Shown here one piece after another: positions 1-64,000 of a DNA stretch of 64,000 nt (within the stretch, counting starts at the first letter, position 1; each line of letters opens with the position of its first letter). The notes beneath the pieces are model-generated. The model was not told the origin of the DNA. It searched no databases and was given only the letters and a program-made list of their open reading frames with translations. The DNA lies in contig ML992502.1 in assembly GCA_010093995.1 (NCBI GenBank), forward strand, positions 1,894,312 through 1,958,311, in the 5' to 3' direction. A program made the translations under genes and the position numbers. Origin of the DNA: Elsinoe ampelina (Eukaryota).

Positions 1-650
1 TCGAGCCCGTCGTCGACGTTCTCGTACAGCCTGCTGTTACGGATCGAGTTGCCCTCGCCCTTGCCCTCTTTGCAGGCGAAGCCGTCGGCGCTCTCGCCGT
101 TCTTGCGTGGGTCGCGGTTGCGGTAGCTGTCGAGGTAAATGACCGTGTTGTAGGAGCTAGCACCCTGGATTTGGAAGCCGCTCTCGTAGTTGTCGTGGGT
201 GCTGAGGCGTTCATAGTAGTTGTTGTTGGCGTCGCGGGCGTAGACGCCGTATGGGCCATTAATCAACTCAAGGTTGTAGAACTTCCAGTAGTCTGCCTTT
301 TCAATGTGGAGGATACCGCGGTCGGCGTTAGCGAGAGAGGCATCAAGGGCAGCGGGTGTGCCCGTGAGGCTCTCGCCATCGATGATGACCTTCTCGGTAC
401 CGTAGGAGCGGAGAGTAATGGGTGCGCTGGAGGTTCCGGACTTTGTGATCTGGATGTTCTTGGTAGGCTTGTAGGTGCCGGCACGGAGATTGATGACATC
501 GCCTGCTTTGGCAGCATTGACGGCGGATTGGATGCTACCGAATGGAGCAGTGATGGAGCCGGTACCAGTTCCGGAGGGAGAGACGAAGATGTCGGCTGCA
601 AGAGCCAAAGGCACCAGGGCGGAAACGAAAGGAAGCGTAGCGGAGCGCAT
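1..650 (-). CDS. Secreted polysaccharide lyase family 9 (PelL-like pectate lyase), 3' end runs off the window
   Basis: Manual minus-strand translation from ATG 650: signal peptide MRSATLPFVSALVPLALA, then IFVSPSG..APFGSIQSAVNAAKAGDVINLRAGTY and the PL9-type Ca-binding/catalytic motifs NGESADGFACKEG..GN..ENVDDGL. Not in the ORF track because there is no stop in the window. Confidence 0.85.
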   Translation of the reverse strand, partial: MRSATLPFVSALVPLALAADIFVSPSGTGTGSITAPFGSIQSAVNAAKAGDVINLRAGTYKPTKNIQITKSGTSSAPITLRSYGTEKVIIDGESLTGTPAALDASLANADRGILHIEKADYWKFYNLELINGPYGVYARDANNNYYERLSTHDNYESGFQIQGASSYNTVIYLDSYRNRDPRKNGESADGFACKEGKGEGNSIRNSRLYENVDDGL

Positions 651-1239
651 AGTTGCTGGCCCTACGTAGGGTTGACGATGAGTTTAAGCAAGGTTTGAGA
701 ATATCTGGGGTGCAGTAAGGGCTGTTTGCAATGGACAGGAGATGAGATATAAAGCTACACCTACCACAGTACTGTACTTGACCCGAGCTTGAAATGCTGT
801 GATTACTATTGCGAGCGGACAATTTACGAGCGCCCCTTACACGAATCGCCTCGTGGCTGGGCTTGTATTGCAAGATTTATTCTCCGTGGAGAGGGGTGAA
901 GGAGGGACTTGATGGAAATGAAGCAGGACGTGGAAGCGGACTGCGTCAATCCGGGAAGGTCCACCCTGCATGTTTGACTTGGCACACACCCGACTCCACA
1001 TCTTCTTCCACCAATCTTCGTCCTTGTCACAGCCTGTCACGACCTAGATTTTCGAGCCGTCGATTCGGTACCGAGCTAATTGCGGGGGCAAGGTGGGGGT
1101 ACATGGTCAAAACATGTCTCACACGTTCAAGGGCGATATCGCCGCAGGATCTGCTGGAATGACCATCCAAAAGTCTACCCTACGAGACACTACAGAATGG
1201 TATCATCGTGGAACATAGTTACGAAGAGCGATACGTGGA

Positions 1240-2625
1240 TTACAATCTGGCCTGCGACTGATGTGACTTCGACTCTTTGTCAAGATCACGCAATTCTCGC
1301 CTCGGAATCCTCTTGCTCGTGGCCTTGCTCCAATCGACATTTTTCTTCCATGCCCAGGCCTGGTCCATGATCTCTCCATTGCTCTCGCCATTGAGCACGT
1401 TGACTACGTACTTGCCTGCCACGGGAAGAAATCTGTCACCATGTCAATATCAGCTTCGTGCATCTCGTTCGATCACTTACTTGTACCCATGAAAGCTGCC
1501 ACCTGCCACAATGAACAGATTGTTCAGCTTCTCGTGCGGATGCCTGCAAAGTAGCCAGTCTTCAGTGGGCGTCACGGCATCGTAGCAGATTCTCCAGTAT
1601 TCAGGCGTCTTGTCTCTCGTGTACTCAGCCATCACTTTGTTGAGTATCAGATCTTCCGTCTCCCTCTTGATCGATTCTGGAACGTCGTACTGGCTTCGTC
1701 CGACAGGCGGCGCAGTGATCTTCTTGCCCGAGGCCGTAGTCACGGTATTGGTGAAAGTACCGCTCGAATTGGAATACTTGATGAGGTTGTTGTCCTTTGA
1801 TGGTGGGATCACTTCGCCATGCTCGCCGAGTACGACGCACGGTAGTTCCGCGTCTGTCAACCTTTCCACGTCGGCGTCAGATACTTTATAGTATGCCGTC
1901 ACACCGCCAGTAGCTTTGACCTGCTGCTCGATCCTGTCCTGCTCGGGAATGTCTAGTGCATCCTCGAGTGGCGAAAGGGTCGCACTCGTCCAGGCTCCGA
2001 CAGCGAGCAAAATCTTGTCGGCCTGGTAATGTTTACCTTCCGAGGTACAGACAGACTTGATGCCGCCTGTCTGTGTATCCAGTATCAACTCATGAACATC
2101 GCCGATCACCCTCTTCACACCCCTGGCCTCTGCAGCTGCCATCAAGCTTGCCGTTGCAGCTGAAGCGTTGCACCACCCAGCCTCTGGATTGAAGTATGCA
2201 CTTTCATATCCTTCGGTATTGGTATCTCGTAAGGCATCCCATCTCTTATGCAGCTTGTCCAACGGCACGTCTTCAGTGAGATTCGACCCTCGAGCTTTCA
2301 TCGTCGTCCGTACATCTTTGGCGAGAGTACTACCAGTCTCGTTCATATAGAGCCAGCCGACCTTGAAGAAGTGTGATTGCAATTCATGCGTCCAGAACCA
2401 GTCATGAAGTGCAGTAAAGGAGAGATTACTATAAAGGGGGCTTGCATAGTCAGTCCTTATGATCCGGTTGATGTCGATAGCGGCTGCGGGCTTGGGTGGT
2501 GAAGGATCGCGGTCGATAATGGTGACTCGGGAGGGGTCCTTGTATGTCTTCGCTAGGTGCCATGCTGTGGACACTCCGAAGGTGCCGGCGCCGATGATGA
2601 GTATGGAGGGCTCTTGTGGAGGCAT
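1240..2625 (-). CDS. FAD-dependent amino-acid oxidase (fructosyl-amino acid / sarcosine / pipecolate oxidase family), peroxisomal
   Basis: GAGTFG dinucleotide motif, DINRIIRTDY, WRICYDAVTP, and GGSFHGYK|FLP joined across a GT-AG intron at 1433-1480; last exon ends -ARL (PTS1-type). Confidence 0.88.
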
Positions 2626-3162
2626 TGTCTACCTAGCTGTGCTCATGTTGCGCGGAGGCAATTGATGGAGAGGACAAGAGGAGGACAATTGTGATACTTC
2701 CCTGGTACCTACCGACATTGATGAGCCCCGCATGCTTCCACTTACCGACCTCGTGAAGCGGAAACCGATTGTCGGGCCCTGCGGATCCATACTTGCGTAT
2801 CGCCAATGCCCTGATAGCTGAACAGGGAAAGGGTCGTGAGTCGGAGCTGAGAATTTGAGTGGATGATGCAGTGAGGGGAAACGTGGGGAAGAGACATTGA
2901 CAATGTCATTCCCAGCCAAACACGCGTTCGCCCGACATGGTCGGTTTGAGGAACATGCCCGTATGTTCAGACCAAGAAGTCCTATCAGGTCTCCTCATCA
3001 ATTATATTACAAAGACTATCGAATCAGATAACTTTCTCGACCGCGTCTCCAAGCGACCTAAGACCTTTTCTGGTAGGACATTGAAGGCAAACCGCCACAG
3101 TTCTGTGCCATGCACGTGCTATGATCCACCGGTTCTGGTGCACCGCAGAATCCCGACGAGCA

Positions 3163-3710
3163 CTAAAAAATCTTGCCATGATCGCCGACCTCAGGACTTC
3201 CTCCTTCCACAAGCACCAAGAATTCATGCCCCTCTGGCAATACACCAAAGGGCCACTCAATGCCATTTGCCTTGACAATTTCTAGTGCCTGTGATGGCTC
3301 TGTGTGGTCAACCCAGAATCCTGTGTCCGCACATGAAACGACCGTCGAGTCCTTGTCGTCGTTGTCACTGAACAGAGATCCTTGTAGCTTCGCAGTCCGT
3401 ACGTATCTGACGGGGGAAGATGACATGATCGGATGAGCATATTCCTTTGTCATAGCGAGGTCGACCTGAACCACCCCACGTCCGAAAGCGCGCAGACAAG
3501 CCATGATCGCAAAAGGATGCGAGCTCAGGATACCAAAACCACGATCCCTATCGCCTTCGCGAAGCTTCAGCAGCAACTGTGGACATATCAGTAAGCTACT
3601 TCAACAATCGGCAGATCCTCCTCACGGCGACCATAAGAGGGCATACCTTGGTAGCAAGTCCCATGTTCCTGAATTCCGGCACCACGACAAGCTGTGTGAT
3701 CCAGCAGAAG
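3163..3710 (-). pseudogene. 5'-truncated GNAT-like fungal hypothetical gene
   Basis: CWITQLVVVPEFRNMGLATK|LL (GNAT motif-A-like) across intron 3577-3646, then GILSSHP, DTGFWVDHTEP and WPFGVLPEGHEF. An in-frame TAA at 3746-3748 lies upstream, with no ATG or splice acceptor to supply the expected N-terminal half. Confidence 0.55.
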
Positions 3711-3894
3711 AGTAGTGGATTGCAGAATCGGTCTCCGTAGTAAGGTTATGAGCAGCCGGAGTCACACAAGGCTAGTTTCTACCTTTACGCTTGCGCAAAA
3801 CTCTGACACCTCTAACCTAAATTCCTGATGCAATGCTTATCCATGTACACCCCTGCATGCTCATTCTCAGCCGAACGGATGGTCCCCGGAAGTA

Positions 3895-4356
3895 ATGTTC
3901 AACCTCCAGTCATGTCACGGAGACAAATCCCTCCCTCTTCTCACCGCTCGGGAAGCCACCGTCCTATCCAATGGCATCACCACCGGAACCTGCCAAGAAT
4001 TCAAGCGCGTCGCCTACGGCATCACCGCCATCTCCCACGCTCTCGAGACAGCCTACCACCAAGGCATGGATCTCTGGTCCGGCTCTGACCTGGGCCGTCG
4101 CCTCCAAGCCGCGTCGGATTTCAACATCGAGCAAGCAGACGCGGCGAGCGTGCCGGCTTGGCTATGCGAGGGGCGGGCCGTGGATGGGACGGATATCGGC
4201 GGCACGACGGAGGTGTTGCTTAATGCGATGCACAACAGGTTGAGGGTCCAGATGTGGAAGAGGGAGAGTCATACGAATAGAAATAGGCCGATGGGGGCTG
4301 ATCATTTGGATTTGGCGCGGGAGCCGTTGACGCATGCTGGGTGGCTGGTGGTGTAG
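3895..4356 (+). pseudogene. Degenerate C-terminal fragment of an alginate-lyase-family (PF05426-like) protein
   Basis: Matches, from recall, the family C-terminus (YGIxAISHxxETxxxQGxDL; VPxWLC; TEVxxNAxHNRL; RPxG..ETLTHA), but conserved positions are eroded (GTCQE for ETCRD, AREPLTHA for AWETLTHA). No signal peptide or N-terminal part. Confidence 0.55.
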
Positions 4357-4359
4357 AGG

Positions 4360-6108
4360 TTAGTAATGGGTGGCGACGGCGGAGGAGCAGGTGCGCTCGA
4401 TGAGGGCGGCGTGGGCTGGACTGCGGGGGCGGATCTTGACGGCGAAGGGATCGGCGCCTTGGGTGAATTGGGGGATGGTCATGGTGTCGATCGGGTGGGA
4501 CTGAGTCAACATGTTAGATCGGTGTGTGAGATGAGAGTGAGCGTGTTTACTACCTTGTCTTCTTCGAAATCGAAGCAGTATAAGAGACGTGCTGCTGCGA
4601 TCCAGACGTTGCTGTCTCCAACGTGGTAGCCTACGCAAACACGACGGCCTGCATCTTGAGTCAGCCTCGGCAAGTGTCAGATGGTTTAGAAGACTTACCT
4701 GGACCGAAAGCCCAGTGGCCCTTCAGCGGGTTCGCCAGATCCTCGTTCAAGAATCTCTCCGGCCAGAACCTCTCCGGCTCCTTATACTCCCTCTCATCCA
4801 GCGCAATCGCCCATGCATTCCAAGTGAAGACCGTTCCAGCTGGGAACTTGTACCCCTCATACTCATCATCCTTGATGAGCATAGTCGGTGCACCAATCTC
4901 CGCAATATTCGGCCGCCACCTGAATCCCTCCTTCACCACCGCACTGATATACAGCAATCGACTCCTGTCGTCCAAGTCCGGTAGCCGCTCCGCATTGGCG
5001 CCGCACACGGCATCGAGCTCCTTGCGTGCTCGAGCTACCCAGTCTGGAGAAGTACATGCGCCGGCAATGATCTGACAGATCGTGACTTTGGAGGTATCAG
5101 ATCCGGCTTCCATGAGACTGCCGAACGTGAAGAGCTTGGTGACTTCGTCGAGGTCTTTTTCCTTCTCGCACTGCTTGAGGAATTCGACCGCGAAGCAGTC
5201 TTTGGCTTCACCTTTGGCGAGCTTGGCTTCGATCATGTCAACTTCACGCTTGTAGCAGCTGGTATTTCGTCAGCATATATTGCGCTACTATGGTGGAGGA
5301 ATTGTGTACTCTCGTGTTCGTTTGAAGATCTCTTCGCCCCGAGGACGCCACCAATGCAAAAAGGAAGGAAGCTTGTTCAGCACAGGATAGGCGTCGACGA
5401 GGTTTGCACCCGGCTGAGTCTGCATCAGGAAGTCTTCCATCGTCTGAAAGAGTTCGGCTGTGGCGGGGTCACCGAGAATGGACCGTCGACCAAAGATGAC
5501 ACTCATGATGACCGAGTTTGAGAACCTACCACTAGCACTGTACCACTTGTCGGGGTTCTTGAGATAGTCCCACAGTAGCTGTCTGGACTCCAGGTCCTGG
5601 TAGGGTTTGTAGACGTCCGTCTGCCGGATGTTGAGAATGCCGTGCATGATCTTTCGGAGCTTCCTCCATTTGTCATTATACTGCATGCTGACTATGCGAG
5701 CCCCGCCAGAGATGATACCCTGCGCCATTGGCCACTCTGGGCGTGAGCTGTAGATGGCGGACCGCTTCTCCATGAGGTCTTCAACGATGCGGGACGAGTT
5801 GAGGAAGACCCAGGTGTCGGCTCCGAACTTGCAGGTAAACCTGGTAGTATCAGCATGAGGGACTAATGAGTCGGATTGTGTAGTGAATATCACATCTCGC
5901 CGTATTGCTCTGCCAACTTCTTTGCCCATGGTCCTTGTTGCTTGGGAGGGACTTGGAAAGTGTTGCCGAAAAATGGTATGCCAGGTACTCGCGGTGGCAA
6001 CTTGTACTTTGCATTCCACTGTGCGTCCTGAACTACCTTCGCAATCACAGCTATTAATACCAATCCAGCAACAGCTTGCCAGCTGAGGAGCAGCGTCAGC
6101 AAGCCCAT
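4360..6108 (-). CDS. Cytochrome P450 (5 exons)
   Basis: N-terminal TM anchor plus PPRVPGIP; I-helix EAGSDTS; KEGFR (ExxR); PERF; heme motif FGPG|RRVCVG rebuilt across an intron; four GT-AG introns (about 5842-5893, 5219-5309 region, 4650-4698, 4501-4553); stop at 4360. Confidence 0.93.
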
Positions 6109-6674
6109 GATGGTCAGATCTTCTGTCTGATCGGTCAGCAGTTGACAGCGCGAGGGGCTGTGTGTGGGAGTTTGAAAAGTAGAGTAAGACAAAAACCAGC
6201 ACTGGTACAATGTACCTAGTGACCTACAGCTTATGAAGCATCTCACAGCTCATGACACTCCAAGCACGTTTCTCACATTGATGTGGGGATGAAAACAGTG
6301 CCGGCCAGAGGTGCTGCGTACCCCACATCTTGGCATTTCCACTCTTCAGGTCACGTGCCCGACGGCGCGACAAGACTCCCACACTAATCCGAGCTCTTCG
6401 ATTGGCTCCACTCTTGCGCCCACGCCTGAGTTGTCTTAATACATTACCCCTCGTCCGTACTTTGTGCTTCTAATGCGTTGCTTGAAAATATCCATGTGTT
6501 TTCAAAGGCATGCCTGTAACGCTCCAAGGTGGGGTAAGCTTCATACGATGCTTCATGCACTCGAGTAGCAGATATTACCTTGCAAACCTTGTCCCATTCC
6601 TGTGTTAGTCCGCATATCGCATTTCGAGAAAGACCAGTCATTTGTTTGATTTCGAAAGCACACGGAAGACAGTC

Positions 6675-8047
6675 ATGGCCGAGCAGCAGCAGAGTCCTGT
6701 ACCAAGCCCAGATCAGATCAAGGTTGAGCATGCTCAGGTCATCATTGTCGGAGCCGGACCCGTTGGTCTCTTCAGTGCTTTGAAGATGGTCCAAGCCGGC
6801 ATCGACGTGATCATCCTAGAGGCTGAGAAGGGCATTATACAGAGTCCCAGAGCGACCACGTAAGCTCTTAATATTACCAGTCGGACGTTGGAAATTTAAC
6901 ACGTTCAGATACATGCCCATAACCCTCCACGAAATGGAGCAGGTTGGGGTATATGCGGACCTAGAGGCTGCCGGCTTCAAGAACCGTGGTGGTATCACCT
7001 TTCGCGAATCACATGCAAAAGGTGGCGAAGTGCTGGCGCAGCTCAAGATGTCCGTGGTTCCCAAGGGATCCGTCAAGTATGATTTTGCTGGTATCCATCT
7101 CGGACAGCACAGTCTTGCCGAGATTCTCCTACGACACTGTGAGAAGCATACAAACTTTAAAGTCCTGTGGGGGCATCGCTTCGCTGGGGCTCAACAAGAC
7201 GATGATGCTGGTGGTATAACAGTAGCGGCTGTGGGACCTGTCGGAGAGCGCTTCTTCACCGGCGACTACCTTGTAGGAGCTGATGGCGCAGGAAGCGCTG
7301 TGCGCCGATCACTCTGCATTCCTTTCGAAGGCTTCACCTGGCAAGACTTTCGCTTCGTGGCCTGCAACGTCAAGTATGATTTCGAGGGCTTGGCAGGATT
7401 CTCGACTGCGAATATGGTCGTGGATGAAGAGGACTGGGCGGTAATTGCTCGGACTGGTCGTGAGGATGCACCATGGCGGGTAGCTCTTGGGGTGAGGACG
7501 GATGTGCCAGAATCGGAAATTCTGAACCAGCTACCTGGGAAGTTCGAGAGGCTGTTTCCGGGCCCGAGACCTCTCAAGTATGAGATTGTCTCTGCTAATC
7601 CATACTGGGCGCACCAGAGGATAGCGTCCAAATTGAAGGTCGGCAGGATTGTGTTGTGCGGAGACGCCGCACACGTGAGTACTCCCTACACTGCTAGTAG
7701 GTAAAGCTGACAGATTGCAGTCAAACAATCCCATTGGTGGTCTGGGACTGACGACCGGTCTGATGGATGCAGCAGCTCTTGGAAATTGCTTCATTAGGAT
7801 ATACAAGTACAATGAGCCTGCTCAGCATTTGCTCGAGAGGTACGCCGAGGTGCGAAAAGAGGCTTGGGTCAAGTACACCAATCCAGGCTCCATCGATTTC
7901 AAGATGAGGGTACATTCGACGCACCCAGATGCAGTGGCGTCGAGAGAGAAGTTCTTCGGGGCTCTCAACAATGACCCAGATATTCACCTGAAGATGGCCA
8001 CTATGATGAATGAGGTGATACAGGATGAGTTCAGCCTACCAGAATAG
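6675..8047 (+). CDS. FAD-dependent aromatic-ring monooxygenase (FAD_binding_3, PheA/MhpA-like)
   Basis: GAGPVG, GADGAGSAVRR and GDAAH|SNNPIGGLGLTTG motifs; introns 6860-6908 and 7675-7720. Confidence 0.92.
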
Positions 8048-8524
8048 ATTCGTTTCTAATTGGATGCTCGTCTCCAGGCCTGTATGTGACAGAGAGTATC
8101 GAACTCGTTATTTGCTGGTCTCCGGTCATGCAATTGCTCGTTCCTTGCGTAAATGGCTTATCCGAAGATTAGAAATGAAAGAAGTCAGACGAGTGACATG
8201 AATAGCCAGGGTTAGCCAGATCTTCTGTCATACTGCGTAGTGAAGATATGGTCACCCGTACTTGCTGCCTGCTGTGCTGCTCAAACGTCATGCAGTCCAT
8301 CGAAACAGCTTCATGCGATTTCAAAGCTTCTCTCATCACATCTTTCAGTCTCTTCACAACCATTCACATACACTCATTTTGCATCAGCAAGGATCTTCTT
8401 CGCGCTTGCGCTTCTCCTTTCAGTCCCTGTGACAATTCCGTACCTTCAAGGAGATCCACAAGCCGCCAAACTGGGTAAACGACGGCTCTCCGACGAGGCC
8501 GTCGCCAGTCCTGCGAAGAAAGTC

Positions 8525-11500
8525 ATGACCGTGAGTATGCTCTCGCTAGTTGTGAAGCCACGAGCTGACACATCACGCACAGGATAGTAAGATGGACGTC
8601 GACAGTCCTGCTGCTGCCGTCGAGCAGCTCAAAGAAGCAAATGGCGAGATCGACGAATCCTTGTACAGCCGACAGCTTTATGTTCTCGGCCACGAAGCCA
8701 TGAAGCGCATGGGAGCGTCAAACATTCTAGTGGTTGGCCTCAGAGGTTTGGGAGTGGAGATTGCAAAGAACATCGCACTGGCTGGTGTAAAGAGCTTGAC
8801 ACTATTCGACCCAAAGCCGGCGGCTATCTCAGATCTATCCTCACAGTTCTTCCTCCACCCCGAAGACGTTGGAAAGCCGCGAGATCAAGTCACAGTACCT
8901 CGCGTGTCCGAACTTAATCCATACGTTCCCATCAAAGCGCACCCAAGCAAGACCATCACCTCCGATCTGCAATCGCTCAAGGCATATCAAGTAGTGGTTC
9001 TCACGGACACCTCTCTCCAAGATCAGCTTCTCATTTCAGACTACTGTCATGAGAACGGAATCTACGTTGTGATTACGGATACCTTCGGTCTCTTCGGATC
9101 CATCTTCACAGATTTCGGCAAGAACTTCAGTGTGGTTGATCCAACTGGCGAGGAGCCCAAGCACGGTATCGTTGCGGGCATTGATGAGGAGGGACTTGTG
9201 TCGGTACTGGACGAGACGCGCCATGGATTGGAAGATGGGGACTATGTCACATTCACAGAGGTGGAAGGAATGGAAGGAGTCAACGGTGGAGCGCCAAAGA
9301 AGATTACGGTGAAGGGGCCATACACGTTCTCGATCGGTGACGTCTCCAGCTTCGGCGCCTACAAGCGTGGCGGCCTCTACCAACAGGTCAAGATGCCAAA
9401 GTTCATCGACTTCGAACCATTCGCAAAACAGCTCAAGACACCAGAACTCTTGATGTCCGACTTTGCCAAGTTCGACCGTCCGGCGCAGCTCCACATCGGC
9501 ATTCAAGCTCTCCACGCATTTGCCGAATCGCATGGCGGAAAGTTCCCTAGGCCACACAACGACGAAGATGCTGGAGAGGTGTTGAAGCACGCCCAGGGTC
9601 TCGCGGGTGCAGGCGACGATAAGGTGGAGCTGGACGAAAAGCTCATCAAAGAGCTATCATACCAGGCGCAAGGAGATCTTAGCCCCATGGCGGCGTTCTT
9701 TGGTGGTCTAGCCGCACAGGAGGTGCTAAAGGCTGTCTCTGGAAAATTCCACCCGATCAAACAGTGGCTTTACTTCGACTCCCTGGAGTCTCTCCCAACA
9801 ACTTCTAAGCGTTCAGAAGAGCTCTGCAAGCCAACAGGCACCAGATACGACGGACAGATTGCAGTTTTTGGTAAGGAATATCAAGACAAGCTTGCAAATG
9901 TCAAGCAGTTCCTGGTCGGTGCTGGTGCTATTGGTTGCGAGATGCTGAAGAATTGGGCCATGATTGGTCTCGGCACTGGTCCCAATGGTAGCATCACAGT
10001 CACCGATATGGATCAGATCGAGAGGTCAAATCTCAACCGACAATTCTTGTTCAGACCAAAAGACGTGGGTCAGCTGAAGAGTGACACCGCGGCAAGAGCA
10101 GTCCAGGCGATGAACCCTGATCTCAACGGCAAGATCAACGCTTTGAAGGATCGTGTCTCTGCTGACACCGAGCACATCTTCAACGAAAAGTTCTGGGAAG
10201 GCCTGGATGCTGTCACCAACGCGCTCGACAATGTCGATGCGAGGACGTACGTCGACCGTCGTTGTGTATTCTTCCACAAGCCTCTGGTCGACAGCGGTAC
10301 TCTCGGCACCAAGGGCAACACACAAGTTGTCCTTCCACGCCTCACTGAATCCTACTCAAGCTCGCAAGATCCGCCAGAACAATCATTCCCCATGTGCACA
10401 CTCCGCAGCTTCCCCAACAGGATCGAGCATACCATCGCCTGGGCCAAGGACCTCTTCCACACGTACTTTGTTGGCCCTGCTGAGATCGCCAACCAGTACA
10501 TCTCTTCACCCAACTACCTCGGCTCAGCACTCAAGCAATCAGGTAACGAGAAGCAGACTCTCGAGACACTTCGCGATGCATTGGTCACAGAGAAGCCAAA
10601 GAGCTACGAAGACTGCGTCTCCTGGGCGAGGTTCCAATTTGAGAAGCAGTACAACAACGCGATTCAGCAACTGCTATACAACTTTCCCAAGGACTCCAAG
10701 ACGTCCAGTGGTCAGCCATTCTGGTCTGGACCAAAGCGTGCACCTGATCCATTGCGGTTCGACCCCGAGAACCCCACGCATTTCACCTTTGTCCTCTCGG
10801 CCGCAAACCTCCATGCTTTCAACTATGGCATTTCTCCCAAGCAACAAAAGGACAAAGCTGAGGTCGTCAACATGATCAACAATGTCATGGTACCCGAATT
10901 CAAGCCGGATCCTGGCGTCAAGATTCAAGCCAACGACAGCGATCCAGACCCGAACGCAAGCAATGCTGCCGGCGGGGACGACAACGCCGAACTGCAAAAG
11001 ATCGCCGACAGCCTTCCCACGCCCAAGGCTCTTGGTGGTTTCACGCTGACTCCTGTAGAGTTCGAGAAGGATGATGACACGAACTTCCACATCGACTTCA
11101 TCACTGCCGCGTCGAACCTGCGCGCGGAGAACTACAAGATTGCGACTGCTGATCGCCATAAGACCAAGTTCATCGCGGGCAAGATTATTCCTGCCATTGC
11201 CACAACCACAGCTTTGGTCACGGGTCTTGTCGTTCTCGAAATCTTCAAGATCATTGACGGCAAGGATGACATTGAGCAGTACAAGAATGGATTCGTCAAT
11301 CTGGCGCTTCCATTCTTCGGCTTCTCTGAGCCCATCGCCAGCCCCAAGGGCAAGTACCAGGGTCCGAACGGAGAGGTCACCATCGACAAGCTCTGGGACA
11401 GATTTGAGACGGAGAACGTGACGTTGCAGCAATTCCTCAAGGACTTTGAGGCGAAGGGTCTGAGCGTCACCATGATCAGCAGTGGAGTGAGCCTGCTATA

Positions 11501-11739
11501 TGCCAGCTTTTATCCACCTGCGAAGCTGAAAGACAGGTTGCCGTTGAAGTAAGTTTGCATGTTGCTGCGTTCTGCAAAACCACTGCTAACATTTTATCAG
11601 GTTGAGCGAGCTTGTCGAGACCATCAGCAAGAAGCCTATCCCCGAGCACCAGAAGAATGTCATCTTCGAGATCACGGCGGAAGATACGACCGAGGAGGAC
11701 GTCGAAGTGCCCTATGTCATGCTCAAGTTGGACAAGTAG
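8525..11739 (+). CDS. UBA1: Ubiquitin-activating enzyme E1
   Basis: [30 protein letters not shown], catalytic [28 protein letters not shown] micro-exon plus intron 8531-8582; last intron about 11549-11600; stop 11737-11739. Confidence 0.97.
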
Positions 11740-12279
11740 ATGGAGTGCACGATTCAACACAAGACGGCGTTGATGTGGGTCAGGCGATGCTGGGGACAAG
11801 AGCCATCACATAGATAGACCAGTCACGGACTGCGGGCAATTCAACACAGATATATGTTACTTTCTGCTGAGCACTTGTGGCATGAATTGGCTGGCGCATG
11901 ATGTCGATGAACCATGGCACGTGCACGCTTCTCCCAAGATTCCTTGTTTGCGGGGCGGAATGTGGGAATGCCCGGGAAAAGTCGCGTGGCTGGAAGCGGG
12001 CGCGTATTTTTCGACTTCTTTGTTTCCGCCCACTTAGATCCCGCATGCGTCATTGTCAACGACCTTGATGATTCCGACTAGCATTATCCTGCACTTATGG
12101 ACAAAGCATGTGACAATGCCATGACCTATTGTGTGATTGCGCCATTGTCGCATGTGTTTTTATAGTACTTGCGGCATCTCGGCTCCGACCAGCCAAACTT
12201 TAGTCGCAAACTTCACATCCTCACATCCTCATATCACGGATCACATTCCGCCACAGGACCTGGATCCACAGCAAACACG

Positions 12280-13647
12280 ATGGCGTTTTTCACGCGATTT
12301 ACACAATCAGTCTGGCAGTATGTCTCGCCGGCGAAACCAGCACCACACACACGTCGCAAACACACAATTGAGCCCTCCCCTCCGTCTTCCCTCTCCCTTT
12401 TGCAGCAAAGACAGTCCATGTCACCAACTTCTAGAGTGGCAGCCTGGCACGTAACGTCACCCACAACATCTCTCACATCGAAAATTTCACCTACAGAACC
12501 TAGCACTGGAACGTACTTGAAACGCAAACGCACTCCGACACTAGCAGAAGTACAACCTCTAAAGCGAGCCAGAGGACGACCGCCGAAGGTATCGGGCAAG
12601 ACTGCGCCCGTCATCAAGCGTCCACGAGGTCGACCAAGAAAATCAACAGGGCCAAAGAAGCCCACGGCAAAGTCTCCAATGGCCGACTTCGATGTAGACA
12701 TGACTGCGGTCGATGATGAGTCGAGCATGAGATCGGAGATTGTAGTCGGCCGATCTCGTTCACAAAGCCCAGATGGAAAGAATCTAGACGAAACACCTCC
12801 CTCGTGGGATGAACAAGATGCCCTGGACGACACCTGCATGGAGATCGAAAACGCCACACTTGACGCTCCCTCGTCCGTCGGTCGCGGTTCTTCCCCAGCA
12901 ATCACACTGAACGCCATCAACCCTGGATCCCAAGTTACAGTCCAAGACCTCTCCGCATTTCCCATCATGGCACAACCTCTCATCCTCAGCCTCCTCGCTC
13001 GCGGTCAAGAACCAGTTCTAGCCGGCACATGGGAGAACGACTTTCCCTTTCTCCCCGAGACACTCTTCCTCAGATCAACAATCCAACCACCACACATCGG
13101 CAGCGTCTCCGGCTCCAACTTCCGTGCACAAAAATACTTTGAAACCCTCCTCAAACTAGGCGCCCAAGCAAGAGATAAGGCTCTCCTCGGGAAATCACCC
13201 GACAGGACCATCGTCAAGACAGTGCAAAAGTACCTCGCATGGACGTTCAGGGATGCTAACTTGATCGCCGAGGATCAGCTCAAGTGTCCAGCCATCCTGG
13301 TCACTGCTTTTACCAACCAACAAGCCGACCCGGCCATGGCGCAACGGATCCTAGTGGAAAAGTTGTACCACCAGGAGTGCATCTGGCGGCACTGGCTGGG
13401 CAACGACATGCTGTTGCCGTGTCTGTACGGCGTCTTGGTGACCAATAACATGGTGGTCATCACCGTTTACGAGCCCAACGGGTCATTCACGGAAGACAAA
13501 GGTCAGAGCCTGGAGAAGATCGAGGCGGGGCTGCAGTCGCTTGGTGTGTTTGACTTTGGGTCGGAAGGGTTTGATGTGTGGAACGCTCTGGCTATTGCGC
13601 TGCTGGCGGTGCATGTGAGGGATATCATGAGGGGCTACGCTGCTTAG
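12280..13647 (+). CDS. Uncharacterised AT-hook protein with a globular C-terminal domain
   Basis: Single long ORF (ATG 12280); two AT-hooks KRARGRPPK and KRPRGRPRK; acidic linker; C-terminal RGQEPVL..W..DF..LP..LF and FDF....DVWNALAIA. Confidence 0.8.
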   Translation: MAFFTRFTQSVWQYVSPAKPAPHTRRKHTIEPSPPSSLSLLQQRQSMSPTSRVAAWHVTSPTTSLTSKISPTEPSTGTYLKRKRTPTLAEVQPLKRARGRPPKVSGKTAPVIKRPRGRPRKSTGPKKPTAKSPMADFDVDMTAVDDESSMRSEIVVGRSRSQSPDGKNLDETPPSWDEQDALDDTCMEIENATLDAPSSVGRGSSPAITLNAINPGSQVTVQDLSAFPIMAQPLILSLLARGQEPVLAGTWENDFPFLPETLFLRSTIQPPHIGSVSGSNFRAQKYFETLLKLGAQARDKALLGKSPDRTIVKTVQKYLAWTFRDANLIAEDQLKCPAILVTAFTNQQADPAMAQRILVEKLYHQECIWRHWLGNDMLLPCLYGVLVTNNMVVITVYEPNGSFTEDKGQSLEKIEAGLQSLGVFDFGSEGFDVWNALAIALLAVHVRDIMRGYAA

Positions 13648-13905
13648 GATGCGCGGAGCGAGTGCAGGATGATCAGAAAGGGATATGTAGATGGGGGGGA
13701 TTGCAGTGAACGACTCTCTTTTGTGATGGCATTGAGTATTTGGCAGAATGATACCCCTGGGCACGTACTCTGTACCTTTCAATGGCATAGATACATTGGC
13801 GTTTTTTTATAGCTTGGTCGATAGTGTATTCTACACATCCATCTACACTTCTATCCCCATCCAGATTGCACATCCGCCGCGCAACCCCCTCTCCCAATGC
13901 ACCCC

Positions 13906-15774
13906 CTATCCCGTCCCCCAAATCTCCCCCCAAACCCCAGGACTCAATTCCAACGGCCCCCTCAACCTCCCCTCCCTCGGCGGCCTCTGCTCCTCCCCTT
14001 CCCCCGCCACCTCAGGCAAACACATCCACTCCCTCACACAACCCGGCACATCCCCCTTATCATGCGCAATCACCACCAAAGCCTGCTCCTCGCCCAACCC
14101 ACTCACCCCGGTATCCGTCCCCCACGCCAGGAACCGAAACGCCTTCTCCCGCACCGCCGCGTCCATGCCGCTGAAGACTTCATCCAACACGACGATTTCC
14201 TGCCCCGCGACGAGGGCGCGGAGGAAGAGGAGGAGGCGCTGCGCGGAGAAGGGGAGGGTGCCGAAGGGGGTGGTGGTGGTCCATTGCAGGCGGGTGTCGA
14301 GGGGAGGTGGGGACTGGGAAGGAGACGAGGAGGGGAAGGGGGAGGGGTTGAGTTCCTCCGCGAACCAATCCAGCACTGCGTCGACTTTTCGCCGTTCCGC
14401 GTCGCCGAGCTGTGGACGGGCGAGGGGGGCGTCGGCCCATGCGCTCTCCAGCGCTCGACGGACGGAGAGGGAGCGCGGGAAGAAGGAATGCACTTCTGGG
14501 CTCGCGTGGCCTATGCGACGCTGCAGCTCGAAGAGAGTGATGCCCTTCTCGCCGGGGGAGGGGAGGCGGGAGCGCCCGAAGATGCGGAGGTCTTGGGCGT
14601 AGGATTGCGGGTGGTCGGAGTTGATGAGGGAGAGGAGCGTGGTTTTGCCGCTGCCGTTGGGGCCGAGGATGGCGAGGCGTTGTGAGCGGTGGAGTGTGAA
14701 GTTGAGGCCGCCTGGCCAGTGGCCGAGGATGGGGCGCGGGCCGTAGGAGATGCGGACGGAGCGCATCTCGACGACTGGGGGCCCGTGGGGGAGGGGTGGG
14801 GAGAGAGGGGGGAAGCCGTCGGAGGAGAGGGGTTGGGTGGGAAGGGTGGATGGGGAGGTGGTCCAGCCTTCTTGGGAGACGAGTTTGAGGACGTCGGATT
14901 TCTTGCCTATGCTGCGGATTTGGGGGGTGTTGCCGATGGCGACGAGATGTGTTACCCATTCTGGTATTTCGTCTTCAGCTCGTAGACTGAGCACAATCTG
15001 TGGTCTGCATTCCTTTGCAAGACCTTGTAGTAGGCTGCTCAACAGCTTCACGCTGGGCGGATCCAGTCCCATGAATGGTCCGTCAAGCAGCATTAGAACG
15101 GGACATCGCATCAATGCCTTTGCAATTCGGGCTCTTCTTGTTTGACCATTGGACAGGTTGCCAACTGGCATTTTCAGCAGAGATTCTAATCGCAGATCTG
15201 AGATGCATTGTTCCAGTAGCGATTTGTCCAATTTCGGTCTCAGCTCGTCTGAGACAGGGTTGAGAGAAGTGTTGCCACTAAGATAGTCTAGCACGGTCCA
15301 GTCTGTGTCTTCGACCCGTGATTCGTATCGAGCCGAGAGGTAGGCACCTCTGGTGGCACCACTGGAGCTTGATCGTTCAGCATCGAAGCCAATGTATTGA
15401 ATCGCTTGCGAGGGATGAAGAGAACGTTCTGAAAGGGCGGGATATGATCGAGCTGCTGGCGGCAGAGAGAGGTAGGACCCTGATAGAATCTGGAGAAACG
15501 TTGTCCTAGAGAGAGACGAGGGAGAGAGTATCGACCAATTCTCGTGGGTGTTGGGACTCGTCTGGTCATTGGATGGGAGAGTGAAGGTCAGAGAGGGGAA
15601 CAATGGCGGGCTTGATGAGGCCTCCGCCGATGTGGGTGGGTAATGGCGATGAAACGTTCCATCGTTAATGGATATGAGTGGCGTTGTAGAGTACTGCCTT
15701 CTGTGCAGACAAGCAAGTCGCTTTGATCTTGCGCAAATCGCTCGCAGTATTGGAGCCTTTGGAACCATCGTCAT
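13906..15774 (-). CDS. Soluble twin-ABC ATPase, ModF/YDR061W-like, probably mitochondrial
   Basis: LSNGQTRR signature, LLDGPFMGLD, second Walker A GPNGSGKTT, VLDEVFSGMD; no TM domain; Arg-rich presequence-like N-terminus from ATG 15774 (ORF-track start 15828 is GTG). Confidence 0.85.
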   Translation of the reverse strand: MTMVPKAPILRAICARSKRLACLHRRQYSTTPLISINDGTFHRHYPPTSAEASSSPPLFPSLTFTLPSNDQTSPNTHENWSILSPSSLSRTTFLQILSGSYLSLPPAARSYPALSERSLHPSQAIQYIGFDAERSSSSGATRGAYLSARYESRVEDTDWTVLDYLSGNTSLNPVSDELRPKLDKSLLEQCISDLRLESLLKMPVGNLSNGQTRRARIAKALMRCPVLMLLDGPFMGLDPPSVKLLSSLLQGLAKECRPQIVLSLRAEDEIPEWVTHLVAIGNTPQIRSIGKKSDVLKLVSQEGWTTSPSTLPTQPLSSDGFPPLSPPLPHGPPVVEMRSVRISYGPRPILGHWPGGLNFTLHRSQRLAILGPNGSGKTTLLSLINSDHPQSYAQDLRIFGRSRLPSPGEKGITLFELQRRIGHASPEVHSFFPRSLSVRRALESAWADAPLARPQLGDAERRKVDAVLDWFAEELNPSPFPSSSPSQSPPPLDTRLQWTTTTPFGTLPFSAQRLLLFLRALVAGQEIVVLDEVFSGMDAAVREKAFRFLAWGTDTGVSGLGEEQALVVIAHDKGDVPGCVREWMCLPEVAGEGEEQRPPREGRLRGPLELSPGVWGEIWGTG

Positions 15775-16718
15775 GGCGCGCAAAGACCAGTGCGCAACTA
15801 TACAGAATACACAGAGAGATATTGCCACAGACTATCACAATGCATCATGAAGAAGCCCCATTGGATATTGCTGTCAAACAGCAGGCCTCTGGATGTTAGA
15901 AGTGACATTGATGTCGGAGATTGCACGTTATCTGTATTCCCGAAGTCGATGGTTTCATGGGATCTTGGTTTCGAATCCAAACTTCAATTTCTTCCCTTTC
16001 GTCCTAAGTTGCCTTCATCGCCAGAATCGTCGCTTCCATCAAGATTTCATGGTAGATGCGCCTTCGATGTGCTGGACCTGGCACGAACTGCGTCGTGTGA
16101 TCACATGAGGCATCCGCTATGGGACTGTCCGGCAGCCTGCTCCAATTGAACCACCGATAGTGCCCTGGAAATCAGGTATGGTACCAGACTCCGGCTCACG
16201 CGAAGCTCGTCTCAAAGCTCTGTACAGTGGTACCTCGGTCTTGGTGCCCATGAGATGCTGAACGTATAGCCTAGCTTGGGTGTATGGCAAGCCACCTCGA
16301 TGAGTAGCACGTTATCTTGCGTGTGGCCGCTAGAGATGTCATGATAGACCAGGACGACTTTGGGGTGACAAGCCAGGCTGGTATGAGGTGTTTGTATGAT
16401 CTAGCCGGTCATGACTACCCCAGCGATCGGTGGTCAAGGAAAGGAGATAGGTGTCTGCTGGCGCCTTGATCATTGATGTCAGGATCATGTAGAAGAAGCA
16501 TATCCATCGGTCTGGTAGTAACATGCTAGATTGAGGTCGGTCCCGGCATGATTCCGGCAGTCTGGTTCGAGGCTAGCGTTATGCCTCCGTTTGGCGGCAG
16601 CAGGCGCTCGCTTCCGTATTGGGAGAGCTGATATCAGAACAGAAACTTCACATCACCTCTTTATCCACCGTTTCACCTACCACCAAGCTACTTTGATGGT
16701 AATTATTAGCCACCCGTC

Positions 16719-19700
16719 ATGTTCACAGCAGCTCTGGTAGGTACTGCCGGCCATCTGGTCTGCCCTCAGCCAGCTGTGGACCTTTTGAGAGACTGTCCAC
16801 TGGTTGGAAGGTCTTCCACGAGCTTCTTGCTGTTACAAGCTGGCGACCTTCGCGATGTCCTCTACACGATACACAATCAGAGCGGTGACTCTGTCTACGA
16901 GGATCATAACTACCAGTTCGTGGTATCCGAGCAAGATCCGATCCGACTCGGTCAGTATTCCTACCTCCATGGCATCTCACATCTCTGACTGCAATATAGC
17001 TCGTGCGATCTTCATAGTCACTCTGATTATCGACAACGACCTGGCGTGCAGCGCTGCTCGACTCTGGGGTATACAACACCACTTGTTCCTCGATGCCGAA
17101 GATATTGATCTCGTCAAACGTCACGCCCATCGCCTTGTGGAAGCCACAGTCTCGGATTCGTCCTGGTCTGCATCTGCTTATGCCAAGGTCGTCGAATTCA
17201 TCAACGAAGTGTCGCTCGAAACCGTCAGGAAGATCTGGGAGTCTTACTACCAGGAAATTGATATCAGCGCCGAGAAGAATTTCCTCAAAATCATCAGAAA
17301 AACCCACGCTGCTCTCAAGAAGGATGACAGCCCATTCAAGGGCTCCCGGAATGCAGGCGTTCACTGTTTCCTGGCGGAGACTGCGTTCAATCAATGCAAG
17401 CTCCATTTCTGGAAGACTGGTACCTCTGTCAATCACACGGTCAAGCCCAACGCTGAGCAAGGTGGATTCTCAAATCCGCTCTTCCTCTGTCAGACCACGC
17501 TTCCCGATCTGCCACCGCTTCCCGCCACGCTTGACTATCTATCATCCTTCCACTTTGCGGATGCTGTGGACGATGCACTTTCCGTTCTTGAGCAAGTCCG
17601 GGTCATGACTGCATCTGCACAAGCAGAGTATGCGGCATGGTGTACAAGTCTGGCCTCGAAGTGCCATGCTGGTCGAATCACCATCCTTGCAAGCGCTGGC
17701 GAGCCGATTGCTCTTGCGTACGCACTCCAGTTGCAGCTCGACAAGCCGCCAGCCGCACTCAAGGCACTCGTCAACTACCAATTTCCGAATAAACCATCAA
17801 TCAGTGTCAACAATGAAGTCACAAAAGTGGTCGGAAAGGGTTTTGATGTCATCAGTGCTGGATTTCTGATGGATGATGTGGGCATTCTTGCTTTACTCCC
17901 TGCACTCTCGCCCTTGGTGGGACACTCTCCCTCTTCTATACTTTATACCGAGAGTCATCTTCTCGATAGCACAAACTTCACCGACTATCTCGATGTTGTG
18001 CTGAGAGCGGAACTTCCGGCAGTCGCCATGCTTTCTGGACTGTGTCCGGCATCTGCTTTGACTGGTTTCACGACTGAACACTCAATGTGGGACGGCATGG
18101 TCAGGGACAAGTCAGTCTCCACCAGTCGTATTCGCCTCGCCTGGCGACACTTGCGCGAGTACTCAGCTTGCGGATCGGAACTACCACAACGACAATTGCA
18201 AGTGCAACCTGAGGATCTCGCGGAGTTTGTGGCGAAATGGTACCATGCAATCTTCTTCCTCGACCAAGAGGAGAAGGCTGCAGCGAGGAAGGAATACACC
18301 AAGCCGTACTACAAGAGTCATCTCCTCTCCAACAGATTAGCTCATCGCTCTGTGCACTACTCCCATAGTATCGTCATCGGTCTTCTCTGCATGATCCGGT
18401 CTCAGGTTGTCACTGATTGGAACGAATTCTATCGTACGTTTCTGGTAGTTTTGGGCGAAGACAACTTCCGTCAGACGATGCAGGCTCATATGCTGGAACT
18501 GGAAACTCTGGTGAACCTGATCGGCGTTGACACCATCTTCGACCCCGACAGACAAGGTCCCGAACCTTCCCTGTCGTCGTCCTCGGGAGACAGGACTCTG
18601 GCAAAGGAGGTCCGCAGCCTCGACTTATCCGGCGCTGCATCGAAAGAAGAGATCGCCAACGACATCAACAATCACGTCTCGCCTCCGACCTTCTTGGTTG
18701 TACGTTCGACCGATCTGACGGCCTTCCTCAACCAACCCCAAGCGAGGCAGTCTTTGTTCTTCTTCGTGACTGCCGACAGAACCACTCATACTTTCACTGC
18801 CGTCCGCCGATCGAAGGACAAGATTTTCATTGCAGTACCCTCTCAGCTCCTGCGATCTGGCAAGGTGAAGGTTGCTCTGCTTACTACCACGGCCACCTTC
18901 CGAGAATTGACCGACGACTCTGTCAAACCCTCTCTGAAATCGATGTATACCGGTGAGTTGGTGGACGGTGTGTCGAAGGATTCCTCACTCGCACTGATGG
19001 ATCATCACCCGTCAGGAACGTGGGGCACAGATGGTCCACAGACGCCGGAGATGTTCAAAAGCACAGAGGGTCCTGGCACTGAGCAGCCTGCGATCGCAAT
19101 GGACGGATCAACAGTCTCAGTCCGCTTCGACGGCCGTGGTATACAAGATGTCTGTGTGACCATCCGGGCTGGTAGTATCGTGGCAGATCCTGCCACCCTC
19201 GGTCAAGGACCAGCCCCAGTATACGAAAGGCTCTCGCCGTACCTTCTCCGGATCAGCTACAGCGGTCTTTCGACGATTGCGCATTTCCCATACCCTCTCG
19301 GCAAGCTGGACTGCTCTGCTACCAAGGATGAGTCTGGCTCTCTGATGGTCCGCGTCAAAGGATGTCCAGTCTTAGTCTACGACTCCAAGACTTTTACGAA
19401 GAGGCCATTCCCGGTCATTTGTTCTGGATCGGACGTTCTTGGCCTCTCTCTCGGTTCCGTCAATGTCGCTTTGGCACCCAGAGTCAATGTCTTATCGGTA
19501 AGAGACAAGGCGTTGATGTACCTCAGCAGCATGGCATCGGTGACCGGCAGTGCTGTAGGTGCCTCTCCAGTGCCTATGCCCGATTTCATGTTTCACGGTG
19601 GTCTATTCCTTGAAGCACTCATCTGTCGCACCCACTTCAACAGCAATGCTACGGGACAGGATAGCTGGCTATGCTTCCAATTAGCTCATGTCGATACGAA

Positions 19701-20532
19701 AGATCCTGTCTGCGGCAAGTGGAGTCTGCTGGGGCAGAGAGGTGTGAGAGCCCGGTGTGACGGTCTGATAGTTGTAACTGCAGTCAAACACGACCTGCAC
19801 GGCGGCATGGTATTTGCTGACGGCTACCTCATCACCCTGGCACCCAACGATAATATGACCAGCAGATTCGGTAAGGTGCAGCAGAATTGCAGTGAAGAGT
19901 CCCTTTCTGCGTTCACAATGAGCGACACCCAGCTCGACTTCTGCAAGCATCTGATGCCAGCAGCAGTCGAGCGCTGTCGTCGCAGTTGGAAGCATCAATC
20001 AAGCTGTGAATACGCAAAGCCAAATGCCACAATACCTCTTTCAACCAGGAACGGAGTGTCGCCAGTGTGCTCCTGCGGTATGGGCAAGGACATCGATGAG
20101 CTTCCCACTGTCATCGCCGAGCACCTTGGCCAATACGCAACACGTGTCGCTCTCCCTCTGTTCTACCAGCCTCCATACAAATCCGGTCTCGCCCGCGGAG
20201 TCATGGAGACCTCGATGACCGATCATGGCAAGAAGGCCTATGAAGGTACCGGCGAAAGAGCGAGCGGAAACGATCCAAACAAAAAGTCATGTTCGTATTG
20301 TGGAACTACGAGGAAGGGATCAGCCATGAAAGCCTGCTTCGACTGTGATAGCGTCATCTACTGCAACAATGCTTGCAAGGCAAAGGATATCAAGCATCAT
20401 AAGAAGAAGTGTGGGGAAGAACGTCCGTGGGTGAAGTATCTGCCGAGTGAGGAGCAGAAGGCGAAATTGCCAATCGAGAGGAATGAGGAGATCAGGAAGC
20501 TGCAGCCTTTGCGTCGTTATGGGTGGATTTGA
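16719..20532 (+). CDS. DUF4470 + zf-MYND large protein (paralogue 1)
   Basis: Exon 1 (LLLQAGDLRDVLYT) spliced via intron 16951-16999 to A|RAIFIVTLII; VERCRRSWKHQSSCEY..CSCG cluster; C-terminal MYND finger CSYC..CFDC..YCNNAC..HHKKKC. Confidence 0.85.
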
Positions 20533-20946
20533 TCTGTGGTAGTGTTCTGGTGTCACTCCCGCCAGGACTCGGCTAGTGACGGAATGGCAACGACGGAGGT
20601 TTGTGGGAACTGCCTTATGCTGGGTGGGCACTTGCTTCGATGTCGAACATGAGAGAAGTCAGTTAAGTATGATAGCAGAGCATGATACCCCTTTTGCAGA
20701 TAGTACGAATAGAGGGACGATAAAGTAAGTGTCGTTCCCATCATCTCCATCCGTCAATGCGACCTCCGAGAACGAGGAAAAGCACAATCTTCTTCAACCT
20801 CCGTGAACTCAGATACCCACCTTATCAAAAGCCAACAACATCCTCCAGTAGTGAGTCACTCGTCCAACCCTTTATATAACCCTCGCTGTATCTCCTATCA
20901 ACTCCTCCATCTATCCGCTCGACACCAACTACCAACACCACCCACC

Positions 20947-22407
20947 ATGGGCCCCCCCTCCTCAACCACAACGGAAAGAGACCACCTCTCCCCCCTGCCC
21001 CCCGAACTCAAATCCATCATCTGGACGCACCTCCCCCTCGAATCTCACCTCTCCCTAGTCCTCGCCTCCCCTTTCTTCGCTCTACAATTCGCCCCGCCAG
21101 GCTCCTCCTTCTTCCTCCCCACCATCAAACAAATCCTGGCCCCTCTCGCTCTCCGCCACGCCCTCCTCTACGTCGAACTCGGCACCACCCTCACTACGAC
21201 TCCCGAGGAACTCGACCTCCGTGGGAAGGGGATGAGGGATTTCCTGACGAATCTGCCAGGGAGGAAGGACGTGCAGCGTTTGGACGAGAGGACGGCGAGG
21301 GAGGTGGCGCGGGTGTATGTGCGGGATGTGTTACCTTTCGAAGAGGTTTTTGTGGGTAAGGCGAGGGGGCATATAGCTAAAAGGGTGCCGGGGAAAGATC
21401 ATGGGGTGTTGTATGGGAGTCTGACTGAGAGTGAGAAGGGAAGGGTGAGGAGGGCGTGGTTTAAGTATAATGCGTGCTGTATGGTTGCGAGGCGGGCGGC
21501 GGGGCAGAGTCTGGGGAAAGAGAGCGAGAGGGCAAAGAGGAAGAGGGGGTTTGAGGTTGAGTGTGCGGCAGCGGCGTATTTGGGGGAGGGAACGAGGAGG
21601 GAGATGAATGAGGTGCTGTGCGTGGTGGGGTTTGCGCAGAGGGTGTGGAGAAAGGTGGTGAGGAGGATGGTGGAGGGGAGGAGGGGGGAGGTGGAGAGGG
21701 TGTTGGGGAGAGAGAGTGGGGTTTTCAAGGATGGGAAGGAGGGGAGGAGGGCGGTGGAGGAGTTGACGGCGAGATTGGTAGTTAGGGGGCCAGGACTGTT
21801 AGGGAAAGTATTTGAGAGGGAAGGAGAGGACGGGGAAGAGCTGGATCTACTGCCGATGTTGAGGGAAGATGTTGGTGAGTTGGATGCCAAAGATCTCGGC
21901 AGAAGGTTGAGACGAGTCGTAAAGTCACGCAATGTCGACTTTGAGCCGGAGGACGACCTCGATCACTACAATGCGTCCCTTCGGTTCAATCTGCGAGTTC
22001 CGTACAACTACGGAGACCTCAAAAACCTACAATGCAAGAAGATTGTCAGGAAGCGTTACCTCAAGTACGCAATGTCCATCTGGAATCGGGAGAGATTGTC
22101 AGGTATGATGGGTATCAGGGCATATAGCGAGTCAAGGGGGACAGACGATGAGGCAGAGAACCTGTTCTGGAGCAGACGCCCACTAACCAAGAGACCGCAG
22201 CTCTTGTCATGGTACAGGTGGACGGGAATCTTATCGCCGGACGATCCAGATGAGTATCCCGAGGTGTTGTGGCTGCACAAGTCCAGGCAGCGCCGGAGAG
22301 GACGTCGAGGCCGTCACACCGAGGAAGACGAGAGCGAAGAATCGCTAGGAGTACTGGGGTTGCTTGCTAGTGATACAGATGACGATCCGGGATGGTGGGA
22401 CCAATAG
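20947..22407 (+). CDS. F-box-like protein
   Basis: N-terminal LSPLPPELKSIIWTHLPLESHLSLVLASP; later LTESEKGRVRRAWFKY segment typical of fungal F-box accessory proteins; TATA-like TTTATATAA about 70 nt upstream. Confidence 0.75.
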   Translation: MGPPSSTTTERDHLSPLPPELKSIIWTHLPLESHLSLVLASPFFALQFAPPGSSFFLPTIKQILAPLALRHALLYVELGTTLTTTPEELDLRGKGMRDFLTNLPGRKDVQRLDERTAREVARVYVRDVLPFEEVFVGKARGHIAKRVPGKDHGVLYGSLTESEKGRVRRAWFKYNACCMVARRAAGQSLGKESERAKRKRGFEVECAAAAYLGEGTRREMNEVLCVVGFAQRVWRKVVRRMVEGRRGEVERVLGRESGVFKDGKEGRRAVEELTARLVVRGPGLLGKVFEREGEDGEELDLLPMLREDVGELDAKDLGRRLRRVVKSRNVDFEPEDDLDHYNASLRFNLRVPYNYGDLKNLQCKKIVRKRYLKYAMSIWNRERLSGMMGIRAYSESRGTDDEAENLFWSRRPLTKRPQLLSWYRWTGILSPDDPDEYPEVLWLHKSRQRRRGRRGRHTEEDESEESLGVLGLLASDTDDDPGWWDQ

Positions 22408-22545
22408 GGGGGAAATATTGTTGCTACATAAGTATGCTTGGTCGTTGGATCTAGTCCGACGAAGCGCTCTTCACGATTGGTCACCTCATTCACCCATCCC
22501 TATTCCTACTCTCACCGTGCTCGCCGCCACCACTCCTACTGCCCA

Positions 22546-25500
22546 TCACTTACACAGAGAAGCACACTCCTTCTTATGCCTCTTCCACCCCTTCTTCTGA
22601 CACTCCCTCCCACAATACCCCACCTTCTTACACCTCGCACAAGCCTTCATCCCCCCTCCCTCCTTTCCACACTGCCCACAAGGCGCCTCCTTCCCCGTCA
22701 TCATCTTCCTCATACCCAGCTCCAGTGCCTTCATCGGATCATCAAGATCGATCATGGGAAGCTTCATCTCCTTGCGAGTGGACATGGCGGCGAACTCCTT
22801 CCCTGAATAGAGCATACTGAACGCGGCTCGGTAGGAGAAATGCTGGTACGGTTTCCAGAAGGCTGGGACGTCGCTGAGGTTGTGGCCGCGGCCGCAGTGG
22901 CAGAGTGGGGTGTTGAATGTGGGTCTTGGTAGGGGGGGCGGCGTGATGAAGAGCTTGCACTCGCAGCTCTGCGGATTATGTGTCCAGTTCTCGCGGCAGC
23001 GCTCTACGCAGGCTACGATCCAGGAAATCAGGAGATCGTGCTTCTCCTTGGTGGGGACGTTGTACTGTCGTGGTAGGATTTGGTCGTTGGAGGTGCTCTG
23101 TACCATGGTTTTTAGCGTCTTGGTGAGGTCGTACATGGCTGGATTCGGCGGGAGAATGAGTACGTCGAGGATGATGCCGCCGCTTTGGGTGTCGTGACGG
23201 ATGGTGAGAGGCACTACCAGGAGATTGACAGTCATGTCCGTAGTGGGTGCGAAGATTATGGGCTTGCTGGCAGTCCCAAGTGAAGTGTGTCTTGCCCAGG
23301 TCATCGCCATGTCCAAGACAAGTTGGCTGATCCAGGTGGCGCCTGTCATGTTGTCGAGTCCAAAATGGTGTTCGCTTTCGAATCCGAGGGAGTACGAAGC
23401 TGCTCTGACGATGGCGGATGTGCAGTCAAGAGTGCCCGGGTTGCCGATTGGGCTCATGACGGGCATTCTGGATAGCAAGATTCGATCAAGCGCAGAAGAG
23501 ACGAGGTCATCGCCCGATACTGACCCCGCCAGGCATACAGGAAATCGTGTCTCTGCATGGTATCGAGCCCGAGAGCTGTCGTCCGCGATAGCCTGGAATC
23601 CAAGGTAGATTCGATTGTTCTTCGCTATAGCTATGTGCGTGGCGTCACGTACAGAACAAGGGAATCGAGCAAGCAAGTGGACGTCCTGATAGATGAGACT
23701 CACTGTGTCGGCCGAGAGGGAGGTGGCAGTCTGGCGATTGAGAAAGTCGACGACTTTTTTATCGGGGACAATATGTTTCGTGTCTGGGAGCAATGCAGCC
23801 AAAGTAAGAAGTCCTGCTGTTCCGTCTTCACGCAGGTCTACCTTCACCCTTTCAGTCGCCGGGGTCAAGTCCAATTTCGGACAACGCTTGAATTGGTCTC
23901 CAATCTCTGATGGGTCGTCCATCTTCCCATTTTCAGGAGCGGGGTTGTAAGAGAGTAGAACTCTCGCTTTGTTGGCGATGTGACTCAGATCGATGACGCT
24001 TGCCGCAGGGTTGTCGAATCCCAGTCCAGGGTGATAATTCAAGCCAGAGGAGCTAGGGTGCAAAGCAACTTCGCCATTGTATTCAATCGCTTTGGTGATC
24101 AGCCCTGCTGGAACGAAACAGCTGACGATCGTGTCAGGCTTTGCTTGCCAACTGTCGGAAACTGTCTTCATTACCAGCTTTCCAGTCGCATGACTTGCAG
24201 CTAAATCGACAGCCCCAAAGCATGTTTCTAAAGCATGGAATTCGGAGTACTTCCAATATCGACAACGGACTGTCAGAGTCAGAGGGAATGACCTTTTGCT
24301 GGTAATTTTGGCTTCTCTGTGTCTGCAGGTAATTTTACTGTCTCTGTGTAGGGCCCAAGCAGCGTGAGGGACAATGAAGCTGAGTCGAACAATGGGAGGA
24401 GTGAGCCCCTTGTTATCCAGTAATGGTCTCAAGTCTCGCTTGGTACATTCCCTGCACGAGCCGGTAGGACATTCACAGAAGGGCTCTTTGTTGATGAACT
24501 TTGTCTCCAGCAGGCCTGCCAGAAAGAGATGTGTCCCGACTTCTGCAATGCGACGGCTCCGCTACCTGGTTCACAAAAGAGAGCAACACATTTGGCCAAT
24601 CGACAATGATGCGACCGTGCAAAAAGCGAACGAGCGCGGCGAAGGAGGCGGCAGTATAAAGGTAGGGTCGGGTGTATCTCGATCCTTCGATCCCAGAGTC
24701 GTCAGCCTCCTCAAGATGTGGGCACTCATGGTCGAGGTCGGACCAATCAAACAACAATCTCCATTTGGAGCTAGCCTGGCGGGGTTCCTCATCATTCCAA
24801 GGCACATCGTCGTATGTAGGATCCAGCATCGCTCGGTACCATTTGTACAACACTGACTGAACGGCCGAAGGTTCAAGGTATACCTCCGCCTGGTAGGGCT
24901 GGTTGATCATACCGACCGCCGAATGTGTACGCCGCCACGTGAAGCGGGCTGGCTTCACGTAAGCTCCCATTGGGGACCCTTGTACCACGATCGGAGGATC
25001 AGTGCTGTATCCGTTGACGAAACCATCTGGTAGTACACCCAACAAGATGCTGCCGTTGAGCGGATCGCAACCCGGCATTTCTGACAAACTAGTGTCCTTG
25101 GAGTTGTCACAAGCGTGAAGGGTCGAGGTGTACAATACGGCGCGGTGCGAGTAGTGGAGAAGCGGAACAGTCGCTGGTATTATGGCGAGCAGCCCGACCT
25201 CGTCGGTCAGGGTTGAAGTGTCGATGACGTCGTAAGCCATGAACAGTGGGTTGTTGCGGTGCTCCTCGAGATTGAGCATATCTCCGGAGCCGTGGTTATC
25301 GAAGAGACGGTACAATTTTGGCATGCAGGAGTTCATTCGGACGAGAAGGCCCTGAAGCTCGTGGCACAGTCGTAGCTCCTCTCCGCAATGTATCATGAGT
25401 TGTAGCCGACCCTGCTTGATGAACTCGGCGAACCTTGAAGTCCAGTCCCTGAACTCGTCTTTCGCTGCATTCGTAATGGCCATGGCGATGGCGTCAGGAT

Positions 25501-26389
25501 CTTGATTCTCAATCTCGCATGCATGTGCAAAATGGAATGGTGATAGGTAGCCGGTGGAGATGTTGGGTTGGAAGACGCCCTCACCTGACTGCGGTGTACA
25601 GAAAAGGGGGTTGACGAACATCAGGTCTGCATCAGACGATTTTGTATCTGAAAGGGATGCACCGGAAGTCCACATGTGCTGGTGGCAGAATCTGACAGCC
25701 TGGCTTGCTTGAGCGGCGTGAATGCTGGCCCCTCGTACCCTTGAACTATCAGTGTCGGATTGATTGCTGCTTTCGCAACTGCGCAGATATTCGGTAAAAT
25801 GAAGACCTCGAGATACATCCAAGGAGCAATCGAGGGCGCAACTGTACAAGGACCAGAAGCTGCGCAAGTGTTGTAGTGTAGCGGAGTTGGTGAATTTGAA
25901 GACCTTGCCGAACTCGCTATCGTTCCATGCGTCGAGCGACAGAGAGACCTTGACCAGCAGTGCGGCATGGTCCCGCATTTGGACGAGACTGTCAGGGTCG
26001 ATTTTGAATTCGAAGTACTGCCGCCACATGATGTCGGATACAGATCTCGCACCGTCGTCATCGAATTTGGCAGAATGACGACTTATGAAGGTAAGTAGAT
26101 AGATGTCACGGGCTGGAAATATCAGTTGGATGATCGTACTGAAAGATTTGGACCTACCAGAATTCGCTCTGTGACGACTGCAGATGGTGAACTCGAAGCG
26201 TGATTGCGCATTCTCTTCCTGTTGCGACAAGGTGAAGAGAATATCTCCGACATCTTCTACTCCCAGCAGAAGGAGTCTGGTAGGTCCAGTTTCGAAAGCG
26301 GCGTGATGGCGCAAGAGATTCGAGGCAGGGGAACTACGCATGGGGGTGAAACACGTACCGAGAGGATCAAAGTTGCATGTCGTCAACAT
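22546..26389 (-). CDS. DUF4470 + zf-MYND large protein (paralogue 2) with one internal frameshift (possible pseudogene)
   Basis: LLLGVEDVGDILFT; in-frame 45-nt intron 26113-26157 at the same A|R site as paralogue 1; frame change near 24545-24565; VERCRENWTH..CEC..CHCG; intact MYND CGQC..CARC..YCGRECQKKGWKRHKKEC. Confidence 0.75.
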
Positions 26390-27481
26390 GGTGGCGACCG
26401 AGGGGCCTCATCCGGCCAGACGATTGTGACCAATCGACGATGCTGACGTTCGGACGGATGTGACGACTAGGCGATTGTGACGAACATGAGAGAGAAGTTT
26501 TGTGATTGGAGTTGAAAAGTGGATGTCATCCGTGAAAGAGAGGAGGTTTTCAAAGAATTTGCGCTCAGAGTCAGCCATGTCGCCGTCACATGTCTCTTGG
26601 CAGGGATTGCTGGACGCGATGCCACCTGCTGGTCGCACTACCGATTGTTGGTAGTAGGCACGTTCGCTCGAAGCATGCTCGTTTTGCCGATGACTCCTGT
26701 ACGCTGCTGGTGCCCTCTCGTTCTGATGGCCGGAAATAGTTTCCCATGCCAGTGACAGCCATCCCTATCGCATTTCCCGCAGTCATAGCGCCTTTGTCTA
26801 ATCCATATCTATCATCGTGACTATATGCTTATCATGAATTGGAAAGAGATGGGGCTAGCCCAAACCTGACGAATGGCACCATGCTGCAAAACTCGAATTA
26901 CACACTGACTTGCGAACACATAATAGATTCTAGGCGCCGCGAACCTGCAGCTAAACTCGTCGGCACGATGGCGAAGAGATGCTGTAGTGATCGTTCACTT
27001 TTAACAGACACAATGTATTGGGACAAAAGACGACAAGTTTGCCAGCGGACAAATGAGCAAAGGAAAGTTAGGCCCCAGGATTTGCCGAGGTTGTTTGCAT
27101 GACCGCGAGAAAGTCGCCCGAGCGAGCCCAGCGCTACCGTGCTGCATATTGGCAGCACTACCAGACCATGGAGGCTACATAACACGCGCCAAATTCAGGA
27201 TTGCTAATGGCCTTGTTCATTTGAGGTGGCCATTAGCTAATGCGTTGGTCTCTGATCTTGTCCAGTGTCCAGGCCATACGTCCAGTTGTTTTGTATGCTC
27301 GGAAGTCGACCCACCGAATCTCAGTACGAGTAAAAGGATACCTCACCAAGACATCAAGAGCAAGGTGATTGATGTTGAATGAGTAGATTTTCCCGCTTTC
27401 AATGCTCGAGTGGTCTCGAACCTACCCTGGCGCCACTTCACATGCGATGCAGCCTCTATCACCCACCCTCTTTTTGTATAT

Positions 27482-29018
27482 CTAAGCCCAATACTCCTTC
27501 ACATGATGCGTATTCTTATACTTCATAAATCGACAACACACCGGGAAGACCAACGTATTCACCGCCGCCCAAGCCAACAACACCCCAAAATTCAACCCCA
27601 ACCTATTATGCAAATCAAACAAAATCGTCCTCGTCGCTTCCACCACATTGTGCAACGGCCACGCATACCCCCAGTAGAAAAAATGCGGCTCGATCTCGAT
27701 CGGGTAGAAACTCGTCGACACGTTCGAGATGACCCAGAAAATCAACCATAGCCCCGTCCAAGGCTGGCCGACAATCATGGCGACGTTTTCGCATGCGAGA
27801 CCGAGGGCCATCATGCCGACGTAGTTGAGGCACCAGAAGAGGGGGAAGGTGGCGGCGCCGTATTTGACGGGGTTTTTGGAGCCGTTGACCATGACGAGGG
27901 CGGCTTCGGTGTCGGATTGGACTACGTTGGGGGTGCTGAAGTTGACTTGGAAGGCGAGGGATACTATGCTGTAGGCGAGCGAGAGGAAGAGGTAGGCGCC
28001 TTGGATGCCGATGTAGCGGACGAAGACCATTTGCCAGAATTTGAGGGGTGGGTGGCCTTGGGGTTTAATGAGTTTCGTGTAGACTGGGAGGTAGAAGGAG
28101 AAGGAGAAGAAGGACAAGATGATGAGGTAGATGAGTCCGACCGTGACGGTGGGTGTGATCTGGTAGGGATAGAAGGGTCGGAGGTTGTACATGCTGAAGC
28201 CGATGGCAGGAGAGATGGCTTGCGGCACCCGAGCGATGTTCTCGCGGAGGGTCGCGTCGGTAGTAGCGTTCTGCAACACGGTCCGAGACCATTGCGATCC
28301 GACCGAGGAAGTGATCTGTGTCAAGAACTCGGACACCATCGGAAAGACGTAGCTGTCCCAGGCAGTCTGGTCGCGAGCCTGGTTGTAGACCAACTGGCAG
28401 GTTCCAAGCGGATCGAAGCTCGTGTCGCCATTCGTTACCGCTTTAGTGAGCGAAGCAGTCGCATTGCCGTTGATGATGATCGCGGCCCAGTACTTGTTCC
28501 TGTACACAGCCTCTCGAACCTGTACCGGATCGTAGTTGAAGTCGGCAGCAAAGGAAGGGATGTAGCCAAGCGTCGGTTTGCCAGATGCCAGCATCGTCCT
28601 GGTGAGCTGGAGAACAGCTGGGCCAACTATCGGAGCTGGACCGGACTGATTGAAAGGAGCGATCAGACCGTCAAAGTCTACAACAGCGACGACCAGTGAA
28701 CCAAGATTCTTCTCTGCGCGGAATAGTGCACCCCAGTCTGGTATTTGTCAGAGTCGCAGCCTTCGACTTGGCTATGATGTACTCACATAATGACAGCACA
28801 GCCATGATAAACGCCATTAACACGACAGTCGTCAGTGCCCATTTCAAGTACACCTCCCTCCGTACTGCCTTGAGCGACTTGCTAGTGAAGTTGACTGGCT
28901 TCGGTGGACCATCGTCCTGCTTCTCGTTGTCGTCCCTGTCAGTTGAGTGCTTGTCATCATCGCTGTGCTCGTTTGGCATTGGCGCGTTGACCTCGCCATT
29001 TTGCCTGTAAGTCGCCAT
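27482..29018 (-). CDS. SNG1: SNG1/DUF3533 family membrane protein (nitrosoguanidine-resistance-like)
   Basis: LSL|YWGALF across intron 28738-28786, VVDFDG, YWAAIIINGNAT, VGLIYLIILSFF, WVISNVST, WGYAWPLHNVV. Confidence 0.85.
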
Positions 29019-29685
29019 GGTGCCGTGGACCCAACGAGCTAGAATACTGTTCAGAAAGCGAAAGGTGAAGGACAACAGCAGACGGGCATCCGGAATGCAA
29101 ACAATCTATAAGCAAACCTCTGTTCGTTTGGACCTACCCAACGTCAAGGACCAAGTGACGACATGATCCATGTCATTCCGAGGAGAACACCGCGCTACTG
29201 AAGATACTTTTCCCATCTGAAAAGTGATGGAGAAGCAGAAAAGAGAGAGGTCGTTGCTTTGTGATGTCATGGCTGGTCACTTTGTGAGGAAATCAAACGT
29301 CGGCACTCTCACAGCCGGATCGAAGCTTGTCTGCTCCTTTCCGCTTGTTTGGCCGATCTGGAGATCTGGATCGCCGTGCTTGATTCATGCCGTCAGGCAC
29401 CTCAGGTAGCAGGTGATGTTGCCAACCCCAGATGAAACTATCAGATGATGTGCATTTCGTTTCATTCAATATCTTGCGACACCTCTGCGTTGCTATACTA
29501 CAACGATGATCGGCGGACTGAGCCGCGCCTTGCTTGCTCTAATCCTATAGAGCAAGCTGAATAGCATGATGAGTGAATCTCATCGGGTATATTTGAAAAC
29601 ATCAATCCTGCCTGTATCCAGTGACTTGACCGACTAAACTCCATTGCACCTCCTTTGGTCGCGTCTGTACTTCTCCAGGCTATCT

Positions 29686-31425
29686 TCAGAGGTCAAAATC
29701 CCCAGTAAAGCCACCGTTGAGAATGACAGCGATCAAAACCCGTCTCGCCAGCTTCATGTCGCTAGCAGTAAACTCCGCGCTGGGATCGTCGAATCCTTTC
29801 GCCAATGCCCATCCGTTAAAACATGTAAACACACCGCAATCGTCCGAGTTGTTCTGGATCGAAGTCTTGACCTCGAGCACCTTCCATTCGTCTTCCTTGT
29901 ACTTGTTTCCAAGCTCCATCTTCAGCCATGCTTTGGCCAAGTTTACCATGTGTTTGTTGGTCCAACCGTGTTTGCTCATCGAATCCAAGTATTCGATCGT
30001 CCTCTTCGTCCCAGAAATGGCGAGGAGTGTCCAGTGTACTCCGCTGTTACATGGTAAGAAAATGCGTTCGCATCTGAGCAGCTTCTCGCCCTTGATGCCT
30101 TTTCGTCGTGACCATCCTTGTATGCTGTTCAACCCCTTAGAGGTCGCACTCGTAAGCCATGCTGAGCTGTATGCTGTGAAACGTGGGACGTTGTTTGGCC
30201 CCTTCACATATCCAGCTTGTTCGTTTGCCCTTGCGCAGAGGTTGGCGTAGAAGCCATTGACGATCTCGTCGTTCAACCATGGCATCTTATCGGGTCTCCT
30301 CGTGTCGATGACCGTCCCGAGATCTCTTCTTGAGATATCCACGCCTTCTATCGTCTTTGCGACAATCTTGCCATCTGACCTGTGAGCCAGTGCTGTCGTG
30401 ACCTTGTCATCCCAGTCTGAGGATAGATTGGCGATGAATTTTCTCTTTTCGACCTTCTTGACCGGCGGCAGAACCTTCCCGTAGAGGTCGTATCTCCGGC
30501 CGCCTACGGTCGTTTCCTCGATGCTGAAGCCCTCCAATCCATGATGAACATCCTCAAACTCTTTCAGGTACTCTTCTTTTGCCTGCTTAAACTCGGCCTC
30601 CTCTTGCATCTTCTTCTCCTCCCTCCATAGCGCTACCAATTTCTTCTTCTTCTGCGCCTTCATCTTTCGCAGTTTCAACTTCTCCGCGACCTGCGCCTCA
30701 GTCTTCTCCTTGCCCGCTTCGAGTAACGATCTCCTCTTCTCCTTCTTCTCCTCCTTCCTCGCTTTGATTTCCTCGTCAATCTTCTCCTCTTCCCTCTCAT
30801 CCGCTATTCTCTCCTCCTCCATCTTCTTGTCGAGCTCCAGCCACTCCTTTGAGAGCCCAAGGTCCTTCGCCATCACTTCCTCGAGTTTCCGTATCTCCAT
30901 CTTCAGCCTCTCGTCTGGCTGAAACATTGGCTCTGCCGGTAAACCCGCTCTTTCGCGCCTTATTGTTTCCTTCTTCTTGCGTCTTTGCGCACGTCTCTCG
31001 CGCTCTGCATTGTCCCTCGCTGGACTGCGCTTTCGGCGCGGCGCGGGATAGAGGCGATTTTTGTCGCGAAACAAGCCGAATCCGTCACTCTGGCCTCCCC
31101 ATCTGCAGGTGGAGACAGTATCGAAGCTGAAGATGGAAGAGGTAGGAGATGCGACTTCTGGCGTGGAGGGCGGGGATGGGGTCTGTCGTTTTGAGGGTTG
31201 CGGGGAGTCGTCGAGAGTGGTGCGGCTGCGCTTTGAGCCAGTAGGAACGTCGGTTTGGTAGGTCTCGAGAGTGACGAGCCTCTGGATACGTTGGAAATTG
31301 TCGCGAATAGCCGTGTATCGAAACTCGATCGCTTTTCGGCCAATGGCTGTTGCGCGACTGAGAAGAGAGAAGGGTGTTGTGAGAGCTTTTGTCACGAATT
31401 GCGCGCTGCCTTTGAAGCCCCACAT
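29686..31425 (-). CDS. ULP1: Ulp1-family SUMO protease (peptidase C48)
   Basis: WLNDEIVN, HWTLL, YLDSM, QNNSDDCGVF (catalytic His/Asp/Cys); long K/E coiled coil; first ATG at 31425. Confidence 0.88.
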   Translation of the reverse strand: MWGFKGSAQFVTKALTTPFSLLSRATAIGRKAIEFRYTAIRDNFQRIQRLVTLETYQTDVPTGSKRSRTTLDDSPQPSKRQTPSPPSTPEVASPTSSIFSFDTVSTCRWGGQSDGFGLFRDKNRLYPAPRRKRSPARDNAERERRAQRRKKKETIRRERAGLPAEPMFQPDERLKMEIRKLEEVMAKDLGLSKEWLELDKKMEEERIADEREEEKIDEEIKARKEEKKEKRRSLLEAGKEKTEAQVAEKLKLRKMKAQKKKKLVALWREEKKMQEEAEFKQAKEEYLKEFEDVHHGLEGFSIEETTVGGRRYDLYGKVLPPVKKVEKRKFIANLSSDWDDKVTTALAHRSDGKIVAKTIEGVDISRRDLGTVIDTRRPDKMPWLNDEIVNGFYANLCARANEQAGYVKGPNNVPRFTAYSSAWLTSATSKGLNSIQGWSRRKGIKGEKLLRCERIFLPCNSGVHWTLLAISGTKRTIEYLDSMSKHGWTNKHMVNLAKAWLKMELGNKYKEDEWKVLEVKTSIQNNSDDCGVFTCFNGWALAKGFDDPSAEFTASDMKLARRVLIAVILNGGFTGDFDL

Positions 31426-31743
31426 GGCTGGAATGTTTAACCGAGGAGGTCTCAAATGGTCGTGAGTGTTTATGAAAGTTGAAGTACTGGTGAGATATAT
31501 AGCTTTGTGATACTTTGGAAGTGGATTACCAGATGCGAATGTGAGATTGTGCAAGAAAGTGGTTTATTGTTATTGTGTGTTGTTCTTTCTTTCACGACCT
31601 CGTTTGTTGGCATGTGCCACTCGCAGAAGCTCACGCAGCAGAGCCGCATCAACTACTACATACCGAATTCATCACTTCCAATTCTACACCAGAGGCCAGT
31701 GGGATTCTCAAATGGGTGAATTGGATTTCCAATCGGCTAAATG

Positions 31744-33271
31744 TCATGTGCTATGTTTAGGAAGCACATAGGAGAACATGAGTGGCCCGAATTGCCTTGC
31801 GACTACAGCAAAGATGGCCACCAATGCCACTGTCGTGACAAAGACATTGGTCATGGGAGGCCGAGGTGAGCCGATGAGCCTGTTGAGAATATCATCCAAT
31901 CGCTTTGCCATTTCCTCCTTTCCAAACATCTCCTCGACTCGATTCTTACCTGCTTTTCCCATGACCTCAAGCTTGGTCGGGTCCTCTTTCTGTAAATTGA
32001 TCACCTTTCTCATCACGTCTGTCCAAGCTTGAACATTGTCGACGCTCCTCAGCCATCCAGTCATCTCGTCGACAATGCTTTCCGTCGGTCCGCCCTCATC
32101 GGCCGCCAGTACTGGCACCTCATGCAGCATGCCTTCGACTGGGACAATGCCAAAGTGCTCATTCCGCGGCGTGTAGATCAGCAAGCAGGCCGAGTCCAAC
32201 AACTCCTGCTTGATCGTATCCTTTACAGAAGGTAGGAAGATGACTGATATGCCCGTCACATCCGATCGAAGATCATCGTGAAGAGTGTAATGATTGAGCT
32301 TGAGGCTCGTCGCGAGAGCTTGCAGGTCCTGCAGATAGGAGACATTCTCCGCTACCCGATGATCATAACCACCTGTGTTGTCAGTCAGTTGTCTCCAACC
32401 TATCCACTGCCTGTCAACATACCTGCAAGAACCAGCAGTGAACCCTGCCTTTCCTGTTCATCAAGATGTGCAAATGCTTTGATGGCTAGTGCAACGTCCT
32501 TCTTCCGCTCGAAACGATTGATGCTGAGGAAGATCCTCTTGCTGCTCCATATGGACGGCTTGCCCTTGACCTTGCTCATCAGACCTTCAGTGTCGACGCA
32601 TGGGTATACGACTTTGAGCTTCCTGCCGCGCAAACTGGGAAAGACAGACTTGACCATGCCACCAGTGAATTTGCTGTTGACCACAATATCATCGCTACAG
32701 CTTGTGCTCCAAGACTCCAGCCAATTGAACGGCAGACGATAGACAGATTTGAGCAGCTGTAGTACTCCAGAGCTTTTCTGAACCAAAAGTTTATCCGGGA
32801 AGTGGCAATAGAACAATATCCTGGAATTCCGTCTAAGTAGCCTGAGAAGGGGAACGCCAGCGCTCAACTGATCGACAAAAAAGTGCGAGGGATCGAGAAT
32901 AGCAAGCTCTTGCGAGAATATGGCAATGCTCAGGATGAGATGAATCTGACGAGCTATCGCGCAGAAGATGGCGAAGCGGCCAGCAATGTTTGGCGGAAAG
33001 ATGGTGTTGCCACGTACGCGAACATCAAGGGTTCCTACCAGACATCAGACTCCTTCGTAACGCGAGTCATTATGGCTCTCGTACCATCTCGCGCTTCCGT
33101 AAAGCAGTGATTCGGGTCACAATGCGACGTGAAGATGGTGACTCTGCATCCTTGGGATTGAAGGCCAACTGCGGCATCAATCACCAACCTCTCAGCACCA
33201 CCGATGCCAAGATCTGGGTGCAGGAACACAACCCGCTTCTGGTTGGTCGATTGCCTCCTCTGACTGGCCAT
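31744..33271 (-). CDS. ALG2: Alpha-1,3/1,6-mannosyltransferase
   Basis: [46 protein letters not shown]; introns 33035-33084 and 32373-32422; C-terminal TM segment. Confidence 0.95.
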
Positions 33272-33600
33272 TGATGCTATTGAGGTCGTCGCATGTCGTT
33301 TTGGTCGATTTGCCGAAGACGATGAGCACTAGAGGATCTGGTTAAAGGATCTTTGGGCGCTTCAGGCCCCGATTTGCCGGAAATTTGGCCAAAGTTCCGG
33401 GGCCGAAGTTTGACTGGGGAAAACGTGGGGAGCTCTTGATCGTCTCTTGATCCTCGAAACATCATCCCACTTCAACAAACAGGCATCAGTCTTTATTCTT
33501 ACAATCGGCACACGTTTGCTCGGCCTATATGACTGCTCGACCCAACATGCGACGAAAACTCGTCTGAGCTCATTGCGACACTCTTTCACTTCCAACTGCC

Positions 33601-36108
33601 ATGACTCCCAAGAAGGATCTTGTGCCCATTCCTACGGCTTCTCCAGACCTCGCAATCCTTGGAGACCGCCTTACGATACATCCGCCTGCCGTGACCAGGA
33701 CAGACTTGCCCAGACTTCCTCAGACACTGCCGTCATCTCCAGATCAGCCCCTGCTTCAATCCTACGCTCGTTTCCGATCAGCTCCTCTTGACGCTTTCCG
33801 CGAGATTAGTCGTCAGTTCTTCGGCTCAGGATGGAGATCCTACGATACAATTGTTGGCCAGCCGGTCTTCTACAGCGGATACAGCGAGAACATGAAGAGC
33901 ATGGTCCTAGAAAGTCCGATACTGAAACAAAAAATATCTCAACTGGCAGAACAACACGTACAGACCGAAGCCGAGGTACTCGGGAATGACCTGGCTATAC
34001 TCAAGAGACAGAGGGAGCTTGAGGATCAGCTGTTCGAAGTCGCAGATCAATGGACCGAGAAAATGATATGTAAGATGGAAAGCAAGTCTTTCATCCGAGG
34101 GGCCTACTACCTGGCGACTCAGCTTCTCACCAGAGCCTACCATCAAGGAATTCACGTCAACAGCGAGGAAGTCCTGCATCTGAGATCTGTGGCTGAAGAG
34201 GCAGCCAAGAAGAAACAATCAATCATCTTCCTGCCCTGCCATCGATCTCATGTTGACTATGTCTCACTCCAGTTGATATGCTATCGGCTGGGTCTGACAT
34301 TACCAATCGTCGTAGCTGGAGACAACCTCAACTTTCCTCTGGTAGGAGCTTTCTTACAGCACGCAGGCGCAATGTGGATCCGCCGAAGTTTTGGTGAGGA
34401 TGCGCTCTATGGAGTACTGGTGCAAGCGTACATGGATACTCTCTTACAGAACGGATACAATATCGAATGCTTCATCGAAGGTGGTCGATCCAGAACTGGA
34501 AAACTCCTACAACCAAAATTTGGCTTTCTCGGATTCTTTATGGAGTCACTTCTATCTGGTAGAGTCGATGATGCCATCATTTGTCCCGTCAGCACACAAT
34601 ACGACAAGGTCATAGAAGTAGACTCTTACATCTCGGAATTACTGGGTCAACCAAAAGAGAAAGAATCACTCTTCGCGTTTTTATCGTCTTCATCGGTCTT
34701 GTCACTCAAGCTTGGTCGGGTGGATGTTCGATTCCATAAGCCATGGAGTATGCGCGAGTTTATCACTGATCAGACAACAAAAATCAGAGGCAGCCATTCT
34801 CTCCAAGTCTCGTACGATGATAATCTCAAGCGGAAACTGCTCAATGTGCTCGGTTATCGGGTCCTGGCTCACATCAACGACGCTAGTGTTGTGATGCCGA
34901 CCGCCCTCATTGGTACTGTTTTGCTCACTCTTCGTGGTCGAGGTGTTGGCAAGGCAGAACTCGTGCGTCGGGTAGACTGGCTTTGCGAGAAAGTCAGGAG
35001 TCGTGGTGGTCGAGTTTCCCATTTTGGCAGTCTTCCCACATCGACCGTGGTTGATAGGGGGTTGGAAGTGCTAGGTCCAAAGCTTGTCGGAAGGAGGGAA
35101 GGTCTGGCTGAACCAACATATTACGCAGTGGAACGCTTCCAGCTCAGTTTCTACCGCAACATGACCATTCATCTGTTCATCTCAGAGGCAATTGTCTGCA
35201 CGGCATTGTACACAAAGGTTAAGGTGGGCGGTGGCATGGAAGACCAGAGCATACAATATCAAGAGATGCACGACTATGTCTACTTCTTGTCTCAGGTAAG
35301 TGAAGCCGCCACACTGAGCGAAGCTTCGCTAACATGACAGCTTTTCCGCAACGAATTCATCTTCTCGGTACCACTCGTAGAGAACCTGAACAATACACTC
35401 ATCCAGCTCGAATCCGATGGCATACTTCACCTCGATCGGGGCGACGCCAACGCCATTACATCCATCCGCCTCAGCGATGAGGAACGCGCCTCAGGTCGCG
35501 AGAGCTTTGACTTCTTCTGCTTTCTCCTCTGGCCCTTCATCGAAGCTTCGTGGCTGGCCGCCGTGTCACTTCTCATGCTCACCCCGCCACCACCATCGAC
35601 ATCACCTACACAGTTGTCTGCATCTGGAGATGAGTGGCTCGACCTCAAGCAGGTCCAATCATACGCCCAGTTATTAGGCAAGACACTCTATCATCAAGGA
35701 GACATCTCCTATTTCGAAGCCGTCAACAAAGAGAGTCTTCAAAAGAGCTACTCGCGAGTGGAAGAGGAATCCATCCTTGTCGTCGCCAGATCGAAGGATA
35801 GTAAGATTCCGGCTCGTGCGCGATTGGACCCTGCTTGGGTTCCCGCCAGAGATGCCGAAGGTCGTCCGGTGTTAGAAGGCAACAAGCTGTGGGAGCTCTG
35901 CGAGCGGATCAGCCTCAGCAGAAGGGAGGGCAAGAATCGCAGAGACGGTGCTACCGTCAAGACCCGAGTCACCGGTCTAGTCGAGCTCGTCGGCGCACTG
36001 CTGTGGGAGAAGGCCCGGCTCCCCAGCCTACCAAGTCCGACAGTCGAGGAGATCGATCGACCCAAGGCACAACGACGAAAACTGCAGACCAGACCAAGTA
36101 AGCTGTAG
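33601..36108 (+). CDS. PlsB/GPAT-GNPAT-type acyltransferase with a C-terminal PTS1 (likely peroxisomal DHAP acyltransferase)
   Basis: HRSHVDY (HxxxxD), FIEGGRSRTGK; intron 35296-35340; ends -PSKL*. Confidence 0.88.
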
Positions 36109-36201
36109 ACCTTGCTCATCAAGCTGTAGAATACGCTCATGTGTAGATAATGTCATCATGAATCAAAACGAACGCTACATGGGTATCTTCGCATCTGCAC
36201 C

Positions 36202-37020
36202 TCAAAGCCCTGGATCAACATGCATCTTGAACTTCTTGTTCGCCCTATCCGGCGCACTCGTCATGAGTTGTTCTCCGTACACCTCAAACACATACCTCAC
36301 CTTCCCGTCATCCGTCTCCTCCAACGCATCCCCCTCCACCGGTACCTCCACCCTGAACACCGTCCCCTCCTTCGGCACAACCTTGACCTGATCCATCTTG
36401 GTCACAATCTCAAACGTAAACTTCGTATCCTTGACCACAATCCCCCTGATGCCCACCCGACTCACACACCCACTCCTCACGACCCTCACCACCGCCCCAT
36501 GAAAATCCGCGCTCGACAACATCGGTCCGACAAACTCGGGAGAAAGCTTCTTCTTCCCCTTACTAACCCTCTCCATCTCCCCAGCTGGCCCCTCCTCACC
36601 TTTTCTCTGCCCATCCACCCCCTCAGACGAAGAAGAGGATACATTCAACACCTCCCTGATATACCCACACCACAACGCATGCAAACCCCCATACACCGCC
36701 CACTTCCTCCCCTCCTCCGGTATCTCATACACCCCTAGTCTCCGCTTACTCTTGGCCGACAGCGGCCTCGGCCGGGAAGTGAGACTCGCTCTCCCTGACT
36801 TCTTGATAGCTTTGTCCGCGCGAGCGGCGTCGCGGGCGCGGAGGCGGCGGGCGTGGCGGCGTTTTTGTTGCGAGGTGAGGGGGGATGTGGGGTCGGGTGA
36901 GGAGGGGCGGAGGAGGAGCGGGCGGTGGAGGATTTGGTCCGTGTGGATTTGTTGGGCGAGAGAGGGGGGGTGGGATTGGAGGAGGAGGGAGAGGGCGGGG
37001 TGGGTTGGTGGGGCGGACAT
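36202..37020 (-). CDS. POP4: RNase P/MRP subunit p29
   Basis: LHALWCGYIREVL, ADFHGAVVRVVRS..SRVGIRGIVVKDT, VPKEGTVF, DRANKKFK. Confidence 0.9.
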   Translation of the reverse strand: MSAPPTHPALSLLLQSHPPSLAQQIHTDQILHRPLLLRPSSPDPTSPLTSQQKRRHARRLRARDAARADKAIKKSGRASLTSRPRPLSAKSKRRLGVYEIPEEGRKWAVYGGLHALWCGYIREVLNVSSSSSEGVDGQRKGEEGPAGEMERVSKGKKKLSPEFVGPMLSSADFHGAVVRVVRSGCVSRVGIRGIVVKDTKFTFEIVTKMDQVKVVPKEGTVFRVEVPVEGDALEETDDGKVRYVFEVYGEQLMTSAPDRANKKFKMHVDPGL

Positions 37021-37151
37021 CGTGGTTGTTTGGGGAAGAAGGTCTTAGGTGCTAAGGGGATGTTGACATGGCGGATCGATGAGGGCAGGACGAGTGGATG
37101 ATTGGTGGGATGGTGAGATCCGGGGAGATTGGAGAGATGTGAAGGTGATTC

Positions 37152-37176
37152 GAGGTGAGGTGAGGTGAGGTGAGGT
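37152..37176 (+). repeat. (GAGGT)5 pentanucleotide microsatellite in the POP4-PDX3 divergent promoter
   Basis: gaggtgaggtgaggtgaggtgaggt read directly. Confidence 0.85.
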
Positions 37177-37364
37177 GAAGCTTTTTGTCTGCGGCTCCGT
37201 AATCTCCGATGGGAGGGTCGTTGGAGTGCGTCATATTCGAGGTTGAGATCTTCTAGAAATACCTATTATACCATACTTTGCAATTCTCATAAATAACAGT
37301 TCTGGCCTGCATGATTCTTGTTACAACGCAGTAGCGACTCCGTGTACAAGCCATAAGCACCTCC

Positions 37365-38225
37365 ATGCGTCTCCCCCTTCTCTGCATATATAGACGACTA
37401 CCCCGCCACCCCACCATCACCTACACCAGACCAATTCACACCACCTCAACCATGTCAATATCAACAGCCAGCAACGCCCCCAACGCCATCAACACCCAAA
37501 CCACCACCAACTCCACCACCGACCCCTCCGCCCCACCCACCTCCTCCAGCAAGAAAATCTTCGCCCCCACCTCCTCCCGCTCCACCCTCCAAGCCGAGCA
37601 ATACACCAAAGGCACCCTCTCGGCCTCGGACCTCGACCGGGACCCCCTCACCCAATTCGACCTCTGGTTCAAACACGCGCAAACCTCATCCGTCCACCAG
37701 CCCGAAACCGTGTGCCTCTCCACGGCCGCGCTCCCCTCGGGCCGCGTCTCCAGCCGCTACGTCTACCTCAAAGAACTCGACTCGTCCGGCTTCGTCGTCT
37801 ACTCCAACTTCGGCACGTCCCGGAAAGCCGCCGATCTGGCGTCCAACGCGCACGCGAGCCTGGCGTTTTGGTGGCGCGAGTTGGAGAGGCAGGTGCGTGT
37901 CGAGGGCAGGACGGAGAGGTTGAGTCGCGAGGAGAGTCAGGTTTATTTTGACACGAGGATTAGGGGGAGTAGGATCGGGGCGTGGGCGAGTCGGCAGAGT
38001 CAGGTTATTGGGGGGAGGGGGGAGTTGGAGGGGTGGGTCGCTGAGGAGGAGGGGAGGTGGGAGGGGAAGGAGAGGATTGAGGTGCCTGAGTTTTGGGGTG
38101 GGTTGAGGGTTGTGCCGGACGTGGTGGAGTTTTGGCAGGGGAGGGAGAGTAGGTTGCATGATCGGTTTAGGTATAGTAGGGACGGGGAAAGGGGGGAGTG
38201 GAAGGTGGAGAGGTTGAGTCCGTAA
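37365..38225 (+). CDS. PDX3: Pyridoxamine 5'-phosphate oxidase
   Basis: SSRYVYLKE, SRKA, RQVRVEG, IGAWASRQS, WGG, EFWQGRESRLHDR, ERLSP. Confidence 0.95.
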   Translation: MRLPLLCIYRRLPRHPTITYTRPIHTTSTMSISTASNAPNAINTQTTTNSTTDPSAPPTSSSKKIFAPTSSRSTLQAEQYTKGTLSASDLDRDPLTQFDLWFKHAQTSSVHQPETVCLSTAALPSGRVSSRYVYLKELDSSGFVVYSNFGTSRKAADLASNAHASLAFWWRELERQVRVEGRTERLSREESQVYFDTRIRGSRIGAWASRQSQVIGGRGELEGWVAEEEGRWEGKERIEVPEFWGGLRVVPDVVEFWQGRESRLHDRFRYSRDGERGEWKVERLSP

Positions 38226-38384
38226 GAGTTGTGGATATCAATTGTTGGAGAGACTAGTACTGGGCCCTGCTATGTTGTATAGTTCAATCTCGTCGTGGCT
38301 CAAGAGACCTGCTGACTCTTCATTCATGGTGTCCGATTCTGTTTTGCGTCGTTTCCCATTCGTGTGCTCTTTCTCGCCGTCAAG

Positions 38385-39962
38385 TCAACTTTCCTTCTCG
38401 ACGTAGTGAATGGCACTCTTGTTCAGACCCGGCCAGTTCTTCTTACCCCATGCAAACCACCATCCGATCGCCGCCACTACCACAAAGACATAGATCGGAA
38501 AAGCGTAGTTCATGTTGCTCGCGTCAACAGGAACCTCGGTCGGGAATGGCAAGAAGACGGTGATGTAGCATGTCCAGACCAATGCGTAAGTGTTGATTGG
38601 CAGAGCGAGGACCTTTGGCAGACGCCACTCACCATACTTGACTCGGGCATTGGAGCCTTGCTCTCCGAGAATGCCGTGAGTACGAGCATACATGAGAGTG
38701 ACGATGGCGATGATGTAAGAAGTATAGAGACCAAGGGACGACAAAGAGGTAAATGCCGAGAAAGCAGTGGTGGAAGTCGATCCGACATTGAGGAAGGACA
38801 GCAGAGAGACCAATACGATCGGCAGTATCAGTGATCTGACGGGCACACGATGCTTAGGGTCGACGTAGGCGAACCACTGTGGTAGTGCACCGTCGCGTGC
38901 CCAGGCCCATGTGAGGCGCGAGACGGAGGCTACAGTGGCGACCACGATGAAGTAAGTGATGATTACCAGGCAGGATACCAGTGCGTTGGCAGCGGTACTG
39001 CCAGCAATGTTACGCAAGATGGGGATAATAGGGTATCCGGAGTCCAGGACGCCACCGCTGGTGGGATCTCCCATGTAGAATAGCAGCATGAGGGAGATGG
39101 CAAAGGCCATGGCGCCATTGATGAGAATAGTCCAGATCATGGCACGAGGTACGGCGTTCTTAGCCCTCCTCGTCTCTTCACTCATGTGGTTGACGCCGTC
39201 GAAGCCGATGAATCCCCAGGCGGGCATGAGCATACCGACGTTGAAGCCTACGAAGGGATTCCAGCCAGAAGAGGTGGAATCGCTGGTGAAGACGAAGTCT
39301 GCTGAGTTACGCTGCCCTAGAGCCCCGAAGATGGCCATGAAGACGACGAATAGAATGACGTGAAATACGCCAGTGCATGTCTCCATCCAGGGGACGATCC
39401 TGAAGGCGTAGGCGTTGATCAGGCCAGTAGTGACCAGAAGACCAATCATGATCAAGGTCAGGTGCCAGCCCTCTTGTCCATAGGATGGGATACCCTCCGC
39501 AATAAGGCCCTGCATGACGAAGCCCATTGAGCTAGCACTTCCACCGAGGGTGGACACCCAGGCAAACCAAGTCACCCATCCTTGCATCCAGGTGATGAAT
39601 CTGCGGTGCTTCTCGGGAGCAAGCATGTCGGTCCAATGATACTGTGCGCCAGCGATTGGAAGAATGCTGGCGAGTTCGGCGAGCGTGAGTGCTTGGGCGG
39701 TAGCTCCTACGATGACTAGGACCTGACCCCAGATGAGTGATCGTGGACCTCCGTTGAAGAAGGTCGCGCCCATGTTCATGACTACCACCTCCCAGCTGGA
39801 CATGAATGTCAATGCGAATGCCAGCAATTGGGTGAAGCTGAATAAACGTCGCAGCCTCGACTGATTCTCGATAGTAGCGGCATCGCGGGCGGTTTGTCCA
39901 TCGCTGTCGTAGACGGACTCGATGCCCGCTTCGGCAGTCTTGGGAGATTCGTCCAGCGACAT
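38385..39962 (-). CDS. APC-superfamily amino acid/choline/GABA permease
   Basis: About 12 hydrophobic segments; NGGP, LAELASILPIAGAQYHW, GFDGVNHMSEE, SRLTWAWARDGALP; intronless. Confidence 0.92.
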   Translation of the reverse strand: MSLDESPKTAEAGIESVYDSDGQTARDAATIENQSRLRRLFSFTQLLAFALTFMSSWEVVVMNMGATFFNGGPRSLIWGQVLVIVGATAQALTLAELASILPIAGAQYHWTDMLAPEKHRRFITWMQGWVTWFAWVSTLGGSASSMGFVMQGLIAEGIPSYGQEGWHLTLIMIGLLVTTGLINAYAFRIVPWMETCTGVFHVILFVVFMAIFGALGQRNSADFVFTSDSTSSGWNPFVGFNVGMLMPAWGFIGFDGVNHMSEETRRAKNAVPRAMIWTILINGAMAFAISLMLLFYMGDPTSGGVLDSGYPIIPILRNIAGSTAANALVSCLVIITYFIVVATVASVSRLTWAWARDGALPQWFAYVDPKHRVPVRSLILPIVLVSLLSFLNVGSTSTTAFSAFTSLSSLGLYTSYIIAIVTLMYARTHGILGEQGSNARVKYGEWRLPKVLALPINTYALVWTCYITVFLPFPTEVPVDASNMNYAFPIYVFVVVAAIGWWFAWGKKNWPGLNKSAIHYVEKES

Positions 39963-41304
39963 GCTGGTAGAGTTTGGCCACTGACGTTCACCGAGAATAA
40001 AGAGGTGAGGGGAAGGAGAGAGGAGAATTACAAACCTTTCGACTAGAGAACTTGTACAGATCTGCGCTTATCTGCGACGAGGCGAATTCACGGTGCTTGC
40101 CGGCCAAAGTAGAGTGTTGGGCGCCATGTCGCGTGGCAGCTGTAGATCAAGCACCGGACGAGACGACGACCCGGATGCCGCCACGCAGATAACAAGGGAA
40201 AGTTGCATGATGGCTTGCTGCACGAGCGATACTTGTGAGCTAGCGCGTAGGCGGTCGTGTGCGACTTGCCGTGAGGTGAAAAGACTTGCAGATGATCTTC
40301 GAGATTTTGACGACGGAAATGAGAAATGTCGAGCCAGACCCTGACCTCGCCCGGCATCAAGCCTTTGTGAATGAAAGTGATTGGTGCAGCAATTTACAGG
40401 GTCCGGAGCGATATGCAGCCGTATCCCCACTCAAACGGTACTTCACTCGTCCCCTTGGTCAGGCCGTCCATCGCTCGTGAGGAGAGAATGATGAGAAGTC
40501 CAAACGCGTCGGAGAGGATACGAGCAGACCGCCGAGTGAGCATGCATGATGACCATCATAGGAGTGGGAGTGAATCCTCCACATGTGTGCCGCCAAAGCA
40601 ACAAGCGGACGGGAGTGTCACTGAGTTTTCGGCAAAAACTGCTTCGAGTCGTGGGCATGGTCCCGTCTCTCCGGGCCTCCCTTTGCCGACTTTTTCCTCT
40701 TGGGGGCCTCCCGCTTTGTTCAGCTCTTTGAAACATCTCTGATCACTAAAGAGCATGGCAGATCAGAGGAAACTCTCTATCCTATTCATAGGCATGATCG
40801 AAAAGTCTGTTCGTATGCCGACATGTCATGACAAAGTAAGAGTATGGTCTAGTGAGCGCCGTGGTCACGAGCTGTCAGCCATCTTGGTAGATGCTGCAAA
40901 AAGCGGTAAGCCCGCATTCGTGTCGTCCTGATTTGGGGCAATCGTTACGCCATGGTTCTGACAAGCGACGAACAACCTGGCACCCCATCTCCACCATCTT
41001 GCTGCAGTATAACGCCGCAACAACGGCAAGCTAACCATCATGGTATGAATCTGGTCGTTTTCAAGTCCAATTTGGAATCTGCAGGTACATCTCAGCGCGT
41101 CATGTGGCTGTCGTATCCAATCATCTGCTGACAGCTCCAATGCACATCGTATTCCACATTGCTGTGTAGCCATCAGCAAGTTCCATCTGCCATGGCCAAC
41201 GAGGTATAAGTACAGCTTCACTTCGCTCTCAAAAAGACTCATACCATCTACGCCATCAACCACAAGCCTCCCCGAAACACCTTCCATCTATCCACCCTGC
41301 CATC

Positions 41305-41903
41305 ATGCAGTACTTTTCCTTCATAGCTCTCGCTCTTGCGACTACACTCGTCAATGCTGCATCATTGCCGCTCGAGAAGCGTCAGACACAGCCAGTCACG
41401 CTCACCTTCGCCGGCGGGCCAGCCTCGTACCAACGTACCTTTGTCGCCAATGGTCAGACCATCAGCATCAGTGAGTAAAGACCCCTGTTCCGTCGAGACT
41501 TTGCTAAGAATCACAGGTGATCCTCTCGGCATCTCAAAGGTCACCGCCGCCCCAGGCGTCGATGTTGGTTTCCGCTGTGCCTTCTACGGCAGCAGTGGTC
41601 AGCGTCTCTTCACCAGAGCCAACGCTGATGGCAGCGTCGACATTGGACCACCCCAACCGATCACTGCCGTGTCTTGTATCCCAGATTTGAGCCAGTGTCT
41701 CCCGGCTTTCTGTAAGTTTTTCCAGGGGACGGAAACTTTCGTTTGCAAGCTTGCTGATACCATATCAACCAGCTTCCTGCGAATTCACCCTCCCAAGTGG
41801 AGGCATCATCCTTGGTCGTTGCTGCTCGGATTCCTTCTGCGCAGCCACAAAGTGCCGACCTTTCCCAACCACTCCAGCAGCACCCTCACCGACTTCTCGT
41901 TAG
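41305..41903 (+). CDS. Small secreted cysteine-rich protein (3 exons, 8 Cys)
   Basis: Manual splice model, introns 41471-41516 and 41712-41772: MQYFSFIALALATTLVNA|ASLPLEKR|QTQPVTLTFAGGPASY...VDIGPPQPITAVSCIPDLSQCLPAFSSCEFTLPSGGIILGRCCSDSFCAATKCRPFP...SR*. Confidence 0.85.
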
Positions 41904-42263
41904 ACGTGCAAGCGAGGTGAAGTGATCTCGGGCCGTCGAGACGTGGAAGAGAACCACCAAGTCATGAGCATCTGGATATGTAATTTTGATGACTACATAA
42001 TCAAACACTTCCCAAATATTCCTTCTCCTGTCACTTTCTACGCCATCCGCTGCCTTAGTAGTGCAGCCAATACGCATAATAGCGATCGTGTTTGTATTGC
42101 CAAAATCCCAAATACTATGCCTGGACCCCGGGGTTCGAGCAAGGTCACGTGCATTCACTCCGCAGTTTCCACTTTACGCGGTCCGTTTCGCGTCGCGTCA
42201 CCCTGGACCTGACGACTTCAACTTTCTGATGGGCTTCTACACGGCTTAGCACCTGGAAGGAAC

Positions 42264-43689
42264 ATGGCAGACCACAACGAGTATCTGGCGATCCACGTGC
42301 TCAATGAGAGTCAGACTGTAAGAACAACTCAATTTCAATCCTTCTCCGTCTTGCTAATCCTTCCAGATCTCCTACCGACAAGTCTCCCGAGCCCTCAAGC
42401 TTCACAGCTCCATAGCAAAGCAATGCCTCTTCGACTTTCATTCCCGACAGAACCGCAAACACCCTGCTTCGGTCCACGCCACATACTTGTTGACAGGACT
42501 CCGCCATCCTCCCTCATCCCAAGCTACCCACGACGGTGACAATGACGTTCCCATGTCCTCTCCATACCAATCCTCGCAGCCGTCAATGTCACAGAACGAT
42601 ACACAGTCATCCACCTCACCAGCTCTCCCGACTCGTGTAGTCCTCATCAGTTCAGAGGCAGATCTCGAAAAAGCCAAAGCTACTCTTGACGAGGTTACCT
42701 CGATACACATCTACTCCCTCTCCGCTTCACCCACTCGCGATTTGCAGACCCTTACGGAGTGCAATCGCCGCCTGAACGTAGACCACTACAACGAAGATCC
42801 TCTCGAACATTGGCACAAGTATGGAGTGATTAAGAATGACCGGGTATGGCGGAGAACACGTAAAGGCGCCCCAGTCCCACCGCCTGAGCCTCCTGCTCCT
42901 GTCAAGGCAGCACAGCCCAAGGCAGAAGAGAAGGCGGCCACGGCTCCGATTAGCGCTCCATCAAGTCAGAACTCTGTCAAGTCCAAACCAGATGCACCGG
43001 AGAAGAAGCCCCCACCGTTGAAGAAAGAGAGTAGTTCCCTCTTCAAATCCTTTGCAAAGAGCAAGCCCCCGAAACCGAAAGAGAAGGAGAAAGAAGAGGA
43101 CAGCACACCGGCTCTCTCCGATGAGGAAGCTGACGACGCAGACCTCATGGACCTAGATGAAGGCAGTCTCGACAACAAGGATAGCCAGCAAAGCAATGTC
43201 GACCCAGGCAAGAGCAAGAAAGAGCGTGAAGAAGAGCTGAGGAAGATGATGGACGAAGACGACGAGATGGCCGACGCCGATGGAGCTGGCAAAGCAGAAG
43301 TCGAGAAGGAGTACGAACACCCTACTGAAGCAGAGCAACCGCAAGAGCCAGAGAAGGAAGAAGTCCAAGTCCATAACGGCCGTCGACGAGGACGAAGAAG
43401 AGTCATGAAGAAACGAACGGTCAAAGACGAAGAGGGATATCTCGGTAAGCACTACCCTCATTTTCCCCCCCCACTCTTGCTTCTCTCCCACACATCCGCC
43501 TGCTGACATGTCCCAGTCACGAAAGAAGAAGCAGCCTGGGAGTCTTTCTCCGAAGACGAAGCGCCGGCGCCCAAGAAAGCCAAACCCAGCATCATGGCCC
43601 AGGCCGCGGCGAAGAGCACAGGCGACAAGGGAGGCAAGAAGGGAGGCAAAGGGCAGAACAGCATCATGAGTTTCTTCGCAAAGAAGTGA
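42264..43689 (+). CDS. POL32: DNA polymerase delta subunit 3 (Cdc27/Pol32)
   Basis: ISYRQVSRALKLH..VHATYLLTG, DEEGYL|VTKEEAAWESFSE, C-terminal PIP box QNSIMSFF; introns 42318-42366 and 43445-43516. Confidence 0.92.
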
Positions 43690-44183
43690 TCTTACCATCT
43701 TACTACGACACGTCTTCCATGGCACGCAAGCATCAATAGGTAATCCGTACCCAATAACCGAAGCAGAGGCACCATCCAATAGCCCCGGGGCTAATTCCAG
43801 GACGCATTGAACGGACAGACAAAACACCATAACCTCACTGTTCGATCACAGCGGATGATGGGAGCTAAAGTGTACTTCATGCTTCATGACATCAAATCCT
43901 ATATATACACTAACCCCCAAAATGCCCCAAGATGCAACCACCAACCAATGCAGTCATGGTATCTCGTACACACCTCGTCACCGCCGATGCTGCTGAACAT
44001 GATGCCCTTCCCAAAGCCAGAGATGGCGCCTAGGACATGCAGCCATCTGTCGTATATACACTCGTTCCGTTTCCCGTCCCGATCTCCTCGCTTGACCTCC
44101 AGATCACTTCTTCACTCGTGCTTCCCCGCCTCTTCCTCCTCCGCCCGTCCTCCTCGTCGATCGACCCAGTCGAGCCGTGTACC

Positions 44184-47100
44184 TCACTCGATCCCCTCCC
44201 TCATCTCCCCCATCCACCCCAAGCCCAGTCTCGGGCTGCGATCCCTCTTCTGCGGCACCACCACCACCGCCGCCACCCCTTGGCCCTGCCCCTGCCCCTG
44301 TCCGATCCCCTGTCCCTGTCCCTGTCCCTCCCCTGCGCTCCCCTTCCTCGCCACCCCTTCGTTCGCCCCGCCGAAAGCCCCCGGGTTCGCGAAGGGACTA
44401 AACGTGCTCACAGGGCTGAATGCGCCCCCTACGCTCAGACCTTGGATGTGTTGACTCCCCTGCCCCTGCCCCTGACCCTGACCCTGACCCTGGCTGTGAT
44501 TCTGATTCTGGGTCCTGCCCTTCTCCTCCAGACTCGCCCCTTCGAGGTCGGGCATTGCGCTCGCCATTCTACGCACCGGTGGGCGGGCGGTGAGGTTCAG
44601 GCCTAATCCTTGTGCCTGGCCCGCTGCGGAGGTGTTGTTCCGGTCCCGGGGGGCCGTGGTCAGCGCCGGCATGCTGTCGTTGCGATGCTGAGTGCTTAAC
44701 TTGGACAAGGATGGACGGCGGGTGGAGTCCGTTGACGTCGCGGCGCTTGAGGACCCGGCTGTGGATGAGGAGATGTACGTGTCGTCGAGCGTCAGGGTGC
44801 GGGAGAGGGAGAGGTCGTCGTCGGAGAGTGTTTCAATCTGAGGGGCAGAGGGGTCGGCGTCGTCGTCGTCTTCGCTGAAGGAAAAGCTGTCGAGGCGAGT
44901 CGGGGTGTGTTTGAAGTTGGCGGCGGGGCTGGTGATGCTGCGCGAATGCAGGCCGGGGCGGTTGGAAGAGTGGTGGTCGGGGTTTGAGAGATTAGTCGTG
45001 CTGTTGACGCTGGCAAAGGCGGTAGGGGTCATGACTTCTCGTGGGGAGGTGTAGCGGGTGTCGGCGAAGGAGGCGTGGAAGGATGTGACGCTGGCGTTCC
45101 GGTCGAGTGATTTGTGGAGGATGGGTAACGTGTGCTTGTCGTAGAGGGACTCTCGCTCGTCGCTTAGGTACGAGGCACGAGGCATGCTGTTGCGCACAGT
45201 CTCGGAATCATCCTGGTCATCGAAAAAGTCGTCTAAACTGTCGAGCTTGAGAATCATCTCGTTCATCGCATTGTCCGCTGCAACGTCTTCTTGGTTCAGG
45301 ACAAGAGCCGAGTCATTCGGGAAGTAATTGTTGTAATGCTGATCCTCCATGAACTCAATCTTGGGCGTCCCAGCATCCATACCTGGCCTCGTACAAGTAC
45401 GCACAACAGCTTGCACATTGTGCCGAGTACGAGCTGAGTGGATAGCAGGCATCGGGATTGACCAACCTGACTCTTCAGGGATTCCATACAAGCTCTTGGT
45501 GCTGTCATATTCCTTCCTTGTAGCTCGACTAGAGTGCGACCCTGCCATGCTCATCCTGATGTGCTTCTGATCTAGAGGCGTACCAGTCATTGACATGACA
45601 TTGTCTAGCACATCAAGTGCTTGCTGACAGAAGCTGGTTTGAAGGAGTCGTAAAAGCGGTGAGATCAGATCCGGGCCTTGCGAGGCAAATTCAGGTTTCC
45701 GCATATCCACATCAGGGAGGATAATGCATAGCAGCTTCATCGTCTTGACCTTGAACCACGACAGCTGGTTGTTGAGCAATCCAATGAGGAAGACCAGACT
45801 CTCAAACTCCTGGCTCGGGAAGAATGCCAGGCGGATTGCAACAACGACCTTGGAGAGAAATTCACTCTCGGTACTGTAAGAGCCAACTGCAAACTTGTAC
45901 AAAGCAGTCGCCAATTCACCATGACCTTGAGCTTCAGCGACACTTGCTAGAGTGTCCGCAGCTTGTGTGCGTTCGTCGCAATCTTCTCGGTCTTCGAAGA
46001 ATGTCAGAAACCTCGGCAGATTTGCAAGCGTTGCAAACAAAAGCCTGTTGTCGTTCCCTACCAACTCATTTGATGGGATCTTGACGATGCGTTCCATGAT
46101 GTTGAGCGTTCTGTCAAGGTTGACGCCGGATCGCAGGCCTTTGTAGATGAGCGCCTGCAACCCTTCGAATGTCCCTTCCCAAGCTTCGGGCTTCCTGTCT
46201 GCGAACAATCTCACTAAAGCTGGATCGCTGAGGTCGAGTCTATCCAGTAATTGCTCCAGCATGGTCAGGGCTTCATCAAATTCTGGTTCGTAGATGGTGT
46301 CTAAACATGCGGCAGTGATCCAGAACAGTTGAGGATAGTTTAGTATCTCCACAGGATCGAGTCGCTTGATGATGGTTCGCAAAGTCATCAAAATCTCTTG
46401 TGAGAATGTCAAGTAGTCATTGTCGTCGTCCGCAATGGTGTTTGAGAGTCGCGCTAGCATGTCCGCGAGCATCTGCTGGTCTGGATTCTGCAGAATACAC
46501 CGGTAGATCTGGAAAGATCTGCATGCGACATGGCGGACGGGGCAGGAAGTGGCCCACTCAAGGGTGGTCTTGGCCCATTCCGCACGAATGTCGTACTCCG
46601 GTGCTTGTAAGCTGTACGCGATGGTGAAGACGCGGACGACCTCTTCGATCACGTACGTCATCTGCTCTGGCACGCCGCAGACGAAGCCGTCACCGGCAGA
46701 TCCAACGTCTTCGTATGCCCAATTGACCTTAGGATCGTGCTGTCTGATGGCTTCGATCAGCTCTTCGATAGATGTCTTGTCCGGGACAGTGCTGCCGGGC
46801 TCGATCTTGGAGATGACCAGCTCATGAATAAGGTGAACCAACATCTCTCGGGCTTGATCTTGGACAAGTGAGGTATAGTGATCCCATTGAGTGAGAACAG
46901 TCTGCAGCAGAACAGGCACCTTATCCCTTGGCAGCTGGACAGGTGAAACGATCAGATCAACCAAGAGCATAAGTGAGAGCTGACCAAGTGAAAGACCAGT
47001 CTGCTTTGCACCCATGGGCAAGATCTGGTTGAGATCCGCAATGTATGGCAGACCAGAGGTATCATTGGGGATAGGTAGTGCTTCTGGCTTCTCGTTCACC

Positions 47101-50100
47101 ATGGCTTTGGGTGTCAGCTGCAGAAGCAGGAATTCAATGACCTTGGATCCAGCTGGGGTCCCCGACAAGAAGACGACGACTTGTTTTGCGTAATCGACAA
47201 AGTTTTGTTCTCTCCTATCCAAGCAGACCGCGATGATGTAGTCAAGAACGACTTGGACGTTGCCACCGTGAGGTCCGGTGGCAAGAGCCTGCCAGAGCGC
47301 TTGGATTTCGTTGTGAAGCACATTGCTGCTGCGGACTGTGATCTCGACGAGATTCACCAAGAGCATGTGAGAGCTTGCTGTGGGTCGTCCCTCCTTGTCC
47401 ACCTGCAACTCAGCAGTCTGCAGCCAAGGTAGCATCGCCGAAACCATATTCCTCTGATGATCTGGATGAAGCTCGCGAAAGTAGGTGGAGAATTCCGAGA
47501 AGACATGGAATGCGAGGTTGGCATGCTCTCGAGACAGTCGCTGCGATATCTGGAATTGCGCGAGCTTGTAGACTGCGGTAGTCTTATCCGACACTGAAAT
47601 GTCCAAGTCCTGCAACTTGGAGCTCTTGCCCAGTCTTTCTTCCATTGTTCTGAGCATTCGTATCGACTTCATGCGAATATCGCTCTTCTCATTACCAAGA
47701 GTATAAAGTCCTGCCGACAAAACCTTCCAGAAAGGCATGTCGTGACGGCTATCCTGTCTCAGAACTTGTGTCACCACGTCAAAGTAACTGGTCAACGTCT
47801 TCTGACTCTGAGCAAGATAGCACATCTCGATTGACCTAGTCAACAAGTTGGGTATATCTGCGTTGTGGTCGATGAGGTTCTTGAGTGCTCTCCTACCCGT
47901 AGCGTGTGCCTTGTCGCTTGGAGTGTCGTTGAAGATGGTATCGATCCATTGTAGCATACGTCGGATGTCGAACTGGTGTACGTGGCCGTCGATAGTCATG
48001 GTCACTGGACCGGCACATAGCGCAGCCATGGCACTCAACGCAGCTGTTCTGAGGTCCTTCTTCTCGATCTCCAGAGCAGCAGTCATGCCGCCTCGAAGGG
48101 AGATGTCAGAGGCAGAATCGAGGACGGATTGCCTCATTGACTCCTCACGTTGAGCGATCCTTGTCTGATTTGGCGAGTATCCGCACCATTCCTCCATCAT
48201 GGTGAACGCTGCTCTTCTAGATTGGAACGACATCCAACGAAGTGGTTCCTTGGTCTTGCTGACACTCTCATACAAGACTTCGACCAGTCCACAGAAATGG
48301 GTCCTCAGCTTCTGGTACGCGAGCTGATGTTGAATCTCTTCGTCGTTCAGGAAGAATCGTAGTTCTCTCATAAAATTGACCACGTTGTTCAGGATTGCCT
48401 CATCATTGAGAAGATCGCCTTCGCTTAGACAGCGCGCAGTCAGCCTGTACAGATGGGTGACTTCTGTTCGTAGCAGATCGGTACGTCGGCTTCGTCGCGG
48501 GCTGCTGGCTGTCCGTTGGTGGTTCCCGAGTCGATGCTTAGCATCATCATTGCAAGCTGCGACCGCTGGAGCCAGTGCTTCGAGCAAGGGCTTGTAGAGC
48601 TCTTGTCCAATCGTGCCCAGCCCTACAGCTGCCGCCACACGCACTCGCTCATTTGAGGCGCCCAGATAGCTGATGACATGCGCGAAAAGATCTCGAGCAG
48701 ATGCGATACCAGCATCACCACTACTTGACTTGGAGCCTTTGCGGGTGTGAAGATTCGTAGTCGACCCAGAGAAAGACGGTGTTGATCCGGGGTTCAGCGT
48801 CGTGCACGCAAAGATCAGATGTAGCTTCCACTGCTCGACAGCCGTTTGTTCGGGTGTCAGAGTATGCTTGGGAGGTGCAAAGCGCGCACTGACGCTTGAC
48901 TCATACTGGGGCTCGGCGATCCGGTTGATGGTGGGCAAGGTGTGAAGCAGCCTAGAGCACACCAGTTGTCGAGTCAAGACTGTAGCGGCCCCATTCGTGA
49001 CGAGAGCAAGGCGGATCAATCCTGGGAAGACTTTGACCCATAGTGTAGAGTCGTGGGAGATCTCGCTGCTGCATAGCTCGACCAAAGTGCTTCCTACATT
49101 GCTCTTCCGAAGGCCCTTCTGCAGTCTACTGCGTTCTGCAATTGTGAGCTTGTCGTCATTGACATCGATCACCTTCTGCGTGCTCCCTTCCAGAATGTCA
49201 ATGATTCTGTTGTTGGACTTCTGTCCGAGGGCAATGTCGAATTTGCTGACCAGGCGAAGCACCCGAATTGCGAAAGATCTGACATGCCGCGATGGAGAAC
49301 ACAAGAAGAAGAGACCGTGTGATTCCACAACATCCACATGAGCTAGACTTCCAGATACGTCCAAAGCCTTTGGCTCGAATTGAGATGATATCGAGTCGTT
49401 TCGGACCAGTTCCGAGGAAACTTTCCTCGCGGGTTGCTGCAGTTGTTCGATCCATATCTCAAGCAACTCGACGTAAAGCCTCAGCGTACTTTCGATATGC
49501 GAAGGGCCAAGAAGACCTCCGTCTGCAATTGTCGAATACCTGTCGTCGAAGTTGAAGATAAAGTTGGAGAATCCGTTCGCGACTCGCTGTGATAAATCCG
49601 TATTCCTTGAGATGGACTTGAGCGACTGCGCAGATGATGAGGCAATGTGACCGTTCATGTGAGCTGTACCAGTACACAAGAGGTTAATAGTTGGCTGGAT
49701 GGCGCCGACTGGTAGGAGACAGCGGGGCAGTGCTTGAATAGCTACATGAAGCAGGTCGTAGAAAGTCTGGCGGACATCAACTGGACTGTATACCTCGTCT
49801 CGACGGCCGAAAGCAAAGGCGTCAGCCATGGGTGTCTTTGGAGTGTTGCCAGCAAGCTTCTCATCGAGTACGACTTGTCCTCCAAAAGCATTATCACACA
49901 CCTGGCAGATGTAGCCTAGAATCTGGCAGAAAGTGCCATGGTAGCCTCTCGTCGTATCGGAGAAGTTGGTAGTCATGATGGGTTTCGACTGCCTGTCAAT
50001 CGTGGCCGCTATCGACATTGAGGATTGCGAGACTGAACGCCTATGTGAGTGAGGAGACCGATTGTATGGATCCATTAAGGCATCGCATTCGAACGACAAC

Positions 50101-52127
50101 GGAAACTTTGGTTGTTCGCCTTTCTCGAGATCTGACATGATGGCAAGATGCGCCCGAATGCCGATAACCATTCTTTCCGGTTCGAGCACCTCGATTCTAG
50201 ACTCGCCTTTGCCGGCAAGTATGACATCTGCGTTCATAAGTGGAAATAGTATGCTGCGGAACACAAGGTCCTGACATCGGAAGCCGATGATGCGGATGAG
50301 CTGGATCAAAGGATCTGCAATAGACGGCTCGGTGGAGAGGATCGCCCTTTTTCCGGGCTGCAGTACCATCTTGATAATGTCCTCAATCTTCTTTTGTGGC
50401 ATCGGATCGTGGATCCTGTAGAGATACCGCCAAACAAGACGGCAAAGAGCTTTGAGTGCGTGAGACCGAGTCGATCTGTCTCGAAGCTTCGTTTGCAAGC
50501 CCATGGCGACTGCCTGCCAGTTTTGCGTGAAGACTTCTGCGGGCGAAGCGCATAGGGTGACGACCAAAAGGGGAAATGCCTGTACCCAATGCTTCGGCTT
50601 GACTAAGAGCTGGTTTATCCTCCCTCGCAAGGTGTCCAATACGACTCTCCATTTGTGGCTGTTCAGCTGAGCAGTAGCTTTTGCGGCGATCGGAAGCAGT
50701 AAGTCTTCGATGAGCTGACAGTAGGCGTGCTTGATGTCGCGGCCATGAACATCCCGGAAGTAATTAGCCAGTAGCTTGATCAGATCACAAGACTGATCCC
50801 ATGCCGAGTCGGGCGTTATGCGGACTTTCAACCAGCTCATGTTGCTGACGAGTAGGGCAGCCTTTCGCTCCATCTCCGTCTCCATGTGACCCTTGACGAC
50901 CAGTCTCGCTTGCAGTGCGCCCAGCTCATTCACATATCGGTCTCGGACGTGCTGGAAGCGAGGTCCACTCATGACACCTAGGAGTTGGCCGAACATGTTC
51001 CATTGAGCTTGCTTGATGGTCGATTGGTGCAGACTGTATGCATCCGTGGCACGCACTTGGTTCCAGATGACCTCTTCCAAGCGATCGGAGGTTTCGTCCG
51101 CCAGGGTTCCTGGTCTACATTGTGCGATAATCTCCATCAGGGCTCGGCAAAGGATGTAGACAGATATAGCAGACCTGCGCTCAGCCCTCTTCACTTCCTG
51201 GGCGAGTTCCATCATTCTCGGTGCATTTGGATCGATTGGCAGATTGGCAGTGCTTGAGTTGATGTGGTTTTGCGACTGATTGTGCATGCGCCTTGTTGTG
51301 CCATTGTACTGATTGCTCTGCGAATTGGACCTGACCATCTCCATTTCTCTGTATAGAGTCTGAGTCTGCTCGCCCTTGCCGCGACGCCAAAGCATCACCG
51401 AATCGATCAAGGACTTTGGCCGATCCCGACCAATGTGGCCAAGCGCCTTGATCAATTGATCGAAGCTCGAGTCTGAACCAGGGCCGCAAATGGCTTCTAT
51501 GTTGATGTTGGCCTCGCTTTGCTCCGCCATACACCGTTCAATCCGTTCGTCCGCCTCTTTTATGAAATTGGTGAGGAGATGGTGCAGAGCATACTCGCCA
51601 ACAGTCGTAAGGTCGGGCTGCCGGTGTTTCTGCCTCGAGGAGGACCTCTGCTTCTCATCTCGCGCCAATCTGTGGAGTCTCGACTTATCCGGGTGTCTCT
51701 CCCCATGCCTCTTGACTGTAGCTTGTACATCGCTGTTGCCGTGCGAATGTGAGACGAAGGTGTTGAGCGTGGAGGCCGATGGACTCTTGCGCAAGTGCGG
51801 GACTTGTGTCGAAGAGTGCAGCTGAGGCGAAGGATTCTTGCCGTTCGCATAATGCATCTGCGGGCTCATCGGACTTGAGGAGTTGTTCTGCGCGAGGTTG
51901 CTTTGCCCGCGGGAGTGTTGGACGCCATGGACTATTGAGGTCTGTCTATGATGGCCATATGAGACGGAAGTCTTTCGGTCAAGAGGGTCTCGAGATTGGT
52001 GTGGCCTCGAGTGAGAATGTTGCGATCGTTCGGAGCCTGTCCGTGAGGTTGCGCTGTATGCCCGGCCTCGGGTGAGGATTGGCTCTCCCTGTGCGCCTGA
52101 GAATTGCTCGACGCTCTGGCCCTCCAT
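44184..52127 (-). CDS. TAO3: RAM/MOR network scaffold (Tao3/Pag1/Mor2/Furry)
   Basis: 2647-aa ORF; TVGEYALHHL, LIDSVMLWR, WATSCPVRHVACRSFQIYR, DLISPLLRLLQT, LYGIPEESGWSIP. Confidence 0.93.
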   Translation of the reverse strand: MEGQSVEQFSGAQGEPILTRGRAYSATSRTGSERSQHSHSRPHQSRDPLDRKTSVSYGHHRQTSIVHGVQHSRGQSNLAQNNSSSPMSPQMHYANGKNPSPQLHSSTQVPHLRKSPSASTLNTFVSHSHGNSDVQATVKRHGERHPDKSRLHRLARDEKQRSSSRQKHRQPDLTTVGEYALHHLLTNFIKEADERIERCMAEQSEANINIEAICGPGSDSSFDQLIKALGHIGRDRPKSLIDSVMLWRRGKGEQTQTLYREMEMVRSNSQSNQYNGTTRRMHNQSQNHINSSTANLPIDPNAPRMMELAQEVKRAERRSAISVYILCRALMEIIAQCRPGTLADETSDRLEEVIWNQVRATDAYSLHQSTIKQAQWNMFGQLLGVMSGPRFQHVRDRYVNELGALQARLVVKGHMETEMERKAALLVSNMSWLKVRITPDSAWDQSCDLIKLLANYFRDVHGRDIKHAYCQLIEDLLLPIAAKATAQLNSHKWRVVLDTLRGRINQLLVKPKHWVQAFPLLVVTLCASPAEVFTQNWQAVAMGLQTKLRDRSTRSHALKALCRLVWRYLYRIHDPMPQKKIEDIIKMVLQPGKRAILSTEPSIADPLIQLIRIIGFRCQDLVFRSILFPLMNADVILAGKGESRIEVLEPERMVIGIRAHLAIMSDLEKGEQPKFPLSFECDALMDPYNRSPHSHRRSVSQSSMSIAATIDRQSKPIMTTNFSDTTRGYHGTFCQILGYICQVCDNAFGGQVVLDEKLAGNTPKTPMADAFAFGRRDEVYSPVDVRQTFYDLLHVAIQALPRCLLPVGAIQPTINLLCTGTAHMNGHIASSSAQSLKSISRNTDLSQRVANGFSNFIFNFDDRYSTIADGGLLGPSHIESTLRLYVELLEIWIEQLQQPARKVSSELVRNDSISSQFEPKALDVSGSLAHVDVVESHGLFFLCSPSRHVRSFAIRVLRLVSKFDIALGQKSNNRIIDILEGSTQKVIDVNDDKLTIAERSRLQKGLRKSNVGSTLVELCSSEISHDSTLWVKVFPGLIRLALVTNGAATVLTRQLVCSRLLHTLPTINRIAEPQYESSVSARFAPPKHTLTPEQTAVEQWKLHLIFACTTLNPGSTPSFSGSTTNLHTRKGSKSSSGDAGIASARDLFAHVISYLGASNERVRVAAAVGLGTIGQELYKPLLEALAPAVAACNDDAKHRLGNHQRTASSPRRSRRTDLLRTEVTHLYRLTARCLSEGDLLNDEAILNNVVNFMRELRFFLNDEEIQHQLAYQKLRTHFCGLVEVLYESVSKTKEPLRWMSFQSRRAAFTMMEEWCGYSPNQTRIAQREESMRQSVLDSASDISLRGGMTAALEIEKKDLRTAALSAMAALCAGPVTMTIDGHVHQFDIRRMLQWIDTIFNDTPSDKAHATGRRALKNLIDHNADIPNLLTRSIEMCYLAQSQKTLTSYFDVVTQVLRQDSRHDMPFWKVLSAGLYTLGNEKSDIRMKSIRMLRTMEERLGKSSKLQDLDISVSDKTTAVYKLAQFQISQRLSREHANLAFHVFSEFSTYFRELHPDHQRNMVSAMLPWLQTAELQVDKEGRPTASSHMLLVNLVEITVRSSNVLHNEIQALWQALATGPHGGNVQVVLDYIIAVCLDRREQNFVDYAKQVVVFLSGTPAGSKVIEFLLLQLTPKAMVNEKPEALPIPNDTSGLPYIADLNQILPMGAKQTGLSLGQLSLMLLVDLIVSPVQLPRDKVPVLLQTVLTQWDHYTSLVQDQAREMLVHLIHELVISKIEPGSTVPDKTSIEELIEAIRQHDPKVNWAYEDVGSAGDGFVCGVPEQMTYVIEEVVRVFTIAYSLQAPEYDIRAEWAKTTLEWATSCPVRHVACRSFQIYRCILQNPDQQMLADMLARLSNTIADDDNDYLTFSQEILMTLRTIIKRLDPVEILNYPQLFWITAACLDTIYEPEFDEALTMLEQLLDRLDLSDPALVRLFADRKPEAWEGTFEGLQALIYKGLRSGVNLDRTLNIMERIVKIPSNELVGNDNRLLFATLANLPRFLTFFEDREDCDERTQAADTLASVAEAQGHGELATALYKFAVGSYSTESEFLSKVVVAIRLAFFPSQEFESLVFLIGLLNNQLSWFKVKTMKLLCIILPDVDMRKPEFASQGPDLISPLLRLLQTSFCQQALDVLDNVMSMTGTPLDQKHIRMSMAGSHSSRATRKEYDSTKSLYGIPEESGWSIPMPAIHSARTRHNVQAVVRTCTRPGMDAGTPKIEFMEDQHYNNYFPNDSALVLNQEDVAADNAMNEMILKLDSLDDFFDDQDDSETVRNSMPRASYLSDERESLYDKHTLPILHKSLDRNASVTSFHASFADTRYTSPREVMTPTAFASVNSTTNLSNPDHHSSNRPGLHSRSITSPAANFKHTPTRLDSFSFSEDDDDADPSAPQIETLSDDDLSLSRTLTLDDTYISSSTAGSSSAATSTDSTRRPSLSKLSTQHRNDSMPALTTAPRDRNNTSAAGQAQGLGLNLTARPPVRRMASAMPDLEGASLEEKGRTQNQNHSQGQGQGQGQGQGSQHIQGLSVGGAFSPVSTFSPFANPGAFGGANEGVARKGSAGEGQGQGQGIGQGQGQGQGVAAVVVVPQKRDRSPRLGLGWMGEMREGIE
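44284..44492 (-). repeat. Two degenerate hexanucleotide tracts (about 44284-44335 and 44458-44492) encoding (GQ)n in the TAO3 tail
   Basis: ccctgc/ccctgt/ccctga units on the + strand; GQGQGQGQGQG in translation. Confidence 0.8.
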
Positions 52128-52710
52128 ATTCGCGGATCTGTGATAGACGGGCAGACTAGATCACCTGGGCTCGCAGCTTCTGGCTCGAAGTAGGTGGAAA
52201 TGTGCGTACCGCTGGCATAGCCATCTTCACGGCGGGGAGATGGTGCCTGACGGTGTACGAAACTTAGAAATCCATTGCTGTACGAGGTGGTGGGTGGTGA
52301 CAGGTCGAAAAGGGATGTCGGCCTGTATGCGCGTGGTCGACCAGGAGGCTGGAGTCGTACGGCGCAGGAATGTCTTGCAGGACTTGTTACGTGTGTGAGT
52401 GGAACGTGTGTGCTCGTCGCATGAACTCGCAGCACCAAAAAAACCCCAACAACGGCCTCGGATTGGTCCCGTTGGCGTTCCTGCAGAGAAGGATGGGCCA
52501 AGCTCAAGACAGTTGCAGATCTGCAGCTCTCCTGGACCGAGTCGTCGTTTTTCGGGAGGTGGGGGGGAAAGGCCGAACGAGGGCTTCTTCTTCGTTGCAA
52601 GGGTCCGGAAGGAGTGCATCAAAGTGCGACATGCAGTTCGAGGCATGGGACACGACACGACTCGGCACCCTGACATTGGTAATCACGATCTGTACCTCTT
52701 CGAAGAAAAA

Positions 52711-53644
52711 TCAAATGTTGACGACTATGGGATCGCTGTGTCCTGCTCCATCACTGTCATTTCCTACTGCCGCGTTGACAAGGGTGGTGACTCGCTGGCA
52801 CGGCTTCGACCCGGGTAGTCTCTCAGCAATCAGTGCCACTGCCATCCTCCAGAGATGCCACACTGAACCCTGCCCAAGCCTTATGACATCGTAGCTCCTC
52901 TGTAGCTCGTCAAACCGCACCTTCTCCATACCAATGACCAGGATGTATATGTCCGTAAACGTGTAGCCGAGGTCTGACTCTGTGGACTTCGTGGAGAAGA
53001 TGCGGGCAACCTGCATGCCGCTCCTTCACGCTGTCCATGTAGAGCATTGGGGCCCCATGAGTGACCAGAATGTCCGAATCTAGTGGTACGACGTTCTTGA
53101 AGACGTCGCGGATGGGCGGATACTGGTATGCCCACGTCCCGAATTGTGGCGTCAACGGCGACGCGAACACTTTGACATCCCTTCCAGAATCAAAACGCAG
53201 TGTTGCTGCGCTGTTACATAGATAGACGAGGCCTGAAAAATCTAGGTCGCTTCTGCAAGTCCCTGGTCGTTCGATGATACGTTCAGGGAATCTGTCGACG
53301 AATTCCGGGTCGAGCAGGAGATCATGGTTCCCTGCTATCACCACTTTGTGCCGGTGCGGTTGCTTCTTGAGCCAGTCCAGCTGGTCTTGTATCTCCTCAA
53401 AGGTGCCTTTCTCGGAAAGGTCGCCGGCATGAACCAGTAGGTCGCCATCGGGGAGGACGGGCTGGTAGGTGTGGGTGTCGGAAACGCAGACGACACGAAT
53501 AGCATGCCCCGTATTTCTTGCCAGGTCCACTCCAGATCTGGCACGACGCAGAGAGTAAATTCTTTCGGCGCTTTGTTGAATGAAATTTGTATTGTACTTC
53601 ATACCTTATCGCGGTGACACTTATCGACTAAAGGATGTGGCCAT
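52711..53644 (-). pseudogene. Metallophosphoesterase (MPPED1/2-like, calcineurin-like) pseudogene
   Basis: SDTH, HAGD, AGNHD, THG and GHIH motifs; two in-frame TAA (53621-53623, 53606-53608) after a good-context ATG at 53644; +1 frameshift at about 52933 separates the family-type tail (GMEKVRFDELQRSY...TLVNAA...PIVVNI*). Confidence 0.75.
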
Positions 53645-54086
53645 TTGCGACAGAAGTGGTTGTTGTTGCCTCGGGGCTATGGAATGTTACTACCAGGGTA
53701 GACTGGCTTTTAATAAGACAGCGATGAGGTAGGAAGCGCTCAGCCCGATGTTGACTTTAGTTGAGCTAGCGCTGGAACTCAAGGCGGAGGCGGCGCGGTA
53801 CGTGAGCGGCAAGACGAGTGGTTGTGAAATGCTCAAATGCGGGAGTGATCACATCAGGTCTAAATTGGAGGGTCAGGTACCAGCTATTTTATCTATCTAG
53901 TTTACATCAGTATGCATGAGCGGCGGTTACACAGACGTATAAGTTCATGGTTGAGTAGCTGCCTCAGAGGAGCTGGACACTCCCTCCAATTCCATACCGG
54001 TTCTCGATTGATCCTCCCGGTTCGATCAAGCGATCTTCAGCCCTTGGTCTTCCTCGATAAGACAATTTCAGACGATCACTAGCATC

Positions 54087-54845
54087 ATGGGATGTGGTGG
54101 TTCGAAGCCCCAGAAAGGTATCAGCAATATCGATCTCAACATAATGCAAATCTCGGGGCCTTCCGGGGGACCAGTACTCGTACCAGCACCCCAGCGAGAT
54201 CTCCAAGGACGACCTATCAGGCACACCGAGCATGATGTCAGTGGGGAGCGTCTCAAGATGGCCCTCGCAGTGGTCGCCGATTTCCTTGCGCAGAAGAACT
54301 TTGAGGTGACGCTGTACACTTGCGGTGGAGCCGTCAACACCATTCACCTCCAGAGTCGTGCCAGTACTGCAGACGTGGACTTCTTCTTGCCGAACATGCC
54401 GCCGAACATTGCAAGCACCATCGAAGCCGCTGCTACGCATGCTATCGCTAGGATGTCAGTGCCCTTGAGCGACGATTGGCTCAACAACACTCAGACCTTG
54501 ATGATCCCGCGGAGGATTCAAGCAATGATAGCCGAGGAGGCTCGCCAGCAGAATACCATAGTCTTCCAGAAGCGAGGGCTGACTGTCCTTGCCGTCCCAT
54601 GGTCGTATGCTCTGATGGCCAAGATCGACCGCATGTCCAATCCGAACAAGACGAAGGCATACGACCCTATCGATGCCGCTGTATACCTGCGGCAGCACAT
54701 CCAGATACATGGCGGCCATCCAGTCGATGTCCAGCAGTTGAATCATTGGCAGAGGCGATACGAGACACGTGGTGGTCGTGAGCAGATTCGAGCCGTATCT
54801 AGGGCTTATCTCGAAAGGTATCGCGAGCCAGGCATTGTCGAGTAA
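54087..54845 (+). CDS. Putative Pol-beta-superfamily nucleotidyltransferase (AbiEii/MenT/DUF6036-like) with an N-terminal lipidation motif
   Basis: GGAVNT...RASTADVDF (GG + RxSTxDxD), DDWLNN, AKIDR, YDPIDA; N-terminus MGCGGSK; intronless. Confidence 0.75.
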   Translation: MGCGGSKPQKGISNIDLNIMQISGPSGGPVLVPAPQRDLQGRPIRHTEHDVSGERLKMALAVVADFLAQKNFEVTLYTCGGAVNTIHLQSRASTADVDFFLPNMPPNIASTIEAAATHAIARMSVPLSDDWLNNTQTLMIPRRIQAMIAEEARQQNTIVFQKRGLTVLAVPWSYALMAKIDRMSNPNKTKAYDPIDAAVYLRQHIQIHGGHPVDVQQLNHWQRRYETRGGREQIRAVSRAYLERYREPGIVE

Positions 54846-54865
54846 ATTCCGCGACTTTTCGTTGG

Positions 54866-55546
54866 CTAGAGGAAATAAATGTGCGGCTGTTCCATCAAGA
54901 TGTTCCTTTTTCGTGCTTCTTGCGAGGCCGTGCTGTCCTCAAAAGACTTTAGAGTGATCAATTCTTCGTGCTCGGACCAATGAGGTATCACAAGAGTCGT
55001 GGGAAGCGCAGGACAGTCCTTAGCCCAAGTGGGAAGCGTCTCTAGTACTTTCGGCTCGGTTTTCCACTTCTCTATATAGTCATCTGTTATGATACTTGGC
55101 GCATGTCGAGGCAATCCTTTGTTTATTCGATCATTGAAAGATTCCGACAGTAAGCCTGCTGCGACAGCAAGCATCGCCAATCTCTCCTGGTCCATTTCTG
55201 AAGGATCTGGTATGGAGCTGACTGGCCAGCGCTGGTACCAGAATCTTTCGAGCTCATTGCGTAAATCGATGTTGCGGTCGAGGATCAAGTGCTCGTAGAT
55301 GCGGTACAGAGATTTGAGTGCGCTGTCTCCTTTCTTTGGCGGATACCCTCGGATCCTTACAAACTCTTCGTAGTTCTCACGATAGGTCATGATGACTTTA
55401 GGAGGATCGGGCACGAAATCTTCGTACCGGTGCAGGTTGGATGTATATGCCCTCAGCAGGATATTGCCTTCTTGGGCATGGGCAGCGACTGCGCCTGACC
55501 GATCAGGGCGTTGCCAGAGATTTCGGAGTGTGGTGAGAATCGCCAT
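54866..55546 (-). CDS. Conserved-looking fungal hypothetical protein, convergent partner of the nucleotidyltransferase
   Basis: Clean 226-aa intronless ORF with ATG in aaaATGG context; motifs SLYRIYE, LRNELERFW, IPDP, SFNDRI..GLPR, PTWA, RNILMEQPHIYF. Confidence 0.75.
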   Translation of the reverse strand: MAILTTLRNLWQRPDRSGAVAAHAQEGNILLRAYTSNLHRYEDFVPDPPKVIMTYRENYEEFVRIRGYPPKKGDSALKSLYRIYEHLILDRNIDLRNELERFWYQRWPVSSIPDPSEMDQERLAMLAVAAGLLSESFNDRINKGLPRHAPSIITDDYIEKWKTEPKVLETLPTWAKDCPALPTTLVIPHWSEHEELITLKSFEDSTASQEARKRNILMEQPHIYFL

Positions 55547-56875
55547 TTTATTCCTCGGTGTGAGGGAATGAGCCTGTATATCGGATGTTGAGGTGGTGGT
55601 GCCCCTTGTGAATGCCGGCGCTTAGCGATGGCACGCTACGAAGGGGCTCACTGATTGGGTTGCACAGTACACGGCCTACTACATTGGACGGCGCAACATC
55701 ATTCCAGTCGTAATCTCCCACTGGTTGAAACAACGTGGTGTATGGTCAGCTGCCCAGCGCCCACTATAGACTGGTTTTCTTCCAGTAACGTGTGATCTTT
55801 AGAGTCTTCCACGGTTGTCGGAAGGACAGCAGATTGACGATCCCGTTGGAGATTTGACCCCAAGAGTCCGTGCTCAGATCTGGACAAGTGAGATCGTGTG
55901 GAGACGAAAGACACAACGGGGCACCGCGATTGGGCCGGACCCTTGCCGTCCCTTGAGGTCAGGGATCGCGGAAACATGTGCATTTTATGAAGACATGTGA
56001 AAGCTGTTCGGAATTTGACATCGAAGGGCAGCGAGAGATCGATATGTCATTCGGTCCGATTGTTATATCGAGCGGTCTGCACTCACGTGCTTTTCTCTCA
56101 TGCTTAGATGACATGTGTTGGGACAGAAGCAAATTTGGCAACTTACGTGAGACGAGGAGATGAGCATGGGCTGGGCTGTGAAGCACCAAAGTTGGGCTGG
56201 AATCGACTGCCGGTGGAAGGTGGAAAGATTCCGCCACCGAGCAGAAGTCTATGATCACACGTCGCAGATGCCCTCGCTGGTTCTCGGAGGTGGAAACATT
56301 GGCGTGTCCGCAATCGCACGCTTGCCCTCGGGCGGTTTTTATCCACGGCAGTCGATCCAGGGTGCTTGGGTGGTGCTTCGGTCATTCCAGATCTGACAGA
56401 TTTCCGAAAGGCTGCACATTATTATTATACTCAGATGCAAGGTAATCGTTTCGTACTTTCACTTTCTGATTCAACGAGCACACTCAGCACCAATTTGACA
56501 GCCCTCCGATAATCTATCCGGGGCCCACTTATCCGCAGCGAACGGTCTTGCTCACAGACCGGGAGTGTGATTCAGCACTGAAATCAGGCCACCGTAACTT
56601 TGTGTTGCTTATATCGGCCTTGCCGTTGTCAGAGGTCCTATATTGCGACAATAAGACGACCAAACGTTACTACTTTACCTTTGCATTTCACCAACAAGAC
56701 CACTGTATTCTATCCGGTGCGCCCACGGCACTCCCCACTCGTCGGACGTCCCGAAGGCCACTTCTCCACGTCGTAACGCTACCCCAACACTCCCGTAAAA
56801 TCTTCTCGTCATCGACAAACAACTGCCACGTTTCTCTTCACCTACTGAGCAAGTGTCCTTCCTCTCACCGACAAT

Positions 56876-59011
56876 ATGGCGCAGCTCGACACCCTCGACA
56901 TCATCGTCCTCGCCGTGCTCCTCGTGGGCACGCTAGCGTACTTCACAAAAGGCACCTACTGGGCAGTACAGAAGGACCCCTACGCTGGGTCTCTAGCGAA
57001 TGGACATGCTAAGCAGGGCAAGTCGCGAAACATCTTGGAGAAGATGGAAGAGTCAGGGAAGAACTGTGTCGTCTTTTATGGATCCCAAACCGGTACAGCA
57101 GAGGACTACGCGTCCCGACTCGCAAAGGAGGGCTCGTCCCGCTTCGGCCTCAAGACCATGACAGCAGATTTGGAAGAGTACGACTACGACAACCTGGATG
57201 AGTTTCCAGAGGACAAGGTCGCAATGTTCATTCTGGCCACTTACGGCGAGGGCGAACCCACCGATAACGCTGTTGAGTTCTACGAGTTCTTGGGCGGCGA
57301 TGATGTATCTTTCAGCAAGGGTGCGGGAGCAGACGAACAGCCTCTTCAGAACCTCCACTACGTCACCTTTGGCCTCGGCAACAACACCTACGAGCACTAC
57401 AACGCCATGGTCCGCAGAGTCGACGGCTACCTCTCCAAGCTCGGTGCAAAGCGTATCGGCGACGCCGGTGAAGGTGATGATGGAGCTGGCACCATGGAAG
57501 AAGATTTCCTCTCGTGGAAGGAGCCGATGTGGCAGCAACTTGCCCAGACCATGAGCCTTGAGGAGCGCGATGCTGTCTACGAGCCCTCATTCGATGTTGC
57601 TGAGAAGCCAGAATTGGACGCCGACAGCGATGAGGTCTATCTCGGTGAACCAAACAAGAACCACCTCGAAGGCCGCCAGAAGGGCCCATTCAACGCCCAG
57701 AATCCTTACATCGCCCCCATTGCTTCGTCCAAGGAACTCTTCACGGATGCGAAGCGGAACTGTCTGCATATGGAGATCGACATCTCTGGCTCTAACCTAT
57801 CTTACACCACCGGAGATCACATTGCGGTCTGGCCAACGAATGCTGGCCGGGAGGTCGATCGCTTCCTCAATGTCACTGGTCTATCAGAGAAGCGGCACAC
57901 GGTCATTCATGTCAAGAGCTTGGATCCCACAGCGAAGGTGCCGTTCCCATCGCCAACTACATATGACGCCGTCCTCCGCTATCACATCGAAATCTGCGCA
58001 CCCATCTCTCGTCAATTCGTTGGACAATTGGCCGAATTCGCGCCCAACGATTCTATCAAAGCTGAAATGACCAAAATCGGCAAGGATAAGGACTACTTCT
58101 CGAGCCAGGTTGCTTCCAAGAACTACAACGTCGCTCAGCTCCTCGAATCCGTCGGTCAAGGCCAGAAGTTCGACAAAGCACCATTCTCATTGTTCATTGA
58201 AGGTCTTGTCAAGATCCAGCCACGGTACTATTCCATCTCCTCATCCTCACTGGTACAGAACAAGAAGATCTCCATCACCGCGGTCGTGGAATCGCTTGAG
58301 GTTCCGGGAGCGCCGCACGTGGTCAAGGGCGTCACAACCAATTACCTTCTTGCGCTCAAGCAGAAGCAGCACGGTGACCCGAACCCTGACCCACACGGAC
58401 TCAACTACGCAATCAACGGTCCCCGCAACAAGTACGATGGCATCCACGTGCCTGTGCACGTTCGTCACTCCAACTTCAAGCTCCCATCAGATCCCAGCAA
58501 GCCGGTCATCATGGTCGGACCTGGTACTGGTGTAGCACCATTCCGAGGCTTCGTTCAGGAGCGAGCACAGCAGGCCAAGAACGGTGAGAATGTCGGAAAG
58601 ACCCTCCTCTTTTTCGGATGCCGGAATCGCAACGAGGACTTTTTATACAAGGATGAGTGGGAGGTGAGCCGATGTCCATCCCTTGGCTGATCCTCTGATA
58701 CTGATTACTCGCAGCAATACGCTAAGGACATGGGTGACAAATTTGAGATCGTCACTGCATTCTCCCGTGAAGGCAAGAACAAAGTCTATGTGCAGCATCG
58801 TCTCAAGGAGTACGCCGCCGAGGTCAACAAATTGATCGAGCAGAAGGCGAACTTCTACGTTTGCGGAGACGCAGCACATATGGCCCGCGAAGTCAATATT
58901 GTTCTGGGCCAGATCATCGCTTCCCAGCGGAGCCTCCCGGAGAGCAAGGGTGAGGACATTGTGAAAAGCATGAGGTCGAGCAACATCTACCAAGAAGATG
59001 TCTGGTCATGA
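56876..59011 (+). CDS. cprA: NADPH-cytochrome P450 reductase
   Basis: N-terminal TM, YGSQTGTAE, ATYGEGEPTDNA, PRYYSISSS, GPGTGVAPFRGF, YVCGDA, terminal EDVWS; intron 58664-58714. Confidence 0.97.
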
Positions 59012-61101
59012 GCAACGAAATTTTCAAAGCGGGCGCATATAGACAGTAGACCTGGATGGCGTCCCATACTTTTTGTTGCCGACCTGGGAGCGTTGGCTTG
59101 AAGCATTTGAGCAGGGTGGCGAGTCAGTGTTTATCATTTTTGCCTCTATCTGTTTTGACGTCCATAGTCCATGATCGTACATAGGTTGCTATCGACTCCC
59201 AACAAATATCAGATCCATGTAATGACAGGTTTTCCGAGCTCTTTTGGACGTGTCGATATGCAGCTAATCAATCATCGGATCCCCGGTGGGTGGGACCTTG
59301 CGGAAACGCTAATTCTCTCCCCCAGCCGTCCAATGCAGGTCTAAAAGGTTAGAAGATGACTTCCGAAGCAGATCCGCCGACCTGTCGTGGAGATCGCGGG
59401 CGCCTCATGACAGCTGCATCATCAGAGCCAAACCCATGCCATCGACGTGATCCGGGCGTAGCTGCAGTGATTGCAGGGTTTGATCTCCCCGGGCGTGGTT
59501 GCTTCACACATATTGCACTTACATGAGAGGGCTATCTTCAGATGCAGCCGGCCGGTTGACAGCATGGCACATTGGCAGCACATTTGGAATATTGGAGGGA
59601 CACGGAGGGACAAACGCTACTCAGTCACTGCAGGTACCTGAAGAACTGATGAAGCAAGGGTCGCACAAAGTGGCGCTTGTTGTGAGCTTTCTGCCCCGAA
59701 AGCGGTTTGGCGTGGGACCACAGCTGACAAAGATCCCTGTCGACAACGTCCCGGGAGAGATTTTTCCTCCTCTTCATCGATGCTGCCAGGCCAGAATACT
59801 GTACATGCTGTCCCATGCTGCACCAGCGGGCTGGGCGGAGGGCCACAGAGTCATGTCCCGAGACAAACATCCTTCACGGCTCCTGCGCTTGTGATGGTGC
59901 GATCTGGAGCGTGCATTTGATGTCTGCATCTTCTGTCAACATGCAGGCCCTTGTTTGCATCCTGCACCTTATTGTATTACCATTTTGTTGAAATTGACCC
60001 GCCAATCATCGACCGGATGTGGCTGGTCTGAAGCCTTGTGTTACCTGACAGGTCTTCCCGTCGACAGATCCCCATGCAACTGCGGATCGTGTCAATGCTT
60101 TCGGGGAGGACAAGGTTCCCGTCACAGTGCTCTGCATGCAACGAGAGGGCCACCTGGAGTAGATCTGATATATCAACCACCTCGTCCTCTGCGGCAGACA
60201 GAAGCTGTTTCTCCTAGATCACCCTTACCTGCGCTTCATTTATATTGACTCAGGCATCTTACCTCCATTGTTTGCACTTTACAGCACTGTGCATAGCATT
60301 TCCGGGCATTTGTCTTCTTGTCGTCGGCGGCAAGCTTGTACCCACTTTGATCATATCCAAATCTTCATCCACGCGGCGTCGGGACCAGCCCGAAGTTTGC
60401 CCACCTGCAGAGTTCGTGACTCCCACACATTTACTTTCCTTTAGCAACTTTGCAACTGACAAGCCTTTAGCAGTCGCGATCACAGGCGGTGCGCGCCTTC
60501 CTGTGCTCTTGAGAGACGCTCTTTCTCTGCGTAGGACCTCGCCAACCGCAGCATCCTTCCTTCCCGACATATCTAAAGCTCAGCTTTACCGCCCGATATA
60601 CCTTCGACCTCAATCCGACCAGCTCCTCTCTTCCTCTTCAACTCTCCATCGCCATCTCTTCAAGCGTCTTCTTCCACGAGCTGCTTCATTCTCTTGCATC
60701 CCTCACAGACCAACGCCATTGATAGCATAGCTTCTGTGCTCATCACCCTTTTCTTGCATGCTCGACACCATCACTGATATCAACACGTCCCCAACGACAC
60801 TGCCCGTCAGGCACCAGCAGTCACTTCCAACACGCGATCGCAGCTGTACTTGATCCATACCTGCTTCGGTAAATGACTGTGAAAGCTCTTCACGTGACAA
60901 GTCGCTGACCACAGATCTAGAGCTTGACTGCCCCACCATCCTCTTGCTTCTTGCTCGTTTCGGCCCGACACCAGATCGCCCACACCGGTATGAATCGTCA
61001 AAGCCTCATGCAAAGTCAAATTCCCGCTGACAGCTTATAGGACATTCCACTCCAGCCTTCTTGTACTCGATCCCAGACCGACGGCTACTCCTCCCCCCGC
61101 C

Positions 61102-63080
61102 ATGACGGACACCTCCTCCGCTGGCAACGGCAGCACCATCAAGGGCGACAGCCAGTACCACACCCGCGGATTTGCCAACGGTAGATCCGATGGTAGAACC
61201 TCCTACAACCAGCAGTACTCCATGCCCGGTCAAGCTCAGAACGCCGTCAACATGGACTACCTCACCCAGAGTGTGGCCGCTATGAGCTTCCACAACCAGC
61301 ACCCCGGCTACACCAACGGTAGTAGGGCAGGCTCAATCAGTGCTCCCAGCAGCAACTACACGGCCTACAACATCCCAGCTGCCTACTGGCCTGCCAATGG
61401 TCATCTTGCCATGGGATCCCATCAGGCATACAACACCGGCACTCCACACTCCGCCAGCATGTACACTCCAAATGCCTCCTACATGACCTATGGACAAGGC
61501 CGTATGCTCGACAACAGTCCCATGTCTCACGGCTGGACTCCCAACCAGCTCATGGGGGAGATGCCTCCTCTTGTCACGCCTCGCCGTGAATCCATGTCGT
61601 CCGCCGGCAACGACACGCCAGGAACCCCCAACTACCCGACCTACCACCCGATGGGTCCGAATGGCATCGCCATCCTCAACAGGTCTCCCAGCGGCAACTT
61701 TCACGGCTCGACCCCATCTCCACTTGGGCTGGTCTATCCTGGCATGCAAGTATCCAAGGCTCCAGAGGCTGATCATCTTCCCTCCGAACTTATGGAACTG
61801 GTCACCAAGGAGCCGATCATACCACCAGCCATTCCCGCCCCCAGCTCTCCGCTCAAGCCTCTTGATCGCGCTCTCGAGAATCCCCGCGGCGAGACCAACG
61901 TCTACATCCGTGGCCTGATGCCTGAGACCTCGGATGAGATGCTCGAGACCTGGGGCCGCCGCTTTGGCGACATCAAGAGCTCCAAGTCCATCATCGACCA
62001 TGTCACCGGCATGTGCAAAGGGTGAGTTCTGACTACATCCCTTGACTTTATCATACTGACTATCTTCCCAGTTTCGGATTTGTCCGCTTTCACAACTACA
62101 AGGATGCTGAGAACTGCATTCGTGGGTTCCACCATCTTGGATACGAAGTCAGCTTTGCGAGGGTCAGTATCTGCCTGCCAAGTCGGCCATAGTCATGCTG
62201 ACACGTTTCACAGGAGTCGTTCTACTCAAAGCTCAAGGCGATCGCAGACGATCATAACACCAATCTCTACGTTTCCAACCTTCCAAAGTCCATGAATGAG
62301 CATGTGAGTCAATCTGCTCACAAACCTTCTGCCCGTCACTGACTGTTCTCAGGAACTTGGTAACATCTTCGCTCCCCACATTGTCTGCTCTGCTCGCATC
62401 CTCCGCAACACCAATGGTACTGGTCGCGGTGTCGGTTTTGCTCGGTAAGCCGCATTTCATCCATCTCGCTTCGTCTGTTACTGACATTGGTCCAGCTTCG
62501 AGAGCCGTCAAGACTGCGAGGAGATCATCAGGAACTTCAACAACAAGGTCATCCAGCACAATGGCGAAGAACACACTATTCAGATCCGCTATGCCGACAC
62601 CCAAGAGCAAAAGCATCTGAAGCAGACAACAGCCGCTGCTCGTCAGTTCCGCTCTGCTGAGTACGAGTACGCCACGCAGGTTCACCGTCAAGGCTGGCGT
62701 GCAGGATCCTCCATGGGCAGCCCGGAGGCCGTCACTCCCACCAGCAACGACTTTGACAACTACATCTCCCACAATGCTGGGTAAGTCGGTCGCTGTTGAT
62801 CAGGTTGTACGTTTGCTAACATCTCCATAGCCTTGCTGCAAAGAACTACGCCGATCAGAGTTTCCGCCCATACCATCAGCGTGCTCCTCTGGGCGTTGTC
62901 TCCCCCAACAACAGCAACATTCGTCGCAACGGATCGGTCTCCATCAACTCGACTCCATTGGCCAAGGTTTTGACGCACGACTCTCATGAGGGTGGTGTCG
63001 CCCTCCGCGGCGAGAACGCTGCTCCTGCCATTGCTCGCGGCGATATTAGCCCTTCCCGCGTCCGTGGCGCCGACAAATGA
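61102..63080 (+). CDS. Two-RRM RNA-binding protein, Spo5/MSSP(RBMS)-like (6 coding exons)
   Basis: TNVYIRGL..CKG|FGFVRF (RRM1), TNLYVSNLP..RGVGFAR|F (RRM2), IRYADT; five GT-AG introns between 62022 and 62830; stop TGA 63078-63080; low-complexity N-terminus. Confidence 0.88.
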
Positions 63081-64000
63081 GCTGGCACGGCTCCGCTCAG
63101 CAACACCTCCACGGTCGACAACATGGGCCTCCCTCTTCTTGTTATTCATCCAGGCAGTCCATCCTTTAAACTCCCCCTGGTTTCTTTTCTGGGTCTGTCA
63201 TCAATTACGAAAAGCTCTGTCCAATCATTCTCCTCAGCTCACAGCATGAGGATCTGATGATGGGACGTCTCGGACTTGGAGCTGGCCTTGAACCACACGA
63301 GACACTGCAACAGCTTCTGTTTTGCTCACTCTGTTCTTCAAAGACCTTTTTCTCCAGCGACGGCGCACGGTATGGGTGGCAATGATTCTGACGACGGCAC
63401 CATTTGAGATGGGCCGAGTGCGATGGTGGTGGATGCTCCTGATGGAGCACAAAACGCCATCTCTACTGTGCATCTGGCAACTTTCGGCTTGGAAGATGCC
63501 TCTTTTATCCCTGCATCTTAACTTGTAGATTAGATGATGGTATTTGCTGCTTTCCAAACACTTGTGCAACCTCGTGTGACTTTTTGCGTCCTTTTACACT
63601 TGAGCGCCTGTCTTTGACGACTTGTCACTCGCAGATTGAGGTCTCAACGCATGACGACCGTGGCTGTCACTCATCCATTGCCATGAGATGTATGTAAAAT
63701 TCCCAACTTGGAGTCCTCCGTTTGCCATATTGATGATCCTGCTAACCCGGACATCTCTGGCCCGATGTGCCACCTATGAATCCGAAGACAAGGCAGGGGA
63801 GTCGCTTGTTGTCCGGGATACAGTAAGCATCACAAGGCTGAGAAGAAGAATACATTGAATCAGCTTGGACGGTGCCGGATCGCGGCGCTTGAGAAATTGG
63901 GGGCTGGTAGAAAGGGGTATCAAGACGGAAAGGGTGGCTCGGAGCGCAGGAGATAGGGACAGGGAGAAGGTTAGGAGCTGGAGCCACGTGGGTAAAAGGT

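Follow-up and report, generated by a model that had tools for sequence, protein, structure and literature searches.

Does the ubiquitin-activating enzyme UBA1 of Elsinoe ampelina begin only at its first AUG, or does a CUG codon upstream also give rise to a longer form of the protein? In mammals, alternative initiation yields a nuclear UBA1a from Met1 and a cytoplasmic UBA1b from Met41 (described in PMC11099125), as was also stated in an earlier note on this DNA, which proposed a similar split for the fungus through a CTG at position 8471. The window (the whole stretch of 64,000 nt that was analysed, in whose coordinates all positions are given) includes the whole UBA1 gene, which lies on the + strand and was identified by Pfam and PDB matches. 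The encoded protein has all five kinds of E1 domain in Pfam (two copies of ThiF, then FCCH, 4HB, SCCH and UFD), and its PDB matches reach about 1300 bits with Uba1 chains versus about 780 with UBA6, which assigns it to UBA1. Among seven E1-like matches across the genome it ranks first, the remaining ones being 24-38% identical, and its first 200 exon-2 residues are 90% identical to those of a Myriangium protein that falls in the same group of the tree.

Transcript structure and the context of CTG 8471

The UBA1 mRNA has a 5' leader that extends at least from 8327 to 8470, as judged from contig starts, with ATG missing from all three frames between 8327 and 8524. The first AUG, which is the annotated start of the short form, forms the coding end of exon 1 (ATG ACC, 8525..8530); behind it come intron 1, of 52 nt and of the GT..AG type (8531..8582), and exon 2 (8583..11548), which encodes the body of the E1. 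A predicted intron 2 (11549-11600) and the last exon up to the stop, together 11549..11739, are read from the sequence and lie outside the region of the RNA contigs.

For the region 7600-9400, contigs from all four runs, belonging to four studies, skip intron 1 (joint 8530-8583) and span CTG 8471 unbroken. The runs have no RNA label on record, but the spliced joints identify the contigs as transcripts. Their 5' ends lie at 8327, 8347, 8363 and 8395, all well above 8471, so that transcription starting only downstream of the CTG, which the earlier note had considered, does not account for them. Neither does the splicing in of an upstream ATG exon, as no further joint was seen in the UBA1 transcript in the contigs of the four runs over 7600-9400, from which rare isoforms may drop out. 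Such contigs report the presence of sequence; true start sites, isoform proportions and rare isoforms are beyond their reach, and they are compatible with additional shorter transcripts that begin below 8471.

The candidate start codon itself (8471-8473) reads GCCGCCAAA-CTG-G in its context, with GCCAAA-CTG-G at 8465..8474, and stands in frame 54 nt, or 18 codons, above ATG 8525; its frame is open and free of Met up to the stop at 8213-8215, just as had been reported. Within 8327-8524, the only in-frame near-cognate codons with A at -3 are this CTG and an ATT at 8435. The locus thus has the structure of a non-AUG N-terminal extension, namely an in-frame near-cognate codon that is present in the mature mRNA, with no stop between it and the AUG and no AUG above it, and CUG is generally the most efficient of the near-cognate starts (PMC5666671). 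The initiation context, which had been called excellent, is indeed strong and is conserved in relatives, but taken alone it is no more than chance would give in the window, where GNCAARCTGG has two matches versus 1.36 expected; we therefore discarded context alone as evidence, and the case rests on conservation. We also looked for a stimulatory hairpin below the CTG: the local hairpin at 8480-8503 in the window is not significant (z -1.37), and a conserved one was rejected, the mean z over 49 loci being 0.01 against synonymous shuffles.

Conservation across the Pezizomycotina

A metagenome scan gave 470 confirmed UBA1 stretches, and relatives were drawn from the best 80 of these, after setting aside 12 without an N-terminal anchor, seven with less than 200 nt upstream, one cut inside intron 1 (L048) and six near-identical duplicates. 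This gave a Pezizomycotina set of 50 distinct loci (49 relatives and the window) and five further loci that form a yeast-like clade. Placement was by trees with named proteins, from which 21 partial or duplicate rows were left out. The 50 loci comprise 22 Dothideomycetes, two near Chrysothrix, three Eurotiomycetes, six Leotiomycetes, eight Sordariomycetes, a separate clade of four, a deep-branching clade of three and two unplaced loci; tree support is 96-100 for the Eurotiomycetes, Leotiomycetes and Sordariomycetes and 46 for the clade of four. Sordariales are represented by L037, L045, L051 and L054, the leader of Neurospora crassa itself being outside the set. First-exon ATGs were picked from splice geometry, and seven start picks were corrected by hand.

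The earlier note had suggested aligning the upstream regions of UBA1 across the Pezizomycotina for a near-cognate codon and a KR..KK peptide, and such an alignment finds a start-capable codon ahead of a KR[KR]..KK-x-M peptide in 49 of the 50 loci, the window included. The codon is CTG in 41 loci, TTG in three, ATG in two, and ACG, GTG and ATA in one each; it stands one to three codons before the K-R-[KR] cluster and 17-35 codons above the ATG (17-21 in 47 of the 49). All departures from CTG are start-capable, and five of the eight alter the amino acid. Since related loci are not independent, the set was dereplicated at 90% or 85% protein identity, after which CTG still accounts for 31/36 and 26/30 loci, respectively. 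Where the codon would read as Leu it is CTG in 41/44 cases, compared with 6/44 and 12/44 in two invariant Leu columns of UBA1 and with a 25% share of CTG among Leu codons in the gene bodies, and the Gly, Lys and Arg that follow vary synonymously, using four, two and six different codons. The surrounding positions are conserved as well: of the 49 loci, 43 have G at -6, 45 have A at -3, 43 have A at -2 and 42 have G at +4. In the two loci with ATG (L017 and L020, both Cladosporium-like) C is found at -3, a weak context in which the upper AUG would stay leaky. Start codon and context are thus conserved, and the codons that take its place are themselves start codons, with four exceptions: L060 has the basic clusters with no start codon adjoining them, the Aspergillus affinis model P0215 has Pro in the place of the start codon, and P0141 and P0145 have Gln-Ala there, the last three being known as protein models only. 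One further locus, L050, carries an in-frame ATG that precedes its CTG by 27 nt.

The stretch between this codon and the AUG (8471..8524 in the window, encoding the 18-codon extension (M)GKRRLSDEAVASPAKKV) bears the marks of coding sequence. In the counts by frame, which are not fully blind because the ATGs and start picks were set after the motif was known, none of the 50 loci has a stop in frame in the last 60 nt before the ATG, versus 29 and 11 for the other two frames, and purine(-3)-CTG is distributed over the three frames as 52/5/21 in the 150 nt above the ATG. Between classes, amino-acid identity stays at 0.04-0.13 upstream of codon -2 and reaches 0.58-0.82 over codons 0-3. In 14 sister pairs, the extension has 21/19/48 differences at codon positions 1/2/3, a third-position bias, with 36 synonymous and 31 non-synonymous codon changes; the 51 nt above it have 97/101/108 differences, with 17 synonymous versus 139 non-synonymous changes, upstream figures that are inflated by indels as the comparison is ungapped. 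In seven loci there are in-frame stops just 4-12 codons above the start. This coding signature does not extend above the start codon, and it is seen in Dothideomycetes, Eurotiomycetes, Leotiomycetes, Sordariomycetes and three further groups, so that lack of conservation, on which the proposal might have foundered, is not what the relatives display.

Outside this range, the extension peptide was absent in frame from the five yeast-like loci and from the two basidiomycete-like transcripts whose leader could be read, both labels being read off a tree that has no named member of these groups; the absence suggests that the fungal and mammalian extensions had separate origins, or that there were losses. 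As for annotation, 212 of 240 database UBA1 proteins are without the extension motif, the N. crassa model included, which bears out the expectation that standard annotation would miss it; of the others, nine have a Met right before the basic cluster (among them Cladosporium, Zymoseptoria and Zasmidium) and 19 have the peptide internal to a longer predicted N-terminus. Used by itself as a protein query, the extension retrieved only four proteins out of 147 candidates.

Judged by its sequence, the feature is real and deeply conserved, and it fits non-AUG N-terminal extensions on every testable criterion; that translation initiates at CUG 8471 is, on this comparative evidence, very likely. The thought that the stretch is a chance, untranslated piece of leader, for which the chance-level context in the window might speak, has a negligible probability given a codon, frame, length and peptide that are conserved with synonymous bias over at least four named classes.

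The basic peptide and the upstream ATT

The extension has two basic clusters. The first (K-R-R-x-S, 8477..8491) is a candidate element for the minor site of importin-alpha followed by a conserved Ser, and its residues show cross-class identities of 0.76 (K), 0.81 (R) and 0.60 (Ser) in addition to their synonymous codon variation. The second (S-P-A-K-K, 8507..8521) has K at -3 from the Met in 39/49 loci and K or R at -2 in 41/49. The clusters lie about 10-12 residues apart with nearly fixed spacing and a variable linker, the layout of a loosely defined bipartite NLS, and a loose pattern defined in this analysis, KR-x9-13-[KR][KR], is present in 44/49 loci, the window included. The bipartite NLS-like character proposed in the earlier note therefore holds in its loose form but not in a strict one: the window peptide falls outside all six Kosugi classes, as these are defined in the parts of PMC8769072 and PMC9699179 that we used. 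Bipartite class VI (KR-x10-12-K[KR][KR] or K[KR]x[KR]) is found in 5/49 loci but not in the window, which ends KK-V-M; the monopartite classes I, II, IV and V do not occur in the window, whose LGKRRL has a final residue that does not fit class V, and class V is found in 2/49 and class I in 1/49 loci. A motif scan of exon 2 and the last exon found no NLS pattern in the short form. The CDK-type SPxK site, also proposed, is present in the window but is not general: we rejected it as a conserved feature, since [ST]P.[KR] occurs in 9/49 loci, eight of them Dothideomycetes.

Mammalian UBA1 has KKRR as its NLS. From the pattern of clusters and spacing, the fungal extension, if translated, quite probably acts as an NLS too, and its membership among classical NLSs is likely. 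An extension that is translated from the CUG might instead be a phospho-regulated tail, a degron or a binding site built on KR[KR]-x-S, a reading favoured both by the absence of the strict classes from the window and by the Ser at codon 6, two places past the first cluster and as conserved as the basic residues (basic-x-S in 41/49 loci). We regard this as unlikely, as the spacing of 10-12 with a free linker is that of a bipartite NLS and the short form offers no alternative pattern; moreover, the mammalian extension bears an NLS and phospho-serines together, within its first 11 residues (described in PMC4596250).

A second in-frame near-cognate codon of the leader, overlooked in the earlier note, is also conserved. 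This ATT (8435-8437, 8432..8438 with its A at -3) lies 36 nt above the CTG, and a start there would add 12 residues beyond the CTG form. A purine(-3)-ATT exactly 36 nt above the start recurs in 14/49 loci (9/30 after dereplication at 85%): the window, two of three Eurotiomycetes, all six Leotiomycetes, all members of the clade of four, and L046, with none among the eight Sordariomycete loci of the set. The codon is ATT in all 14, compared with a 35% share of ATT among Ile codons in gene bodies, and the 11 codons between it and the start vary freely. More broadly, any A(-3)-ATH located 9-45 nt above the start is in frame in 24/49 loci and in the other frames in four and six. In L061, the lower codon is ATA in a weak context and the ATT is kept in a strong one, and in the A. 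affinis model, where Pro replaces Leu, T-I-P is retained at an equal distance. Coding bias between ATT and CTG is modest (16/11/24 differences at the codon positions in sister pairs), and we infer that ATT 8435 may serve this frame as an additional but weaker start.

A proposed initiation scheme, rival readings and known systems

We can thus propose that one UBA1 mRNA yields two, possibly three, N-terminal forms through leaky scanning, in which ribosomes would meet in order a weak AUU, a CUG in a strong yet still leaky context, and the AUG. A minority would start at CUG 8471 and make an E1 longer by 18 residues, whose KRR-x10-KK would serve as a bipartite-like classical NLS and bring the long form into the nucleus; the weaker AUU, 36 nt higher, would feed the same frame. 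The other ribosomes would reach AUG 8525 and produce the majority form, which would be mainly cytosolic since it has no recognisable NLS. Initiation at the CUG, the ratio of isoforms, importin-alpha binding and localisation are all what we infer from the comparisons above, and the model as a whole, a long nuclear and a short cytosolic UBA1 made by leaky scanning, is on balance probable.

More tentatively, the three codons might act in filamentous ascomycetes as a ladder (AUU, CUG 36 nt later, AUG about 54 nt after that) on which the stringency with which start codons are chosen sets the nuclear share of the E1, tunable by stress or by eIF1 and eIF5. Thirty-six nucleotides are about one ribosome footprint, and the fixed gap may queue a ribosome on the AUU behind one paused at the CUG. 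Perhaps the AUU also rescues lineages in which the CUG has been weakened, such as L061 and P0215. We offer this ladder as a speculation that is more doubtful than the scheme itself.

The CUG form could be nuclear and the short form nevertheless come mostly from transcripts that start below the CUG, or the long form could be the main product; this seems a shade less probable still than a function other than import. Contigs are blind to RNA starts and proportions, alternative start sites do back up codon choice in some Cryptococcus synthetases (according to the parts of PMC7049704 used here), and in Zymoseptoria-type models, where the Met follows a Thr, A falls at -3 and the upper AUG is maybe not leaky. 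The selection for near-cognates and the weak contexts of both sequenced upper ATGs are, however, what leaky scanning predicts, the downstream ATG has a purine at -3 in 48/50 loci, and all four contigs begin well above the CTG.

Less probable again is that the CTG encodes an internal Leu, in an LGKR[KR] motif close to Kosugi class V, of a longer extension that begins at AUU 8435 or in an unseen upstream AUG exon. LGKR[KR] does occur in 32/49 loci, the recurring ATT and the 19 database models with an internal peptide are in its favour, and a YAG that may end a leader intron lies 9 nt above the CTG in L012 and L050. A conserved 3' splice site above the CTG was nonetheless rejected, the YAGs being scattered and the commonest (5 nt above, 10 loci) being the context itself. 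An internal Leu would hardly be CTG nearly always and be replaced by start-capable codons only, nor does it explain the conserved Kozak-like positions -6, -3 and -2; in several loci stops lie close above the codon, the upstream joint is absent in the four runs, and the spliced contigs of L013, L023, L052 and L060 are free of upstream ATGs.

Leaky scanning from the CUG, the reading we prefer, has partial precedents. Wei et al., in the Journal of Biological Chemistry in 2013, reportedly list conserved near-cognate extensions in Neurospora. Compared with mammalian UBA1a/UBA1b as presented in the passages of PMC11099125 and PMC4596250 that we drew on, the fungal gene is alike in the enzyme, in having one mRNA with two starts and in the basic residues and serines of the extension; it is unlike in that the mammalian starts are two AUGs about 40 codons apart, whereas the fungal upper start is mostly CUG, may be joined by an extra AUU and lengthens the protein by about 18 residues, among which are two basic clusters. 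In Ustilago maydis PGD (PMC7214817), a housekeeping enzyme, what is annotated as 5' UTR likewise conceals a cryptic targeting signal, reached from a near-cognate start (AGG AUU) and leading to dual localisation, but there the signal is a PTS2 for peroxisomes and was shown experimentally, in contrast to an NLS-like peptide known from sequence. In aminoacyl-tRNA synthetases of Cryptococcus, Neurospora and yeasts (PMC7049704), a leaky upstream start also adds a targeting peptide, and weak AUGs and near-cognates interchange between lineages, as CAC-ATG and AAA-CTG do in UBA1; the targeting is mitochondrial, unlike here. Predicted dual localisation to nucleus and cytoplasm is not enriched in that study, whose main text makes no mention of UBA1 or ubiquitin. 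The Pezizomycotina gene cpc-1 (PMC5487733) has several conserved in-frame near-cognates (CUG, AUU, ACG) in good context, in the same subphylum and not in yeasts; its long extension differs in bypassing a uORF in a transcription factor, and the sections of the paper considered propose no targeting signal for it. In PMC13327516 UBA1 appears as a reagent only, and no non-AUG fungal UBA1 form was found among the literature matches listed, though supplementary or ribosome-profiling tables may already name UBA1. The mechanism is thus of a known class, and UBA1 as a gene that uses it, together with the CUG/AUU arrangement, appears undescribed.

If the scheme is right, the N-terminus of a central and usually single-copy enzyme would be incompletely annotated across a fungal subphylum, and UBA1 that has been tagged or cloned from the AUG alone would lack its nuclear form. 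By way of a different start codon, fungi would have arrived at the split that mammals have in UBA1a/UBA1b, and a case of nucleus and cytosol would join the fungal dual-start genes, of which the targeting cases cited above are mitochondrial or peroxisomal. An imbalance of UBA1a and UBA1b causes VEXAS syndrome (described in PMC11099125). In a model mould, the fungal arrangement would provide a one-nucleotide handle for uncoupling ubiquitin activation in the nucleus from that in the cytosol.

Genes around UBA1 and a second context match

Directly upstream of UBA1, a cytochrome P450 gene on the minus strand and a FAD-binding monooxygenase gene on the plus strand (6676-8047, with an intron at 7675-7720 observed in spliced contigs) lie head to head within 4661-8047, as identified by Pfam, and possibly form part of a small metabolic cluster. 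The monooxygenase transcript contigs stop at 8124-8147, about 180 nt above those of UBA1. Downstream of UBA1 is a gene at 12280-13647 with RGRP-type repeats, which we take to be AT-hook-like; its 455 aa product has no Pfam matches. The only further match to GNCAARCTGG within the window, at 19300-19309, gives no sign of start codon use in its local sequence.

Upstream codons and divergent leaders

Exactly 36 nt above the CTG, and in frame with it, is an ATT with A at -3 (8432-8438, plus strand). Our locus comparison found an ATT conserved at this distance from the start codon in 14 of 49 UBA1 loci, spanning several classes; in other loci it is displaced by multiples of three. In two relatives, L012 (1420-1432) and L050 (1200-1241), a YAG located 9 nt above the CTG may mark the 3' end of a 5'-leader intron. 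The leader of L050 additionally contains an ATG in the same frame as the CTG, 27 nt higher. In L060 (200-322), the basic clusters are in frame above the ATG and 26 residues further from it, with no start codon adjoining them; in-frame ACC-ATT and CTG codons are found higher up.

UBA1 protein models and replacement of the CTG by ATG

In the Aspergillus group, several UBA1 models (P0216, P0223, P0226, P0227, P0234, P0236, P0238, P0249, P0255) reach 1390-1470 aa and include glutathione S-transferase domains as well; PF00254 is present in P0154 and P0180; models with either domain are probably fused with a neighbouring gene.

The Cladosporium-like loci L017 and L020 have an ATG, in weak context, in place of the CTG, and Met also occupies this place in Zymoseptoria and Zasmidium protein models; the observation covers these two loci and the proteins P0013, P0030, P0067 and P0085. 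Since Thr precedes that Met in the Zymoseptoria models, corresponding to A at -3, the long form of UBA1 may be dominant in that lineage.
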